Assembly (NCBI GenBank): GCA_038326655.1
Contig: JBBQKG010000017.1
Span: 948 to 64,947 of the forward strand
Length of the DNA stretch: 64,000 nt
Reading direction: 5' to 3'
DNA from: Solirubrobacterales bacterium
GTDB lineage: Bacteria > Actinomycetota > Thermoleophilia > Solirubrobacterales > JBBDJG01
Under the pieces are notes generated by a model. It was not told the origin of the DNA. It saw only the letters and a list, made by a program, of their open reading frames with translations, and did not search any database. The translations under genes and the position numbers were made by a program. Positions 1-64,000 of the stretch are shown here, piece after piece; positions within the stretch are counted from its first letter, which is position 1; each line of letters starts with the position of its first letter.

Positions 1-708
1 CACCGCCGCGTGCTCTGGATGCGGTTCCCGCTGGCCAACCTGAAGGAGATCAAGAACGCCCTCGGCGGGACCGTGAACGATGTCTTCCTGGCGCTCGTCT
101 CAGGTGCGCTCGCGCGCACGCTGAAGCGCCGCGGCGTTCGCACGGAGGGGCTCGAGCTGCGCGGGATCGTGCCGGTCTCGATCCGCGCGGATGCCCAGCG
201 CGGCGCGCTCGGCAACCGGATCACCGCGATGCTCGGCCCGCTGCCGGTCTATGCCACCGACCCGGTCGAGCGGATGCGGATCGTGACCCGGGCGATGAAG
301 GGGTTGAAGGAGTCGAAGCAGGCCGTGGGGGCGGAGACGCTCACGCGCCTGCAGGACTTCGCCCCCCCGACGATACTCGCGCAGGCCTCGCGGCTGAACT
401 TCTCGACCCGCGCCTACAACCTGCTCGTCACGAACGTCCCCGGGCCGCAGTTCCCGTTGTACTTCATCGGGCGGCAACTGGAGGAGCTCGCGCCGGTTCC
501 GTTCCTGGCTCCCGACCGCGCGCTGGCGATCGCGATCATGAGCTACAACGGCAGCGCGGACATCGGGCTGATCGGCGACTACGACGCGATGTACGACCTC
601 GACGAGTTCGGCGACGACATCGGCGAGTCTTTGAGCGAGCTGCTCGAGGCGGCGCGGGCCGCGGCGCCGCAGAAGCGGGCGACCACACCGGTCAAGAGCA
701 GCAGTTAG
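1..708 (+). CDS. Wax ester synthase/diacylglycerol acyltransferase (WS/DGAT), 5'-truncated by window edge
   Basis: GTVNDVFLA, VPVSIR, GNRIT and NLLVTNVPGPQFPLY motifs typical of the WS/DGAT C-terminal half. Confidence 0.9.
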   Translation, partial: HRRVLWMRFPLANLKEIKNALGGTVNDVFLALVSGALARTLKRRGVRTEGLELRGIVPVSIRADAQRGALGNRITAMLGPLPVYATDPVERMRIVTRAMKGLKESKQAVGAETLTRLQDFAPPTILAQASRLNFSTRAYNLLVTNVPGPQFPLYFIGRQLEELAPVPFLAPDRALAIAIMSYNGSADIGLIGDYDAMYDLDEFGDDIGESLSELLEAARAAAPQKRATTPVKSSS

Positions 709-733
709 CTCAGCTCGCTAGGGTGGCACTCTC

Positions 734-2275
<1,542 letters not shown>

Positions 2276-2283
2276 GGAGACGG

Positions 2284-3345
2284 GTGGCGGGCTTCAGACA
2301 TGTCGCCTGGACGGCCCAGGGCACCACCCCGGCGGAGATCGAGGCGGCCCTGCGGAAGCTGCTCGTAGAGGGCCAGATGCGCTACGCCGGGCATGCGCCG
2401 GCGCGCGCGCTCAACATGGTGTGCGTCGCGGACCGGCGGTCGAGCGACGAGGTCGCTGAGCGCCTGCGCGGCGCTGGCCGCTATCTCGCTTCCCGCACGA
2501 TCGTGTGCGCGGTCGAGCCAGGTCGCGCCACGATCGATGCGACCGCGATCATCAGCGCCGGCGAGTCCGACGACCGCGACCCGACTCCGCTTCGCGAGAC
2601 CGTGATCCTCGAGCTCGGCGACCAGCACGTGCCGCGGCTGGAGGCGATCGTCGATCCGCTGGTCGTGACGGACCTGCCCACGGTGGTGTGGTCCCCGCAC
2701 GGACATCGCGACGCCGTCACCGCGCTCCTGCCCCTGGCGCAGGTCGTGCTGCTCGACTCGGTGGAGGAACACGACCTCGAAGAAGGCCTGCACCATGCCT
2801 GCGAGGTGCTCAAGTCCGCCTACGTCGTCGATCTGGCGTGGCTGCGATCGACCCCCTGGCGCGAGCGGGTCGCCGCCACCTTCGACCCTGCCGACCTGCG
2901 CCCCGAGCTGCACATGATCAGCACGGTGGCCGTTCGTCACGACCCCGAGTCCGCGGTCGCGGGCCTCCTCCTGGTCGGGTGGCTGGGCTCGCGGCTGAAC
3001 TGGGCGCTCACGCCGTTGCGAGCTCGGAACGGCGCGCTCGCAGGCATCGGGCGCGCTCAGGCCGGGGAGGTGAAGATCGCGCTCGAGCCGGTGACCCAGA
3101 ACGTGCGCGGGCTGAGCGGGCTCACGCTCGAGACCTCGAGCGGCAGGCGCCTGACCCTCGACCGCGGGCCGGGGGGCCTACGCGCGCACTACCGGAACGC
3201 TCGGGGGGACGAGCGCACCTGGACCGTGCTGGGCGCTTCCCGCGGCGAAGGCGGCATCCTGGGCGAGGGCATCCGCCAGGCGCTGCTGCGCGACCCTACC
3301 TACGGTCCCGCCGCGACGGCGGCGATGAACCTCGTCGGTCCCTAG
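2284..3345 (+). CDS. opcA: G6PDH assembly protein OpcA
   Basis: Directly after zwf; PLVVTDLPTVVW and DLAWLRSTPWRE motifs. Confidence 0.88.
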   Translation: MAGFRHVAWTAQGTTPAEIEAALRKLLVEGQMRYAGHAPARALNMVCVADRRSSDEVAERLRGAGRYLASRTIVCAVEPGRATIDATAIISAGESDDRDPTPLRETVILELGDQHVPRLEAIVDPLVVTDLPTVVWSPHGHRDAVTALLPLAQVVLLDSVEEHDLEEGLHHACEVLKSAYVVDLAWLRSTPWRERVAATFDPADLRPELHMISTVAVRHDPESAVAGLLLVGWLGSRLNWALTPLRARNGALAGIGRAQAGEVKIALEPVTQNVRGLSGLTLETSSGRRLTLDRGPGGLRAHYRNARGDERTWTVLGASRGEGGILGEGIRQALLRDPTYGPAATAAMNLVGP

Positions 3346-3740
3346 CGCAGGATCACCGGAAGGCCGGCCGCTCGCCAGGCCTGAAAGCCGCCTTCGACGT
3401 CGGTCGCGTCGAGATCGAATCGCTTGAGCGTCGCTGCGGCGAGGCTCGACTGGTAGCCCTCGTCACACATCAGGATCACGCGCCGATCGCGCCGGGCCAG
3501 CGCGGGGTCGCGATCGCCCGAGGCCGGGTCGAGACGCCATTCGAGCACGTTGCGCGCGACCACGTGCGCGCCCGGCACTTCCCCATCCCGGCCCCGCTGC
3601 GACTCCGACCTGATGTCGATCAGCAGCGCTCCGTCCTCGGCGGCCGCCTGAGCCTTGGCGGGTGACACGCGATCGAGCCCACGGCGGGCTTCCTCCAGCA
3701 GGTCTTCGACACCGACCCGATCGACCCCAGAGCCGCTCAA
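3342..3740 (-). CDS. Rhodanese-like domain protein
   Basis: LLIDIR, RNVLEWRLDP, CDEGYQSSLAA, DVEGGFQAW. TTG start overlaps the stop of the upstream gene (TTGA). Confidence 0.88.
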   Translation of the reverse strand: MSGSGVDRVGVEDLLEEARRGLDRVSPAKAQAAAEDGALLIDIRSESQRGRDGEVPGAHVVARNVLEWRLDPASGDRDPALARRDRRVILMCDEGYQSSLAAATLKRFDLDATDVEGGFQAWRAAGLPVILR

Positions 3741-4474
3741 ACTCGCTGTTCCTCCGCGCGGTACCGGGCGACCCAGTCCTCGGTGAGGTGATCGGCCTGG
3801 CGGTCGAGCGTTGGCGCCGGCACGGTGAAGGCCGGAGGCAGGTCGATCTCGAGAAAGCGCATCACCTGGACGACCGTGCCCTCGATGTCCGCGACCAGGT
3901 CCTCGTATACGACCCGCAACACCGGCGCGCGGGACTCGGCCAGGTAGCGTTCCCACGCAACCTCCTCACGCTCGATCCACTCGATCAGCGAAGCGATCTC
4001 GGCGGCGCTGTAGACGGCCTGCGTCGCGGTCGCCTCCTGCAGCGAGCTCCACCTCTCCGTTTGCGTCGCGCGCGCGAACGACACGGCCTGCCGCACGTGA
4101 TCGGCCCGCGTGATGTACACGTGATGTAGGTTCGGGAACAGCTCGCTCACGTCCCCGCCGGGGAAAGAGTCGAACAGCTGGTGGTAGTGCGCCTTGACGC
4201 CGAAGACGCCGTTCGGGCTCGTCTTCTTCGCGATCAGCGCTTCGACGTACTGCTCGAACGTGGTTACACGCCAGGCGCGCCGGAACTCGTCCATCTGATT
4301 TGCGTCGAAGTACTCGCTCGGCGCGCCGGCGAGCTCGGTGTTCGCCAGCACGTCACACAGGAGAGAGCTCCCCGAGCGCGGCAGCGAGCACACGACGAAT
4401 GACAAAGCCGGCGGCGGTGACCCCTCGAACTCGTGGTCGAACTTGTGGTGGAAGTACACGTCGAGCGTGAACAT
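3737..4474 (-). CDS. Stf0-family sulfotransferase
   Basis: CSLPRSGSSLLC PAPS-binding loop, P-x-EYF, TSPNGVFGVK, RQAVSFARATQT. Confidence 0.88.
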   Translation of the reverse strand: MFTLDVYFHHKFDHEFEGSPPPALSFVVCSLPRSGSSLLCDVLANTELAGAPSEYFDANQMDEFRRAWRVTTFEQYVEALIAKKTSPNGVFGVKAHYHQLFDSFPGGDVSELFPNLHHVYITRADHVRQAVSFARATQTERWSSLQEATATQAVYSAAEIASLIEWIEREEVAWERYLAESRAPVLRVVYEDLVADIEGTVVQVMRFLEIDLPPAFTVPAPTLDRQADHLTEDWVARYRAEEQRV

Positions 4475-4526
4475 AGTGAACCCATCGATGCTTGACACCT
4501 TGCAGGGCGATGGGTACCTTGGCCGC

Positions 4527-7500
4527 GTGGGAGGACAGAAGCTTCGCGCGGCGCCGGCGCGCGGCCCGGACGGCGCAAACGGCGCGTCGTGCGTGCGAGA
4601 AACACCCAGGATCAGCTGGCCCGAGCGGGAGCAGATCGCTGCGCGCAACCGCGCGCTCCTCGACCGCGAGCTGCGCGAGAAGCGCCTCGTCTTCGAGTCG
4701 CGCCCATACGAGGCCCACGTGCAGTTCAGCAACTTCTGCAACATGAGCTGCGTCATGTGCCTGGACGGGAACAACCCGCCGCTGAAGAAGATCTCGCCGG
4801 TCGTGCTGAAGCGCCTTCGCGAGGAGATCGCGCCCGACCTCTGTGTGATCACCCCGCACGACGGCAGCGAGCCCACGACCGTGACGTGGGACGAGACGCT
4901 GGCGCTCGTGAACGACTACAGCGTGCTGCTGTGGCTCACCACGAACGGGCAACTCTTCGACGAGGAGAAGTTTCACCAGGTGAAGGACCACGTCGAGATG
5001 ATCATCTTCTCGGTCGACAGTCACATCCCGGAGCTGTTCGAGAAGATCCGCCCCGGCGGGAAGGCGGCGATCGTCTACGAGAACCTCGAGACGACCGCGC
5101 GCCTGTGCGAGGAGCACGGAATCGAGTTCGTCGTGAACGTCGTGTTCATGACGCCGAACGCGCCGCTCATGCCGGACATGGTGGCCTGGTGCGCCGACCG
5201 CGGCGTGCAGGTCATCAACATCTTCCAGATGATCGACGTCAACCGGCACAGCTGGAACCTGGACGCGACCATGCACTTCTCGGCCGAGTACCTGGACTGG
5301 ATCAAGCATCAGTGCGTGGCGGTCGCCGAGCAGCGCCGGATGCGGCTCGGCTGGTACCTGTCGGACCACCAGTGGTTCGACTTCACCGATCCGGAGACGG
5401 CCGTGCCGCCGCGCGAGACCAGGCTCGTGAACGACCGCCGCGACTGGGCGATGCGGTTTCGCCATCCGGGTTTCTGCAAGTACGCCTACGACCGCTTCCG
5501 GCTCCGGGCGGATGGATACATCTCTCCCTGCGGGCTCGACTGCGACGGCGAGCTCGAGTGGGGGAACCTGGCGAAGCAGCCGTTCGAGGAGCTGTGGAAC
5601 GGCCCGGCCGCGCAGGACCTGCGGCGCGGCCACTACACCTGGGACTACGCGAGCATCTGCAAGAGCTGCCGGTACGTCGACCTCGTGCCGGCACAGGAAG
5701 CGCTCGGCGTCTTCTACCGCTATCTGGAGGAGGTGGGAGAGCGGCTCGAGACGCTCGCGCCGGCGCTGGCGGTCACCGCCCCGGAGCACATGACGCGCTC
5801 GGAGGCGGCCCCGCCGATCATCGTGCGCGGCCCGGACCGAGAGCTCGCCTACCAGCTCGTGATGTCGCCCGGCGGCGAGCCGGAGGACATGCAGGTGGTG
5901 GAGCTGGACCAGGCCGAAGCGTGCGATGGCGCGGTCGAGCTGCGCATCCCCGAGGCGACTTGGGAAGGCCTCGAGACCAACATCGGATACTGGTGGGCGC
6001 TGGTCGCAACGGACGGTGGCACCCCGGTCGCACGCGCGCCGGAGATGCGGTGCGTGATCCGCCACGAGCCAATCGCGCGGATCGAGAACAGCAACCTCAA
6101 CTATCCCGACGAGGGTCACTTCGCGCCGGTCTACCTGGGCGGCGACCGACAGGTGGGATGGAACGACCGGGGCGCGCTTCCGCACCGGCCGCCGCTTCGC
6201 AAGAGCTCCGCTGCGCTCGTGCCCGGCAAGCGGTTCGCAAGCCGCCGCAGGCTGCCCGCCGACACGCCGGCCGTCGGGATGACGCACGGCGCCTACCGCG
6301 AGATGGTCGGGCACGTCCGGGCCGTGATCGCCGGCGCTGTGCCCGAAGGATCGAAGGTGCTGGTCGCGACCAAGGGCGACCCCTCGCTGCTGGAGGTCGA
6401 GGGCCGCGACCTGCGCCACTTCCCCGGAGACGAGCACGGCGGATACGTGGGACATCACCCGCCGGACGACGGGTGGGCGATCGAGCAGCTCGACAAGGCG
6501 CGCGCTGCGGGCGCGCAGTTCCTGGTGATCCCGGCCTCGATGCGCTGGTGGCTCGATCACTATCGCGACTTTGCGGAGCGCCTTCGCAGCACGCGGGAGC
6601 CGATCCACGACGATCGCGAGCGCTGCACGATCTTCGACCTCCGGCCGCCAAGCGTGACCGAGCGCTTCCCGGTGGACGCGGCGGAGGTGGCCGCGCTCGC
6701 CGACGAGGTGCTCGGGTACTCCGGACACCACCGGATGGCCTTCCGCCACCTCTATGGCGGCGACGACCCGTTCCCGCGGTTCGCGCGCGACGCAGCCGGC
6801 TACGACCTGGTCGACCTCGAGGGGCGGCGGTTCGTCGACTGGGTGAATGGCGGCGGCCCGGTGATCCTCGGCTACCGGCATCCGGCGGTCACGGACGCGA
6901 TCACGGCCCAGCTGCCCGTGGGCCCGACGCTCACGCTCACCCATCCGATCGAGGTCGAGGTCGCCGCTCTGCTCACCGAGATGATCCCGAGCGCCGAGAT
7001 GGTCGCGTTCGGGAAGAACGGCTCCGACGCCCTCACGGCCGCAGTACGACTCGCGCGGGCCGCCACCGGCCGGGAGATGATCCTTCAGCATGGCGGCCAC
7101 GGCTTCCACGACTGGTGCGTGGCGGCCCACGGCGTGCCGGGTGTGCCGAAGGCGCTCGGACCACTGGTGCGCTCGTTCCCGTACAACGACGTGAAGGCGC
7201 TCGAGAGGCTCTTCGAGGAGCACGCCGGCGAGGTCGCCGCGGTCGTCATGGAGCCCGTGAGCATCGAACTCCCCGAGCCGGGCTACCTCGAGGCGGTGCG
7301 CGAGCTCGCCCACGAGCACGGCGCCCTGCTCGTCTTCGACGAGGTCATCACAGCGTTCCGGCTCGGAACCGGCGGCGCCCAGGAGCGCTTCGGCACGATG
7401 CCCGACCTGACCTGTCTGGGCAAGGCGATGGCGAACGGGATGCCGCTCTCCGCGGTGGTCGGCAAGCGCGAGTACCTGGAGCGCTTGCCGGGCCTCGCCT

Positions 7501-8321
7501 ACGGCATGACCTTCCGTGGCGAGACGCTCTCGCTGGCGGCCGCCGCCGCGGTGCTGCGCACGCTTCGCGACGTGCCAGTGGCCGAGCATCTCGCGTACAT
7601 CGGGGAGCTGGTCCGTGCCGCCTTCGACCGGGCCTGCGCGGCCACCGGGGTGCAGGCGGCGCTGCTCGGGCCGCCTGCGCGCATGACGTTCGCGCTCGCC
7701 GACGACGCCACGGTCCAGCGCGAGAAGGTGTTCGTGCTGGAGTGCGCGCGCCGCGGGATCCTCACGAACGGGAACATCCTGCCGTCGCTCGCGCACGACG
7801 AAGACGCGGTGCGCCGTACAGAGGAGGCGTTCGGGCCGGCGCTCGAGCGTGTCAAGGCGTTGACCGGTCCGGCGGGTGAAGCGGTCGAAGAGGCGGTCCG
7901 GAGGGGATTCGAGCGGTGCCGGGTCTCAGCAGGGGAGCCCGGCGACCGGCGGGCAGGCTGCCTGGACACGGCCCGCGATGACGGCGACCAGCTCTTCCTG
8001 CGCGGCTGGCTGGTGACGGGAGGCGATCAGCCGTGCGTGGTGGAGGTGAGCGGTCCCGCGGGAGCATCGCGCGTGGCCGCGCGCGCGGTGCGGCCGGACC
8101 TCGCGGAAGCGTTCCCGGACGCACGGGATGCGCTGCACGCCGGCTTCGAGGTCACGCTGCCCGCCGCCGAGTTCGTGGCAGGCGGCCGCTACGAATACGT
8201 GATCCGGGCACGGTGCGGCAACGACATCCTGTTCGAATGCCCGGTCGCGCAGGCGCCCGCGCGCAGCGCCCCGGAGCCCCGCCCGCCGTCGATCGGCGGC
8301 GACGGGACGCTCCTGCTCTAG
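4527..8321 (+). CDS. Multidomain fusion: radical SAM + Twitch/SPASM, beta-rich linker, unnamed ~110-aa domain, class III PLP aminotransferase, C-terminal RPD(L)...GF domain
   Basis: CNMSCVMC; C..GYISPC..GNL..F.ELWNG..CKSC; FGKNGSDA, FDEVITAFR, DLTCLGKAMANG. GTG 4527 lies just after a TACCTT -10-like hexamer. Confidence 0.88.
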   Translation: MGGQKLRAAPARGPDGANGASCVRETPRISWPEREQIAARNRALLDRELREKRLVFESRPYEAHVQFSNFCNMSCVMCLDGNNPPLKKISPVVLKRLREEIAPDLCVITPHDGSEPTTVTWDETLALVNDYSVLLWLTTNGQLFDEEKFHQVKDHVEMIIFSVDSHIPELFEKIRPGGKAAIVYENLETTARLCEEHGIEFVVNVVFMTPNAPLMPDMVAWCADRGVQVINIFQMIDVNRHSWNLDATMHFSAEYLDWIKHQCVAVAEQRRMRLGWYLSDHQWFDFTDPETAVPPRETRLVNDRRDWAMRFRHPGFCKYAYDRFRLRADGYISPCGLDCDGELEWGNLAKQPFEELWNGPAAQDLRRGHYTWDYASICKSCRYVDLVPAQEALGVFYRYLEEVGERLETLAPALAVTAPEHMTRSEAAPPIIVRGPDRELAYQLVMSPGGEPEDMQVVELDQAEACDGAVELRIPEATWEGLETNIGYWWALVATDGGTPVARAPEMRCVIRHEPIARIENSNLNYPDEGHFAPVYLGGDRQVGWNDRGALPHRPPLRKSSAALVPGKRFASRRRLPADTPAVGMTHGAYREMVGHVRAVIAGAVPEGSKVLVATKGDPSLLEVEGRDLRHFPGDEHGGYVGHHPPDDGWAIEQLDKARAAGAQFLVIPASMRWWLDHYRDFAERLRSTREPIHDDRERCTIFDLRPPSVTERFPVDAAEVAALADEVLGYSGHHRMAFRHLYGGDDPFPRFARDAAGYDLVDLEGRRFVDWVNGGGPVILGYRHPAVTDAITAQLPVGPTLTLTHPIEVEVAALLTEMIPSAEMVAFGKNGSDALTAAVRLARAATGREMILQHGGHGFHDWCVAAHGVPGVPKALGPLVRSFPYNDVKALERLFEEHAGEVAAVVMEPVSIELPEPGYLEAVRELAHEHGALLVFDEVITAFRLGTGGAQERFGTMPDLTCLGKAMANGMPLSAVVGKREYLERLPGLAYGMTFRGETLSLAAAAAVLRTLRDVPVAEHLAYIGELVRAAFDRACAATGVQAALLGPPARMTFALADDATVQREKVFVLECARRGILTNGNILPSLAHDEDAVRRTEEAFGPALERVKALTGPAGEAVEEAVRRGFERCRVSAGEPGDRRAGCLDTARDDGDQLFLRGWLVTGGDQPCVVEVSGPAGASRVAARAVRPDLAEAFPDARDALHAGFEVTLPAAEFVAGGRYEYVIRARCGNDILFECPVAQAPARSAPEPRPPSIGGDGTLLL

Positions 8322-8790
8322 GACGTGCTGCGTTGTCTTTCCCCCTGGCTTCCGCTCACCGAGGGCGGGCTAAATCGGTCGCTGTAGAGCAGGTCGGCGG
8401 TGAATGGCCGCAGCTCGGCGTGCGCGGCGACGATCGCGCGTATGACGCCATCGTTCGCTTCACGTAGGGCGCCCTGCCACATGCCCACGTCACCCGGGGC
8501 TATGAGATGTCGCGGATCTGGCGGCGGAAGTCCTCCAGGACGCCGCTCTCCTCGTCGACCACGGCCTGGCTGCCCTCTGCGCAAGTCCAGTGACCCTCGA
8601 CAAACATGACCTTCTGCATCGGGTCGTCGAGCGGCGCGTGCACGAGCACCGGCCGTCGTTGTTCCAGAAGCGCCTGCTCGGCGATCCGGGCCGAGCGGTT
8701 CGACGAGCGCACGGCAGAGAACGTGGCCGCGGCCAGGACCAGCGTTCCACCCGCAGTCGCCAGGGATGAGATCGTCGCCCAATCCGCCAC
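8318..8790 (-). pseudogene. Degraded hypothetical membrane-anchored protein
   Basis: MADWATISSLATAGGTLVLAAAT...DFRRQIRD stops at 8500. A protein-like continuation IAPGDVGMWQGALRE follows in another frame. Confidence 0.6.
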
Positions 8791-8829
8791 GGACTTGAAA
8801 CCAACTCAACGACGCTCGAAAGGACTGCG

Positions 8830-9262
8830 GGGTCAGCTCACGCCGGTGGCGAAGGCCTTCGCTGGCCGCGGACGCGCCGAGCGCCGCCATGATCGGGGCC
8901 GTGTCGAAGTAGCTCCGACACCTCGAGGGCATCCCGTCGGACAGGTTCCATGCGTGTGCGAAGGGCACCTCGTATTGCTCACCGGTGGCCCGCGCACGCC
9001 CACGCAGCCGCCCCAGCACCACGATCAGGTCACCCGCGTCTATGAAGTCATCCGGGTCGGCCCACTGGCCGTCGACGTGATCCCGAAAGATGGTCGCGAG
9101 TACCTCCACGCCGTCCGGGCCGTGGTGCATCCCGCCCCAAGGGACCGTATCCGGCATGATCAACTCGAAGTCATGCGTGACGTCCTTCGCGAGCTCGTCC
9201 ACGTCCCACCGCGACATGGCCTCGTAGATCCGCTGGAGCGCTTGGACCTCGAATTCAGGCAT
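8830..9262 (-). CDS. NTF2/SnoaL-like protein; native stop apparently lost, frame reads on to 8318
   Basis: PWGGMHHGPDGV, FIDAGDLIVVLG, PFAHAW, YFDT. The domain ends near aa 130, so the 3' end is approximate. Confidence 0.75.
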
Positions 9263-9364
9263 CGAGCCATCTACATAGCACGTAGCGCTCGGCTAGTTTC
9301 GTACGACTCCACGCTGACCGACGCTCACACCCTTGTCGTCGCTCGGCCGAGTCGGGCGCTCGGC

Positions 9365-9964
9365 TCAGTCGCCCCAGTAGCGCTGCTCACTCCATGGATC
9401 CCCGCGGTTGTGGTAGCCGTTCGCCTCCCAGAACCCCGGCTCGTCATGGGTGCTGACCTCGATCCCCCGCACCCACTTGGCGCTCTTCCAGAAATACAGG
9501 TGGGGGACCAGCAGCCGCGCGGGACCGCCATGCTCGGGCGCGAGAGGCTGGCCGTCGGCCGCGGTCGCGATCCAGGCCTTGCCGCCGGTCACGTCCTCGA
9601 GCGGGAGATTGGTCGTGTAGCCGCCGTCGCAGAAGGCCGTCACATAGCCACCTCCGAGCTCCTCCCCGTCGAGCAGGAGATCTACCGACACGCCCCGCCA
9701 CTCCATGTCCAGCTTCGACCACTTCGTCACGCAGTGGATGTCGCGCGTGACCGTCTCGGCCGGCAGCGCCTGGAGCTCGTCCCAGGTCCACGTCCTCGCG
9801 GGCTCCACGGCGCCGCGGAGAGAGAACGTCCATTCGTCGAGCGGGGTGCGCGGGGTCGGGCCGGCCGACAGAACAGGCCAGTCGTGCACCAGGTACTGGC
9901 CCGGCGGAAGGCGATCGCTCTGCTCACGCCGGCGCCCCCCGAAACCGCGACTGAAGATCGGCAA
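9365..9964 (-). CDS. Sulfite oxidase-like molybdopterin-dependent oxidoreductase
   Basis: LPPGQY, DIHCVTKWSK, EHGGPARL.VPHLYFWKSAKW, PGFWE.NGYH.RGDPW.EQRY. Confidence 0.9.
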   Translation of the reverse strand: MPIFSRGFGGRRREQSDRLPPGQYLVHDWPVLSAGPTPRTPLDEWTFSLRGAVEPARTWTWDELQALPAETVTRDIHCVTKWSKLDMEWRGVSVDLLLDGEELGGGYVTAFCDGGYTTNLPLEDVTGGKAWIATAADGQPLAPEHGGPARLLVPHLYFWKSAKWVRGIEVSTHDEPGFWEANGYHNRGDPWSEQRYWGD

Positions 9965-10129
9965 GCGCTCGCTCCCTAACCGCCCACAGGCCTCGGACCA
10001 GCCTTCAGCATCTCTCGCGCGTGGCTCATCAGATCGGCCGCTCCCTTGGTACTCGATCGCGGCCCGTCGGCTCGAGATTCTCGTCGAGCCTCGCCTCGAT
10101 GTCCAGCCGTGGTTGCGGAGTGCCATGAA

Positions 10130-10270
10130 TCAGCCGGCTACGGAGCGGCCCACCTCGATCTTTCCATCGCGGGCCCGAGCCTCGAATCGCGGTTGTGGGA
10201 AGACCGCGGGTCCGCCGCGTACCTTTCCGGTGCAGATGCCGAACCGCGAGCCGTGCCACAAACACCGGCC
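10130..10270 (-). pseudogene. C-terminal remnant of a Rieske [2Fe-2S] domain
   Basis: CLWHGSRFGICTGKVRGGPAVFPQPRFEARARDGKIEV matches the second Rieske box. The first CxH box and a start are missing. Confidence 0.7.
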
Positions 10271-10893
10271 TACCGCGGAGCTTCGGCTGGATCGTCTGAG
10301 CCTGGTGGGGACTCCCGGCGCCGCCGGAGACGCCTCCAGCCGAGCGCGGCACCGATCCCGAGCGCCACGACGCCCGCCCCGGCAAGCCCCAGGACCTTGA
10401 AGATGTGCTCGAAGGTCGGCCCCAGGAAGTAAGCGAGAAGGCCGACCGTGGTTGCCCAGGCGATGCCGCCGAGTGCGTTCCAGAACAGGAACACCTGCCA
10501 ACGCATGCGGTTGATCCCCGCCAGCCATGCGGCGGCGATGCGCAGACCGGCGATCCAACGCCCCAGGAATACGGCCTTCGGGCCGTGACGCTCGAAGAAT
10601 GGCTCGCCGCGCTCGAGGAATCTCCGCCGGTGTTCCTCGAGCGGCCCGGGTCTGAGCAACAAAGCGCGGCCGCCCCTGCGACCGATCAGGTAGCCGATGT
10701 TGTCTCCGGCGATCGCTGCCGCGGCAGCGATCGGGATGACAAGCTCGATCTGGAATCGCCCATGGCGGGAGAGAATCGCCGCGGTGATGAGCGCCGTCTC
10801 GCCGGGGACCGGAATCCCGGTCGACTCCCCGCCGACGAGGCCGGCGAGCGCGAGATAGCCGAGTCGGCTCGGAATCTGAATCAGGGCGAACAC
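10270..10893 (-). CDS. DedA family membrane protein
   Basis: ESTGIPVPGETAL, GDNIGYLIGR, AVFLGRWI, FLFWN. Confidence 0.92.
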   Translation of the reverse strand: MFALIQIPSRLGYLALAGLVGGESTGIPVPGETALITAAILSRHGRFQIELVIPIAAAAAIAGDNIGYLIGRRGGRALLLRPGPLEEHRRRFLERGEPFFERHGPKAVFLGRWIAGLRIAAAWLAGINRMRWQVFLFWNALGGIAWATTVGLLAYFLGPTFEHIFKVLGLAGAGVVALGIGAALGWRRLRRRRESPPGSDDPAEAPR

Positions 10894-11001
10894 GCGGGCT
10901 GAGCGAGTATCACCGTCTGCCGACGCTCCGCACCGGGGTAGCGGAACGCCGACCCCGGGCCGCGGGCTACGCTGATCTCAGTCGAAAGCTTCCCACCAAC
11001 C

Positions 11002-11291
11002 ATGAGCGCTGTCATGATCGCCGAGCTTTGGCGACGCGGCCAGGTGGGCTGGCCGCGTCGCTTCCCCATCGCGCAGTTCCCGAACCCGCCGCGCTGCTCC
11101 TCGCGTTCGCGGGGTGGGGGCTCGCCGCCGTGGCTGGTGGCACCGCACACGACGTCGGCCGCGCGGTCTTCACCGTCGGGCTCGGCGTATGGGCGTGGGA
11201 AGAGGCGGTGGGCGGCGTCAACTGGTTCCGTCGCCTCCTCGGGGTGGGGGTTTTCGTCTGGATCGTTGCCGGCCTGGCCGGCGAGCTGTGA
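11002..11291 (+). pseudogene. Small membrane protein, frameshifted near 11090
   Basis: MSAVMIAELWRRGQVGWPRRFPIAQFPNPP continues in another frame as hydrophobic LLLAFAGWGLAA...GVNWFRRLLG. Confidence 0.6.
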
Positions 11292-11412
11292 GCGCTCACG
11301 CCCGGGAGTCGATGGGAGGATCGGAGTCGATGGGCTACGGTGGCCGCTGAGTGCCCGGAGGGGATCGCGCGCACCGCAAATCCTCGGCCAAGTTCGAAAG
11401 AAAACATCAGCC

Positions 11413-11715
11413 AGTCGAACATTCCGAACGAGATGATCTCGTCCTCGTCGCGGATGTTGCGGGCGTGGTAGATCCGCTGAAGGCCTGAGATGATCGTCAT
11501 GTGCTCCGCCCGTCGTTTGAAGCCGGGCGCCTGGGAGCAGTTTCGCCGCTCATGGGACCCCGGTGACGCGATGCCGCCATGACCGAAGACGAGTACGCCG
11601 CTGGCGCTCGGAGGCGGACGCGCAGGAGATGCAGCGGGTGGATTACCTTTCAGCGTTCGTAAAGAACGAGCCCGTGTCTGGGGTATACGAGGTGATCGAC
11701 GAGCTGGCCGACTAG
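11413..11715. pseudogene. Scrambled ~100-aa gene: segments A (+) and C (+), with middle segment B inverted upstream
   Basis: A 11490-11579 MIVMCSARRLKPGAWEQFRRSWDPGDAMPP; B (minus, ~11413-11487) GLQRIYHARNIRDEDEIISFGMFD; C 11579-11715 MTEDEY/RWRSEADAQEMQRVDYLSAF...ELAD-stop. Confidence 0.65.
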
Positions 11716-11844
11716 CCAGCGGCGCCGAGAGAACGGCCATGGAGCATCTCGAAGGTGGCTCATTGCCACCGGCAAGAGGCCCGGCCGGTCTGGCGGGTGC
11801 GACGATCGCCGCGACACGGCGCCTGTTCATGGAATCCTCCGAGG

Positions 11845-12444
11845 GTGAGCCGCGGACCGTATCGTCGCTGGTTGCAGGACGCAGAGCGCGTGGATGTCGC
11901 GCTCTATGCGGCGATCGCCCGCACGCCCACCCCCGCGCTCGACCGTGCCATGGGCCGGCTTTCCCGAGCGGCCGACTACTCGCGGCTCTCGATCGCCTCG
12001 GCCGCGTTGCTTGCCCTCACCGGTGGACGGCGGGGCCGTCGCGCAGCCGCATCGGGGTTGGCCTGTGTCGGCGTGACGGCGACTGTTGTCAACCTTGCGG
12101 TCAAGCCGCTCGGCCGGCGCCGGCGCCCGGATCGTGCGGCCCAGAGCGTCCCGCTGACCCGTCATGTGAGGATGCCGGCCTCGACGTCGTTCCCGTCCGG
12201 ACACTCCGCGGCAGCGTTCGCTTTCGCGACAGGGGTGGGTCAGGTGATGCCGGTGGGCGCAGTCCCGTTGCGCGCCCTCGCGACGCTGGTTTCGTACTCG
12301 CGCATCCATACCGGCGTCCACTACCCGGGCGACGTCATCAGCGGAGCGCTTCTGGGCACGGTGCTCGCGCAGATCACGGCGCAGTCCCTGGACCGGCGGC
12401 GGGAACGAGCTCGACGCGCCTTTCGTTCGCGGGCGCCGCGGTGA
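11845..12444 (+). CDS. PAP2-family phosphatase
   Basis: K......RRRP, SFPSGHSA, SRIHTGVHYPGDV. Confidence 0.9.
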   Translation: MSRGPYRRWLQDAERVDVALYAAIARTPTPALDRAMGRLSRAADYSRLSIASAALLALTGGRRGRRAAASGLACVGVTATVVNLAVKPLGRRRRPDRAAQSVPLTRHVRMPASTSFPSGHSAAAFAFATGVGQVMPVGAVPLRALATLVSYSRIHTGVHYPGDVISGALLGTVLAQITAQSLDRRRERARRAFRSRAPR

Positions 12445-12459
12445 TGTGGTGAGGATCGA

Positions 12460-13386
12460 CTGACCCGAAAATCGCTCGCGCTCCTGGCGCTCGTCGCGGT
12501 ACTCGCGGGGTCCGGCTGTGCGTGGCAGTGGTCGGTCGAGCCGAAGCCGCTTCACGGGCCTCGCTCGAAGACTTCCCACGTCGTGGTGATCGTGATGGAA
12601 AACGAGGAGTACGGGAACATCGTCAGCAACCCCGGCGCTCCCTACATCAACCGGCTCCTTCGGTCGGCCGCTCTGGCGTCGGCGTCATACGGGGTGAGCC
12701 ATCCCTCGCTTCCGAACTACCTGGCGCTCACAGGCGGCTCGACCTTCGGCATCGACTCCGACTGCACCGGCTGCCACGTGGACGCGACGAACCTCGTCGA
12801 CCAGCTCGAGGGGGCCGGGATCTCTTGGAAGGCCTACATGGAGGGTGTGCCCTCGCCCTGCTTCAAGGACAGCAGCTCTGGCGCATATGCCAAGCGGCAC
12901 AATCCGTTCGTCTACTACGACGACATCGCCTCGAACCCGGATCGCTGCGCGAAAGTGGTCCCCTTCGACAGGCTGAATGCCGACTATCGCAGGGGCAATC
13001 TCCCGGCCTTCACCTGGATCACGCCCGACCTCTGTCATGACATGCACGACTGCTCCGTCGCCGACGGGGACGAGTGGCTCTCGGAGGTGTTGCCTTCGCT
13101 CATCAGGGCACTCGGCCCGCGAGGGATCCTCTTCCTGACGTGGGATGAAGGTGACTCGGACGAAGGGTGCTGCAAGCTCGCGCGAGGGGGGCGGATCGCC
13201 ACCATCGTCGCCGGTCCGACGACGAGGGCGGGAGCGCGGTCGACCGTCCCATACGACCACTACTCGCTGCTTCGCACCGTCGAGGAGGCCTTCGGGCTGC
13301 AGCCAATCCGGGGTGCCGCCTGTCCGTGCACGCGCTCGATGGACGCGCTGTTCAAGCGTCCTCCGCGCCTCTCGTCGGCGGGCTAG
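12460..13386 (+). CDS. Secreted/lipoprotein phosphoesterase (acid phosphatase, PF04185-like)
   Basis: HVVVIVMEN, HPSLPNYLAL, RHNPF, HDMHD, TWDE, YDHYSLLRT. An in-frame signal-like stretch LTRKSLALLALVAVLAGSGC starts at CTG 12460 behind GAGGA. Confidence 0.85.
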   Translation: MTRKSLALLALVAVLAGSGCAWQWSVEPKPLHGPRSKTSHVVVIVMENEEYGNIVSNPGAPYINRLLRSAALASASYGVSHPSLPNYLALTGGSTFGIDSDCTGCHVDATNLVDQLEGAGISWKAYMEGVPSPCFKDSSSGAYAKRHNPFVYYDDIASNPDRCAKVVPFDRLNADYRRGNLPAFTWITPDLCHDMHDCSVADGDEWLSEVLPSLIRALGPRGILFLTWDEGDSDEGCCKLARGGRIATIVAGPTTRAGARSTVPYDHYSLLRTVEEAFGLQPIRGAACPCTRSMDALFKRPPRLSSAG

Positions 13387-13490
13387 GCGCGGGCGGATGC
13401 GGCAGCGATCGCTCGCGCCGCATAGCGCGGCTGGACCGCCGCTCCAAGGAGGATGGGATAGGCGTCGGCGGTCCCGGTACCGTGGGCTCG

Positions 13491-14354
13491 GTGCGAATCG
13501 CGACTTGGAACGTCAACTCGGCCAAGCAGCGTGTGGCGCGGCTGCTGCCCTGGTTGGACGAGCGGCAGCCGGACGTGGTCTGTCTGCAGGAGACCAAGCT
13601 CGCAGACGACGCGTTCGCCGACCTGCTCGGCGACGAGCTCGCCGACCGTGCCTATGCCGTTGCAGTCCATGGCGAGGCGACGTGGAACGGGGTGGCGATC
13701 CTCTCGCGGGTGGGGCTGGACGACGTGGTGGTCGGGCTCGCCGACGCGCCGGGGTTCCCGCATCCAGAGGCGCGCGCGCTGTCTGCCACCTGTGGCGGGA
13801 TCCGGGTGGTGTCGGTGTACGTACCGAACGGGCGCGTGCCGGGCTCGGAGCACTACCGGTACAAGCTCGCCTGGCTGGCTTCGCTGCGGGAGATGGTTGC
13901 CGCTGGCCCGGAGGCGACGGTCGTATCTGGCGACATGAACATCGCACCGACCGACGACGACGTGTTCGATCCAGTCGCCTACATCGGCCAGACTCACGTC
14001 ACCCCGCCCGAGCGAGCGGCGCTCGCGGAGCTACAGGCGCTCGGCTTGCGTGACGTCGTGCGCGATCGCTGGCCGAACGAGCGAGTGTTCACCTACTGGG
14101 ACTACCGGGCAGGAATGTTCCATCAGGACCTCGGGATGCGGATCGATCTGATCCTGGCCAGCCCGGCGGTCGCCGGCCGTGTTCGGGCGGCATGGGTGGA
14201 CCGGCAGGCCCGCAAGGGCAGCGGGCCGAGCGATCACGCGCCGGTGATCGTCGACCTCGACGAGGCTCCGGACGGGGACATCGGGCCAGTCGTGCTGCCG
14301 CCCTCGGCTCCGGCGGCGAAGCGCGGCTCGGCCAAGCTTCCTCACTCACCGTAA
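13491..14354 (+). CDS. xth: Exodeoxyribonuclease III
   Basis: RIATWNVNS, LQETK, VYVPNG, GDMNIA, FTYWDYR, RIDL, SDHAPV. Confidence 0.92.
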   Translation: MRIATWNVNSAKQRVARLLPWLDERQPDVVCLQETKLADDAFADLLGDELADRAYAVAVHGEATWNGVAILSRVGLDDVVVGLADAPGFPHPEARALSATCGGIRVVSVYVPNGRVPGSEHYRYKLAWLASLREMVAAGPEATVVSGDMNIAPTDDDVFDPVAYIGQTHVTPPERAALAELQALGLRDVVRDRWPNERVFTYWDYRAGMFHQDLGMRIDLILASPAVAGRVRAAWVDRQARKGSGPSDHAPVIVDLDEAPDGDIGPVVLPPSAPAAKRGSAKLPHSP

Positions 14355-14372
14355 GGGCCCGCCGCCCCGACC

Positions 14373-15440
14373 TCATTCCCGCGGGCGGTCCCGATCGCGT
14401 GAGGGCTGAACGCGCTTGGGCTCTCCCGGCATCTTCGGATAGTCGGGCGGATAAGGCATGTCGCCCCGTCCCTCGGCATCGTCGCTTTCGTACATGTCCA
14501 GCAGCGGCTGCAGCGAGTGGGCGACATCGTCGATCGCGGCATGCCGATCGCCAACCTCTGCAAAGCGCGCCGGCATCGTCGCGACTGTGAAGTCCTCGGG
14601 CGCGACTTCGGCCAGCTCGTCCCAGGTCACCGGTGCGGAGACTGGCGCACCTGCCTTCGGCCGTACGCTGTAGGCGGAGGCGATCGTGCGGTCGCGCGCA
14701 TTCTGGTTGTAGTCGATGAAGATGCGCTTGCCGCGCTCCTCCTTCCACCACTTGGTCGTCACCTGGCCTGATAGACGCCGCTCGAGCTCACGCCCGAAGG
14801 CGATCGCGGCGTGGCGGACATCGGTGAATGTCCAGCTTGGGGCGATCCGGACATATATGTGGACACCCCGGCCTCCCGAGGTCTTCGGAAAACCGATGTA
14901 TCCAAGGTCGTCCAAAAGCACGCGGGCCTCAGCGGCGACGCGCACGGCGTCGGCGAAGTCCGTGCCTGGCTGCGGGTCCAGGTCGAGGCGCAGCTCGTCG
15001 GGATGGTCGACGTCGTCGCTGCGGACCGGCCATGGATGAAACGTGATCGTGCCCATCTGCGCCGCCCAGCCGACAACGGCCACCTCCGTGGGACAAATCT
15101 CATCCGCGTGGCGACCTGACGGGAACTGGATCCGCGCCGTCTGCACATAGTCCGGAGCTCCACGTGGGATGCGTTTCTGAAAGAAAGCATCGCCGCCGCC
15201 TTTCTCCCGCGTCGAGAGGACGATGCCAGGGTGCACGCCTTTCGGCCAGCGCTCGAGCGTCGTCGGCCGCCGCCCGAGTGCACGCATGATGCCGTCGCCA
15301 ACGGCGAGGTAGTACTCGACGATGTCCAGCTTGGTGACCGCGCCCGAGCGCTCAGTGCTCGGGAAGATCACGCGATCAGGACTGGACACGCGCAACTCGC
15401 GCCCACCGGCATCGACGATGGTGGCCTCCGACGCACCCAT
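14373..15440 (-). CDS. Stand-alone LigD-type primase-polymerase (PrimPolC-like)
   Basis: TKLDIVEYY, FFQKR, LRLDLDP, PKTSGGRGVHI, KWWKEERG.RIFIDYNQNARDRT.ASAYSVR. Confidence 0.92.
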   Translation of the reverse strand: MGASEATIVDAGGRELRVSSPDRVIFPSTERSGAVTKLDIVEYYLAVGDGIMRALGRRPTTLERWPKGVHPGIVLSTREKGGGDAFFQKRIPRGAPDYVQTARIQFPSGRHADEICPTEVAVVGWAAQMGTITFHPWPVRSDDVDHPDELRLDLDPQPGTDFADAVRVAAEARVLLDDLGYIGFPKTSGGRGVHIYVRIAPSWTFTDVRHAAIAFGRELERRLSGQVTTKWWKEERGKRIFIDYNQNARDRTIASAYSVRPKAGAPVSAPVTWDELAEVAPEDFTVATMPARFAEVGDRHAAIDDVAHSLQPLLDMYESDDAEGRGDMPYPPDYPKMPGEPKRVQPSRDRDRPRE

Positions 15441-15565
15441 ACCCTGGAGTTCTACGGCAACGACGCCCCAAGCATCCTGCGAGCGATTAGTTTTTTGCCC
15501 AGTCGCCTGTCTCTATCAGCCGACCGGGCTAGCCGACGAGTATCCAAAGGAAGGGGCATGCCGAG

Positions 15566-16065
15566 ATGAACACACCGCCGAGAGTTTCGCGCCAGGAATG
15601 AGACGCCGCGCGCGAGGAGATGGTGGTGAAGGAGAAGGAGTTCACGCACGCCCGTGACGCGCTTGCCGCCGAGCGCCGACGCATGCCATGGGTGGCCGTG
15701 GACAAGGAGTATGCGTTCGACGGGCCCGGTGGCAGGGCGAGCCTGCTCGACCTGTTCGACGGGCGCCGGCAGCTGATCGTCTACCACTTCTTCTTCGAGC
15801 CGGGCGTGAAAGGTTGGCCCGAGCGTGGTTGTGGCGGCTGCTCCTTCCTCGCCGACCAGGTCGCCCACCTCGCTCACCTGAACGCGCGCGACACCACGCT
15901 CGCGTTCGTGTCGCGCGCCCCCAGGCGGACATCGAGCGGTGGAAGGCGCGGATGGGATGGGAGATGCCGTGGCACACGATCACGGACGACTTCGACTCGG
16001 ACTTCGGCGTCGACGAGTGGCACGGCACCAACGCTTCATCCGCGAGGGCGACAGCGTCTTCCGCA
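15566..16065 (+). pseudogene. DUF899 family thioredoxin-like protein, inactivated
   Basis: In-frame TGA at 15599 (QE-stop-DAARE), frameshifts near 15920 and 16035, 3' truncation. Motifs LLDLFDGRRQLIVYHF, GCGGCS, LAHLNARDTT. Confidence 0.85.
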
Positions 16066-16120
16066 GAGAATCGCCCGCTTCTCGCGCGAAGCAACAGCGG
16101 CGGTGGGATCCGGCCGCGCT

Positions 16121-16804
16121 CTACGCGGCGTCCGAACGCGCGATCGGGACCGGTCGGAGCATGACAATGCTTGCCGCGAGGACCCATAGGAGCGATGCGA
16201 GCGGGACGACGAAGCCGAAAGATCCGCCGATCGCAAAGAAGCCGGTCTTCGTAAAGAACCCGACCCCTCCAACAACGTTCAACAACGCGACCAGGAGCGC
16301 GGTCGGCGCCATCGCGCTCGGCAGCGCACGGGTCAGTGTCACTGCGACCGCCGCCCCTGCAAAAAACACGGCGAAGCCGAAGCCTGAGGCGAAGAATAGA
16401 TCGTTGGCGACGTCGTAGAGGGCGTGGTTCACGTTTGCGTCCCCGGCGTTTGCGACCTGGAACACTGCGCCGTTGAGCACCGCCGTCCCAGCTATGACCA
16501 TGCTCGTGGCGGCAACGCCGCCGGCCAGCATGGCAGACCCGGGCTGGATACCTGTCCGATCAGCGACACGGAAGTGCGTCCGCAGCGCGCCCAGGAACCC
16601 CAAGAAGAAGACGAACGCGAGACAGGTCAAGTAGTTGGCCGCGAGGATGCTCCCCCGTTTGTCGGTGAAATAGGTTGTGATCTTGGACACTTCATCCGCC
16701 TTCGGCGGCGTGCCCGGCAGGAATACCGCGACAACGCCGAGCACCACGAACACGATCCCTACGAGGCCGCCCAGGCGTCGGGCCTGATCTGTTGTCAAGG
16801 ACAT
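16121..16804 (-). CDS. Hypothetical multi-pass membrane protein
   Basis: About six hydrophobic segments; GAGAGGAG SD upstream. Confidence 0.75.
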   Translation of the reverse strand: MSLTTDQARRLGGLVGIVFVVLGVVAVFLPGTPPKADEVSKITTYFTDKRGSILAANYLTCLAFVFFLGFLGALRTHFRVADRTGIQPGSAMLAGGVAATSMVIAGTAVLNGAVFQVANAGDANVNHALYDVANDLFFASGFGFAVFFAGAAVAVTLTRALPSAMAPTALLVALLNVVGGVGFFTKTGFFAIGGSFGFVVPLASLLWVLAASIVMLRPVPIARSDAA

Positions 16805-17041
16805 CCGCAGCTCCTCTCATTCGTTTAGGCGATCATCCAGCGCCGAGCAGTGAGCGTCAAGCCGCCCGGCGGGAAGCGACAGAGCGCTGGCACAGCCCCA
16901 ACGGACAAATCACCGCCGGTGGTCGGAGCCTGCGTGCGGAACGAAATGCGCCGTCGCCGAATCACGGCTCGACACCTGCGCAGCGTATTAGGAACATTCT
17001 GTCCAGGATTCTGGCCGTTCTGCTGAGCGAGGTGCAGCGAG

Positions 17042-17392
17042 TTGAACGCCCAAGAATTGCAGAAGGCCGAGGAGGCCTTCACCTTTGCGCAGGAGGCGGT
17101 GAAGCAGATGATCACACTGTCGACTGCAGCCTTTGCTCTCACCCTCACGTTTCGCAAGGACATCGCGCCATCCGGAACGGACACAACATGTCTGGAAGTC
17201 GCTTGGGGCGCCTATCTCGTTTCGGTGCTTTTCGGCCTCTTCACCCTAATGAACCTGGCCGGGCAATTCGCTAGGAGCGCCAACCCGTCGATCTATGGCG
17301 GGGGCATCCCTGTTTGTGGAATCGTCCAAGCAGTTTCCTTTCTCACGGCTCTCGGATTCACGCTCGCATATGGGATCAGCGGAACGACCTAA
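17042..17392 (+). CDS. Hypothetical 3-TM protein, lower GC than the backbone
   Basis: KQMITLSTAAFALTLTF plus two further hydrophobic segments. Confidence 0.65.
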   Translation: MNAQELQKAEEAFTFAQEAVKQMITLSTAAFALTLTFRKDIAPSGTDTTCLEVAWGAYLVSVLFGLFTLMNLAGQFARSANPSIYGGGIPVCGIVQAVSFLTALGFTLAYGISGTT

Positions 17393-17464
17393 ACGGCGTT
17401 AGTCTGGGAGGGCCTCGTTACGCTTGGGCTCGCCTTAGTATCGTCTAAGGACGGCGCCCGATTT

Positions 17465-17487
17465 CTGTTATCACGACTGTTATCACG
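17465..17487. repeat. Direct repeat CTGTTATCACG x2, possible integrase arm-type site
   Basis: CTGTTATCACG-A-CTGTTATCACG about 70 bp beyond the tRNA 3' end. Confidence 0.7.
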
Positions 17488-17520
17488 TCCACTAATTCCG
17501 GGCAGAGTTGACAAACCGTC

Positions 17521-17550
17521 AAAAACGAAAGCCCCGCATAGCAGGGCTTT
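17521..17550 (-). terminator. Intrinsic terminator downstream of tRNA-Leu
   Basis: Minus strand AAAGCCC-loop-GGGCTTT followed by CGTTTTT. Confidence 0.7.
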
Positions 17551-17556
17551 CTCGAG

Positions 17557-17642
17557 TGCGCCCGAGAGGATTCGAACCTCCACGACCTATTCGGGTCACA
17601 AGGCCCTCAACCTTGCGCGTCTACCAGTTCCGCCACGGGCGC
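17557..17642 (-). tRNA. tRNA-Leu (anticodon GAG), CCA not encoded
   Basis: GCGCCCG acceptor stem, anticodon arm CAAGG-TTGAGGG-CCTTG, long variable arm, GGTTCGAATCC T-arm. Confidence 0.96.
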
Positions 17643-17716
17643 TCGGCAGGCGATTATAGCCCCGGGGCCCCGGCCGCCCGGATGCCTTGATGCCGTCCAT
17701 CGGGGCCGCTACTCTA

Positions 17717-17730
17717 CGAACAAGTGTTCG
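17717..17730 (+). promoter_or_regulatory. SOS box (LexA operator)
   Basis: CGAAC-AAGT-GTTCG, a perfect Gram-positive/actinobacterial consensus, just downstream of TACTCT -10 and upstream of lexA. Confidence 0.92.
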
Positions 17731-17762
17731 AATGATCCACCGGCTCCGGAGGACCGTGATCG

Positions 17763-18374
17763 ATGGTTGACCTGAAGATGACGAAGCGCCAGCAGGAGAT
17801 CTTCGACTTCATCAAGCGGTATGCATCGAGGTACGGCTATCCACCGACGGTGCGGGAGATCGGGAAGGCGGTCGGCCTCGCATCGTCGTCGACCGTTCAC
17901 GCGCACCTCGCGAACCTCGAGAAGTCCGGGCTGCTTCGCCGCAACCCGGCCAAGCCGCGTGCGATCGAGGTGATGTTCGACAAGGCCAAGAAGGTGGTCA
18001 CGAACGAGGGCCTGCCGCTGGTCGGCCAGGTCGCCGCCGGGCAGCCGATCCTCGCCGAGGAGAACATCGAGGAGTACGTCAGCGTGCCGGACGCGGCGGG
18101 CGGTGACCAGGGGGACTACATCCTGCGCGTCGCGGGCGAAAGCATGCGCGATGCCGGCATTCTGGCCGGCGATTACGTGGTCGTGTGCCGCCAGGACGTC
18201 GCACTGGACGGCGACATCGTGGTCGCGATGGTCGGGGAGGACGCGACCGTCAAGCGTTTCTTTCGAGAGCGCGACCACATTCGTCTCCAGCCGGAGAACC
18301 AGGAGATGGAGCCGATCCGGAGCGCCGACGTGCGCGTGATCGGCAAGGTCGTGGGGGTCTTCAGGAGGATCTGA
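17763..18374 (+). CDS. lexA: SOS repressor LexA
   Basis: GYPPTVREIG, VAAG cleavage site, GESM catalytic Ser, ATVKR catalytic Lys. Confidence 0.97.
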   Translation: MVDLKMTKRQQEIFDFIKRYASRYGYPPTVREIGKAVGLASSSTVHAHLANLEKSGLLRRNPAKPRAIEVMFDKAKKVVTNEGLPLVGQVAAGQPILAEENIEEYVSVPDAAGGDQGDYILRVAGESMRDAGILAGDYVVVCRQDVALDGDIVVAMVGEDATVKRFFRERDHIRLQPENQEMEPIRSADVRVIGKVVGVFRRI

Positions 18375-18592
18375 TGCCGGCGCTCGAGGAACTCGCGACG
18401 AACGCCCGCACGGCGGGTCGCCTGTTCGGCGATGCCGAGCGCACGCTAGACGACCTCGTGACGCGGGTGCTGTACGACGCGTCGCGTGGCGACGCTCCGC
18501 GCTGCCCGGTCTGCGGCCTTCCCGCGCTGTCGCCCGAGCGCGAAGACGTGCTTGGGTGCAGCTCCTGCGGCAGCCGGCTGGAACCTGCCTAG
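18374..18592 (+). CDS. Small zinc-ribbon protein coupled to lexA
   Basis: ATG overlaps the lexA TGA, AGGAGG SD; CPVC...CSSC; 72 aa. Confidence 0.75.
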   Translation: MPALEELATNARTAGRLFGDAERTLDDLVTRVLYDASRGDAPRCPVCGLPALSPEREDVLGCSSCGSRLEPA

Positions 18593-18631
18593 CCCTACCG
18601 TCGAGCTCGCCGCGCGTCCGCGTCCGCGACA

Positions 18632-19867
18632 ATGAGCGCGATGCGCAGTCGCGCCCGCTCGTCGCCTGGACCCGCAGTGCCGCGCGAAGCGTGGCTGCGG
18701 CTCGCCGCCTGTGCCGCCGCCGCCGCGCTCCTGCAAATGGACGGCACGATCGTTACCGTCGCGTTGCCCTCGGTCGGCCGCGAGCTCGAGACCGGCTCCC
18801 ACACCCTTTCGTGGGTGCTCACCGCTTATTTCCTCTCCTACGGCGTGATGCTCTTCCCCGGGGGCTCGCTGGTGGACCGGATCGGTTCGCGGCGGGTCGC
18901 GCTCTACGGCCTCGCGGTGTTCGCGGCCGGCGCGGCGTTCGGTGCGCTCGCGGGCAACTTCGGCGTGCTGGTCGCCTCGCGGGTTGTGCAGGGCGTGGGT
19001 GCCGGGCTGGTCAGCCCGGCGTCACTGGCCGGCGCCGTCTCCGGCTTTCCGGCCGAGCGAAGAGGCTCGGCACTCGGCCTGTGGGGCGCCAGCTCGGGAA
19101 TGGCGAACCTCGTCGGACCTCTCGTTGGCGGCCTGCTCACGGTCGTGATCGACTGGCGCGCGTGCTGGTGGTTCTTCATTCCCGCGAGCGCCGCCGTCGC
19201 CTGGGCGATCCGCCGCTTCGTGCCGAGAGCGATCCACGGCGACGAGAGCCCCGACACCGCGGGCCTTCGTCAGCGCGTGATCGCGGCCGCGGCCGTCGTC
19301 GCGGCGCTCACGTTCGTGGTCATGATCGGTGCCTTCTACCTGGCGCAGCAGTACCTCCAGGTGGCGGCCGGATACTCGGCGCTCGGTGCCGCCGCCGCAC
19401 TCACGCTGATCGCCGTGCTGGTCGGCGTCGCCGCACCGCTTGCAGGGATCCTTGCCGACCAGCGCGGGGAGGGGCCGACCCTGATCGCGGGCTTTCTGCT
19501 GACGGCGCTTGCGCTCGGGCTCCTGGGAATTCCCGGCGTGCCGCTCGAGGGCCCCGGTGCGCTGCCGCTGCTGGTGCCGTTCGGGCTCGGCATCGGGCTG
19601 CTGTTCGTGCCGGCCTCTCGGGCGGCGCTGAACGCCGTCCCCCAGGCCAAGCACGGCCGCGTGTCCTCGCTGCTGTCGACCTGCCGCCTGCTGGGCGCGG
19701 CGCTCGGCGCGGGGCTCGCCGGCGTGGCGCTCTCCGGAGGCGTGACCGCGCCACACGTGCGCATCGCGATGCTCTGCGGGGCGGGCCTCTGCCTCGCGAT
19801 CGGCCTGCCCGCCGCGGCGGAGCTCTCGCCGCGTCGCAGGCGCTCGCCCGCGCGCCCCGCCGCATGA
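18632..19867 (+). CDS. MFS transporter (drug:H+ antiporter-like)
   Basis: VTVALPS, GSLVDRIGSRR, RVVQGVGAG motifs; ~12 TM. Confidence 0.9.
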   Translation: MSAMRSRARSSPGPAVPREAWLRLAACAAAAALLQMDGTIVTVALPSVGRELETGSHTLSWVLTAYFLSYGVMLFPGGSLVDRIGSRRVALYGLAVFAAGAAFGALAGNFGVLVASRVVQGVGAGLVSPASLAGAVSGFPAERRGSALGLWGASSGMANLVGPLVGGLLTVVIDWRACWWFFIPASAAVAWAIRRFVPRAIHGDESPDTAGLRQRVIAAAAVVAALTFVVMIGAFYLAQQYLQVAAGYSALGAAAALTLIAVLVGVAAPLAGILADQRGEGPTLIAGFLLTALALGLLGIPGVPLEGPGALPLLVPFGLGIGLLFVPASRAALNAVPQAKHGRVSSLLSTCRLLGAALGAGLAGVALSGGVTAPHVRIAMLCGAGLCLAIGLPAAAELSPRRRRSPARPAA

Positions 19868-19889
19868 ATTGCACGGCTAGAATGAAAGG

Positions 19890-20275
19890 TGCAGACCGAG
19901 CAGCCGCGAGAGCGCCGACTGCCGGCCTGAAAAGGTCGAGGAGGTGAGCTTTCGAGGAAAGTCCGGACACCACAGGGCAGGGTGGTCGGTAGCGCCGACC
20001 CGGGGAAACCCGAGGGAAAGTGCCACAGAAACGACACCGCCCAAGTCGTGCCGTCCCACGTGAACGGCTCGACCGGCAAGGGTGAAATGGTGCGGTAAGA
20101 GCGCACCGGCGCCGTGGTGACACGACGCGTCAGAGGTAAACCCCACCTGGTGCAAGGCCAAGCAGGACCGTCAAGAGGTTGCCCGCCCAGGTCCAGGTAG
20201 GCCGCTGGAGGCCGGCGGAGACGCCGGCCCTAGATAGATGGTTGCTCGAGACAGAATCCGGCTTACAGGTCTGCT
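19890..20275 (+). ncRNA. rnpB: RNase P RNA, bacterial type A
   Basis: GAGGAAAGTCCG, GAAAGTGCCACAGAAA, GGTAAGAGCGCACC, ACAGAATCCGGCTTA; P1 GCAGACC/GGTCTGC; TAGAAT -10 upstream. Confidence 0.97.
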
Positions 20276-20278
20276 ACG

Positions 20279-20310
20279 GGAAGGGCCCCCTCGGCGAGGG
20301 GGCCCTTTCT
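20279..20310 (+). terminator. Terminator hairpin after rnpB
   Basis: AAGGGCCCCCTC-GGC-GAGGGGGCCCTT stem followed by TCT. Confidence 0.8.
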
Positions 20311-20374
20311 ATGCAATGGGTAGAGTGAAGAAAGACGCCTTTTTGTCCGCCAGGAGCCTGCTAGGAGGCCGCGC

Positions 20375-23149
20375 ATGAACAGCTTCGGTGCACGCTCGAT
20401 GCTCTCGGTCGGCGGCCGCGAGTACGAGATCTTCCGGCTGGACGCGCTGCAGGCCAAGTACGACGTCTCGCGGCTGCCGTTTGCGCTGAAGGTGCTGCTC
20501 GAGAACCTGCTCCGCAACGAGGACGGCCGCACGGTCCGGCCCGAGGACGTCGAGGCGCTCGCGACGTGGGTGGCGACCGACGAGCCGAGCCGCGAGATCG
20601 CCTACACGCCGGCGCGGGTGCTGCTCCAGGACTTCACCGGCGTGCCCGCCGTGGTCGACCTCGCCGCGATGCGCGACGCGATGCGCGACCTGGGCGGCGA
20701 CCCGGCGCGGATCAACCCGCTCCAGCCGGCGGAGCTGGTGATCGACCACTCGGTGCAGGTCGACCAGTTCGCCTCGCGCTTTGCATTCACGTTCAACGCC
20801 GAGCGCGAGTTCGAGCGCAACCGCGAGCGTTACGCGTTCCTGCGCTGGGGCGCGCAGGCCTTCGACAACTTCGCGGTGGTGCCGCCCGACACCGGCATCT
20901 GCCATCAGGTCAACCTCGAGTACCTCGCCCGAGTTGTGTTCGGCCACGAGGCCAAGGGAGGCAACGGCGAGCGGCCGCAGGCCTATCCGGACACGCTGGT
21001 CGGCACCGACTCGCACACGACGATGGTGAACGGGCTCGGCGTGCTGGGGTGGGGCGTCGGGGGAATCGAGGCCGAAGCGGCGATGCTGGGCCAGCCCGTC
21101 TCGATGCTGATTCCGCAGGTGATCGGGTTCAAGTTGACCGGCGCGCTCCCGGAGGGCGCGACCGCCACCGACCTCGTGCTGACCGTGACGCAGATGCTGC
21201 GCAAGCGGGGCGTGGTCGGGAAATTCGTCGAGTTCTACGGCGCCGGCCTCGCGAGGCTGCCGCTGGCCGACCGCGCCACGATCTCCAACATGTCCCCCGA
21301 GCAGGGTGCAACCTGCGTGATGTTCCCGATCGACGCTGAGACGCTCGGCTACCTGCGCCTGACCGGCCGGCCCGAGCACCAGATCGCGCTGGTCGAGGCA
21401 TACGCGCGCGAGCAGGGCCTGTTCCACGACGCCGACTCCGAGGAGGCGGTCTACACCGACACGCTCGAGCTCGACCTCGGCGACGTCGAGCCGAGCCTGG
21501 CGGGGCCCCGGCGCCCCCAGGACCGGGTGCCGCTGAGCGACGCCAAGGAGTCCTTCGCACGCGAGCTCCAGCAGCTCACTGGCGAGCGCCCGCCCGACCG
21601 CCCGCCGGACCTGGATTCTTTGACGCGGTTCGCAGACGAGGGCGGCCACACGGCCGTCGGGGTGCAGGAGCAGGTCCCGGAGAGCGCGGTCGAGGTCGAG
21701 ATCGACGGCACCCGCTGCCTCCTCGACCACGGCGCGGTCGTGATTGCGGCGATCACGAGCTGCACCAACACGTCCAACCCCGCCGTGATGGTGGGGGCGG
21801 GGCTCCTCGCACGCAACGCGGCCGCGCGGGGGCTCGAGCGCCGGCCGTGGGTCAAGACCAGTCTCGCGCCGGGGTCGAAGGTCGTCACCGAATATCTCGA
21901 CCGCGCGGGCCTCACCGTCGATCTCGAGAAGCTCGGCTTCGATCTCGTCGGGTATGGGTGCACCACCTGCATCGGGAACTCCGGGCCGCTTCCGGAGGAG
22001 ATCTCGGCCGCGATCGAGAAGGGGGACCTGGCGGTCGCCTCCGTGCTCTCGGGCAATCGCAACTTCGAGGGCCGGATCCATTCCGAGGTGAAGATGAACT
22101 ACCTCGCCTCGCCGCCCCTGGTGGTCGCCTACGCACTCGCGGGGAGCATGAACGTCGACCTCGTGAACGAGCCGCTGGGCACCGGCTCCGACGGCGAGCC
22201 GGTCTACCTGCGCGACGTCTGGCCCTCCCAGCGGGAGGTCCACGAAGTGATCGCGCACGCCGTGCAGTCCGACATGTTCCGGCGCAGCTACGCGGACGTC
22301 TACACCGGCGACGAGCGTTGGAGGGAGCTCGGGATCCCGGAGGGCGACATCTACGCCTGGCCACCGTCGACCTACGTGCTCAAGCCGCCCTACTTCGAGG
22401 GGATGGAGCCCAAGCCGGCGCCCGTCGAGCCGATCCACGGGGCCCGTGTGCTGGCGCTGCTCGGCGACAGCGTCACCACCGACCACATCTCGCCGGCGGG
22501 CGCGATCCCTCCCGACAGCCCGGCCGGAAGGTACCTGCTGGAGCACGGCGTCGAACGCAAGGACTTCAACTCCTATGGATCACGCCGTGGCAATCACGAG
22601 GTGATGATGCGCGGCACGTTTGCGAACGTGCGGCTGCGCAACCAGCTCGTTTCCGGTGCGGAGGGCTCGTGGACCGTGCACCTGCCGAGCGGCGAGCAGA
22701 TGTCGATCTTCGACGCTGCCATGCGTTATCTCGGCGAGGGCGTGCCGCAGGTCGTGCTCGCGGGCAAGGAATACGGGTCCGGGTCGTCGCGCGACTGGGC
22801 CGCGAAGGGCCCGAGGCTGCTGGGTGTGCGAGCCGTGATCGCCGAGAGCTACGAGCGGATCCACCGGTCGAACCTGGTCGGCATGGGCGTGCTGCCGCTG
22901 CAGTTCGCCCCCGAGGAGAACGTCGAGTCGCTCGGGCTCACCGGGCACGAGACCTTCGACGTCCCGGATCTCGGGGACGAGGATGTCCGCGAGACCACCG
23001 TGACGGCGCATTCGCCGGAGGGGCAGGAGCAAACTTTCACCGCCACCGTGCGGATCGACACCCCGCAGGAATGGCGGTACTACCGCAACGGTGGCATCCT
23101 CCACTTCGTGCTGAGGCAGCTGCTGCGCGATCGGCAGACCGCCGCCTGA
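20375..23149 (+). CDS. acnA: Aconitate hydratase A
   Basis: [48 protein letters not shown]. Confidence 0.98.
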
Positions 23150-23165
23150 GATAGCGTTACGCGCC

Positions 23166-23504
23166 GTGGAGACCGATGCCGCCAGACAGCTGCTGCGCCG
23201 TGAGCGCGAACGTGTCGAGCAGGAGCTCGCCTCGCTTCGCTCCGATCGGGAAGACGGTGAGCTGTCCAGCGTGGACCAGCACACCGCCGACGCGGGCACC
23301 GAGCTGTTCGAGAACGAGCGCGATCGCTCGATGGTCGACCGGCTGGAGGGCGAGCTCGAGGCGATCGGGCGCGCGGAGCGCCGTCTGGAGGAGGGGACCT
23401 ACGGGGTCTCCGTCGACAGCGGCGAGCCGATCCCGGACGCACGCCTCGAAGCGGTGCCATGGGCCGAGCGCACGGCCCAGGAGCAGTCCCGCTACGAGCG
23501 CTAG
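23166..23504 (+). CDS. TraR/DksA-family protein lacking zinc-finger cysteines
   Basis: DQHTADAGTE coiled-coil tip; GTYGVSVDSGEPIPDARLEAVPWA. Confidence 0.85.
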   Translation: METDAARQLLRRERERVEQELASLRSDREDGELSSVDQHTADAGTELFENERDRSMVDRLEGELEAIGRAERRLEEGTYGVSVDSGEPIPDARLEAVPWAERTAQEQSRYER

Positions 23505-23556
23505 CTCGGACGATGTCTGGCGCTAGCTCGGACGATGTCTGGCGCTAGCTCGGACG
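23498..23556. repeat. 22-bp tandem repeat, 2.7 copies
   Basis: GCGCTAGCTCGGACGATGTCTG x2 plus a 15-bp partial, containing the DksA-like stop codon. Confidence 0.92.
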
Positions 23557-23677
23557 GTAGTTAGAACTAACTTCCCACCGGGATCTCTGCTACAGTCCGG
23601 CGCGTCGCAGGGGGGCTCGAAAACCCTCTTGCCTGCAAGAACGCCACCAGGACCGAAAGGAAATACCGACACGACCT

Positions 23678-23852
23678 GACCGCTGAATCTCCGTGCGAAA
23701 GCGCCGCGAGGCGCGCCGGAGAGCGGGGGATCCAAAGCGGACCGGGCCTTCAGAGGCCGGACCGCAGGGGCGAATCGCCGCCGGGCAAGAGGCCCGCGGC
23801 GTAGCGCAGCTCTTTCAGCGCGAGCCCGTCAGCTAACCCCGTAAGCGCCCGA
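23678..23852 (+). promoter_or_regulatory. Cyclic di-AMP riboswitch (ydaO-yuaA)
   Basis: GCTGAATC...AGCGGGGGATCC...GGGGCGAATC...CCCGTCAGCTAACCCCGTAAGC upstream of a cell-wall gene. Confidence 0.92.
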
Positions 23853-23865
23853 AAGAGAGGAACCG

Positions 23866-24579
23866 TTGGATAGACGGCTCGATCGCCGTCGTGCGCCTGC
23901 CCGCAGCTCGCGCAGGCGGCCCGCATACAACCCGGTCTCCGGATCGCGTCCCGATCGCCTCGCCGCCTGGGCGTTCGTGCTCGGGATCCTGCTGATCCTG
24001 CTCGCCGCGACCACCTCGCACGGCCAGACCGGCGGCGCGGTCGCTCCCGGGGCCACGCCCTCCGGCGTGCACGGGCCGATCGGCGCGGCCGCGCCCGAAC
24101 TGGGCCAGCGCGTGCTTTCCGCGGGCGCCTCGGGCAAGGACGTCGAGACGCTCCAGCGGATCCTGCTCGCCAAGGGCTACCGCCCACTGGGCACGACCGC
24201 CAGCTTCGACAGCGCCACCGAGGAGGCCGTCAAGCGCTTCCAGCGGGACGCCCGCCTGCGCGTGGACGGCGTCGTCGGGCCCGAGACGCGGCCGGCCCTG
24301 CTCGGGCTGATGCGGGTGCTCACCGCGACCTGGTACGGCCCCGGCTTCTACGGGAAGCGAACCGCCTGCGGCCGGCGGCTCGCGCCAAACACGCTCGGTG
24401 TCGCACACCGCAAGCTCCCCTGCGGGACGCGCGTGACCTTCTTCCACAACGGCCGGTTCCTCACGCTCCCGGTGATCGACCGGGGCCCGTTCCGGCGCGG
24501 TGTCGCCTGGGACCTCACGGCCGCGGCCGCAGAGCAGCTCGGCTTTCGCAGCACGGGCACCGTCCGCTCGGCGCCGTAG
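23866..24579 (+). CDS. Peptidoglycan-binding domain + RlpA-like DPBB lytic transglycosylase
   Basis: AVKRFQ..VDGVVGPET; ATWYGPGFYGKRTACG, VAHRKLPCGT, VIDRGP, DLT. Confidence 0.9.
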   Translation: MDRRLDRRRAPARSSRRRPAYNPVSGSRPDRLAAWAFVLGILLILLAATTSHGQTGGAVAPGATPSGVHGPIGAAAPELGQRVLSAGASGKDVETLQRILLAKGYRPLGTTASFDSATEEAVKRFQRDARLRVDGVVGPETRPALLGLMRVLTATWYGPGFYGKRTACGRRLAPNTLGVAHRKLPCGTRVTFFHNGRFLTLPVIDRGPFRRGVAWDLTAAAAEQLGFRSTGTVRSAP

Positions 24580-24705
24580 CCCTGCTCACATCCTGACTCT
24601 GAAGCGCCCGGATGGGTGATCCGGTGATCCAGGCTACCTTCCTGTCCGCAGGAACAGATCAGCGGACGCCGAAAATCTGGGGGTCCCATGGTATTTTGTA
24701 AACCA

Positions 24706-24722
24706 GCTTACGTGTCGTAAGC
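24706..24722. promoter_or_regulatory. Palindromic operator GCTTAC-N5-GTAAGC
   Basis: Perfect 6-bp inverted repeat just downstream of TATTTT, ahead of the CMD-HxlR pair. Confidence 0.6.
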
Positions 24723-24758
24723 AACTGGCCATTTGGTTAGCTTCGAGCCGAAAGTAAA

Positions 24759-25328
24759 GTGATGCCCCCCAAGATCTCGAGATTCGACATCCATGACGAG
24801 CTCACCGCCCCTCCCGAGAGTGCCCCGATCCTGAAGGGCGCCCTGTCGGGCAGTGGCAAGCTGAACAACTTCGTCGGCGTGCTGGCCGGCTCCCCGGCAG
24901 CGCTCCGCGGCTACGCGCGGATGCGGTCGGAGCTTCGCCGCGGCACGCTTCCCGCGGCGACCCAGGAGCGGATCGCGCTCGCGGTCGCGGAGTACCGCGG
25001 CGCGCAGTACGACGTCGCGGTCCACGCGCGCGCCGGCCGCAGCGTCGGCCTGAGCCTCGACGAGATCGAGCTGGCACGAGGCTTCGCGTCCCGTGACGAG
25101 AAGGAGCAGGCGCTGCTCCGCTACCTCGAGCAGCTGCTCGAGAATCGCGGCCAGGTACCGGTCCACCTCCACGAGGAGGCGCGCGAGGCAGGCTGGTCTG
25201 ACGAGCAGCTTCTCGAGGCGCTCGGGCACGTGGCGCTGGCGGACTTCTCGGCGCTCGTGACCCTCGCGGGTGAGATCCCGCTCGAGGGCACCTCGCGCGA
25301 GCTGAAGCCGCTCGGCAAGGCCGCGTAG
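24759..25328 (+). CDS. Carboxymuconolactone decarboxylase/AhpD-like protein (no CxxC)
   Basis: LAGSPAALRGY, ERIALAVAE..AQYD..VH, AGWSDEQLLE. Confidence 0.82.
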   Translation: MMPPKISRFDIHDELTAPPESAPILKGALSGSGKLNNFVGVLAGSPAALRGYARMRSELRRGTLPAATQERIALAVAEYRGAQYDVAVHARAGRSVGLSLDEIELARGFASRDEKEQALLRYLEQLLENRGQVPVHLHEEAREAGWSDEQLLEALGHVALADFSALVTLAGEIPLEGTSRELKPLGKAA

Positions 25329-25339
25329 CGCGACCTTCG

Positions 25340-25717
25340 ATGGCGGAGACGGCGCTCACAGCAAGGGCTGAGGCAGCCGTCCAGACCGGGACCGTTGCGG
25401 TTCCCGCCGCGTGGGGCGGAGTCTGCCCATATTTCCACGAGGCGGTCGAGTTGCTCGGCAAGCGCTGGTCTGGCGCGATCGTCCATGTACTGCTTGGCGG
25501 GCCGATGCGGTTCTCGGAGCTGTCCCACGCGGTCCCGCTGATCTCAGACCGGCTGCTGTCGATCCGGCTGAGGGAGCTCGAGGGCTTCGACATCGTCGAG
25601 CGGCAGGTCCACGACGAGCCGCCCGTGCGGGTCGAGTACGAGCTCACGCCGAAGGGACGCGCGCTCGAGCCGGCCGTCAGCGCGCTTCGCTCGTGGGCCC
25701 GCGAGTGGCACCAGTAG
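25340..25717 (+). CDS. HxlR/DUF24-family transcriptional regulator
   Basis: CP..AVELLGKRW, RFSEL, RLRELE, PVRVEYELT.KG. Confidence 0.92.
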   Translation: MAETALTARAEAAVQTGTVAVPAAWGGVCPYFHEAVELLGKRWSGAIVHVLLGGPMRFSELSHAVPLISDRLLSIRLRELEGFDIVERQVHDEPPVRVEYELTPKGRALEPAVSALRSWAREWHQ

Positions 25718-25815
25718 CAAGCGACCCGCACGTCACCTCGCGGTCTCGCTAGGGTACGGCGCGCTCGGCGATCTCGAGCCGACGCCCGTTCTTGCCCTGA
25801 ACAAAAGGAGCCGCC

Positions 25816-27168
25816 GTGGCAGACAACGCGCCGCAGACCGCACAGGACGTCATCAGCATCGTCAAGGAGCGGGACGTCCGCTTCATCCGGCTCTGGTTCA
25901 CCGACATCCTGGGGCAGCTGAAGAGCTTCTCGATCAACGCGGCGGAGCTCGAGGACGCGTTCGAAGGTGGCATGGGGTTCGACGGTTCCTCGATCACGGG
26001 CTTCAACCCGATCGAGGAGTCCGACATGATCGCGATGCCGGATCCCTCCACCTTCTCGATCCTGCCATGGCGACCGGAGGACCGCCCCACGGGCCGGATG
26101 TTCTGCGACGTGCAGGTTCCCGGCGGCGGTGCCTACGAGGGCGACCCGCGGTGGGTGCTGCGGCGCTCACTCGAGCGCATGCGCTCGATGGGCTTCGACC
26201 AGTTCTACATCGGGCCGGAGCTCGAGTATTTCTACTTCCGCTCCGCGGACGCCTCGACCGGGCCGCCCGAGGTGCTCGACAAGGGCGGCTACTTCGACCT
26301 CACGACGCTCGACGCCGGCTCGGACCTGCGGCGGGAGACCGTGCTCGCGCTCGAGCAGCTGGGTATCCACGTCGAGTACTCGCATCACGAGGTCGGCCCC
26401 TCCCAGCACGAGGTCGACATGCGCTTCGCCGACGCGCTCAAGATGGCCGACGACTGCATGACCTACCGCATCACCGTGAAGGAGTACGCGCTGAAGTACG
26501 GCTTCTACGCGACCTTCATGCCGAAGCCCCTCTACGGCGAGAACGGCTCAGGGATGCACGTGCACCAGTCGCTCTTCAAGGGCGGCCGGAACGCCTTCTA
26601 CGACGCCGACGACCAGTTCTACCTGTCGGACGTGGCGAAGTCGTTCATCGCGGGCCAGCTCAAGCACGCGCGCGAGATCGCGGCGCTGTTCGCGCAGTGG
26701 GTCAACTCCTACAAGCGGCTTGTCCCCGGCTACGAGGCGCCTGTCTACGTGGCCTGGTCGCGGCGGAACCGCTCGGCCTTGATCCGGGTGCCGCTCTACC
26801 ACCCCGGGCGCGAGCAGGCGACGCGGTGCGAGATCCGCAGCCCCGACCCGTCCTGCAACCCGTACCTGTGCTTCGCGGCGCTGCTCCAGGCGGGCCTCGA
26901 GGGAATCGAGAAGGGCTACGAGCTGCCCGAGCCGATGGAGCGCAACCTCTACCACCTGACCCCGGACGAGCGGAAGCGGCTGGGGATCGAGCAGCTCCCG
27001 GAGACGCTCGGCGAGGCGATCGAGATCGCGTCCGAGTCCGAGCTGATCCTGAAGACCCTCGGCGAGCACGTCTTCACGCGCTTCATCGAGATCAAGCGCC
27101 AGGAATGGGACGACTACCGGACCCAGCTCTCCCAGTGGGAGATGGACCGGTACCTGCCGATCCTGTAG
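25816..27168 (+). CDS. glnA: Glutamine synthetase type I
   Basis: FDGSSI, HHEVGPSQHE, TFMPKP, NGSGMHVH, NSYKRLVPGYEAP. Confidence 0.97.
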   Translation: MADNAPQTAQDVISIVKERDVRFIRLWFTDILGQLKSFSINAAELEDAFEGGMGFDGSSITGFNPIEESDMIAMPDPSTFSILPWRPEDRPTGRMFCDVQVPGGGAYEGDPRWVLRRSLERMRSMGFDQFYIGPELEYFYFRSADASTGPPEVLDKGGYFDLTTLDAGSDLRRETVLALEQLGIHVEYSHHEVGPSQHEVDMRFADALKMADDCMTYRITVKEYALKYGFYATFMPKPLYGENGSGMHVHQSLFKGGRNAFYDADDQFYLSDVAKSFIAGQLKHAREIAALFAQWVNSYKRLVPGYEAPVYVAWSRRNRSALIRVPLYHPGREQATRCEIRSPDPSCNPYLCFAALLQAGLEGIEKGYELPEPMERNLYHLTPDERKRLGIEQLPETLGEAIEIASESELILKTLGEHVFTRFIEIKRQEWDDYRTQLSQWEMDRYLPIL

Positions 27169-27261
27169 CGACCGCCTGACCGACAGCCGCCGCGGTGCAC
27201 GACCGCGGGCAGTTGTTCGAAAACGCTCGACCAATCGGGCTGAGCGTTCGATGAACAATGT

Positions 27262-28920
27262 GTGAGGACACGGCTGATAGCGGCCTGCACGGGTGTGCTG
27301 GCGGTGCTCGCCGCCGCACAGCCGGCTGCGGCCAGCGATGCGGCGCCGCACGAGCTGATCGTGCGCTTCGAGCCCGGCGCGGGTACGGCGGACCGGCTGG
27401 ACGCCCGCCGCGACGCCGGGGTCGCGTTCGGGCAGGCGCTGCCGGTTTCCGGTCTGCAGGTGGTCGAGGTGCCCGATGGCGCGTCGGCGGCCACGGCCGA
27501 GTCGCGCCTCGATCGCGATCGGCGTGTGGCGTACGCGGAGCCCAACCTCGAGCGCCGCGCGACGCGCGTGCCGAACGACACCAGCTTCTCGCTCGAGTGG
27601 GGGCTCCAGAGCATCGACGCCCCGGAAGCGTGGGATGTGACGACGGGCGGGCCGGCCGCGACGGTTGCCGTAATCGACACCGGGATCGACTCCGCACACC
27701 CTGATCTCGCTCCCAACCTGTGGACCAACCCGGGCGAGAGCGGGCCGACCGCGTCCAACGGCATCGACGACGACGGCGACGGGCTCGTCGACGACGCCCA
27801 CGGCTGGGACTGGGTGGCGGGGGATGCGACGCCAGCCGACCAGAACGGGCACGGGACCCACGTGGCCGGCACGATCGACGCGCGCGGCGATGACGGCACC
27901 GGCGTCGCGGGCGTCTCCTGGAACGCCGGCCTGATGCCGCTGCGGGTGCTGGACGCGAGCGGCTCGGGCAATCTCGCGAACGTGATCTCCGCGTATGGAT
28001 ATGCGGCCGGGCACGGCGCCGCGGTGGTCAACGCGAGCTACGGCGGAACGGAGTTCTCGCGAGCCGAATACGACACGATCCGGTCTGCGCCCGGAACGCT
28101 GATCGTCGCCGCCGCCGGCAACACGGGCGCAGACGAGGCCGCGGCGCCGGAGTATCCCTGCGCGTATGACCTCCCCAATGTGATCTGCGTGGCCGCGACC
28201 GACGAGCGCGACGCGCTTGCGAGCTTCTCGAACTTCGGCGCCGCGGCGGTCGACCTGGGGGCGCCGGGCGTGCAGATCCTGAGCGACCGTGCGGGGGGTG
28301 GGTCCGTCTACATGAGCGGCACCTCGATGGCGTCGCCACACGTCGCCGGTACGGCCGCGCTTCTGTTCGCGCACCGCCCGAATGCCTCCGTCGCCGACGT
28401 CAAGCAGGCGATCCTGAACGGGGCGGACCCTGTCCCGGCGCTCGCCGGGAGGACCGTCAGCGGCGCCCGCCTCGACGCGCGGGGTGCGCTCGATCGCCTC
28501 GACGGGCTGCCGCCCCGCGGCCCGGCCTCGGGACCATCGCGACCGGCCGCCTCGCCGCGGTCCACGTCCCGCAGGGTGACCCTGGGGGTGCTCCGCCACA
28601 AGAGCCTGCGATGGGTCGCGCGCCACGGTCTGCGCGTGAAGGTCGGCTGTCCGATGAGTTGCCGCCTGGCGATCCGGGCGGTGGTCTCGGGGCGCACGGC
28701 GCAGGCGCTGCGGGGCCGGCGATCCACCGTGACCGTCGACCGGCGACACGTGAGGCTCGCGCGGAGCGGCAAGAAGACCCTCCGACTGCGGCTGGCCCGG
28801 CGTGCCGTGCGGGCGCTCCGCCGCACGGGCCACGTGCGGCTGGCGGTGATCGCCGCCGGCACGGTGGGGCACAGCCACGCGGGCGGGACCAGGAGCGTTC
28901 GGCTGACGACCCACCCATAG
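27262..28920 (+). CDS. Secreted S8 subtilase with cationic C-terminal domain
   Basis: Signal peptide; VIDTG, HGTHVAG, GTSMASPHVAG catalytic triad. Confidence 0.95.
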   Translation: MRTRLIAACTGVLAVLAAAQPAAASDAAPHELIVRFEPGAGTADRLDARRDAGVAFGQALPVSGLQVVEVPDGASAATAESRLDRDRRVAYAEPNLERRATRVPNDTSFSLEWGLQSIDAPEAWDVTTGGPAATVAVIDTGIDSAHPDLAPNLWTNPGESGPTASNGIDDDGDGLVDDAHGWDWVAGDATPADQNGHGTHVAGTIDARGDDGTGVAGVSWNAGLMPLRVLDASGSGNLANVISAYGYAAGHGAAVVNASYGGTEFSRAEYDTIRSAPGTLIVAAAGNTGADEAAAPEYPCAYDLPNVICVAATDERDALASFSNFGAAAVDLGAPGVQILSDRAGGGSVYMSGTSMASPHVAGTAALLFAHRPNASVADVKQAILNGADPVPALAGRTVSGARLDARGALDRLDGLPPRGPASGPSRPAASPRSTSRRVTLGVLRHKSLRWVARHGLRVKVGCPMSCRLAIRAVVSGRTAQALRGRRSTVTVDRRHVRLARSGKKTLRLRLARRAVRALRRTGHVRLAVIAAGTVGHSHAGGTRSVRLTTHP

Positions 28921-28954
28921 GCGGCGCCGACCCTGCGATAGGCTGGCGCGTGAC

Positions 28955-30163
28955 ATGGCGGTCACCGTGGAAGGGGAACGCACTTTTGGCCCTGACCAGG
29001 CCGAGCGCTTCGAGCGTGACGGGTTCCTGGTGATCGAGGGCGCCTGCCCAGCCGAGCTGATCGACGGCGTGCGAGCCGAGATCGACCCGCTCCTCCACGA
29101 TCGGTGGAGCGACGCGATGGAGGGCGAGCGGGACGGGCTCATGTACACGAACTACGGCGGCTGGCCCGAGCACGACCTCGCCTGGCACCGGATCCTGAAC
29201 GCGTGGAAGACGTGCGACAGCGTGCGCGCGCTGGCCCTGTCGGAGCCGCTGTTGGAGATCGTCGGGCAGCTCTACGGACGCACCGTGAAGCCGTTCCAGA
29301 CGCTCAACTTCCCGATCGGCACGCAACAGCCCGCGCACGCCGACTCGTTCCACTTCCAGTCCAACCCACCCGGGCTGATGTGCGGGATCTGGGTTGCGCT
29401 GGAGGACATGGACATCGAGAACGGCCCGCTCGTCTACTACCCCGGGAGCCACACGCTGCCGATGCCGACGTGGCAGGTGATCGAGCAGGCAACCGGATAT
29501 TCGGTCAGCCCGGACGAGTTCGAGACGCATCAGGACTTCCTGCATAGGCGGCACGAGCAGTACGCCGAGTACTGCCGCTGGCTGATCGAGCACGAAGGGC
29601 TCGAGCCGCAGTACGGGACGATCCGCAAGGGGCAGGCGTTGATCTGGGCGGCGAACCTCCTGCACGGCGGCTCGCCCCAGACCGACCGCAACCGCACCCG
29701 CAACAGCCAGGTGACCCATTACTTCTTCGAGGACACACGGGTCTACACGCCGATGCACGTCGAGGACGGGCACGTCTACTGGGACTACCCGGCCTGGATC
29801 CGCGATCCCGTGCCGCGGTATGCGGCCGCCGCCGTCGCCGAGGTGGTCAGCCGGAAGGTGCCCGCCGGCGCGCAGGTGGTGGTCGTCGCGCACGGCGGCG
29901 AGGAGCCGGTCGAGCTCGACGGCTACCCGACCGAGCCTTTTCCCCAGGCCGAGGACGGCACTTGCGCTCCGGACGTCGACGATGCGGGCTCGACCGCGAT
30001 GCTGGAGGCGCTGCGTGACCGCGGGGCGCGGTTCCTGGTCGTGCCGAAGCCCTCGCTAGTCTGGCTCGAGTGGGCCAAGCCGAGCCTTCAGGAACTGCTC
30101 GAGACGCGCTACCGAGCGATCTTCGCGGATGGCTCGATTTGCGCGATCTACTCGCTCGAGTAG
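28955..30163 (+). CDS. PhyH-family Fe/2OG dioxygenase with unnamed C-terminal domain
   Basis: GTQQPAHAD, WVALED...NGPL.YYPGSH, LLHGG. Confidence 0.9.
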   Translation: MAVTVEGERTFGPDQAERFERDGFLVIEGACPAELIDGVRAEIDPLLHDRWSDAMEGERDGLMYTNYGGWPEHDLAWHRILNAWKTCDSVRALALSEPLLEIVGQLYGRTVKPFQTLNFPIGTQQPAHADSFHFQSNPPGLMCGIWVALEDMDIENGPLVYYPGSHTLPMPTWQVIEQATGYSVSPDEFETHQDFLHRRHEQYAEYCRWLIEHEGLEPQYGTIRKGQALIWAANLLHGGSPQTDRNRTRNSQVTHYFFEDTRVYTPMHVEDGHVYWDYPAWIRDPVPRYAAAAVAEVVSRKVPAGAQVVVVAHGGEEPVELDGYPTEPFPQAEDGTCAPDVDDAGSTAMLEALRDRGARFLVVPKPSLVWLEWAKPSLQELLETRYRAIFADGSICAIYSLE

Positions 30164-31002
30164 ACCGCCAGGCGCGTCAGCTCCTCGTCGCTCAGCGCCA
30201 GCCGGGCGGCTTCGACGTTCTCCTCGAGGTGCAGGAGCGAGGAGGTCCCCGGGATCGGAAGCATCGCCTCCGAACGCGCGAGCAGCCACGCAAGCGCCAC
30301 CTGCGCCGGAGTCGCGTCGCGCTCGGCGGCGATCCGCGCGAGCTCCCCGTCGCCGGGGATCTCGCCTTCGAGGACGGGGCGCCACGGCATGTACGCGATC
30401 CCATGGCGGGCGCACGTGTCGACCTCGGGATCCGAGCCGCGGCGGCCGACGTTGTAGAGGTTCTGGACCGAGACGATCGGCGCAAGCTCGAGCGCGCGGT
30501 CGAGGTCGCCGCGAAAGAGGTTGGAGACGCCGATGTGCCGGACCTTGCCCTCGTCCTGCAGCGTGGTGAGGGCGCCGAGCGACTCCTCGAGCGGCACGTC
30601 GGGATCGGGTTGGTGCAGCTGGTAGAGCGGGATCGTGTTGAGCCGCAACCGCCGCAGGCTCGCCTCGCAGGCCGCGCGCAGGTACTCCGGGCGGCCGTTG
30701 GGCCGGGGCTGGCCGTCGACCACCACCTGCCCGCCCTTGGTCGCGATCACGACCCCGGCCGGATAGGGATGAAGTGCCTCCGCGATGAGCCGTTCGCTCG
30801 CATGGTCGGCGCCGTAGACGTCCGCGGTGTCGATCAGGTTCACGCCGAGCTCGAGCGCCCTGTGCAGGAGCGCGTGCGCCGCCCCAGGCCCGCGGTAGTC
30901 CAGCCATCGTGCGCCGAGGCCGATCCGGTTCACGGTGTCCTCGCCGCCAAGCGCCAGCGTTCCGGCTGCGCTCGCGGGCCGCTGTGGCGTGGGCGCCCCC
31001 AT
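30148..31002 (-). CDS. Aldo/keto reductase
   Basis: IDTADVYG, IATKGG, LYQLH, GKVRHIGVSN, PIPGT. Confidence 0.93.
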   Translation of the reverse strand: MGAPTPQRPASAAGTLALGGEDTVNRIGLGARWLDYRGPGAAHALLHRALELGVNLIDTADVYGADHASERLIAEALHPYPAGVVIATKGGQVVVDGQPRPNGRPEYLRAACEASLRRLRLNTIPLYQLHQPDPDVPLEESLGALTTLQDEGKVRHIGVSNLFRGDLDRALELAPIVSVQNLYNVGRRGSDPEVDTCARHGIAYMPWRPVLEGEIPGDGELARIAAERDATPAQVALAWLLARSEAMLPIPGTSSLLHLEENVEAARLALSDEELTRLAVYSSE

Positions 31003-31037
31003 CTCGCCTCTTATACACGTGCGATCCTCCACACGCG

Positions 31038-31531
31038 ATGGAGGTCGAGGTCCAGCCCATGCGCCCGGAGGACTGGCCCGCCGTGCAGGCGATCCACGAT
31101 CAGGGCATCGCGACCGGCGACGCCACCTTCGACGGGAAGTCCCCGGCGTGGGAGGACTGGGACGCCGGGCACCTGCGCGACTGCCGCCTCGTCGCGCGCG
31201 ACCGGTCCGGTGAGGTGGTCGCCTGGGCAGCGCTCAGCGCGGTGCAGCGCAAGAGCGCCTACCGCGGCGTCGCGGAGGGCAGCCTGTACGTGCGCGAGGA
31301 CGTCCGGCACACCGGCGTCGGCCGCGTGCTGTCGCGCGCGCTCGTGCAGGCGGCCGAGGCGGCCGGGATCTGGACCCTGGAAGTGTGGATCTTCCCCGAG
31401 AACAGGGCCAGCATCACGCTCTGCGAGTCGCTCGGCTTTCGCATCGTCGGGGTGCGCGAGCGGATCGGGCAGCGCGAGGGCCGCTGGCGCGACGTGGTCG
31501 TGATGGAGCGCCGCAGCACGGTCGCCGGAAC

Positions 31532-31535
<4 letters not shown>
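31038..31535 (+). CDS. GNAT N-acetyltransferase (YncA/Pat-like)
   Basis: [42 protein letters not shown]. Confidence 0.9.
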
Positions 31536-33517
<1,982 letters not shown>

Positions 33518-33530
33518 CTCGCGGGCGGAC

Positions 33531-34925
33531 CTACCCGTTCAGGGCCTGGGCGAACGCCTCGAACGCGGCGAGGTAGCGCTGGAGGTGCTCGTCCGTGTGC
33601 GCGATCGAGAGCGTCCACTCCTCCTCGACCCCGGGCGTCATGAAGATGCCGTTGTTCATGTGGAAGAACCAGGCCAGCGTGGAGAGGTCGCCGTCGACCT
33701 TCGTGAGGTAGTCGCGATACTCGCGGAGCGGCTCGGAGGCGAACACGACGCAGCCCTTGGCGCCAAGGCCCTGCGTGTAGCAGGGGAGGCCGTAGCGCTT
33801 GATGATCTCGTCGCACCCCCGCAGAAGCTGCGTGTTGGTGCGCTCGAGGCGCTCGTAGGCCTCGGGCACGAGCACCTCAGTGAGCGTCGCGCGCGCCGCC
33901 GCCATCACGAGCGGGTTGCCGTTGAAGGTCCCGTACTGGTGGACGGTGCCGTCCGCGATCACGCCCGCGAGTTCCTCGGTCATCCCGATCGCGCCGCCGG
34001 GCAGGCCGCCGCAGATGGCCTTCGCCAGCGTCACGACGTCCGGCTGCACGCCGAAGCGCTGAGTCGCGCCGCCCGGCGAGATCGTGGCGCCGGTCTTCAC
34101 CTCGTCGAACACGAGCACGACGCCGTGCTCGGAAGTCAGGCGGCGGACCTCCTGGAGGTAGCCCTCGACGGGAGGAATAATGTTGATGTTCATCATCGCG
34201 GGCTCCATGATCAGGGCGGCGACCTGGCCCTTCAGGCGGTCGAGCACGCGGCCGAGCGCGCCGGCGTCGTTGAACGGCACCGCGCGGGTGAGGTCGGTGA
34301 TCGCCTTCGGATAGCCCGCGCCGAAGGGGACGCTCCGGGGATCGTCCCGGTCCCCGAGCGCCTCCAGCGGGGGATAGACAGACACCATCACGGCATCGTG
34401 GTGGCCGTGGTAGGAGCCTTCGATCTTGAGGATCATGTCCCGCCCGGTCGCGCCGCGCGCGACGTGCACGGCATCCATCGTCGACGCGGTGCCGGAGTTG
34501 GTGAACCGCCACTGCGGAAGCCCGAACCGGCGCGCAAGCTCCTCCGCGACGATGATCGAGCCCTCCGTGGGGGCGGCGAAGTGCGTTCCCTGCTCGACGC
34601 GGCGCTTGACCGCCTCGGCGATCGTCGGGTTCGCGTGACCCACGCACATGACGCCGAACCCGTTGTGGAAGTCGATGTAGTCGTTCCCGTCCACGTCCAC
34701 CACCTCGGCGCCGGTGCCACGCTCGATGTAGACGGGCCAGGGGTCGTTCTCCTGAAACGACGAGGGGACGCCCTTCGGCATCACGCGACGGGCCCGCTCG
34801 TAGTACTCGCCTGACCGCGGCGTACGCTCGGCAAGCAGCCGCTTCTGCTCCTCGATCAGCTGGAGGACACGCCGCCGATCGATCTCGGGTGCCGCGGCGA
34901 CAGAGGGAGGCGGCTCGATCGTCAC
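33531..34925 (-). CDS. Class III aminotransferase (GSA-aminomutase-like paralog)
   Basis: FTNSGT, FDEVKTG, LAK..GGLPGGA, GTFNGNP. Lacks the HemL GGVNSPVRAF signature. Confidence 0.9.
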
Positions 34926-34988
34926 GCGGCCAAGGCTACCGAGGGATGCAGTGGCCGAAGCGGAGCATCTTTGGCAGGATGTCTTGCC

Positions 34989-36094
34989 ATGGGGGATGAA
35001 CGGACGCTCAGGGAGGAGCCTACCGCTGCGCCCGTGACGGAGCACGCCTGGGCGGAGGGCGCACGAGCAAAACGACGCGACCGGCGGCAACGGAGGCTTA
35101 CCGAGCACTGGCGGCCCCCGGCTTTTACGGCGCCGTTCGGGGCTCTGGCGGCAAAGCGGGCCAGTGCGCCTCCGGCAGACATGCCGACGGTCGACCCGGA
35201 TCGTGACCGCGCGATCGACGATGCGATCGAGGTGCTCCGCTCGGTGCCGTTCGAGGAGCTGCAACGACGTGGCTGGCATTTTCAGCCCAACCACTACTAC
35301 TGGCCGCTGAGCGACCTGGCCTTCCTGCGTGAACACCCTCAGGTGTGGACCCGCGCGGCGCTGCCAGCCGGCGTCGACTGGGATGCCGACGCCCAGCTGG
35401 AGGTGCTCGAAGGCATCGCGGAGTACGCGGGCTGGACGATGTCCGTGATGGACCCGCGGCGGCGCCGGGCGAATACGTTTGGAAAGCCCCTTTCCCGAAA
35501 GGGGATGCTTATGCGTACTACGGTCTCGCGAGGCAGCTGGCCCCGCGGCGTGTCATTGAGGTCGGGGCCGGGTACTCGAGCCTCGTCCTTCGCCGGGCGC
35601 TGGAAGCCAATCGCAGCCCGTGTGAGGTCACGCTCGTCGAGCCCGAGCCCGAATGGAACGTGCTGGGGACGCTGCCACCCGACTGGCAGGTCGTCGAGAA
35701 GCCGGTGCAGTTGGTTGACCCCGCGCACTTCGAGGTGCTCGAGGCCGGTGATGTCCTCTTCTACGACGGCTCGCACTGCGTGCGTACCGGCAGCGACGTC
35801 AACTGGATCGTCTTTGAGGTGCTGCCGCGGCTCGCGGAGGGTGTGTGGATCCACGTCCACGACATCTTCTGGCCATGGGACTACCCTCCCGAATGGGTCC
35901 TAGATGAGGGCCTCAGCTGGAACGAGCAGTACCTGCTGCAGGCCTTCCTGATGAACAACGACGCCTACCGGGTGCGGCTCGCTGTAAGCATGCTCGCCTC
36001 GATTCGCCCGCACCAGGTGAATGAGCTGCTGCGCGGCATGGTCGGCGGCAGCGTCTGGATCGAGAAGCTGATTTCGTCCCGGGAGTCGTCGTAG
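34989..36094 (+). pseudogene. Class I SAM methyltransferase (Methyltransf_24-like), frameshifted near 35430
   Basis: PNHYYWP...QLEVLEGIAEYA continues in another frame as LDDV...IEVGAGYSS...FYDGSH...HVHDIF...WNEQY. Confidence 0.8.
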
Positions 36095-36122
36095 CTGGTA
36101 GTCGGCCGACGACGCGCTACTA

Positions 36123-37013
36123 CTAGGTTTTTCGGTCTCGATCCGGATGGCGTAGCGGCTGCCTGAAGGGCCGCAGTCCTGGCTCCCAGCGCATCGCACC
36201 GATCACATCCTGACCGCCCCATCGATCCTCGACGTAGCTCGTGATCTTCCACTGTGGCCGGTCGAGGAAGCGCCAAACCCACGACGGCTCGACCAGCGAG
36301 ATGCCGTAGCGAGAGGGTTCCCGAAGCTCGCGGCGCTCCGCCTGGGTCGTCGCGTACTCGCGGAAGGTGAAGCCACCGTCGGCGTTTGCAAGCTCAAGGT
36401 TTCGCTCGGCATCACATAGATAGAAGCTCGCGTACTCCGGATCCCGTAGGCGCTCACGAATTGCGCGACCGTGGACGGTGAAGACCAAAATCCCTCCTGG
36501 CATCACAGCTCTCTCGAAGAACTCGAAGAACTCTTGCCACATCGGTTCGTTGAGGTGCGTAAAGAGGGAGCAGACCCAAACCAGGTCGAATGGTTCGTCG
36601 ATCTCGACCTCGCGTGGATGTTCGCGCCCGTATATCGGCTGCGCCTGGAACTGCTGGGCGCAGAACTCGACCGCTCGGTCGTCGATGTCACAGATAGCCA
36701 ACCGCGCGCTGGGATATTCAGCACGGAGAAACCGGGTGACGCGCCCGTAGCCCGACGCGAAATCGAGCACGCTCGAGGGTTCGGCCTTCTGAGCGCACAG
36801 CATCGCGAGGCGGATCGCGTCCAGCCCCGCCCGGCCGAGCATCAGGTAGTTGCCGGGATCCCACATCGGATCGCCGGCAACTGTCTCCTCTGAGACGACT
36901 GGATACCGACGAAGGGCGTCCATGCAGAACTCGGTCGCCGAGGTCGTGCTCTCCCCGACGCTCAACATATCGCCGGGGGATTCGGCCGGCAGCTGGGACC
37001 GGTCGCTACGCAA
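36123..37013 (-). CDS. Class I SAM-dependent methyltransferase
   Basis: VLDFASGYGRVTR, FDLVWVCSLFTHL, GGILVFTVHG, GQDV; start uncertain. Confidence 0.88.
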   Translation of the reverse strand: MRSDRSQLPAESPGDMLSVGESTTSATEFCMDALRRYPVVSEETVAGDPMWDPGNYLMLGRAGLDAIRLAMLCAQKAEPSSVLDFASGYGRVTRFLRAEYPSARLAICDIDDRAVEFCAQQFQAQPIYGREHPREVEIDEPFDLVWVCSLFTHLNEPMWQEFFEFFERAVMPGGILVFTVHGRAIRERLRDPEYASFYLCDAERNLELANADGGFTFREYATTQAERRELREPSRYGISLVEPSWVWRFLDRPQWKITSYVEDRWGGQDVIGAMRWEPGLRPFRQPLRHPDRDRKT

Positions 37014-37702
37014 CTGCTACCAGATCCTGACCGAGCCAGGCCGCTTCACTGAAAATCACGATTCGCCAGCCCGCGTCACGAACCTCCGCGGCGATCCACT
37101 CCGGTGAGGCGAAGCAATCACCAAGGTCATCGGTGCCGGTGGAACCGTAGGCAAAACCCGTTTCGTCGTAGTCGCGGAGGACTTGATCGAGCTCGTTGCC
37201 GGAAAAGCGGAGCGTGTTCTCTCCGGTACGAAGCCCCTCGCCCACGACGCTCTGACCGTGAGTCGTGAAGATGGCAAGTCCCTGAGCTGCGACAGAGCGC
37301 CGAAGGAAGCGCAGCAGCGTCTTCCATGCGGGCGCGTCCAGATGTGACAGCAGCGAGCCGACCCAGATCAGGTCGAACCGTCCAAGATCGAGGGACGACG
37401 GATCTCTGGGAACAACGACGGCCTCGTCGGCTCCGAGCCGTCGCTGACAGAAGCGCGGCATCGAATCGAAGATGTCGGCGGCCACGATCTCCGCTCCTGA
37501 ATACGCCGCTCTGAGCCACCTCAGCACTCGCCCATAGCCACAGGCGTAATCGAGCACTCGGCGCGGTGAAGGGCGGGTCGGCGGCTGCGAGGGCCAGCTC
37601 GATCCACCGAAGCGCCGACTCGCCCGCTTCTAAGTAAAGCTCGGGGGCGTACTCGTACATGGGATCCCGTGGCAGACGAATGTCGGAGACTTGAAGGTCC
37701 AT
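37006..37702 (-). pseudogene. Class I SAM methyltransferase paralog, frameshifted near 37562
   Basis: MDLQVSD..YLEAGESAL..PPFT in one frame; VLDYACGYGRVL..FDLIWVGSLLSHL..GQDL in another. Confidence 0.8.
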
Positions 37703-37776
37703 TCGCGCGAGCTTAACTCCTGCGTAGCGCTGTCTTGGGAGTTCGCATCGGATCACCTCGAGCGACGCCGTGACGC

Positions 37777-39279
37777 CTACAGCCAGCTATCCCTGAGCTC
37801 CGCACGCTTGATCTTGCCGCTCGAGGTCTTCGGCAGCTCGGTGCGGAACTCGATCACCCGCGGATACTTGTACGGCGCGGTCGCTTCCTTGGCGTGCTCC
37901 TGGAGCTCGGCGCCCAGCTCCGCCGAGGGCTCGAATCCCTCGCGCAGCACGACCACCGCGCGCACGACCGACCCTCGTTCCTGGTCGGGATAGGCGACGG
38001 CGGCAGCCTCGGCGACCGCCCGGTGCTGGACCAGGGCCGATTCGACCTCGAACGGCCCGATCCGGTAACCAGCCGAGAGGATCACGTCATCCAGCCGCCC
38101 CTCGAACCAGAGAAACCCGTCCTCGTCGCGGCGGACCCGGTCCCCGGTATGCCACCGCTCGCCCGCAAACGGCGGCTCGCCGAGATACCCGCGGAAGAAC
38201 GTCGGCACGGTCGATGGGTCGAGCGTCAGCTCGCCCTCGCCGGCCGGCGCGCCGTCCTCATTGATCACGTCCAAGCGAAAGCCCGGCAGCGGGCGGCCCA
38301 TCGACCCTGGCCGGACCGGCTGATCGGGGGGCATGCCGGTCAGCTGGCCGGTCTCGGTCTGGCCGTACCCGTCGTGGATCGCGAGGCCGAGCGCCTCCTG
38401 GAAAGCGCCGATCACTTCGGGATTGAGCGGCTCGCCGGCCGACACCAGCCGCCGCAGCGCCGGAAGCTCCAGCCCGGCAAGCCCCGCGCGCTTCACGATC
38501 ATCCGGTACTCGGTGGGCGACTGGCACAGCACGGTGACCTCGTGCTCCGCCAGTAGCGAGAGCCGCTCGGCCGGGTCGAAGCGAGCGTCGTGTAGAAGGC
38601 AGGCGGCGCCCCTCACCCAGGGCGCCACGAATGCGTTGCGAGCCGACTTCGACCAGCCGCTCGCGGCGGTGCACCAGACCAGGTCGCCCTCACGGGGCCC
38701 GAGCCAGTGCTCCGCCTGCGTGGCCTGGCCGCGCAGGTAGCGCTGTACGTGGACGACGCCGCGCGGTTCGCCCACGGTGCCGGATGTGAAGACCATCAGC
38801 GCCGGGTCCTCGAGCGCCGTCGCGGCTGGAGGCGCCGCTTCGCCCCCGGGCAGGCCCTCGGCATCCACGGCGATCACGGCGGGCGCCGGCTCCACGCCGG
38901 CCAGCGCGGGCAGGAGCTCCTCCATGTCCCGTGCGGCGGCGAGCACGAGGCGGGGCCGAGCCGCGGCGACTCGAAGCGCGATGTCCTTCCGGCGCAGCTG
39001 CTCGGAGCATGGGAGCGTGACCGCGCCGAGTCGCCAGGCGCCGAGCATCGCGAACACCCATTCGGGGCGTGGGCCCATCAACGTCATCACGACGTCGCCG
39101 CGGCCGACCCCGGCAATCGCAAGGCCCGCGGCGGTGTGGGCGGCTCGCTCTGCCACCTCCGCGAACGTGAAGCTCCGCACCGAGCCCCCGGAGTCGACTG
39201 CGCGAAGCGCCTCCTCGCCGCCTCGCTCCCGCGCGAGCCGCTCGACCACGTCGGTGGTGAAATTGAACCCGTCCGGCAC
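37777..39279 (-). CDS. Medium-chain acyl-CoA synthetase (AMP-forming)
   Basis: FTSGTVGEP, SAGEPLNP, GYGQTET, TGD, PYKYPR, PKTSSGKI. Confidence 0.93.
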   Translation of the reverse strand: MPDGFNFTTDVVERLARERGGEEALRAVDSGGSVRSFTFAEVAERAAHTAAGLAIAGVGRGDVVMTLMGPRPEWVFAMLGAWRLGAVTLPCSEQLRRKDIALRVAAARPRLVLAAARDMEELLPALAGVEPAPAVIAVDAEGLPGGEAAPPAATALEDPALMVFTSGTVGEPRGVVHVQRYLRGQATQAEHWLGPREGDLVWCTAASGWSKSARNAFVAPWVRGAACLLHDARFDPAERLSLLAEHEVTVLCQSPTEYRMIVKRAGLAGLELPALRRLVSAGEPLNPEVIGAFQEALGLAIHDGYGQTETGQLTGMPPDQPVRPGSMGRPLPGFRLDVINEDGAPAGEGELTLDPSTVPTFFRGYLGEPPFAGERWHTGDRVRRDEDGFLWFEGRLDDVILSAGYRIGPFEVESALVQHRAVAEAAAVAYPDQERGSVVRAVVVLREGFEPSAELGAELQEHAKEATAPYKYPRVIEFRTELPKTSSGKIKRAELRDSWL

Positions 39280-39324
39280 GACGCGAGATGGTACGCGGCC
39301 GAGGCTTCGGCTAGGGTCCTGCAC

Positions 39325-40299
39325 GTGTCGCGCCGGGTCAAGGGTCATGCAGCACGCACGCTGCTCGCCGCTGCGATCGCGGTCGGCGTTCTCGCCGTCG
39401 CCCCGTCTGGCGCAAGCGCCCTCTTCAGCCAGTGCCCGCCGGTCGGAGCCGACACCGGGTGCCAGTTCCTGATCACGCTGACAGGCGGCGCTCCTTCGGT
39501 TCAGCAGGACGTCGCGCAGCCCGCCTACGAGCAGTCCGAGGACGCGCTGATCGGCGTCCAGAACAACACCGGCGGATCGATCACGTCCTTGCCGCTGTCC
39601 GCGCCGGGGCTCTTCAGCTTCGACGCCGACGGGATCTGCAACCCCAACCTCGGCGCCACCGGTGCGGTTCCAGCGGGTTGTGTCCCGGCGCCCGGCTCCC
39701 CACCCGGGACGGTGTGCGGCTCGCAGTTCGGTACGTGCTCCTTTGCGAAGCCGCCTGGGCAACCGGCGGGATACAGGGAACCCGGTGCGCCGGCCGCCAG
39801 CACCCAGAACGGCTACGAGGGCCCGGACACCTGGTTCTCCGGCGTTACGACCGACCTGGCAAGCGGCACGGTCAACTTCTCACCGGCGCTCAAGAACGGC
39901 AAATCGAGCTACTTCGGCCTCGAAGAGCCGCCGAGCCTGCAGCAGCTGAAGGTCGGCACCCCGGTCGGGGGAAAGCCGACGGCGGGCAGCGTCGTCCAGC
40001 TGCCCTCGAACAAGAAGTGCGTGAGCAGGCGCAAGTTCCGCATCCACGTGCGCCGACCCGGCGGGATCACGGTCCAGACGGCGCTCGTGTTCGTCAACGG
40101 CAAGCGGGTCCGTGTCTTCAAGGCGAAGTACTTCCGGAAGCTGCGCCACACCGCGACTGTGAACCTCCGGGGGCTGCCGAAGGGCACGTTCGTCGTGCGG
40201 CTCGTGGTCCTGACGACCAAGGGCGACACGCTCAAGGGCAAGCGCACGTACCACACGTGCACCAAGAAGCGGAAGCACAAGAAGCCCCCGCAGCTTTAG
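39325..40299 (+). CDS. Secreted Cys-containing protein with strongly basic C-terminal domain
   Basis: Signal peptide ending ASA; QCPPVGADTGC..FDADGIC..GYEGP; Lys/Arg-rich tail CVSRRKF..RTYHTC. Confidence 0.8.
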   Translation: MSRRVKGHAARTLLAAAIAVGVLAVAPSGASALFSQCPPVGADTGCQFLITLTGGAPSVQQDVAQPAYEQSEDALIGVQNNTGGSITSLPLSAPGLFSFDADGICNPNLGATGAVPAGCVPAPGSPPGTVCGSQFGTCSFAKPPGQPAGYREPGAPAASTQNGYEGPDTWFSGVTTDLASGTVNFSPALKNGKSSYFGLEEPPSLQQLKVGTPVGGKPTAGSVVQLPSNKKCVSRRKFRIHVRRPGGITVQTALVFVNGKRVRVFKAKYFRKLRHTATVNLRGLPKGTFVVRLVVLTTKGDTLKGKRTYHTCTKKRKHKKPPQL

Positions 40300-40538
40300 G
40301 GAGCTTCGTAAAGCTTGATCACGCGCACCGTGTCATCCGGCGTCGCGTCGACGCACAGGTAGCAGAGCACGCACTCATCGAGGTTCTCCTCGACGATCTT
40401 CAGCGTGCCGTCTCCGGCCTGTCCGAAGATGTCGACGGGGCACACCTCTGCGAGCTTCCGCGCCAGCTCGGCGTCGCGCGCGACCGCGTCGTCCACCTCG
40501 ACGTCGATGAAGATCGCTTTCGGCGCGGTTGTGCTCAC
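40296..40538 (-). CDS. 4Fe-4S ferredoxin
   Basis: EVCPVDIF and ECVLCYLC; GTGA overlap with the upstream gene. Confidence 0.85.
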   Translation of the reverse strand: MSTTAPKAIFIDVEVDDAVARDAELARKLAEVCPVDIFGQAGDGTLKIVEENLDECVLCYLCVDATPDDTVRVIKLYEAP

Positions 40539-41458
40539 GTCGCCACCTTCGATCCGAGACGCTCCTTCACGAGGTCGGGGATCTCGGCGATCTCCTCCGC
40601 GACCGTGATGCCGGCCTCCTGGAGGCGCGCGATCTTCTCGCCCGCCGTGTCGGCCTTGCCCTCGACGATCGTGCCGGCGTGGCCGAAGCTCATGCCCGGC
40701 ATCTCGTCCATGAACTTGCCCGCCATGAAGGCGACGATCGGCAACCGCGAGTTGTGCTCGGTGACCCAGCGGGCGAGGTCGGCCTCCATGCGGCCGCCCG
40801 GCTCCGTGTAGATCACGATCGCCTGTGTCTGATCGTCGCCCTCGAACAGCGGCATCAGCTCGGTGTAGGTGGAGCCGATGATCGCGTCGCCGCCGATCGA
40901 GACCGCGGTCGACTGGCCGAGCCCGGAGGCGGTGAGCGTGCTCGAAATCTCGGTGGTCATGCCGCCGCTGCGCGACATCACGCCGACGGTACCGGGGGTG
41001 TAGGCCTTTGCCGCGTCCTTCGCCGGGCCGCCAATCCCGCCCATTTTGATCACGTCCGGCACGATCACGCCGAGGCAGTTGGGCCCGATGATGCGCGCCT
41101 GCCTCGCGCTTGCGAGCTCGACCATCTGGGCGACGTCGCGGCGGGGGATGCGCTCGGTGACGATCACGATCAGCTCGATCCCGTTCTCGAGCGCCTCGAA
41201 GACCGCGTCCTTGGTGAAGGCGGGGGGGACGGTGACGACCGAGCCCTTGATCGGCGTCCCGTGGTGCTCGACCGCCTGCTCGACCGTGTCGAAGACCGGC
41301 ACGCCGTGGACGTCGCGCCCCTTGCGGCCGGGCGTCACGCCGCCGACCACCTTTGCGCCCGCGCCGTAGTCGAGGCACTCGCGCGTGAGGTTGACCGCCT
41401 CGCGCCCGGTGATGCCCTGGACGATGAAGGTGGTGTCTTCGGAGATCAGGATCGACAT
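40535..41458 (-). CDS. ADP-forming acyl-CoA ligase alpha subunit (SucD-like)
   Basis: VQGITG, GVTPG, IIGPNCLG, SRSGG, FGHAG phospho-His. Confidence 0.9.
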   Translation of the reverse strand: MSILISEDTTFIVQGITGREAVNLTRECLDYGAGAKVVGGVTPGRKGRDVHGVPVFDTVEQAVEHHGTPIKGSVVTVPPAFTKDAVFEALENGIELIVIVTERIPRRDVAQMVELASARQARIIGPNCLGVIVPDVIKMGGIGGPAKDAAKAYTPGTVGVMSRSGGMTTEISSTLTASGLGQSTAVSIGGDAIIGSTYTELMPLFEGDDQTQAIVIYTEPGGRMEADLARWVTEHNSRLPIVAFMAGKFMDEMPGMSFGHAGTIVEGKADTAGEKIARLQEAGITVAEEIAEIPDLVKERLGSKVAT

Positions 41459-41465
41459 CGGCTGC

Positions 41466-41870
41466 TCAGCTCTCCGTGGCGGCTGCAAGTCCGGCCGCCG
41501 CTCGAGCCTCTTCCTCGGTCGTGTAGTAGTCGATGCGCGAAATCATCCCGTTTCGCACGGTGTTCACGGTGGCGTTTCGCCGGGTGGCGGAGGCGCCGCT
41601 GCCCTTGCCTTGAGCGATCATGGTGAAGATCGCCACCACGACGTCGCCGGCGTCTATTAGCTCCGCCGGCCCGACCTCCCAGCTCTCCCACGCAGCTCCC
41701 CAATCCTCGAGCCATTTCCCTACGCCTGCGTGGCCGTGATAGCTACCGGCGTCCGGGATGTCGTAGTCGACGACGTCGACGTCAGGGTCGATCAGATCCC
41801 AGCGAATCTCGCCCTGCTCGGCCAAGCTGGTGTTGAACTGCTCGACTGCCGCGATCGCCTCCTCGCTCAC
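41466..41870 (-). CDS. NTF2/SnoaL-like protein
   Basis: GSYHGHAGV..W, LIDAGDVVVA, GKGSG; GTGA overlap with the SucC-like gene. Confidence 0.82.
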   Translation of the reverse strand: MSEEAIAAVEQFNTSLAEQGEIRWDLIDPDVDVVDYDIPDAGSYHGHAGVGKWLEDWGAAWESWEVGPAELIDAGDVVVAIFTMIAQGKGSGASATRRNATVNTVRNGMISRIDYYTTEEEARAAAGLAAATES

Positions 41871-43078
41871 GCCGACGCCCCCTGGATCTTCTCGACCGCG
41901 CGCCGGGCGGCCTCGTGCATCGAGACCGACCGGTCGCAGTACTCGACGCCGTACTTCTTGAGGATCTTGAAGCCCTCGTCCTCCCACGCGCCCGGGATGC
42001 GGAAGATCGCGATCTTCTCAGCCGGGTCGAAGCCGAGCTCCAGGCAGGCCTTCACGACTCCGCGCGCGACGATGTCCACGCGGGTGTTCGAGACGATGCT
42101 CATCATCACCGCGATCTTGTCCACGCCGGGCTTGGAGAGCACCAGCTTGGCGAGCGCGGCGGCCTTTGCGACAGACGGGTTGCCGCCGATCTCGCAGTAG
42201 TTGGCGGGCTTGCCGCCGTACTTGCGCACGGCGTCGAAGAGCGTGAGCGAGCCGCCGCCCGCGCCGATCACGAGGCCGAGGTTGCCGTCGAACTCCGTCA
42301 CGTTTCCGGCGACGCCGCGGTGGTCCATCGCGTCCACCTGCTCGCCCTTGATCTCGAATGGAGTTGCCTCTCGCGCCTCGCGGGTCTCCTCGCCGCCCAC
42401 GCCCAGTTCCTTGAGCAGGGCCTGCTGCCGTGGCCGGGCCTCGTTCTCCATCTCCATGTGGGCGTCGAGGGCGACGAAGCTGCCGTCCTCGAGTTCGCCG
42501 AGCGGGTTGATCTCCGCGAGCGTCATGTCGTACTGGCTGAAGAGGCGCGCGAGGCGCGCCAGGATCGGCGTCGCGCGCTGGAGCTGGCGGCCGGTGACGC
42601 CGGTGTGCGCGATCACCTCCTTGGCGCGGAACTCCGGGGCCTCGGTCATGTTCGAGAGGTGCCCGCGGCCCACGTGCTCGGGGTGATCGCGGTCGACCTC
42701 CTCGATGTCGATGCCGCCCATGTCGCTGAAGAGCATCACCGGCTGTTTCCGGATCCCGTCCCAGACCACGCCGGCGTAGTACTCCTGCTTCACCTCCGCC
42801 TTGGGGTCCACGAGGACCCCGCGCGGCATGTGGCCGCCGATCTCGAGCTCGAGGATCTGCTCGGCGTAGCCGCTCGCCTCCTGGGGCGTGTCGGCGAACT
42901 TCACGCCGCCCGCTTTCATGCGCCCGCCCGTGAGCACCTGCGACTTGATCACGACCGGACCGCCGATCTGCTCGGCGATGTCGCGGGCCTCCTCCGCGGT
43001 ACGGGCGAAGCCATAGTTTGTGACCGGGATGCCCGCGCGCTTGACGATGTCGCGGGATTCGTACTCGTAGAACCGCAT
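41867..43078 (-). CDS. ADP-forming acyl-CoA ligase beta subunit (atypical SucC-like)
   Basis: KSQVLTGGRMKAGGV ATP-grasp, EINPL; non-canonical GAGGGS and ANYCEIGGNP. Confidence 0.9.
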   Translation of the reverse strand: MRFYEYESRDIVKRAGIPVTNYGFARTAEEARDIAEQIGGPVVIKSQVLTGGRMKAGGVKFADTPQEASGYAEQILELEIGGHMPRGVLVDPKAEVKQEYYAGVVWDGIRKQPVMLFSDMGGIDIEEVDRDHPEHVGRGHLSNMTEAPEFRAKEVIAHTGVTGRQLQRATPILARLARLFSQYDMTLAEINPLGELEDGSFVALDAHMEMENEARPRQQALLKELGVGGEETREAREATPFEIKGEQVDAMDHRGVAGNVTEFDGNLGLVIGAGGGSLTLFDAVRKYGGKPANYCEIGGNPSVAKAAALAKLVLSKPGVDKIAVMMSIVSNTRVDIVARGVVKACLELGFDPAEKIAIFRIPGAWEDEGFKILKKYGVEYCDRSVSMHEAARRAVEKIQGASA

Positions 43079-43107
43079 TTTCGGGGACGGAACCCTAGTG
43101 GATCACC

Positions 43108-43977
43108 TCACCGGAGCGCCGTGAGCGGGTCGATCGCCGCATCTCCGAGCCTGAGCTCGAAGTGCAGATGCGGGCCAGTCGCGAGCCCGGTGGCGCCCAC
43201 GTCGCCCACGCGCGAGCCCGCCACCACGGCCTGGCCGGGCCGTACGCGGATCCTGGAGAGATGCGCGTACATCGAGCGCACTCCGAGCGGATGGGCGATC
43301 ACCACGAGGTTCCCGTATCCACCCGAATCCCAGCCGGCGAAAGCGACCTGCCCACGGCCGGCCGCGAACACCGCCGCTCCCGTCGGGGCCGGGAAGTCGA
43401 CGCCGGGGTGGAACTTGTTCCCGCGCGGCCCGAAGCGGTCACCGATCGGTGCGCTGACCGGTCGCAGGAGCCGGATCGGAGAGCGGCGGATCGGCTGGCG
43501 GAGCGCCGCGAGCGTGCCCGGGCCGGCGACTCCGTCGGCCGGCAGGCCCGCCCACGCCTGGAAGCGGCGAACCGCGACCGCGGTGTGCGATCCGTAGCCG
43601 CCGTCGAAGCTGCCGTTGGGGAAACCGTGCCAGGCGAGGCGGAACTGGAGTGCGGCGACGTCCCAGCCGGACTGGCCAGGACGCATCGTCCTGCTGCCGG
43701 GCAGCGGACGTCCGCGGCGGCCCAGGGCGGCACGCGTCGTCGTCCCGGCGACGCCGTCGGCGGTGAGCCCGCGGTGCTGCTGGAAGCGGCGGACCGCCGC
43801 CGCCGTGGACGGCCCGCCGACGCCGTCGATCGTGCTCCGGTACGTGCCCTCCCCCCACAGGGCGATCTGGAGCGCCGCGATGTCGGCGCTGCCGGCCGCG
43901 CGCGCCGCGCCGGGCATGCCGGCCAGCACCAGCAGCACCAGCGCGAGGCCCAGGCGCAGCCGACGCGTTTTCCTCAT
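43108..43977 (-). CDS. M23 peptidase with two PG-binding domains
   Basis: HPGVD, YAHL, GPHLHFE; two AVRRFQ..ADGVAG repeats. Confidence 0.93.
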   Translation of the reverse strand: MRKTRRLRLGLALVLLVLAGMPGAARAAGSADIAALQIALWGEGTYRSTIDGVGGPSTAAAVRRFQQHRGLTADGVAGTTTRAALGRRGRPLPGSRTMRPGQSGWDVAALQFRLAWHGFPNGSFDGGYGSHTAVAVRRFQAWAGLPADGVAGPGTLAALRQPIRRSPIRLLRPVSAPIGDRFGPRGNKFHPGVDFPAPTGAAVFAAGRGQVAFAGWDSGGYGNLVVIAHPLGVRSMYAHLSRIRVRPGQAVVAGSRVGDVGATGLATGPHLHFELRLGDAAIDPLTALR

Positions 43978-44891
43978 CCTCCGAACCGGCTGCGTAGCGC
44001 GAGCACGTTCGCCACGTAGCGCTCGGTCTCCGGCAGCATCCCGACCGCCCGCACGGAGCCCTCGCCCTGGTAGTAGGAGGCGATCGCAAATGCCTCGTCC
44101 CCGCCGGCATCGCGAAGCAGCTGACCCAGGTACAGCGATCCGGCGCGGACGTTGTCCTGCGCCGAGTTCGGGTCGAGCGGGCCGCCGGCGAGGTTCTGCT
44201 CCACCCACGTCCACGTGCCGGGCAGCACCTGCATGACGCCGCGTGCGTTGGCAGCCGACACGACGTTGTTGTTGAATCCGCTCTCCTGCCAGGCGATTGC
44301 GGCCGCGAGTGAGGGGGAGACGCCGTGCTGAGCGGCGACCTGGCCGACCTCCGCGGAGCTGAGCCGCGCCGGGGTCGGGTTGGGTGCGGCCTGCGGCACC
44401 GTCGACGGCGCCGGCTGCGAGGCGCTCGGCGCTGCGGCCTGGGACCCGGTCGGGAGCTTCAGGGCGGTGCCGGTGAGCAGCGGCTGGGCGGGGTCGAGCC
44501 CGTTCATCCAGGCCAGCTGCCCGACCGTGACGCCGCTGTCAGCGGCGATGCCCGAAAGCGTGTCGCCCGGCTGCACGGTGTAGGCGCCGAGCGCCGGCGG
44601 AGCGGCTGGGGTCGCGGCCGGCGCCGGGGCGGCGGCGGCGGTCGCACTGCTCCCGCCGAGCGCCGCGGCCGCCTCCGCCTCGGTCGGGATCTGGATCGTC
44701 GATCCGGCCACGACCTGGGCGTCCTCGGAAAGCCCGTTGGCAGCCGCGAGAGAGCGGGTCGTGAAGTTGCTTGCCGCAGCGATCGACCAGAGCGTCTCGC
44801 CGGGCTGGACGGTGTGAGGAACCGCTGCCTGCGCGGGCGCCGCAACCAGCAGCGCAAGCGTGCACAGGAGCAGTGGATGTGAGGAGCGCAA
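43974..44891 (-). CDS. LysM x2 + SLT lytic transglycosylase
   Basis: HTVQPGETLWSIA, YTVQPGDTLSGIA, QESG, GVMQV, SYYQG. Confidence 0.92.
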   Translation of the reverse strand: MRSSHPLLLCTLALLVAAPAQAAVPHTVQPGETLWSIAAASNFTTRSLAAANGLSEDAQVVAGSTIQIPTEAEAAAALGGSSATAAAAPAPAATPAAPPALGAYTVQPGDTLSGIAADSGVTVGQLAWMNGLDPAQPLLTGTALKLPTGSQAAAPSASQPAPSTVPQAAPNPTPARLSSAEVGQVAAQHGVSPSLAAAIAWQESGFNNNVVSAANARGVMQVLPGTWTWVEQNLAGGPLDPNSAQDNVRAGSLYLGQLLRDAGGDEAFAIASYYQGEGSVRAVGMLPETERYVANVLALRSRFGG

Positions 44892-44915
44892 TTGAGGTCT
44901 CCTTCCGTGGAGTGG

Positions 44916-45866
44916 TCATTGCGTGCACTTGCTCGGTCGCCTGGCGCCAGGGCGGATGCAGAGGTCGCGCCGCAGCGGTTGCTTTCCCGCCCGGATCGTG
45001 AGACGTGTGTACTTGCCGATCGTGCCCGGCTTCGTGACGAAGATCTGGAGCACCGCGTCGGTCCGGAGCGTTCGTTCGAACCGGCGGAAGCGGAGGAAGC
45101 TTGGGTGGCCGGTGTCGGGCGCCTGCTTCGTCTGGCGACGAAGCTTGCAGCCGCCTCCGCGGCAGCGGACCTTGACGGTCGCGCCGGAGGGCGCCTCCAC
45201 GACCAGCCGCCTGATGCGCGCACCGGTCACCGTGACCTTTCCGGAGACGTGCACGAGGGGAAACGGGCTGAGGAACTCGGGTGGGTTCGGATCGACGCGC
45301 ACGAGCTGCGAGACGACCACGGCGGCGCTGTCGTTGTCGACCACTCGCAACCTGACCGTGTAGGTGCCGGGCGTCTCGAACGTGTGCGCGACAAGCGCGC
45401 CCGTGGACTCGAACACGCCGTCGCCGTCGAGATCCCATTCCTCGCTCGCGATCGTGCCGTCGGCGTCCTCGGGGAGCGCCACGAAGTTGAGGGCGTCGCC
45501 CGCCTGCGGGGCGTCAGGGAAGTAGGCGATCGACGCCGTCGGAGGCCGGTTGGCCACCCGGATCGGCTGCGTCTGCTCGCCCGAGCCGTCCGGCCCGACC
45601 GCCCGCAGGCGGACGGTGTAGACGGCTGAGCTCGGGAAGTTGAGCGTCGCCGAGGGGCCGGTGCCGTCGTCGAAGAAGCCGTCGTTGTCGAGGTCCCAGG
45701 CGATCCCGGAGACATCGCCCGTGGAGGTGGAGGTGAACGTCACCGGCTCGAGCGTGAGCGGGGAGGCGGGGGAGAACGTGAACGAGGCAGACGGCGCAAC
45801 AGCGGATGACGCCGCCGGGAAACCAAGCGTCGCGAGGACACCCAGGGTCGCGAGGACCCGCTTCAT
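44916..45866 (-). CDS. Secreted PKD-domain protein with basic C-terminal domain
   Basis: Signal peptide; two WDLD.DG PKD repeats, PGTYTVRLRV. Confidence 0.88.
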   Translation of the reverse strand: MKRVLATLGVLATLGFPAASSAVAPSASFTFSPASPLTLEPVTFTSTSTGDVSGIAWDLDNDGFFDDGTGPSATLNFPSSAVYTVRLRAVGPDGSGEQTQPIRVANRPPTASIAYFPDAPQAGDALNFVALPEDADGTIASEEWDLDGDGVFESTGALVAHTFETPGTYTVRLRVVDNDSAAVVVSQLVRVDPNPPEFLSPFPLVHVSGKVTVTGARIRRLVVEAPSGATVKVRCRGGGCKLRRQTKQAPDTGHPSFLRFRRFERTLRTDAVLQIFVTKPGTIGKYTRLTIRAGKQPLRRDLCIRPGARRPSKCTQ

Positions 45867-45971
45867 GGCCACACGACGGTGGTCGAAGCCCGCATCTTCC
45901 ATGCTCGATGCACGTACCTACCATCAGTGTCCCTGGCCGCCTGCGAACGAAGCGGTGGATCGACGGATGTA

Positions 45972-47228
45972 CTAGGGGGCGGGACGCGCGACCTGCACGC
46001 GCCACTTGCTCGCGAGCTTCACGCTCCAGGATGCCGCGACGCGGCTGCCGGCCGCGGCTGCATAGACGAATGGGACCGTCTCTCCCGGTGGGGTGACGAC
46101 GGAGGTGTCGCGGTAGAGCCCAGCCGCCGTCAGCCTCACGGTGAACCAGCGCGGGCCGCCTGCCCGGTAGAAGACGTTGACCGCCGCGCCCGCGCCCGAA
46201 GCGAGCACGACCGGAGCGCCCAGCGCGTGCGTCGTGTACACGCGGGGCCGCTGGACCCCTTTCGAGGTCCAGGTCGTCGCCCACAGCTCCCGCTGCGACT
46301 TCGGGCTTCGCTGCGTCCACGCGATCACCGCCGAGGCGCCCTGGACGACCACGTCCGCGACGCCGGCCGAGGCGCTGCGCGAGAGCGTCGCGGCCGCCGA
46401 TGGTTGAGGCGCGTTGGCCGCCCAGTCGAATGCCTCCACGCGCTGGTCCACGAACAGTGGAGCGACCTCCGACCGGCGAAGCTCGTACGAGGAGACGACC
46501 ACGACCGCGCGGCCCTGGCTCGTGATCACGACCTTCGGCGAGGCCCCCACGAGCGTCGTGCCGGCCCCCGCGGGCCGGAGCGCGACCGCCTGCGCTGCTC
46601 CAAAGGGCGCTGCCCCCTCGGCCGCGCGGACCACGGCTCCGGTTCCCCGAAGCCAGGCGGCGACGATCCGGCCGCGGCGCGTGACCGCGAGGCCGGCTCC
46701 CGAGGCGAAGCTGCCCGCCGGCGCGACCGTCTCGGCCACCGAGAAGCCGCTGTTGGGGGAGCGGCGGGCGACGGAGATGCCGTCCTCCGAGTCGAACGCC
46801 AGCGCGGCGCGGCCGTTGCCCGCGACGGCGAGCGAAACGTCGCGAACGCTCTTCTGTCCGGCGCTCACCTGCTGCCGGCCGGCGCCAGAGGTCCACGCGA
46901 ACGCCTGGACCACGCCGGCGTCGAGGGCCCGCCGCCAGCCGATCACCAACCGCCCGTGTGCGTCGTGGGCGACGTGGGTGCTGAGAAAGCTGCCGGCGCC
47001 GGCGTCGATCGTCCGGACGCGCGTGCCGAGGCGCAGCTCGAGCCGGTTCTGGCCGCCGCTGCGGCGCTGCAGGAGCACGGCCGTGCGGCCGCTCGGAAGG
47101 ACGTCGATGCCGCGGCTGAAGGCGGCGCCCGGAGTCGAGACCGCATGGACGCTCCAGGGCCGCGCCTCGGCCGTCCCCGCCATCAGCGCGGCCGTCGCGA
47201 GCGCAAGAGTCAGCGTGCGAAAAATCAG
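45972..47228 (-). CDS. Hypothetical secreted beta-rich protein
   Basis: Signal [22 protein letters not shown] begins at a CTG overlapping the upstream TGA; repeated G..(V/I)AW strands. Confidence 0.7.
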
Positions 47229-48277
47229 CTCAGCTCGTAGGCCTCGGCCAGCTCGGGATCCTTCTTCGCGAGCATCTCGGCCAGCGTGACCATGACCTTG
47301 CACTGCTTCCATGTCGCGTCGTCCTGCATCTTGCCGTCGATCATGTGCACGCCGCGCCCGTCCGGGATCGCCTCGAGCACCTTTTTCGCGAAGATCACCT
47401 CGTCTGCAGGCGGGCTGAAGACCTTCCTGGCGATCTCGATCTGCACCGGGTGCAGCGACCAGGCGCCCACGCACCCGAGCAGGAAGGCGGCCCGGAACTG
47501 CGTCTCGCAGCCCTCGACGTCCTTGATGTCGCCGTAGGGCCCGTAGAAAGGCAGGATCCCCGCCGACGTGCATGCGTCGACCATCCGCGCGATCGAGTAG
47601 TGCCAGGGGTCCTGCTGCGCGGTCGCCCGGGGCTTGTCGGGGTGCTCGGGGTCGGGGTCTTCGATCACCCGGTAGCCGGGGTGGCCGCCGCCGACCCGCG
47701 TCGTCTTCATGCGGCGTGACGCCGCCAGGTCGGCGGGGCCGAAGCTCATGCCCTGCATGCGCGGGCTCGCCATCGCGATCTCCTCGAGGTTCACCACGCC
47801 CAGCGAGGTCTCGAGGATCGCGTGTACCAGCAGAGGCTTCTGAAGGCCTGCCTTCGCTTCCAGCTGAGCGAGCAGCCGGTCCACGTAGTGGATGTCCCAT
47901 GCGCCCTCGACCTTGGGGATCATGATCACGTCGAGCTTGTCCCCGATCTCGGTCACGAGCTCGGTGAGGTCGTCGAGCACCCAGGGGCTGTCGAGCGCAT
48001 TCACCCGCGTCCAGAGCTGGGTGTCGCCGAAGTCGACCTCTTTGCCGACGCGGACGAGGCCCTCGCGCGCTGCGATCTTGCGGTCCACGGGCACCGCGTC
48101 CTCGAGGTTGCCGAGCAGGATGTCGGCCTGCTTGGCCATGTCGGGCACCTTCGCGGCCATCTTCTCGTTCGAGGCGTCGAAGAAGTGGATCATCCGGGAA
48201 GGCCGGAAAGGAATCGCGGCCGGCGGGTCGGGCGCGCCCACGGCGAGCGGCTTGAAGAAGTCGCGGGGGTTGCGCAT
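47225..48277 (-). CDS. mcl: Malyl-CoA/beta-methylmalyl-CoA/citramalyl-CoA lyase (Chloroflexus Mcl type)
   Basis: [59 protein letters not shown], as recalled for Chloroflexus Mcl. Confidence 0.85.
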
Positions 48278-48324
48278 GGTCGAAAGATATCCTGTTCCCT
48301 GGAAACCGATTAGGGAGTCAACGT

Positions 48325-49533
48325 ATGGCGGCAGCGTCAGAGCTGATGGAAAAGAACGAGATCCAGCGCGACATCACCGAGATGGTGCGCAACTTCGTCG
48401 ACAAGGAGATCCTTCCCAACGCAGAGCACTACGACCAAGAGGACTCCTTCCCCGAGCCGATCGTCGAGCAGATGAAGGAGCTCGGCCTCTTCGGGGTCAC
48501 GATCTCGGAGGAATACGGCGGCATGGGGCTCGACCTCACCACCTACGCGATGATCGTCGAGGAGCTCTCACGCGGCTGGATCTCGATCTCGGGCGTCGTC
48601 AACACCCATTTCATCGGCTCCTACCTGCTGATGAAGTTCGGCACGGACGAGCAGAAGGACTACTTCCTGCCCAAGATGGCGACCGGTGAGATCCGCGCCG
48701 CCTTCTCGCTCTCCGAGCCGGAGGTCGGCTCCGACGTCCAGGGCATCAAGGCCGTCGCCACCAAGGATGGCGAGGACTGGGTCCTGAACGGCCAGAAGAT
48801 GTGGGTCACCAACGGGCTGCTCTCGAGCGTCGTGTTCGTGCTGATGAAGAACGACCCCAAGGCCGACCCGCCCTACAAGGGGATGACCTGCTTCATCACC
48901 GAGAAGGAGCCCGGCGCGGAGGAGAACACCGGCAAGTTCGCCGGTCTCACGGTCCCGCCCAAGATCAAGAAGATGGGCTACAAGGGCGTCGAGTCGACCG
49001 AGCTGATCTACGACGGCTACCGCTGTCCGCCCGATCGCATCCTCGGCGGTGAGGGAGCCGGGCTCGGCCAGGGCTTCCGCCAGATGATGGACGCGCTCGA
49101 GGTCGGCCGCGTGAACGTCGCCGCCCGCGGCGTCGGCATCGCCCAGCGCGCGCTCGAGCTGGCGCTCCGTTACTCGCAGGAGCGCAAGACCTTCGGCAAG
49201 CCGATCGCCCAGCACCAGGCGATCCAGTTCAAGCTCGCCGACATGGCCACGAAGGTGGAGGCCGCCCGCCTGCTCACCTTCAAGGCCGCCCGCATGAAGG
49301 ACGCGGGGACGCGCTCAGACGTCGAGGCCGGGATGGCAAAGCTCTACGCCTCGGAGGCCGGCAAGGAGGTGGTCGAGGATGCGTTCCGCATCCACGGCGG
49401 CTACGGCTACTCGAAGGAATACGAGATCGAGCGCCTCTACCGCGACGCGCCGCTGCTGCTGATCGGCGAGGGCACCTCCGAGATCCAGCGCATGGTGATC
49501 GGGAAGAAGCTGCTCGAGCGGCACAAGATCTAG
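48325..49533 (+). CDS. Acyl-CoA dehydrogenase (methylsuccinyl-CoA dehydrogenase-like)
   Basis: [51 protein letters not shown]. Confidence 0.9.
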
Positions 49534-49597
49534 GCTCTAACGTCCTCGACGCGTCCGCCACCGGCTGTTAGGGTCGGCCTTCCGGGGAGAGGGCGTC

Positions 49598-51151
49598 ATG
49601 CGGTCGATGAGAGGTTGTGCGCAGGTACTTGGTGCAGCGGTGGCGGCGCTGGCCTGCACGCTCGCGTTCGCCGGCGCCGCCTACGGCGCGTTTCCCGGCC
49701 AGAACGGAAAGATCGCGTTCGCCGGCACGGGCGCGGACGGCAACCAGGACATCTACCTTGCGACGCCGGGCGTGCCCGGGGTGCAGCGCCTCACCACCGA
49801 CCCGGCGGCGGACAGCCTGCCGGCGTTCTCGGCGGACGGCACGATGATCGCCTACGCGAGCCGTCGCGGCGGCGGGAACGAGGACGTCTACGTGATGCGC
49901 TCGGACGGCAGTGGCGACGCCCGGCTCACCGCCTATACCGGCCCGGACACGCAACCCGCCTGGTCGCCGGACGGTACGAAGATCGCCTTTCAGAGCAACC
50001 GCGACGGCGTCCTCGGCATATATGTCATGGCTTCCGATGGCAGCAACGTCACGAAGCTGGTCGACGACGGTGCCTTTCCGGCATGGTCGCCGGACGGCAC
50101 CAGGATCGCGTTCGACCGCGCGGGGATCCGCCTGGTGAATACCGACGGGACCGGGGAGACCAGTTCGGGGCACGGGTTCCAGCCAGACTGGTCGCCGGAC
50201 GGAGGCAAGCTCGCCTTCGGCTACGGCGTCGTGCTGGAAGATTGCGGGCTCGTCGACGATGGCATCTACTGGGGCCCCGTTGGAACCATGGGCGTGAACT
50301 CGCTGGCGGGAGTGGACACCTGCGCCGGCCCGCTGGAGGACGTCGAGCCGGTGTGGTCTCCCGATGGGGCGCGGATTGCCTGGACGCATTACCCGACCGG
50401 ATCCGCTGTCATCGAGACGCAGGACCTGGACGGTGGGGCAGCCGCGACGATCGACGATCTTCCCTCCAACGCTGCGCCTGACTGGCAGCCGGTCCAGCCG
50501 GGCTACGCGCGGCCCAAGGGAGCAACGCCCTTCCGCGCGTCGCTCGTGCCGGCCTACATCGCGTGCACGGCAGCTAACACGACGCATGGGTCTCCGCTCG
50601 CGTTTGGATCTTGCAAGCCCCCAACGGCGCGCTCGGTGCTGCTGACTACCGGCACCCCGGACGCGAACGGCGCGGAGGTGGGGATGGTGGGCTCGGCCTC
50701 CTTCAACGTGATGCCGGGCGACGTCGCAGTCTCGGTCCGGGTTTCCGACGTGCGCTGCCGGGCCGCGAATCCGGCCTGCCCCGGCGGTCCGCTGTCCGAC
50801 TACACAGGCCGGCTGCTCCTCTTACCCCTCACCACGCGGATCACCGACCGCTCCAACACTCCGCCGGGTCCTCAGGGAGCCCCTGGTACGGGCGACACAC
50901 AGATCGCGATTCCGGTCGACTGCGGGGCCACCGCGAGCACCGCGGTCGGCTCCACGTGCGCGGTGACAACCACGCTCGATACCTTGATCCCCGGCACGGT
51001 CGTGGCGGGCCGGCGCGCGATCTGGGAGTTCGGCCAGCTCAACGTGCGTGACGCGGGCCCGAACGGCACCGGCTATGGCGCTGGGTGTCCTCCGACCTGT
51101 GGCGACGGCGACGAAACGCTCTTCCTGCGGGAAGGCGTCTTTGTCCCGTAG
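49598..51151 (+). CDS. Secreted TolB-like PD40 beta-propeller with ~215-aa C-terminal domain
   Basis: AFPGQNGKIAF; several PxWSPDG repeats; tail GYARPKGATP...EGVFVP. Confidence 0.88.
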   Translation: MRSMRGCAQVLGAAVAALACTLAFAGAAYGAFPGQNGKIAFAGTGADGNQDIYLATPGVPGVQRLTTDPAADSLPAFSADGTMIAYASRRGGGNEDVYVMRSDGSGDARLTAYTGPDTQPAWSPDGTKIAFQSNRDGVLGIYVMASDGSNVTKLVDDGAFPAWSPDGTRIAFDRAGIRLVNTDGTGETSSGHGFQPDWSPDGGKLAFGYGVVLEDCGLVDDGIYWGPVGTMGVNSLAGVDTCAGPLEDVEPVWSPDGARIAWTHYPTGSAVIETQDLDGGAAATIDDLPSNAAPDWQPVQPGYARPKGATPFRASLVPAYIACTAANTTHGSPLAFGSCKPPTARSVLLTTGTPDANGAEVGMVGSASFNVMPGDVAVSVRVSDVRCRAANPACPGGPLSDYTGRLLLLPLTTRITDRSNTPPGPQGAPGTGDTQIAIPVDCGATASTAVGSTCAVTTTLDTLIPGTVVAGRRAIWEFGQLNVRDAGPNGTGYGAGCPPTCGDGDETLFLREGVFVP

Positions 51152-51154
51152 GCC

Positions 51155-51871
51155 TCAGAACTCGTACCCGTACTGGTCGATCAGCCCGCGGGCCTTTGCG
51201 CCGACGAGGTCGCGCAGCTGGTTGTCGTAGTACTCGCGGTAGGGGCGCCGGACGCTCGCGTGGCGCGGCGGCTCGTTCCGGATGGCGTCCATGAACTCCC
51301 GCGGCGCGGGGATCTCGTTGCGCTCGACGAACGCCGTGAAGTCCTCGCGGAAAGACTCGTACCTGCCCGTCTCGACCGGCCGGCCGCGGTCGGGAAACTG
51401 GGATGCGAGCGGTGATCCCGCCGGCGGCGGGGAAGGCACGTGGCCGGTCATCAGCCAGAACCACGCGCTGTAGAGGTCGCAGTCCCACTCGCGCATCGCG
51501 AGCTCCCAATACCGGTTGCCCTCGTCGCGGTTGCAGCACACGCGCACCGTTTGCGTGAAGTCGTTGCTGCCGGCGCCGAACACGGTGATCCAGGGATTCG
51601 TCGGCCGGATCGGGCTCTGTGGGCCGCCCTTGCGGGCCATCAGCTGCGTGGTGAACTCATACCACGAGACGTACCAGTCCCAGGGATTGCGGATAAAGCA
51701 GATCGCGGGCAGCCCGGCGCACTCCTCCGGGATCTGGGAGTAGTACGCGTGGGTCTCCGGAAGCTCGCGCAGCTCCCAATCGGCAGGCAGGTGCTCCCTG
51801 CACATGCGGCGGAAGAAGACGCCGCCCGTGCGCGCGAAATGCAGCAGGACGAAATGTTTCGTGATGATCAT
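51155..51871 (-). CDS. Sulfotransferase-fold protein (Sulfotransfer_2-like)
   Basis: LHFARTGG, FIRNPWDWYVSWY, GRYE, YREYYD..GYEF. Confidence 0.72.
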   Translation of the reverse strand: MIITKHFVLLHFARTGGVFFRRMCREHLPADWELRELPETHAYYSQIPEECAGLPAICFIRNPWDWYVSWYEFTTQLMARKGGPQSPIRPTNPWITVFGAGSNDFTQTVRVCCNRDEGNRYWELAMREWDCDLYSAWFWLMTGHVPSPPPAGSPLASQFPDRGRPVETGRYESFREDFTAFVERNEIPAPREFMDAIRNEPPRHASVRRPYREYYDNQLRDLVGAKARGLIDQYGYEF

Positions 51872-51968
51872 GCCGGGCGGCGGCGGGCACCGTGCCGGCG
51901 CACCCGGCTGACGCCGAGCGCCGAGCCTCACCCTAACAGCGGTTCTCGCTCGGATACGCTTCGCGCCG

Positions 51969-52337
51969 GTGGCGGAGGGCACCAAAGAGCTGATCGAGCT
52001 GGGCGCGCGGCGCTTCCTGGATGAGGTGCCGGCGCTCAAGCAACTCAAAGTCGTGCTGCGGCTCGACCTGCGCGCGCGCCGCGACTCGCAGACCTGGCGA
52101 GTCGAGTTGCCCGCCATCGACGTGAAGCGCGATCCGGCCGCGGACGCGAAGATCACGGTGCTCGCGCCCCGGTCCCACTTCAACGAGCTGGCCCGCGACG
52201 GCCAGCTTCAGCACTGGCGCGACGCCTACGAGAACGGCTACGTGAGGGTCGTCGGCCAGGAAGAGATCGTCAAGCTGATCGGTAGAGTCATTGAGCGCCA
52301 CGAGGCGCGTCAGAAGACCAAGAAACGGAGGTTGTGA
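51969..52337 (+). CDS. Hypothetical protein, SCP2-like
   Basis: Clean ORF; DAYENGYVRVVG resembles SCP2 C-terminal strands. Confidence 0.6.
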   Translation: MAEGTKELIELGARRFLDEVPALKQLKVVLRLDLRARRDSQTWRVELPAIDVKRDPAADAKITVLAPRSHFNELARDGQLQHWRDAYENGYVRVVGQEEIVKLIGRVIERHEARQKTKKRRL

Positions 52338-52341
52338 CCAC

Positions 52342-52869
52342 TTGGCGGAGACCGATACGAAGCAGGGGACGACGTTCGACCAGGCTTCGCGCGAGGCAAC
52401 CGGCGCGCGTCCCTACGGTCGCTACCTCGAGGACTTCGAGGAGGGCGCGACCTATAAGCATTGGCCTGCGAAGACCGTGACCGAGGCAGACGATCACCTC
52501 TTTTGCCTGATCACGATGAACCACCACCCGCTTCACCTCAACGACGAGTACGCGCGTCAGTCCCAGCAGGGCAGGAACGTGGTGGTCGGGCCGCTCGTCT
52601 ACTCGCTCGCCCTCGGCATGTCGGTGGCCGACGTGTCGGGCAAGGCGATCGCGAACCTCGCCACCGAGGAGCTCACCCATCCGGCCCCGGTATTCCACGG
52701 CGACACGCTCTACGCGGAGTCCGAGGTGCTCGAGGTGCGGCCCTCTCAAAGCAAGCCGGATCGGGGCATCGTCACGGTCAGAACCGACGTCTACAACCAG
52801 CGCAACGAGCTCGTGGCGACGTTCAAGCGAGCCGTGCTCGTGCCTCGCCGGCCCGAAAGCGCCGGCTAG
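52342..52869 (+). CDS. MaoC-family hydratase (mesaconyl-CoA hydratase-like)
   Basis: GRYLEDF, KTVTEADDHLFC.ITMNHHPLH, GMSVADVSGKAIANL, PVFHGDTL. Confidence 0.9.
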   Translation: MAETDTKQGTTFDQASREATGARPYGRYLEDFEEGATYKHWPAKTVTEADDHLFCLITMNHHPLHLNDEYARQSQQGRNVVVGPLVYSLALGMSVADVSGKAIANLATEELTHPAPVFHGDTLYAESEVLEVRPSQSKPDRGIVTVRTDVYNQRNELVATFKRAVLVPRRPESAG

Positions 52870-52965
52870 CGCGCTTCGGAAGCGGATTGCACCCGAGGGC
52901 CGGAATCCGGCAGAATCTCTGCATTGACTCACCAATCAAGCAGTCCACGAGGAGTTGAGCCACCT

Positions 52966-54798
52966 TTGAACGAGTCGAGCACAGCCACACCGCGCACGGA
53001 CGCGCCGACCAACCACGAGCGACTGCGGGTCTGGGTCGAAGAGGTCGCGGCGCTGACGCAGCCCGCTTCGATCCACTGGTGCGACGGCTCGGCGGAGGAG
53101 TACGACCGCCTCTGCGGTGAGCTGGTCGAGGCCGGCACGTTCGAGAAGCTGTCCGACGCCAAGCGGCCCAACTCCTACCTGGCGCGCTCGGACCCCGGCG
53201 ACGTCGCGCGGGTGGAGGACCGGACCTTTATCTGCTCCGAGAAGGCGGCAGACGCCGGTCCCACCAACAACTGGCGCGAGCCGGCGGAGATGAGGGATCT
53301 CCTGAACGACCTCTTCGAGGGTTCCATGGAGGGCCGCACGATGTACGTGGTGCCGTTTTCGATGGGCCCGATCGGCTCGCCGATCGCCCACATCGGGGTG
53401 CAGCTGACCGACTCTCCATACGTCGTGGTGAGCATGCGGATCATGACGCGGATGGGGCAGCGGGCGCTGGACGCACTCGGCGAGGACGGCGATTTCGTGC
53501 CCTGCCTGCATTCGGTCGGGTACCCGCTCCCCGAAGGCCGCGCCGACGTGCCATGGCCGTGTGACGCCGAGAACAAGTACATCGTGCACTTCCCGGAGTC
53601 GCGCGAGATCTGGTCCTACGGCTCCGGATACGGGGGCAACGCGCTGCTGGGGAAGAAGTGCTTCGCGCTGCGGATCGCCTCGGCGATGGCGCGCGACGAG
53701 GGCTGGATGGCCGAGCACATGCTGATCCTGAAGCTCACCTCGCCGGAGGGCACCAGCAAGTACGTGGCGGGCGCATTCCCGTCGGCTTGCGGGAAGACGA
53801 ACCTCGCGATGCTGATCCCGACGCTGCCGGGGTGGAAGGTGGAGACGATCGGCGACGACATCGCCTGGATGAAGTTCGGCCCCGACGGGCGCCTCTACGC
53901 GATCAACCCCGAGGCGGGGTTCTTCGGCGTCGCCCCCGGGACGAGCGAGAAAACCAACCCGAACGCGATCGCGACGGTGCGAGAGTGCTCGGTTTTCACA
54001 AACTGCGCGCTGACCGACGACGGCGACATCTGGTGGGAGGGGATGACCACCGCGCCGCCCGCGCACCTGATCGACTGGCACGGAGGACAGTGGACGCCGG
54101 AGTCGGAGGCGCCGGCCGCGCACCCCAATGCCCGCTTCACGACGCCTGCCAGGCAGTGCCCGTCGATCGCCCCGGAGTGGGAGGACCCCGCCGGTGTGCC
54201 GATCGAGGCGATCCTCTTCGGGGGCAGGCGCGCGACGGTCGTGCCGCTCGTGCGAGAGGCATTCGACTGGGAGCACGGCGTCTTCATGGGATCGATCATG
54301 TCCTCGGAGACCACCGCCGCGGCCGCGGGTGCTGTCGGCAAGCTGCGCTTCGACCCGTTCGCGATGCTGCCCTTCTGCGGCTACCACATGGCCGACTACT
54401 TCCGTCACTGGCTGGACATCGGCAAGCGCGCGGATGCCTCCAAGCTGCCGCGGCTCTACAACGTGAACTGGTTCCGGAAGGACTCCTCGGGCAAGTTCCT
54501 CTGGCCGGGGTTCGGCGAGAACAGCCGGGTCCTGGCATGGATCTTCCGGCGCTGCGAAGGCAAGGCAGACGCGGTCGAGACCGCCGCGGGGCTGGTGCCG
54601 GCGCCGGGCGCGATCGACACCGAGGGGCTGAACGTGGGCGAGGATCAGATCGCCGAGCTCCTGCGCGTAGACCCGGCCGGATTCCTAGGGGAGATCCCCG
54701 CGGTGCACGAGCACTTCGCCAAGTTCGGCGACCGCCTGCCCCAGGAGCTTCACGACCAGCTGGCAAAGCTGGAGGAGCAGCTCAGCTCCGCCGACTAG
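52966..54798 (+). CDS. pckG: PEP carboxykinase (GTP)
   Basis: [48 protein letters not shown]. Confidence 0.97.
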
Positions 54799-54857
54799 CC
54801 GTCGATCCTTACAAGACGGCGTTTCTCGCGCCCGCAACGCGGGGTAGAGGACCCGTG

Positions 54858-55475
54858 ATGGCCCGACGTGTCGCATTGCGCAGGATCCCGCGCCGCCGGG
54901 GTGCCGTGACCGGATTACTGCTGGTGCTGCTGGGGGTCTGGGGCGCGCTGATCCCGTTCGTCGGCCCGTACTTCGACTACCAGATCGGGAGCACGGAGAC
55001 CTGGCACTGGACCATCGACCGCCTGTGGCTCTCCGTGCTGCCAGGCGCCGCCGCCGCGGTCGGCGGGCTGATCATGCTCTACAGCACGCGGCGCTCGAGC
55101 GCCGCGCTCGGCGGTCTGCTGGGGCTCGCCGGCGGCCTATGGTTCGTGGTCGGCCCGAACGTCAGCCTGCTGTGGAACCACGGCGCGCCGGCGACTGGCG
55201 CGGCCGCCGGCGACACCGGCGTGCGGGTGCTCGAGTGGCTCGGATTCTTCTACGGGACCGGGGCCCTGATCACGCTGCTGGCCGCCTACGGCCTCGGGTT
55301 CCTCGCGGCCCTGCCGGTCGTGGACGAGGCGGTTGCACCGGCTGCGGCGCCTGTGGCCGACGCCCCCGTGCGCGATGAGCGCACGGCCGAGCGCCCGCGC
55401 AGGCGGCGCCGGCTGCGCCGCCGCCGGCGGCGGGACAGGCAGGCAGCCGACGTGGAAGAGCAGCGCACCGACTAG
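54858..55475 (+). CDS. Hypothetical membrane protein
   Basis: LLGVWGALIPFVGPYF and about four TM segments. Confidence 0.8.
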   Translation: MARRVALRRIPRRRGAVTGLLLVLLGVWGALIPFVGPYFDYQIGSTETWHWTIDRLWLSVLPGAAAAVGGLIMLYSTRRSSAALGGLLGLAGGLWFVVGPNVSLLWNHGAPATGAAAGDTGVRVLEWLGFFYGTGALITLLAAYGLGFLAALPVVDEAVAPAAAPVADAPVRDERTAERPRRRRRLRRRRRRDRQAADVEEQRTD

Positions 55476-55497
55476 CGCACGCGGCTGGGAACTACAG

Positions 55498-56100
55498 CTA
55501 GTGGGCCTCGTCGGACTCGGCCGCGGGCGGCCGTGATTCCTCGGCCAGCGAGGTGATCGTGAGCTGGCCGCGCGAGGACTCCTCGAGCACCTCGGCGGCC
55601 TCCTCCGAGGTACGCGCGTAGAGCTCGACCAGCAGGTGGATCGTGATCTTGTCCTCGTCGTGCTTGTGGAACCGCACGTGCGTGAAGAACTCGCGGGTGC
55701 CGCCCTCGCCGAAGGCGGCGTACGTGAGCGCGTCGGCGGCCTCCGGCCCGGAGCAGACCTCGACCAGGTCCTGGTCCACCGTGACCGTGCACGAGGCGAC
55801 CCACGGCGTGCCCGTCACCATGCGCTCCCAGCGGTCCTCGACAGGCTCGACCCGGCCGTCGGTGAAGGTCAGGTGAGGCTGATCGTGCATGCAGTCGAGG
55901 CACTGGACGACCGCCTCCTGGACCTCGTCCAGCCGCTCGGAGAAGCCACCCGACTCGGCGTCGATCCGAAGGATCGCGTCGTAGTGCACCTGCGCCTCGA
56001 GGTTCTGCGACCAGCACCGGTAGCAGCGCAGCCACGGGCGCCCCTCGTTCGGGGCCACGTTGCGCTCGGGCGGGGGGGTGTCTGATCCTGGCTGGGACAC
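55498..56100 (-). CDS. Hypothetical acidic protein with CxxC...CxxC
   Basis: CYRC and CLDC; starts 8 bp after the moaA stop. Confidence 0.75.
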   Translation of the reverse strand: MSQPGSDTPPPERNVAPNEGRPWLRCYRCWSQNLEAQVHYDAILRIDAESGGFSERLDEVQEAVVQCLDCMHDQPHLTFTDGRVEPVEDRWERMVTGTPWVASCTVTVDQDLVEVCSGPEAADALTYAAFGEGGTREFFTHVRFHKHDEDKITIHLLVELYARTSEEAAEVLEESSRGQLTITSLAEESRPPAAESDEAH

Positions 56101-56108
56101 GGTGCCTG

Positions 56109-57110
56109 CTAGCCGCCGATCTGGCTCATCGTGCGGGGCGGCTGGCGGAACCCGGGCTCCGCGACGTGGTGCTTGAGCTCCTTGCGCCAGACGGCGTCGC
56201 GGACGACGTCTTCGAGGTGCTCGTCTCCGGCGCCTTCCCGGAGCGGCGCCCGAAGGTCGGTCTCGTGCAGGCTGAACAGGCACGTCCGCAGCTTGCCCTC
56301 GGCCGTCAGCCGGATTCGGTCGCAGTCGGCGCAGAAGGGCTCCGACACCGGGTTCACGAAGCCGAGCTCCCCGCGGCCGTCGCGGAACCGCCAGACCTTC
56401 GCGGTCGCATGCGGCTCGCGCTCGACCGGCTCGAGCGGATAGACCCGGTCGACGATCGCGCGCACCTCGGCGCCGGTGAGGACGCGGTCCTGCGACCACG
56501 CGCGGTCGGCGTCCAGCGGCATGAACTCGATGAAGCGGACCTGGTAGGGCTTGCGGCGTGCGAGCTCCGCGAACGGCAGCACCTCGGCCTCGGTGAAGCC
56601 TCGCATCGCCACGCAGTTCACCTTCACGGTGCCCAGCTCGGGGAAGCGCTCGAGCGCCTCGAGGCCCTCGATCACCTGCGGCAGCGAGTCACGGCGCGTC
56701 ATCTCGAAGAACCGGTCACGCGAAAGCGAGTCGAGCGACACGTTGATCCGCCTCAGGCCGGCCGCGACGAGGTCTCCGGCCATGCCGGCGAGCAGGTAGC
56801 CGTTGGTCGTGAGAGACAGGTCTTCGAGTCCTTCGACGGCGCTCAGCATCGCGATCAGCTTCGGCAGGTCGCGCCGGACCAGCGGCTCGCCTCCGGTGAG
56901 GCGGATGCTCTGAACGCCGAGCGGCACCATCACTCTCACGAGGCGCTCGATCTCCTCGAACGTGAGCAGCTCCGAGCGCTGGAGCCAGGGCAGGCCCTCG
57001 GCCGGCATGCAGTACTGGCACCGAAAGTTGCATCGATCGGTGACGGAGACCCGCAGATCCCCGATCCGACGACCGTGGCCGTCCCTCAGCGGCTCAGCGC
57101 GGGATGCCAT
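56109..57110 (-). CDS. moaA: GTP 3',8-cyclase MoaA
   Basis: CNFRCQYC, FCADCDRIRLT, terminal MSQIGG. Confidence 0.97.
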   Translation of the reverse strand: MASRAEPLRDGHGRRIGDLRVSVTDRCNFRCQYCMPAEGLPWLQRSELLTFEEIERLVRVMVPLGVQSIRLTGGEPLVRRDLPKLIAMLSAVEGLEDLSLTTNGYLLAGMAGDLVAAGLRRINVSLDSLSRDRFFEMTRRDSLPQVIEGLEALERFPELGTVKVNCVAMRGFTEAEVLPFAELARRKPYQVRFIEFMPLDADRAWSQDRVLTGAEVRAIVDRVYPLEPVEREPHATAKVWRFRDGRGELGFVNPVSEPFCADCDRIRLTAEGKLRTCLFSLHETDLRAPLREGAGDEHLEDVVRDAVWRKELKHHVAEPGFRQPPRTMSQIGG

Positions 57111-57169
57111 CCCGGCTAGTCTAGACCGCCACCTCCGCCGCCCTCGCGGGGATGCCGAGTTTCCGCTGC

Positions 57170-58144
57170 TCAGGCGGGTTTTGCGGCCTCCAGCGCGGCC
57201 TCGAAATCGGTGCGGGGCACCGCGCCGATGCAGGGCGAGGTGGCACCCGCTGCCGCATACCGCTCGATGCCCGCGCGGACGTCCTCCGTAGAGCCGATCG
57301 CGGTGAGGTCGTCGAGGAAACGGTCCGAGATAGCGGCCTTCGCCCGCTCCACGTCGCCGGACTGCATCGCCGCGTCGAACCCGGCGATGTCGTCGCCGAA
57401 GCCCGAGCGCTCGATCATTGCGCGGTAGAAGGGGAGGCTCCAGTACGTGATCAGGTCGGTGCGCATGGTCTCGTAGGCGGCCGCCTTGTCGTCTGTGACC
57501 GCAGTCGGAACCGCGGCCACGATGTCGAATCCCTCGAGCGCCCGCCCGGCCTGCTCTCGCCCCGCCCGAACCTCCGGCACGACGACGTCGCGGATGTAGT
57601 CCGGATTGCAGAGCCAGAGCATCGCGCCGTCGGCGATCTCGCCGGCAAGCCTCAGCATCTTCGGCGACAGCGCCGCGACGTAGATCGGCAGGTCCGCGCG
57701 CGGCCCGTAGCCCATGAAACGGAAGCGGCTCCTGAAGATGTCGCCCTCGGGCGGGTCCTCCCCGCGGAACGCCGCACGCACGATGCCGGCGTACTCGCGC
57801 ATCGCCTTCAGAGGCCGCTCCAGCTCGGTCCCGTACCAGTTCTCGACCGTCACCTTGTGCGACACGCCAAGGCCCAGGACCATGCGCCCAGTGGAGTACT
57901 CGTCCACCGTCGCGGCGCTCTGCGCCGTCGCGACGGGAGTGCGCGAGTAGATCGGCAGCACGCCCGTGCCGAGCTTGATGCGCTCACTGACCGCCGCGTA
58001 GGCCATCAGCACCGTCAGCGAGTCGCGGCCCGCGATATGCGTCACGTAGGTGGAGTCGTAACCGAGCTCGTCGGCGAGCTTCACGCGCTCGACGGCCTGG
58101 TCCAGGGACCTTCCGACCGATATGAAGGTGCCGACGCCCGCCAC
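57170..58144 (-). CDS. LLM-class flavin/F420-dependent oxidoreductase
   Basis: RIKLGTGV, GRMVLGLG, PIYVAAL.PKMLRLAGEIADG. Confidence 0.9.
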   Translation of the reverse strand: MAGVGTFISVGRSLDQAVERVKLADELGYDSTYVTHIAGRDSLTVLMAYAAVSERIKLGTGVLPIYSRTPVATAQSAATVDEYSTGRMVLGLGVSHKVTVENWYGTELERPLKAMREYAGIVRAAFRGEDPPEGDIFRSRFRFMGYGPRADLPIYVAALSPKMLRLAGEIADGAMLWLCNPDYIRDVVVPEVRAGREQAGRALEGFDIVAAVPTAVTDDKAAAYETMRTDLITYWSLPFYRAMIERSGFGDDIAGFDAAMQSGDVERAKAAISDRFLDDLTAIGSTEDVRAGIERYAAAGATSPCIGAVPRTDFEAALEAAKPA

Positions 58145-58153
58145 GGAGGCAGA

Positions 58154-58336
58154 CTATCCGCGCTCTCGCTCGTCCATCAGGAGGACCAGCACGACGGCGG
58201 CGACGAAGGCCATCTGACCAAAGGCCGACGCGGCGCCCCAGCCTGCGCCGGCAGCCTTCGCGATCAGCGTCGCGAGCCCGAACGAGGCCACCAGGAAGCC
58301 GAGCTGGGCACTCCGGCTGCGCTGCAGGACCTCCAC
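58154..58336 (-). CDS. Small 2-TM protein
   Basis: 60 aa, fills the gap between the mutase and LLM genes. Confidence 0.65.
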   Translation of the reverse strand: MEVLQRSRSAQLGFLVASFGLATLIAKAAGAGWGAASAFGQMAFVAAVVLVLLMDERERG

Positions 58337-58340
58337 GGCC

Positions 58341-60077
58341 TCAGATCGTCGCGAGCGCCTTGTATTCGCCGAAGACGCCCTTCATGGCGCCGCAGATCTC
58401 CCCCAGCGTGCAGTAGGCGTGCACTGCCTCGATGATCGGCGCCATGAGGTTGGCCCCGTCGGTCTCACAGGCGGTCCGAAGCGCCGCCAGCTTCTCTTCG
58501 GATGCGGCCGAGTCGCGCGTGGCACGGAGCTGCTCGAGCTTCTCGCGCTGGCGGTCGGCAAGCGTCTGGTCGACCCGGAAGTACTCCGGGTGCGGGTCCT
58601 CCTCGTCGCGGTACTTGTTGACTCCCACGACGACACGCTCGCCCTCGTTCACGTCCTGCTCCCACTTGTAGGCCTCGTCGAGGATCGCCTTGTGGTAGTA
58701 GCCGGAGTCGATCGCCTCGACGGCGCCCCCGAGCTTCTCGATCTTGTCCATCTCCTCGACGGCACGCCGCTCGAGCTCACCGGTGAGCCACTCGAGGTAG
58801 TAGGAGCCGGCCATCGGGTCGATCGTGTCCGTGACGCCGATCTCTTCGGCGATGATCTGCTGCGTGCGGACCGCGATCTTCTGCGCCTTCTCGGTCGGGA
58901 TCGCGAGTGCCTCGTCGTAACAGGAGAGCGCCATCGACTGAACGCCGCCGAGCGCCGCGGCGAGCGCCTGGACCGCCGCGCGCACGATGTTGTTCTCCGG
59001 TTGCTGGGCGGTCAGCGTCGACCCGCCCGTCTGCGTGTGGGTGCGAACCATCATCGAGCGGGGATCGGTGGCACCGAAGCGCTCGCGCATGATCCGGGCC
59101 CACAGGCGCCGGAGGGCGCGGTACTTCGCGATCTCCTCGAAGAAGTTGATGTGGGTGTTGAAGATCCACGACAGGCGCGGTGCGAACGCGTCGATCTCGA
59201 CGCCGCGCTCGCGCACAGCCTCGATGTAGGCGATCGCGTTGGCGAACGTGAACGCGATCTCCTGCACGGCGGTCGAGCCGGCCTCGCGCATGTGATAGCC
59301 CGAGAGCGAGATCGCGTTGAAGCGCGGCGCGTCGGTCGCGCACCAGGCGATCAGGTCCGCGGCCAGCCGCAACGAAGGCTTGGGCGGGTAGATGAACGTG
59401 CCGCGTGCGACGTACTCCTTTAGGACGTCGTTCTGGGCGGTGCCCGACACCTGCTCGCGGGACACGCCCTGCTTGTCGGCGACCGCGACGTACATCGCGA
59501 CCAGCACGGGCGCCGGCGCGTTGATTGTCATCGAGGTCGAGACGCGGTCGAGCGGGATGCCGTCGAAGACGACCTCCATGTCGGCAAGCGAGTCGATCGC
59601 GACGCCGACCTGGCCGACCTCGCCCTCGGCCCGCTCGTCATCGGAGTCGAGCCCCATCTGCGTTGGCAGGTCGAAGGCGGCGGAGAGCCCGGGCTGGCCT
59701 TGAGAAAGGAGGAACTTGAAGCGCTCGTTGGTCGCCTCGGGCGTGCCGAAGCCGGCGTACTGGCGGATCGTCCAGGGGCGCCCTCGATACATCGTGGGCT
59801 GGATGCCGCGCGTGAACGGGTACTGGCCGGGGAAACCGAGGTCGCGGGTGTAGTCGACGTCCGCGACGTGCTCGGGGGTGTAGAGGCGGTCGGTCTCGAG
59901 GCCCGAGAGCGTCTCGAAGTGCTCACGCCGCTCGCCCTGCTTCTCGAGGGTCTTTGCGAGTGGGCCTTCCTCCCAGCGGCGGCGCGCGTTGCGGAGCTCC
60001 TGAAGCTCCTGCTCCTTGGACCGGATCAACTCGTCGAGCTCGGCCCTTCCGTTGCCATGTGCGCCGTTATCGGCCAT
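58341..60077 (-). CDS. Methylmalonyl-CoA mutase-family large (substrate-binding) subunit, no B12 domain
   Basis: [35 protein letters not shown]; no DxHxxG. Confidence 0.95.
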
Positions 60078-60120
60078 CAACGCCTCCTCGCGAAGCTCAC
60101 GATGTGAGTTTAATGGGGTC

Positions 60121-61032
60121 GTGGCCGCCGAACCCGATTCGACGCTGATCGACGTCCGCCAGCTCGACCGCGAGCGCGTGATCGGCGCCTGGGACCTCGG
60201 CGGCGCGATCGTCGATCCGGGTCCCGAAAGTCGCATGGAGACGCTGTTGGCCGGTGTCGTCGAGCCACCGCGTGCGCTGTTGCTGACGCACATCCACCTC
60301 GATCACGCGGGCGCGACCGGGGCGCTGGTCGAGCGTTTTCCCGACCTCGACGTGTGGGTGCACGCAAAAGGCGCGCCCCACCTGGTCGACCCAACCAGGC
60401 TGCTGGCGAGCGCCGGGCAGCTCTACGGAGACCGCATGGGCCATCTGTGGGGCAGGGTCGTGCCGGTGCCCGAGCGAAACATCCGCGTGCTCGAGGGAGG
60501 GGAGACGATCGACGTCGCCGGCCGGCGGCTCGCGGTCGAGTACACGCCCGGGCATGCGTCTCATCATGTCGTCTATTTCGACGACACCGACGGAACCGCC
60601 TACGTCGGCGACGTCGCGGGCGTGCGGATTCCGCCCTCCGACCTCGTCCAGCCGCCGACGCCGCCGCCCGACATCGACGTCCCCGCCTGGATGCGCTCGA
60701 TCGACCTGGTCGCCGAGCGCGAGCCGCGGTTTCTCGCGCTGACGCACTTCGGCGCCGTCCTCGACCCCGGCCCGCACCTGGAGCGTGCCAAGCGCGCACT
60801 CACCGAGCAGAGCGAGCTCGTCCGGCGCATGCTTGCCGAGTACGGCGACACCGACGAGGCCGTGCAGGCGTTCGTCGCGGAGGTGAACCGCCTCACGCGC
60901 GAGCGCACCGATGCGCGGATCGCGACGGCCTTTCAATCCGGGTCGCCGGTCGAGCAGCGGTGGATGGGGCTTCGCCGCTACTGGCAGAAGCAGGCGCAAA
61001 CCGAGCAGAAACAAGCAAGGGCCGCGCGCTGA
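60121..61032 (+). CDS. MBL-fold metallo-hydrolase
   Basis: THIHLDHAG, TPGHASHH, GD, THFG. Confidence 0.92.
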   Translation: MAAEPDSTLIDVRQLDRERVIGAWDLGGAIVDPGPESRMETLLAGVVEPPRALLLTHIHLDHAGATGALVERFPDLDVWVHAKGAPHLVDPTRLLASAGQLYGDRMGHLWGRVVPVPERNIRVLEGGETIDVAGRRLAVEYTPGHASHHVVYFDDTDGTAYVGDVAGVRIPPSDLVQPPTPPPDIDVPAWMRSIDLVAEREPRFLALTHFGAVLDPGPHLERAKRALTEQSELVRRMLAEYGDTDEAVQAFVAEVNRLTRERTDARIATAFQSGSPVEQRWMGLRRYWQKQAQTEQKQARAAR

Positions 61033-61322
61033 TGGCGACCGAGACGATCGAGCTGCCACGCACCGGCGGCCCGGGCAGCGGGCAGGGCGGTGGCTGGCGA
61101 GTGATCGTCCTGAACGACAACCACAACACCTTCGACCACGTCGCCGGCACGCTGGCGCGCGTGATCCCGGGGATGTCGGTCGAAAAGGGGTACCGGGTGG
61201 CCGACCAGATCCACAACAGTGGCCAGGCTGTCGTGTGGACCGGCGACCGGGAGCCGGCCGAGCTCTACTGGGAGCAGCTCCGGGACGCCGGCCTCACGAT
61301 GGCCCCGCTCGAGCGCGGCTGA
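61032..61322 (+). CDS. clpS: Clp protease adaptor ClpS
   Basis: WRVIVLNDNHNTFDHV, IHNSG.AVV; TGATG overlap. Confidence 0.9.
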   Translation: MATETIELPRTGGPGSGQGGGWRVIVLNDNHNTFDHVAGTLARVIPGMSVEKGYRVADQIHNSGQAVVWTGDREPAELYWEQLRDAGLTMAPLERG

Positions 61323-61502
61323 CGGCCGATCGCGCCGACGCGCCGCGCCCGGCCGCGTTTCGCTGGGTGTCCGCGACGGGTACCCGAGAGCGAAGGCAAT
61401 GTTGGTTGAGGGCGCAAGCATCCCTGGTATGCTTCTTGAGTACGCAAGTACTTCCGGCAGGCCCGGACGACCACAGCCCACAGGGCGGATTTGGAGATTG
61501 CA

Positions 61503-62018
61503 ATGGAAGTAGGGCTTTTCATCATCCATTTGACGTTCGGCCTCTTGCTGGCAGGCCACGGCGCCCAGAAGCTCTTCGGCTGGTTCGGTGGACACGGCCC
61601 GGAGGTCACCGGCGGCTTCATGGAGTCACTCGGCATGCGCCCGGGTCGCCGCAACGCGCTTGCGGCCGGCACCTCCGAGTTCGTCGGGGGTGTCCTGCTC
61701 GCGCTCGCCCTCGCGACGCCGCTTGCCGCGGCCCTGATCGCGTCGACGATGCTCGTTGCGGCCCTCACCGCGCATAGGGGGAAGGGCCCGTGGGCGACGA
61801 ACGGCGGCTGGGAGTTGCCGCTGACCTATGCGGTCGTCGCGATCGGCCTCGCCTTCAATGGCGCCGGCCAGTGGTCGCTCGACAACGCGATCGGCTGGAA
61901 CGACGCCGGTTTCTGGTGGGGCGTCGGCGCCTCGGCGGTAGCGCTCCTGGGCGCGTTCGGCGCGATCACAGCCGGTCGCCGCGAGGCGCATCAGCCAGCC
62001 GCGGGCGCGCACGCGTAG
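61503..62018 (+). CDS. DoxX family membrane protein
   Basis: HGAQKLFGWFGG, EFVGG, GWE, GAGQWSLD. Confidence 0.92.
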   Translation: MEVGLFIIHLTFGLLLAGHGAQKLFGWFGGHGPEVTGGFMESLGMRPGRRNALAAGTSEFVGGVLLALALATPLAAALIASTMLVAALTAHRGKGPWATNGGWELPLTYAVVAIGLAFNGAGQWSLDNAIGWNDAGFWWGVGASAVALLGAFGAITAGRREAHQPAAGAHA

Positions 62019-62040
62019 GCGCCGCAACCGTCACGGAAAC

Positions 62041-62063
62041 GGGGGCGCCATTGCGGCGCCCCT
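62041..62063 (+). terminator. GC-rich hairpin after DoxX
   Basis: GGGGCGCC-ATTGC-GGCGCCCC. Confidence 0.5.
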
Positions 62064-62066
62064 CCT

Positions 62067-62265
62067 TCAATCCTCGATCGCCCGGATCTTCGTGATCCGG
62101 CCCCACCGCAGCTCGATCGTCTGAGCGACCTCGTTGCGGTAGGGCTCACCGAGCACCTTGGTCCGGACGTCGACGAGCGCGACCACGCGGGTGCGCCAAG
62201 GCCAACCCTTGACGAGCACGTCGGCGACCTCGAACCGGATCGCGGGGAACAGCTCGAACAGCGCC
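62067..62265 (-). pseudogene. Fragment of an NTF2/SnoaL-like gene
   Basis: LFELFPAIRFEVADVLVKGWPWRTRVV...PYRNEVAQTIELRWGRITKIRAIED-stop, with no N-terminal half. Confidence 0.65.
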
Positions 62266-62430
62266 GGCCCCGGCGGCAGGATCGGGCCCGGTACAGCGGT
62301 TGTGGGCGAGCTCCTGGCGGCCGGCTCGCGCCGGCTCGGCGCCCGCCGCTCGGCCCACGCTCGCGATTAGGAGTTTGACCCCCCTGCGCGCGGGTAGGGA
62401 GCCGTGTAGCGGGCGGCGAAAGGCTGCAGG

Positions 62431-63543
62431 GTGCGTGTAACACGGAGGTTCGTTTTACCCCTGACCATCATGGTGGTGGCAGTGTCTGCACCCCCGGCCG
62501 CCGTGGCGGCGCTGCCAGATGGCGCATCTGTTGCCGGCGTTGTCACGGACGTTGTGTCTCCGACGGCCGCGGGCGCAGAGAAGCTTCCTGCCCTCGAGAC
62601 GAGCAAGGCGGCAGTCGCATCGCCGACCTCGGCTCCCAGCATGTCCGACGGGTTGGCGAAGGCGTCGACGCCGGCCGCGCCGTCTTTGCCGTCCACGAAG
62701 GCGGTCGAGCAGGCCGTCGCGCCGGTCGTCGAGGCCGCCTCTTCGACGGTGGACAAGGTGCTCGCTCCCGCGACCGGCAAGTTGACGCAGGTGGACACGC
62801 CTTCCACCGTGCCGGTGGAGCAGATCGTTCGCCCGGTCGTCCACGAGGTCTCGTCGACCGTGGACAAGGTACTCGCGCCGGTGACCGGCAAGCTGCCGCC
62901 GGCTGACCCTCCGTCCACGGCCGGGCCCGTAGAGCAGATCGTCCAGCCGCTCCTCGACCAGGTCTCTGCGACGGGCCGCCCGCCCCTGAGGTCCACGGTC
63001 GCGCAGCCGGTCACCGGCCGGCCCGCTCCGGTGGGCGGACCCTCACCTGGATCGGCCGGTTCCTCCGGCCACGCACAGGCGGTGGCCGGGAACGGAAATG
63101 GCGGCACGCCGCCCGCCGGCCCCGGGGCCGGCACCGGTACCCCCGGCGCCACCCTGGCGACGGGCTCCGCTCCGGGCCAGGGGCCGGGCTTCTTCGCGTC
63201 CGGCGCCGTGAAGGGCGCACCTGCGGCAGCACAGGTCACGCACGGCCGGCACCTCGTTGCTGCCGGGCCGAGCCGGCTCGAGCGAATCCGAGCTGCCGCG
63301 ATGTCCCAGCTGGCGGACGCGGCAGCGACGGTCCGCGGGCAGGTCCCGCCGAACGCCCCGCCCGTCCCAGCGCCGGTGTCTTTCGGGGGCGCTTCCGCTC
63401 CCGCGCTGTTCGGATTTGGCATCGCTGCAGCCCTCGCGATGCTCGCTGCGGCGATGCGCATGAGCTTCACCGTCAGACGTCACCTGCGGCCTGTGCCGCT
63501 CCTCGTGGCGTGCTGCGTCTCGCCTCTCGAACAACCCGGCTAG
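62431..63543 (+). CDS. Pro/Ala-rich secreted, membrane-anchored putative leader (regulatory) protein
   Basis: Signal peptide, 37-aa internal repeats, TM PALFGFGIAAALAMLAAAM, ~29-aa tail ending SPLEQPG-stop. Confidence 0.7.
   Translation: MRVTRRFVLPLTIMVVAVSAPPAAVAALPDGASVAGVVTDVVSPTAAGAEKLPALETSKAAVASPTSAPSMSDGLAKASTPAAPSLPSTKAVEQAVAPVVEAASSTVDKVLAPATGKLTQVDTPSTVPVEQIVRPVVHEVSSTVDKVLAPVTGKLPPADPPSTAGPVEQIVQPLLDQVSATGRPPLRSTVAQPVTGRPAPVGGPSPGSAGSSGHAQAVAGNGNGGTPPAGPGAGTGTPGATLATGSAPGQGPGFFASGAVKGAPAAAQVTHGRHLVAAGPSRLERIRAAAMSQLADAAATVRGQVPPNAPPVPAPVSFGGASAPALFGFGIAAALAMLAAAMRMSFTVRRHLRPVPLLVACCVSPLEQPG
62680..62970 (+). repeat. 111-bp (37-aa) imperfect coding repeat, ~2.5 copies
   Basis: STVDKVLAP(A/V)TGKL at 62743 and 62854; PST..(P/A)VEQ x3. 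Confidence 0.8.
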
Positions 63544-63604
63544 CCCCAAGCGCAGTCGGGTGGCACCGGCTTCCGCCGGTGTTTCAAACGTTCGAGAAGG
63601 AGAT
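63517..63604 (+). promoter_or_regulatory. Predicted three-way RNA junction sequestering the downstream SD
   Basis: TCTCGAAC 63525-32 pairs with GTTCGAGA 63590-97 and extends into AGGAGAT; ACCCGGCT/AGTCGGGT; CACCGGC/GCCGGTG. Confidence 0.6.
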
Positions 63605-63609
63605 GATTC

Positions 63610-64000
63610 ATGAGAGTCAGAATCATGCTCTCGGCGGCCTGCCTGTTCGGCGTGCTGCTGGGAGTCGGGACAAGCACGATTTCCCCGGCGGCGGCGATCG
63701 CCGCCCGGCCGGAAGTGACCCCGCTGCTCACCGAGGGCACCGGCATGGGTGCGCGGCCAAGCGAGCGCGTCCGCACGCTCCAGCTGCGTCTGGGGGCCAA
63801 GGGCTACAAGCTCGGCTCATCGGGCGTCGACGGCCGGTTCGGCCCGATCACGCGGGGGGCCGTCCAGCGGCTGCAGGGTGACTACGGCCTGAGCCAGGAC
63901 GGCATCGCCGGCCCGAAGACGCGCAAGCTGCTGCGTGCGATCTGCGCTCGGCCCGCCTGTCGCTCACAGGCCGCTTCGCGAACGGCTGGTCCGCGGCGTC
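63610..64000 (+). CDS. Secreted peptidoglycan-binding domain protein, 3'-truncated by window edge
   Basis: AAGGAG SD 7 nt upstream; signal peptide; VRTLQLRL..GVDGRFGPIT.GAVQRLQ..DGIAGPKT. Confidence 0.88.
   Translation, partial: MRVRIMLSAACLFGVLLGVGTSTISPAAAIAARPEVTPLLTEGTGMGARPSERVRTLQLRLGAKGYKLGSSGVDGRFGPITRGAVQRLQGDYGLSQDGIAGPKTRKLLRAICARPACRSQAASRTAGPRR

Follow-up and report, generated by a model that had tools for sequence, protein, structure and literature searches.

The ERPG-stop tail of secreted Solirubrobacterales membrane proteins and the RNA junction behind it: a candidate translation-coupled switch

Does the end of a long secreted protein control the translation of the gene that follows it, and does the nascent peptide take part in this control? 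The question is raised by a locus near the end of a stretch of 64,000 nucleotides from a Solirubrobacterales bacterium (GenBank assembly GCA_038326655.1, contig JBBQKG010000017.1), referred to here as the window. Its ORF A ends in LEQPG-stop, and the last codons of A can pair with the Shine-Dalgarno sequence (SD) of the next gene, ORF B. The first-pass annotation of this DNA had proposed a secretion-monitoring attenuator acting on a peptidoglycan-binding gene. The observation behind that proposal is confirmed, and its interpretation is partly supported. It is regarded as moderately probable that A and the 66-nt spacer that separates it from B make up a conserved switch by which translation of the next gene is coupled to that of A, and in which an ERPG-stop tail slows termination in a force-sensitive manner. 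Tail, spacing, junction and gene adjacency are conserved, and the helices P1 and P3 covary; stalling and a link to Sec/YidC activity are what we infer.

The features of the locus are collected in Table 1. The signal peptide of A, the Pro/Ala/Gly region, the transmembrane (TM) segment, the tail and the LEQPG-stop ending all lie where they had been placed by the annotation. The signal peptide was read from the translation and from hydrophobicity. The 18-residue hydrophobic segment stops 28 aa short of the C-terminus, which places the TM at about -46 to -29. Upstream of the tail, the summed fraction of Pro, Ala, Gly, Ser and Thr is 0.60, and the last five codons are CTC GAA CAA CCC GGC (63526-63540). 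The coding strand is the + strand, as the GC content by codon position is 0.74/0.63/0.81 in A vs 0.63/0.73/0.82 in an overlapping 367-aa ORF on the minus strand. Full-length A has no homologue among 60 relatives, no match in a word-indexed set of 5.8 billion proteins (203-648 aa only) and none by phmmer against 1.84 billion representatives. Pfam and NCBIfam searches with A and five relatives gave nothing meaningful and no sorting or tail domain.

Table 1. Positions in the window of the features of ORF A, of the RNA junction and of the start of ORF B.
Feature	Position	Strand	Description
ORF A	62431..63543	+	370 aa, Pro/Ala/Gly-rich, secreted, C-terminally anchored; "ERPG-stop tail" family; ends VSPLEQPG-TAG
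Predicted signal peptide of A, MRVTRRFVLPLTIMVVAVSAPPAAVAA	62431..62511	+	Approximate boundary; hydrophobic 15-mer, mean KD 2.17
Tandem repeat in the variable body of A	62702..62942	+	Unit of 111 nt (37 aa), 2.1 copies
TM segment of A, ALFGFGIAAALAMLAAAM	63403..63456	+	Residues 325-342; aligns with the TM of relatives
Predicted cytoplasmic tail of A, RMSFTVRRHLRPVPLLVACCVSPLEQPG	63457..63540	+	28 aa; sole part of A conserved in relatives
P1 5' strand (anti-SD)	63520..63532	+	Codons -8 to -3 of A; in the MFE structure, seen family-wide
P2 hairpin	63534..63561	+	Covers the Pro-Gly-stop codons
Stop codon TAG of A	63541..63543	+	Lies inside hairpin P2
P3 hairpin	63562..63583	+	GC-rich, 9 pairs, loop UUCC; no U run after it
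P1 3' strand, GTTCGAGAAGGAGA	63590..63603	+	Contains the conserved TCGA box and the SD of B, AAGGAG (63597-63602)
Small hairpin at the ATG of B	63604..63625	+	Window-specific; retains part of the SD opening cost once P1 is broken
ORF B, start of	63610..64000	+	Full length in the contig 402 aa; encodes a signal peptide, PG_binding_1, a TM helix and a weak resolvase-like domain

At the RNA level, TCTCGAAC (63525-32) is exactly complementary to GTTCGAGA (63590-97). The segment 63505-63625 has a minimum free energy (MFE) of -54.1 kcal/mol with z = -3.96, a stability equalled by 1 of 200 shuffles. In this structure, P1 joins 63520-21 and 63523-32 to 63590-96, 63598-600 and 63602-03 and covers the SD, P2 pairs 63534-44 with 63552-61 across the stop codon, and P3 pairs 63562-70 with 63575-83; the pairing of the last codons with the SD and the two enclosed hairpins were recovered as annotated. 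With a ribosome at the stop codon of A, the cost of opening the SD is predicted to fall from 9.0 to 6.5 kcal/mol. This drop of 2.5 kcal/mol is modest, close to the 90th percentile when 249 control gene pairs from the same genome are considered, and the stem alone lies within chance, given that 73 of 366 adjacent gene pairs (20%) in this genome of 70% GC reach a duplex of -21.5 kcal/mol or lower (control pairs come from crude ORF and GC-frame calls). In duplex energy the stem is ordinary for its genome, and its significance comes from the comparison with relatives. In the interval 62000-64000, no intrinsic terminator is found on the + strand, P3 preceding UUUCAAAC and not a U run, and a scan with an E. 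coli-type consensus, which has no bearing on the promoters of this organism, gives no promoter-like site. One terminator-like site lies inside A on the minus strand. A search of seven loci against Rfam (E<=1) gave three weak matches, none of them overlapping the junction.

Relatives of A are recognized by the tail. A profile of 55 aa gave 151 matches at E<=1 in a protein database search, and among the matches listed (at least 120, E<=4e-6) 120 of 120 end in RPG. As had been predicted, the distance from TM to stop is fixed: in 118 of the 120 matches listed, 26-29 aa lie between the end of the TM and the C-terminus. An alignment of 18 sequences is gap-free over its last 27 columns, and the conserved residues are dispersed over about 23 aa of the tail. 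Among 76 unique tails, Gly at -1 and Pro at -2 are invariant (76/76 each), followed by Arg at -3 (75/76), Glu at -4 (70/76) and Phe at -9 (67/76). The tail motif is indeed conserved in homologues, as at least 120 database matches end in RPG and positions -1 to -4 are nearly invariant. The annotated LEQPG-stop motif survives as a conserved tail end and not in its exact form, since the family ending is [LI]-E-R-P-G-stop and the window is atypical at -3 and -9, with the only Gln at -3 and the only Cys at -9 among the 76 tails. The copy of the window is the least typical member of the family and may be a weak or decaying one. Both copies in the window genome are without Arg at -3 (LEQPG and LELPG), and the second one keeps PLE-x-PG; endings in PG-stop occur in 24 of 2212 crude ORFs of this genome, and PLE-x-PG in two only.

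Within the order, at least 106 of 401 genomes match the tail profile, and a genome carries up to six copies; within the class, at least 32 of 401 genomes do. These tallies are lower bounds, as 16 first-look candidates were scored per genome. The unpublished genomes G004 and G805 enter the tallies only, and sequence-level statements rest on other genomes. Within Solirubrobacterales, the module is widely distributed and multi-copy. The A-type proteins range from 220 to more than 600 aa and are hypervariable, and a hydrophobic segment is present at the N-terminus in 80 of 92 database members of at least 250 aa, as judged by a heuristic and not by a dedicated predictor. At the end of the tail, Arg is encoded by CGA, CGG, CGC or CGT, Pro by CCC, CCT or CCG, and Gly by GGC, GGT or GGG. 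The varied codons, with all four CGN for Arg, point to selection that probably acts on the peptide. A C-terminal sorting signal (LPXTG/sortase or PEP-CTERM) was considered and rejected: the order in A is a Gly/Ser-rich stretch, the TM, a basic cluster, 18 residues and ERPG, and no Pfam or NCBIfam model matches. A metagenome scan with the C-terminal domain of B yielded 4 loci, in which no ORF of at least 90 aa ends in [EQDN][RQ]PG.

The neighborhood of the tail is also constant. In 39 of 39 loci, an ORF on the same strand, preceded by an SD-like motif, starts 49-106 nt past the stop codon. The families of these downstream genes differ and include PG-binding/resolvase-like proteins, Resolvase with Recombinase, STAS and secreted proteins without Pfam family. 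That adjacency is constant while the families differ favors a role in cis for the tail end over a protein contact specific to one partner. Most of the B types come from a simple regular-expression match, and Pfam checks cover the window, L009, L023, L024, L037 and some unknown secreted proteins; start codons of B were set by hand in L023, L037, L074, L086, L101, L103 and the C29 copy. In L004 and L086, the reading frame of B seems to be disrupted. The annotated target, a peptidoglycan-binding gene, holds in so far as B carries PG_binding_1, and does not hold as a plain cell-wall gene, given the weak resolvase-like domain, which is cytoplasmic, and the other gene types at other loci. The expectation of secreted downstream genes is borne out, as they encode mostly secreted or membrane proteins, and the statement that the target is not a translocation gene stands, with no Sec or YidC component among the downstream genes typed.

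The three-way junction is the MFE structure in most of 19 loci folded, and the 3' strand of P1 adjoins or includes the SD in most loci. Covariation was evaluated on a MAFFT alignment of 16 sequences, which form two clades and from which the junction model itself was taken. Pairing cells amount to 84.5% vs 77.8 +/- 0.7 in shuffles (0/500), pairs changed on both sides number 15 vs 9.0 +/- 1.7 (0/500), and slid controls pair at 43% at most. In P3, both sides have changed in 5 of 11 pairs across relatives. The wobble base of the Glu codon covaries with the base preceding the TCGA box (AU 9, GC 6); by hand reading of the boxes, GAA is matched by T in 13 cases and by C in one, and GAG by C in 11. 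Over 32 dereplicated loci, cognate duplexes of tail and SD have a mean of -18.8 kcal/mol vs -15.1 +/- 0.5 when partners are permuted, a value reached in 0 of 20000 permutations for the cognate set. The helix P1, which joins the tail codons to the SD region, covaries, and the SD-occluding stem that the annotation had described in one genome is kept in homologues. Partner tables from RNAduplex were rejected as a covariation test because the program reports canonical pairs only, and no pair was obtained from MAFFT with RNAalifold when 14 diverse loci were aligned, that alignment not being structural.

A strand-specific signal differs between the helices. G-U pairs vs A-C oppositions are 23 vs 5 in P3, an excess that fits a sense-strand RNA; in P1 they are 13 vs 19 in the ungapped test and 17 vs 12 in the structural alignment, with no clear strand-specific excess. 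With a ribosome footprint placed at the stop codon, 22 of 39 loci show a predicted drop of at least 2.5 kcal/mol in the cost of opening the SD, and 15 a drop of at least 4, vs 10% and 2.8%, respectively, of the 249 control pairs. Unmasking of at least 2.5 kcal/mol is not predicted in 17 of the 39 loci, chiefly those with STAS genes or large downstream genes for secreted proteins of unknown family. The stop codons of the 39 loci (TAG 19, TGA 12, TAA 8) show no preference vs a background of 152/171/43. The base at +4 is C in 26 of 39 loci vs 163 of 366 in the background.

The proposed switch would work as follows. In free mRNA, the last codons of A would pair with the TCGA box and the SD of B and mask the SD, and P1 would close a three-way junction enclosing P2, over the stop codon, and the GC-rich P3. 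A ribosome standing on the Gly codon and the stop codon of A would cover the 5' strand of P1 and P2, and the SD of B would be free only while the end of A is occupied. B would depend on translation of A. In addition, the nascent tail of fixed length, ending in E-R-P-G-stop, may slow termination, and membrane insertion or translocation of A may pull on the chain and shorten the pause, which would make it force-sensitive. The output of B would then report the membrane handling of A.

Plain translational coupling accounts for the RNA part, and no arrest is needed there. A first alternative, considered rather doubtful, is that such coupling stands beside an unrelated protein motif: the junction would set the A:B stoichiometry or the site of B synthesis at the membrane, no pause would occur, and the ERPG tail would be conserved as a free C-terminus that a cellular factor reads for binding, processing or degradation. 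SD masking and covariation require no arrest, Arg at -3 is dispensable in the two copies of the window genome, and a stop-codon preference is absent. Conservation up to the last residue is typical of C-terminal recognition signals too. The length of the A proteins and their number, up to six per genome, are unlike those of known small leader peptides, and these long multi-copy proteins fit a family of structural proteins in which the tail serves the mature form. Conversely, a sorting or tail domain is matched neither in Pfam nor in NCBIfam, and the motif follows TM and basic cluster, an order opposite to that of sortase/exosortase-type signals. Furthermore, a simple C-terminal tag would have no use for the TM spacing of 27 +/- 1 residues, for conserved residues spread over so long a tail or for the downstream gene present at every locus.

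A second alternative concerns the window alone and is held to be unlikely: the feature would be a decaying or non-functional copy of a real family module, and B would be no longer regulated. The unique residues at -3 and -9 speak for it, as does the change of G to A from CGA to CAA, by which one P1 pair present in L042 is broken; the predicted unmasking of 2.5 kcal/mol compares with a median of 2.8 and a maximum of 10 kcal/mol in relatives. However, the frame is intact, the spacing is kept, and the 8-bp core of P1 and both hairpins are present in a fold with z = -3.96. As PLE-x-PG is retained in the second copy of the genome too, a variant particular to this lineage seems likelier than decay.

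It is highly improbable that the repeat and hairpins act outside translation, with the SD overlap secondary, as a 3' stabilizer or processing site, a partial terminator/attenuator or DNA sites for a recombinase, since the strong GC-rich hairpin right after the gene, the lack of a G-U excess in P1 in the ungapped test (compatible with an inverted repeat at the DNA level) and the resolvase-like domains of many downstream genes are set against the missing U tract and + strand terminator-like site, the lack of promoter room between P3 and SD, the same architecture before STAS and secreted genes without recombinase, the position of the P1 3' strand at or over the SD and the G-U excess of P3.

Beyond the translation-coupled switch, a wider reading is put forward tentatively, as possible rather than probable: ERPG-stop would be a new class of termination-stage, force-sensitive arrest peptide in full-length surface proteins, gating diverse downstream genes by way of the conserved three-way-junction RNA. 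The tail would be built into hypervariable surface proteins, 27 residues past their own TM, with no small dedicated leader, and each protein would report its own membrane insertion as the ribosome reaches the stop codon. Among the genes gated would be those for STAS regulators and for serine-recombinase-like proteins that are tethered to the membrane and carry a peptidoglycan-binding ectodomain. If the tail does stall termination, an actinobacterial class that has hardly been studied would contribute a new arrest motif, nascent-chain monitoring would extend beyond small leaders and beyond Sec/YidC genes, and the tail would be a natural force sensor, with the TM close to the position at which, by E. 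coli force profiles, pulling sets in. This hypothesis lends itself to a direct test by cell-free translation of short constructs. Even without stalling, two results keep their value. The ERPG-stop tail is an unannotated protein family, recognizable by its last 30 residues or so only, with at least 120 database clusters and carriers in more than a quarter of the genomes of the order scored, and the junction is a conserved cis-regulatory RNA without an Rfam entry. The ERPG-stop module of Thermoleophilia looks like a new translation-coupled switch, at present a candidate.

Translational coupling by SD occlusion is classically represented by the coat and replicase genes of phage MS2, where translating ribosomes open the pairing that hides the distal SD. 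As in such coupling, the SD of B is base-paired to the end of the A coding sequence, here with covariation. Unlike in the classical case, the SD always pairs with the final codons of a tail that is conserved as a peptide, and P1 closes a conserved three-way junction across the stop codon.

In the pairs SecM-secA, MifM-yidC2 and VemP-secDF2, an N-terminal targeting signal is combined with a C-terminal stretch of about tunnel length and with a sequestered downstream SD. A resembles them in its N-terminal targeting signal (the hydrophobic segment found by the heuristic), in its conserved C-terminal stretch of about tunnel length and in the SD of B, which lies in a structure that, in silico, can be opened by a ribosome at the end of A. 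It differs from them in that the genes after A are not Sec/YidC components, that A is long, hypervariable and multi-copy, that its conserved stretch directly follows its own TM anchor at a fixed distance and that its putative pause would occur at the stop codon, not during elongation. TnaC is an arrest peptide that depends on the stop codon. SD-sequestering stem-loops downstream of arrest peptides are described in the main text of PMC10987492.

In the same main text, the RQH/RAPP-like motif is defined as (R/Q/H)-(A/G/D)-(P/G/S)-(P/G), and examples given there and in that of PMC12992588 are ApcA with RAPG, ApdA and ApdP with RAPP and SecM with RAGP. According to the abstract of the latter (2025), proteins with RAPP-like motifs precede genes of diverse function. 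Similarly, the ERPG tail has Arg (Gln in the window) three from the end, followed by Pro and Gly, in secretory or membrane proteins, and the RAPP-like family tolerates R, Q or H at the first motif position in the main texts of both papers. E-R-P-G-stop nevertheless departs from the motif, with Pro at position 2 and the stop at position 4, in agreement with the annotation, which had set the tail apart from RAPP/RAGP. The words "RPG", "Thermoleophil" and "Solirubrobacter" are absent from the main texts of PMC10987492 and PMC12992588. Among the best matches of a literature search, no relevant paper on an ERPG/RPG-stop motif or on arrest in Thermoleophilia appeared; supplementary lists of candidate motifs may bear on novelty.

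[quoted passage not shown] Unlike these peptides, which in that main text stand upstream of secA or secDF, the ERPG tail has another motif, belongs to another phylum and is known from sequence alone; like them, it is nearly invariant at -1 to -4.

A conserved module of tail peptide and RNA junction, hitherto unannotated, is present in Thermoleophilia. In the window it lies at the boundary between ORF A, a 370-aa frame ending LEQPG-TAG, and the next gene downstream, ORF B. ORF A begins with a signal-like segment, continues into a variable body rich in Pro, Ala, Gly, Ser, and Thr (fraction 0.60), and closes with the hydrophobic segment ALFGFGIAAALAMLAAAM and a 28-aa tail ending VSPLEQPG-TAG. The tandem repeat in its body encodes a 37-aa unit, VEQ.V.PVV.E.SSTVDKVLAP.TGKL... 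An overlapping minus-strand ORF covers ORF A almost fully, but GC by codon position (0.74/0.63/0.81 in the ORF A frame versus 0.63/0.73/0.82) favours the plus frame and marks the minus-strand ORF as the shadow frame of a high-GC coding sequence, not a gene itself. Further upstream, a short minus-strand ORF (MLVKGWPWRTRVVALVDVRTKVLGEPYRNEVAQTIELRWGRITKIRAIED) resembles by eye a SnoaL/NTF2-like protein, of which it would cover the C-terminal half; this gene may be truncated or frameshifted.

Features of the ORF A/ORF B region and of the RNA junction between the two genes (positions in the window)
Feature	Position	Strand	Remark
Short ORF upstream of ORF A	62067-62219	-	
ORF overlapping ORF A	62367-63470	-	367 aa
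ORF A	62431-63543	+	370 aa
Tandem repeat in ORF A	62702-62942		111 nt, 2.1 copies, 77% matches
P1, last codons of ORF A with SD region of ORF B	63520-32 with 63590-603		SD included
P2, stop-codon hairpin	63534-61		spans stop codon
P3, GC-rich spacer hairpin	63562-83		hairpin
ORF B	63610-64000	+	ATG at 63610, SD AAGGAG in front; 66 nt after ORF A; 402 aa in contig

No relatives of full-length ORF A were detectable among 60 relatives, a 5.8-billion-protein set (203-648 aa), and 1.84 billion representatives. A 55-residue C-terminal profile, built from two alignments of tail sequences (A4 and A5), matched 151 of the 5.8 billion proteins at E<=1. The 120 matches listed (E<=4e-6) are all named 'hypothetical', contain no Pfam domains, and end in RPG without exception; where an organism is given, it is Solirubrobacterales, Solirubrobacteraceae, or Thermoleophilaceae. 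Tail matches occur in at least 32 of 401 genomes of a class sample and at least 106 of 401 of an order sample, with as many as 6 copies in a genome. The relatives are Thermoleophilia, and a phylum sample of 401 genomes yielded one clear member beyond the class (L108 in genome G1060, ending ...VVISLRERPG-stop).

The tail alignment of 18 sequences is ungapped over its final 27 columns. In the tail logo, drawn from 76 unique 30-aa tails and counted back from the C-terminus, Pro at -2 and Gly at -1 are invariant (76/76 each), Arg at -3 (75/76), Glu at -4 (70/76), Phe at -9 (67/76), and Trp at -14 (53/76) recur, and R-R-L-R-L at -23 to -19 is mostly conserved. In 118 of 120 proteins, 26-29 residues separate the end of the most hydrophobic 18-mer from the C-terminus; in 93 the distance is 27. 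The tail Arg, Pro, and Gly are each written with several synonymous codons, which points to selection on the peptide itself. ORF A is the least canonical family member, having the sole Gln at -3 and the sole Cys at -9 among these tails. A second copy in the same genome (C29:1892-2884, outside the window) ends PLELPG-TAG, with Leu at -3; 80 nt on, the next frame encodes a secreted protein of 768 aa with no family assigned, preceded by a CAACTCGAAC box and by GGAGGA as SD. In the largest subfamily, with the tail ...RRLRLSCQPWRTACFVLIPERPG, the last 12 residues are common to 64 of the 120 listed proteins; it includes L037 and L066 (G238), L101, L105, and most database matches. At L037, followed by a STAS-domain protein gene, the anti-SD sits just past the stop codon, outside the last codons, where TAGCTCCTTCC pairs with GGAAGGAGCT.

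The structure described in the first-pass annotation, in which the end of ORF A pairs with the SD around two inner hairpins, is indeed the MFE fold of 63505-63625 (-54.1 kcal/mol, z = -3.96). Between the end of the first gene and the region ahead of the next start, a duplex as stable or better was formed by 20% of 366 crudely called same-strand control pairs from the same 70% GC genome. With a ribosome on the stop codon, the predicted cost of opening the SD falls from 9.0 to 6.5 kcal/mol, a drop that ranks near the 90th percentile among 249 control pairs. Taken alone, the window's stem is not beyond chance; it is the comparison with relatives that carries the case.

Of the 19 loci folded at the outset, most have the same three-way junction as their MFE. 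In a sequence-only MAFFT alignment of 16 loci from two clades, RNAalifold (RIBOSUM) recovered P1, P2, and P3. This structure was taken from the alignment that was scored, and among its non-independent relatives 84.5% of cells are paired (shuffles 77.8 +/- 0.7, 0/500 reaching this value; 43% or less with partners slid), 15 pairs changed on both sides (9.0 +/- 1.7, 0/500), and the covariation score is 0.247 (shuffles 0.154; slid partners <=0.081). Covariation is clearest between the wobble position of the Glu codon and the nucleotide preceding a conserved TCGA box that adjoins the SD (AU 9, GC 6, break 1 in the 16-locus structure). Read by hand over all loci, GAA goes with T in 13 and C in 1, and GAG with C in 11 and T in at least 4, the latter giving G-U pairs. 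G-U shows no clear excess over A-C in P1 and outnumbers it 23 to 5 in P3. An alignment-free test on 32 dereplicated loci gave cognate tail/SD-region duplexes of -18.8 versus -15.1 +/- 0.5 kcal/mol when permuted (0/20000 permutations), and 18 loci gave the same answer. Both the tail motif and the stem read from the window are therefore conserved in relatives, as the logo, the 16-locus covariation, and the permuted duplexes attest.

ORF B contains a PG_binding_1 domain (E = 8.5e-15), a signal peptide, a TM helix, and a weakly resolvase-like C-terminal domain (E = 0.0025, failing the Pfam cutoff), which reads IGYVG-EP at the place of the resolvase catalytic-serine motif. Such a membrane-tethered recombinase-like protein is unusual. 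ORF B (window 63610-64000 and L001:2680-3888) belongs to a set of proteins with extracytoplasmic PG_binding_1, TM helix, and cytoplasmic serine-recombinase-like domain, for which L009, L023, and L024 were also noted, some members having an additional Recombinase domain; the L009 version is a plain cytoplasmic Resolvase + Recombinase protein. In L004 (G009; 214 aa, then a second frame) and L086 (G451; 45 aa), the B frame looks broken past an otherwise canonical tail, which may reflect frameshift, pseudogene, or assembly error. Homologues of ORF B in related genomes are each preceded by a dissimilar-looking Pro/Ala-rich ORF with a TM helix and a tail ...LLERPG or ...ALNERPG before the stop. Each of the 39 loci is followed, 49-106 nt past the stop, by the start of a same-strand ORF that has an SD-like motif. 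The downstream families vary between loci, which argues against a specific contact between the tail and the B protein and for a role in cis.

Translation through the end of ORF A would unmask the downstream SD. Representing a ribosome with Gly in the P site as 31 unpaired nucleotides lowered the opening cost in 22 of 39 loci by at least 2.5 kcal/mol, and in 15 by at least 4, versus 10% and 2.8% of control pairs. The predicted unmasking is greatest at loci with a PG-binding/resolvase-like B; many loci followed by STAS or large unknown secreted proteins show little or none. The spacer is occupied by P2, P3, and the 3' strand of P1, leaving no promoter space past P3, and no U tract follows P3. 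On these modelled folds, translation-dependent unmasking is probable. Judging from protein length and copy number, the family could also consist of structural surface proteins whose cytoplasmic tail is functional. A translation-coupled switch, with a force-sensitive tail that would slow termination, is somewhat favoured as the combined best explanation.

A true termination-stage, force-sensitive arrest is a tentative proposal, less likely than not. PMC7886326 reports E. coli force profiles in which TM helices start pulling on the chain at about the TM distance of the tail family; the TM-to-stop geometry is suggestive but is not in itself evidence of stalling. The family shows no stop-codon preference. 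A literature search and the main texts of PMC10987492 and PMC12992588 gave no description of an ERPG-stop motif. Those main texts record the stop-dependent arrest peptides NSP-stop, NAP-stop, and DGMK-stop, and an R/Q/H-x-P/G-P/G family, to which ERPG-stop was not assigned because its motif does not fit. Like regulatory arrest peptides, the tail is of approximately tunnel length, has conserved residues dispersed along it and invariant residues adjacent to the stop, and is linked to an SD-masking structure.
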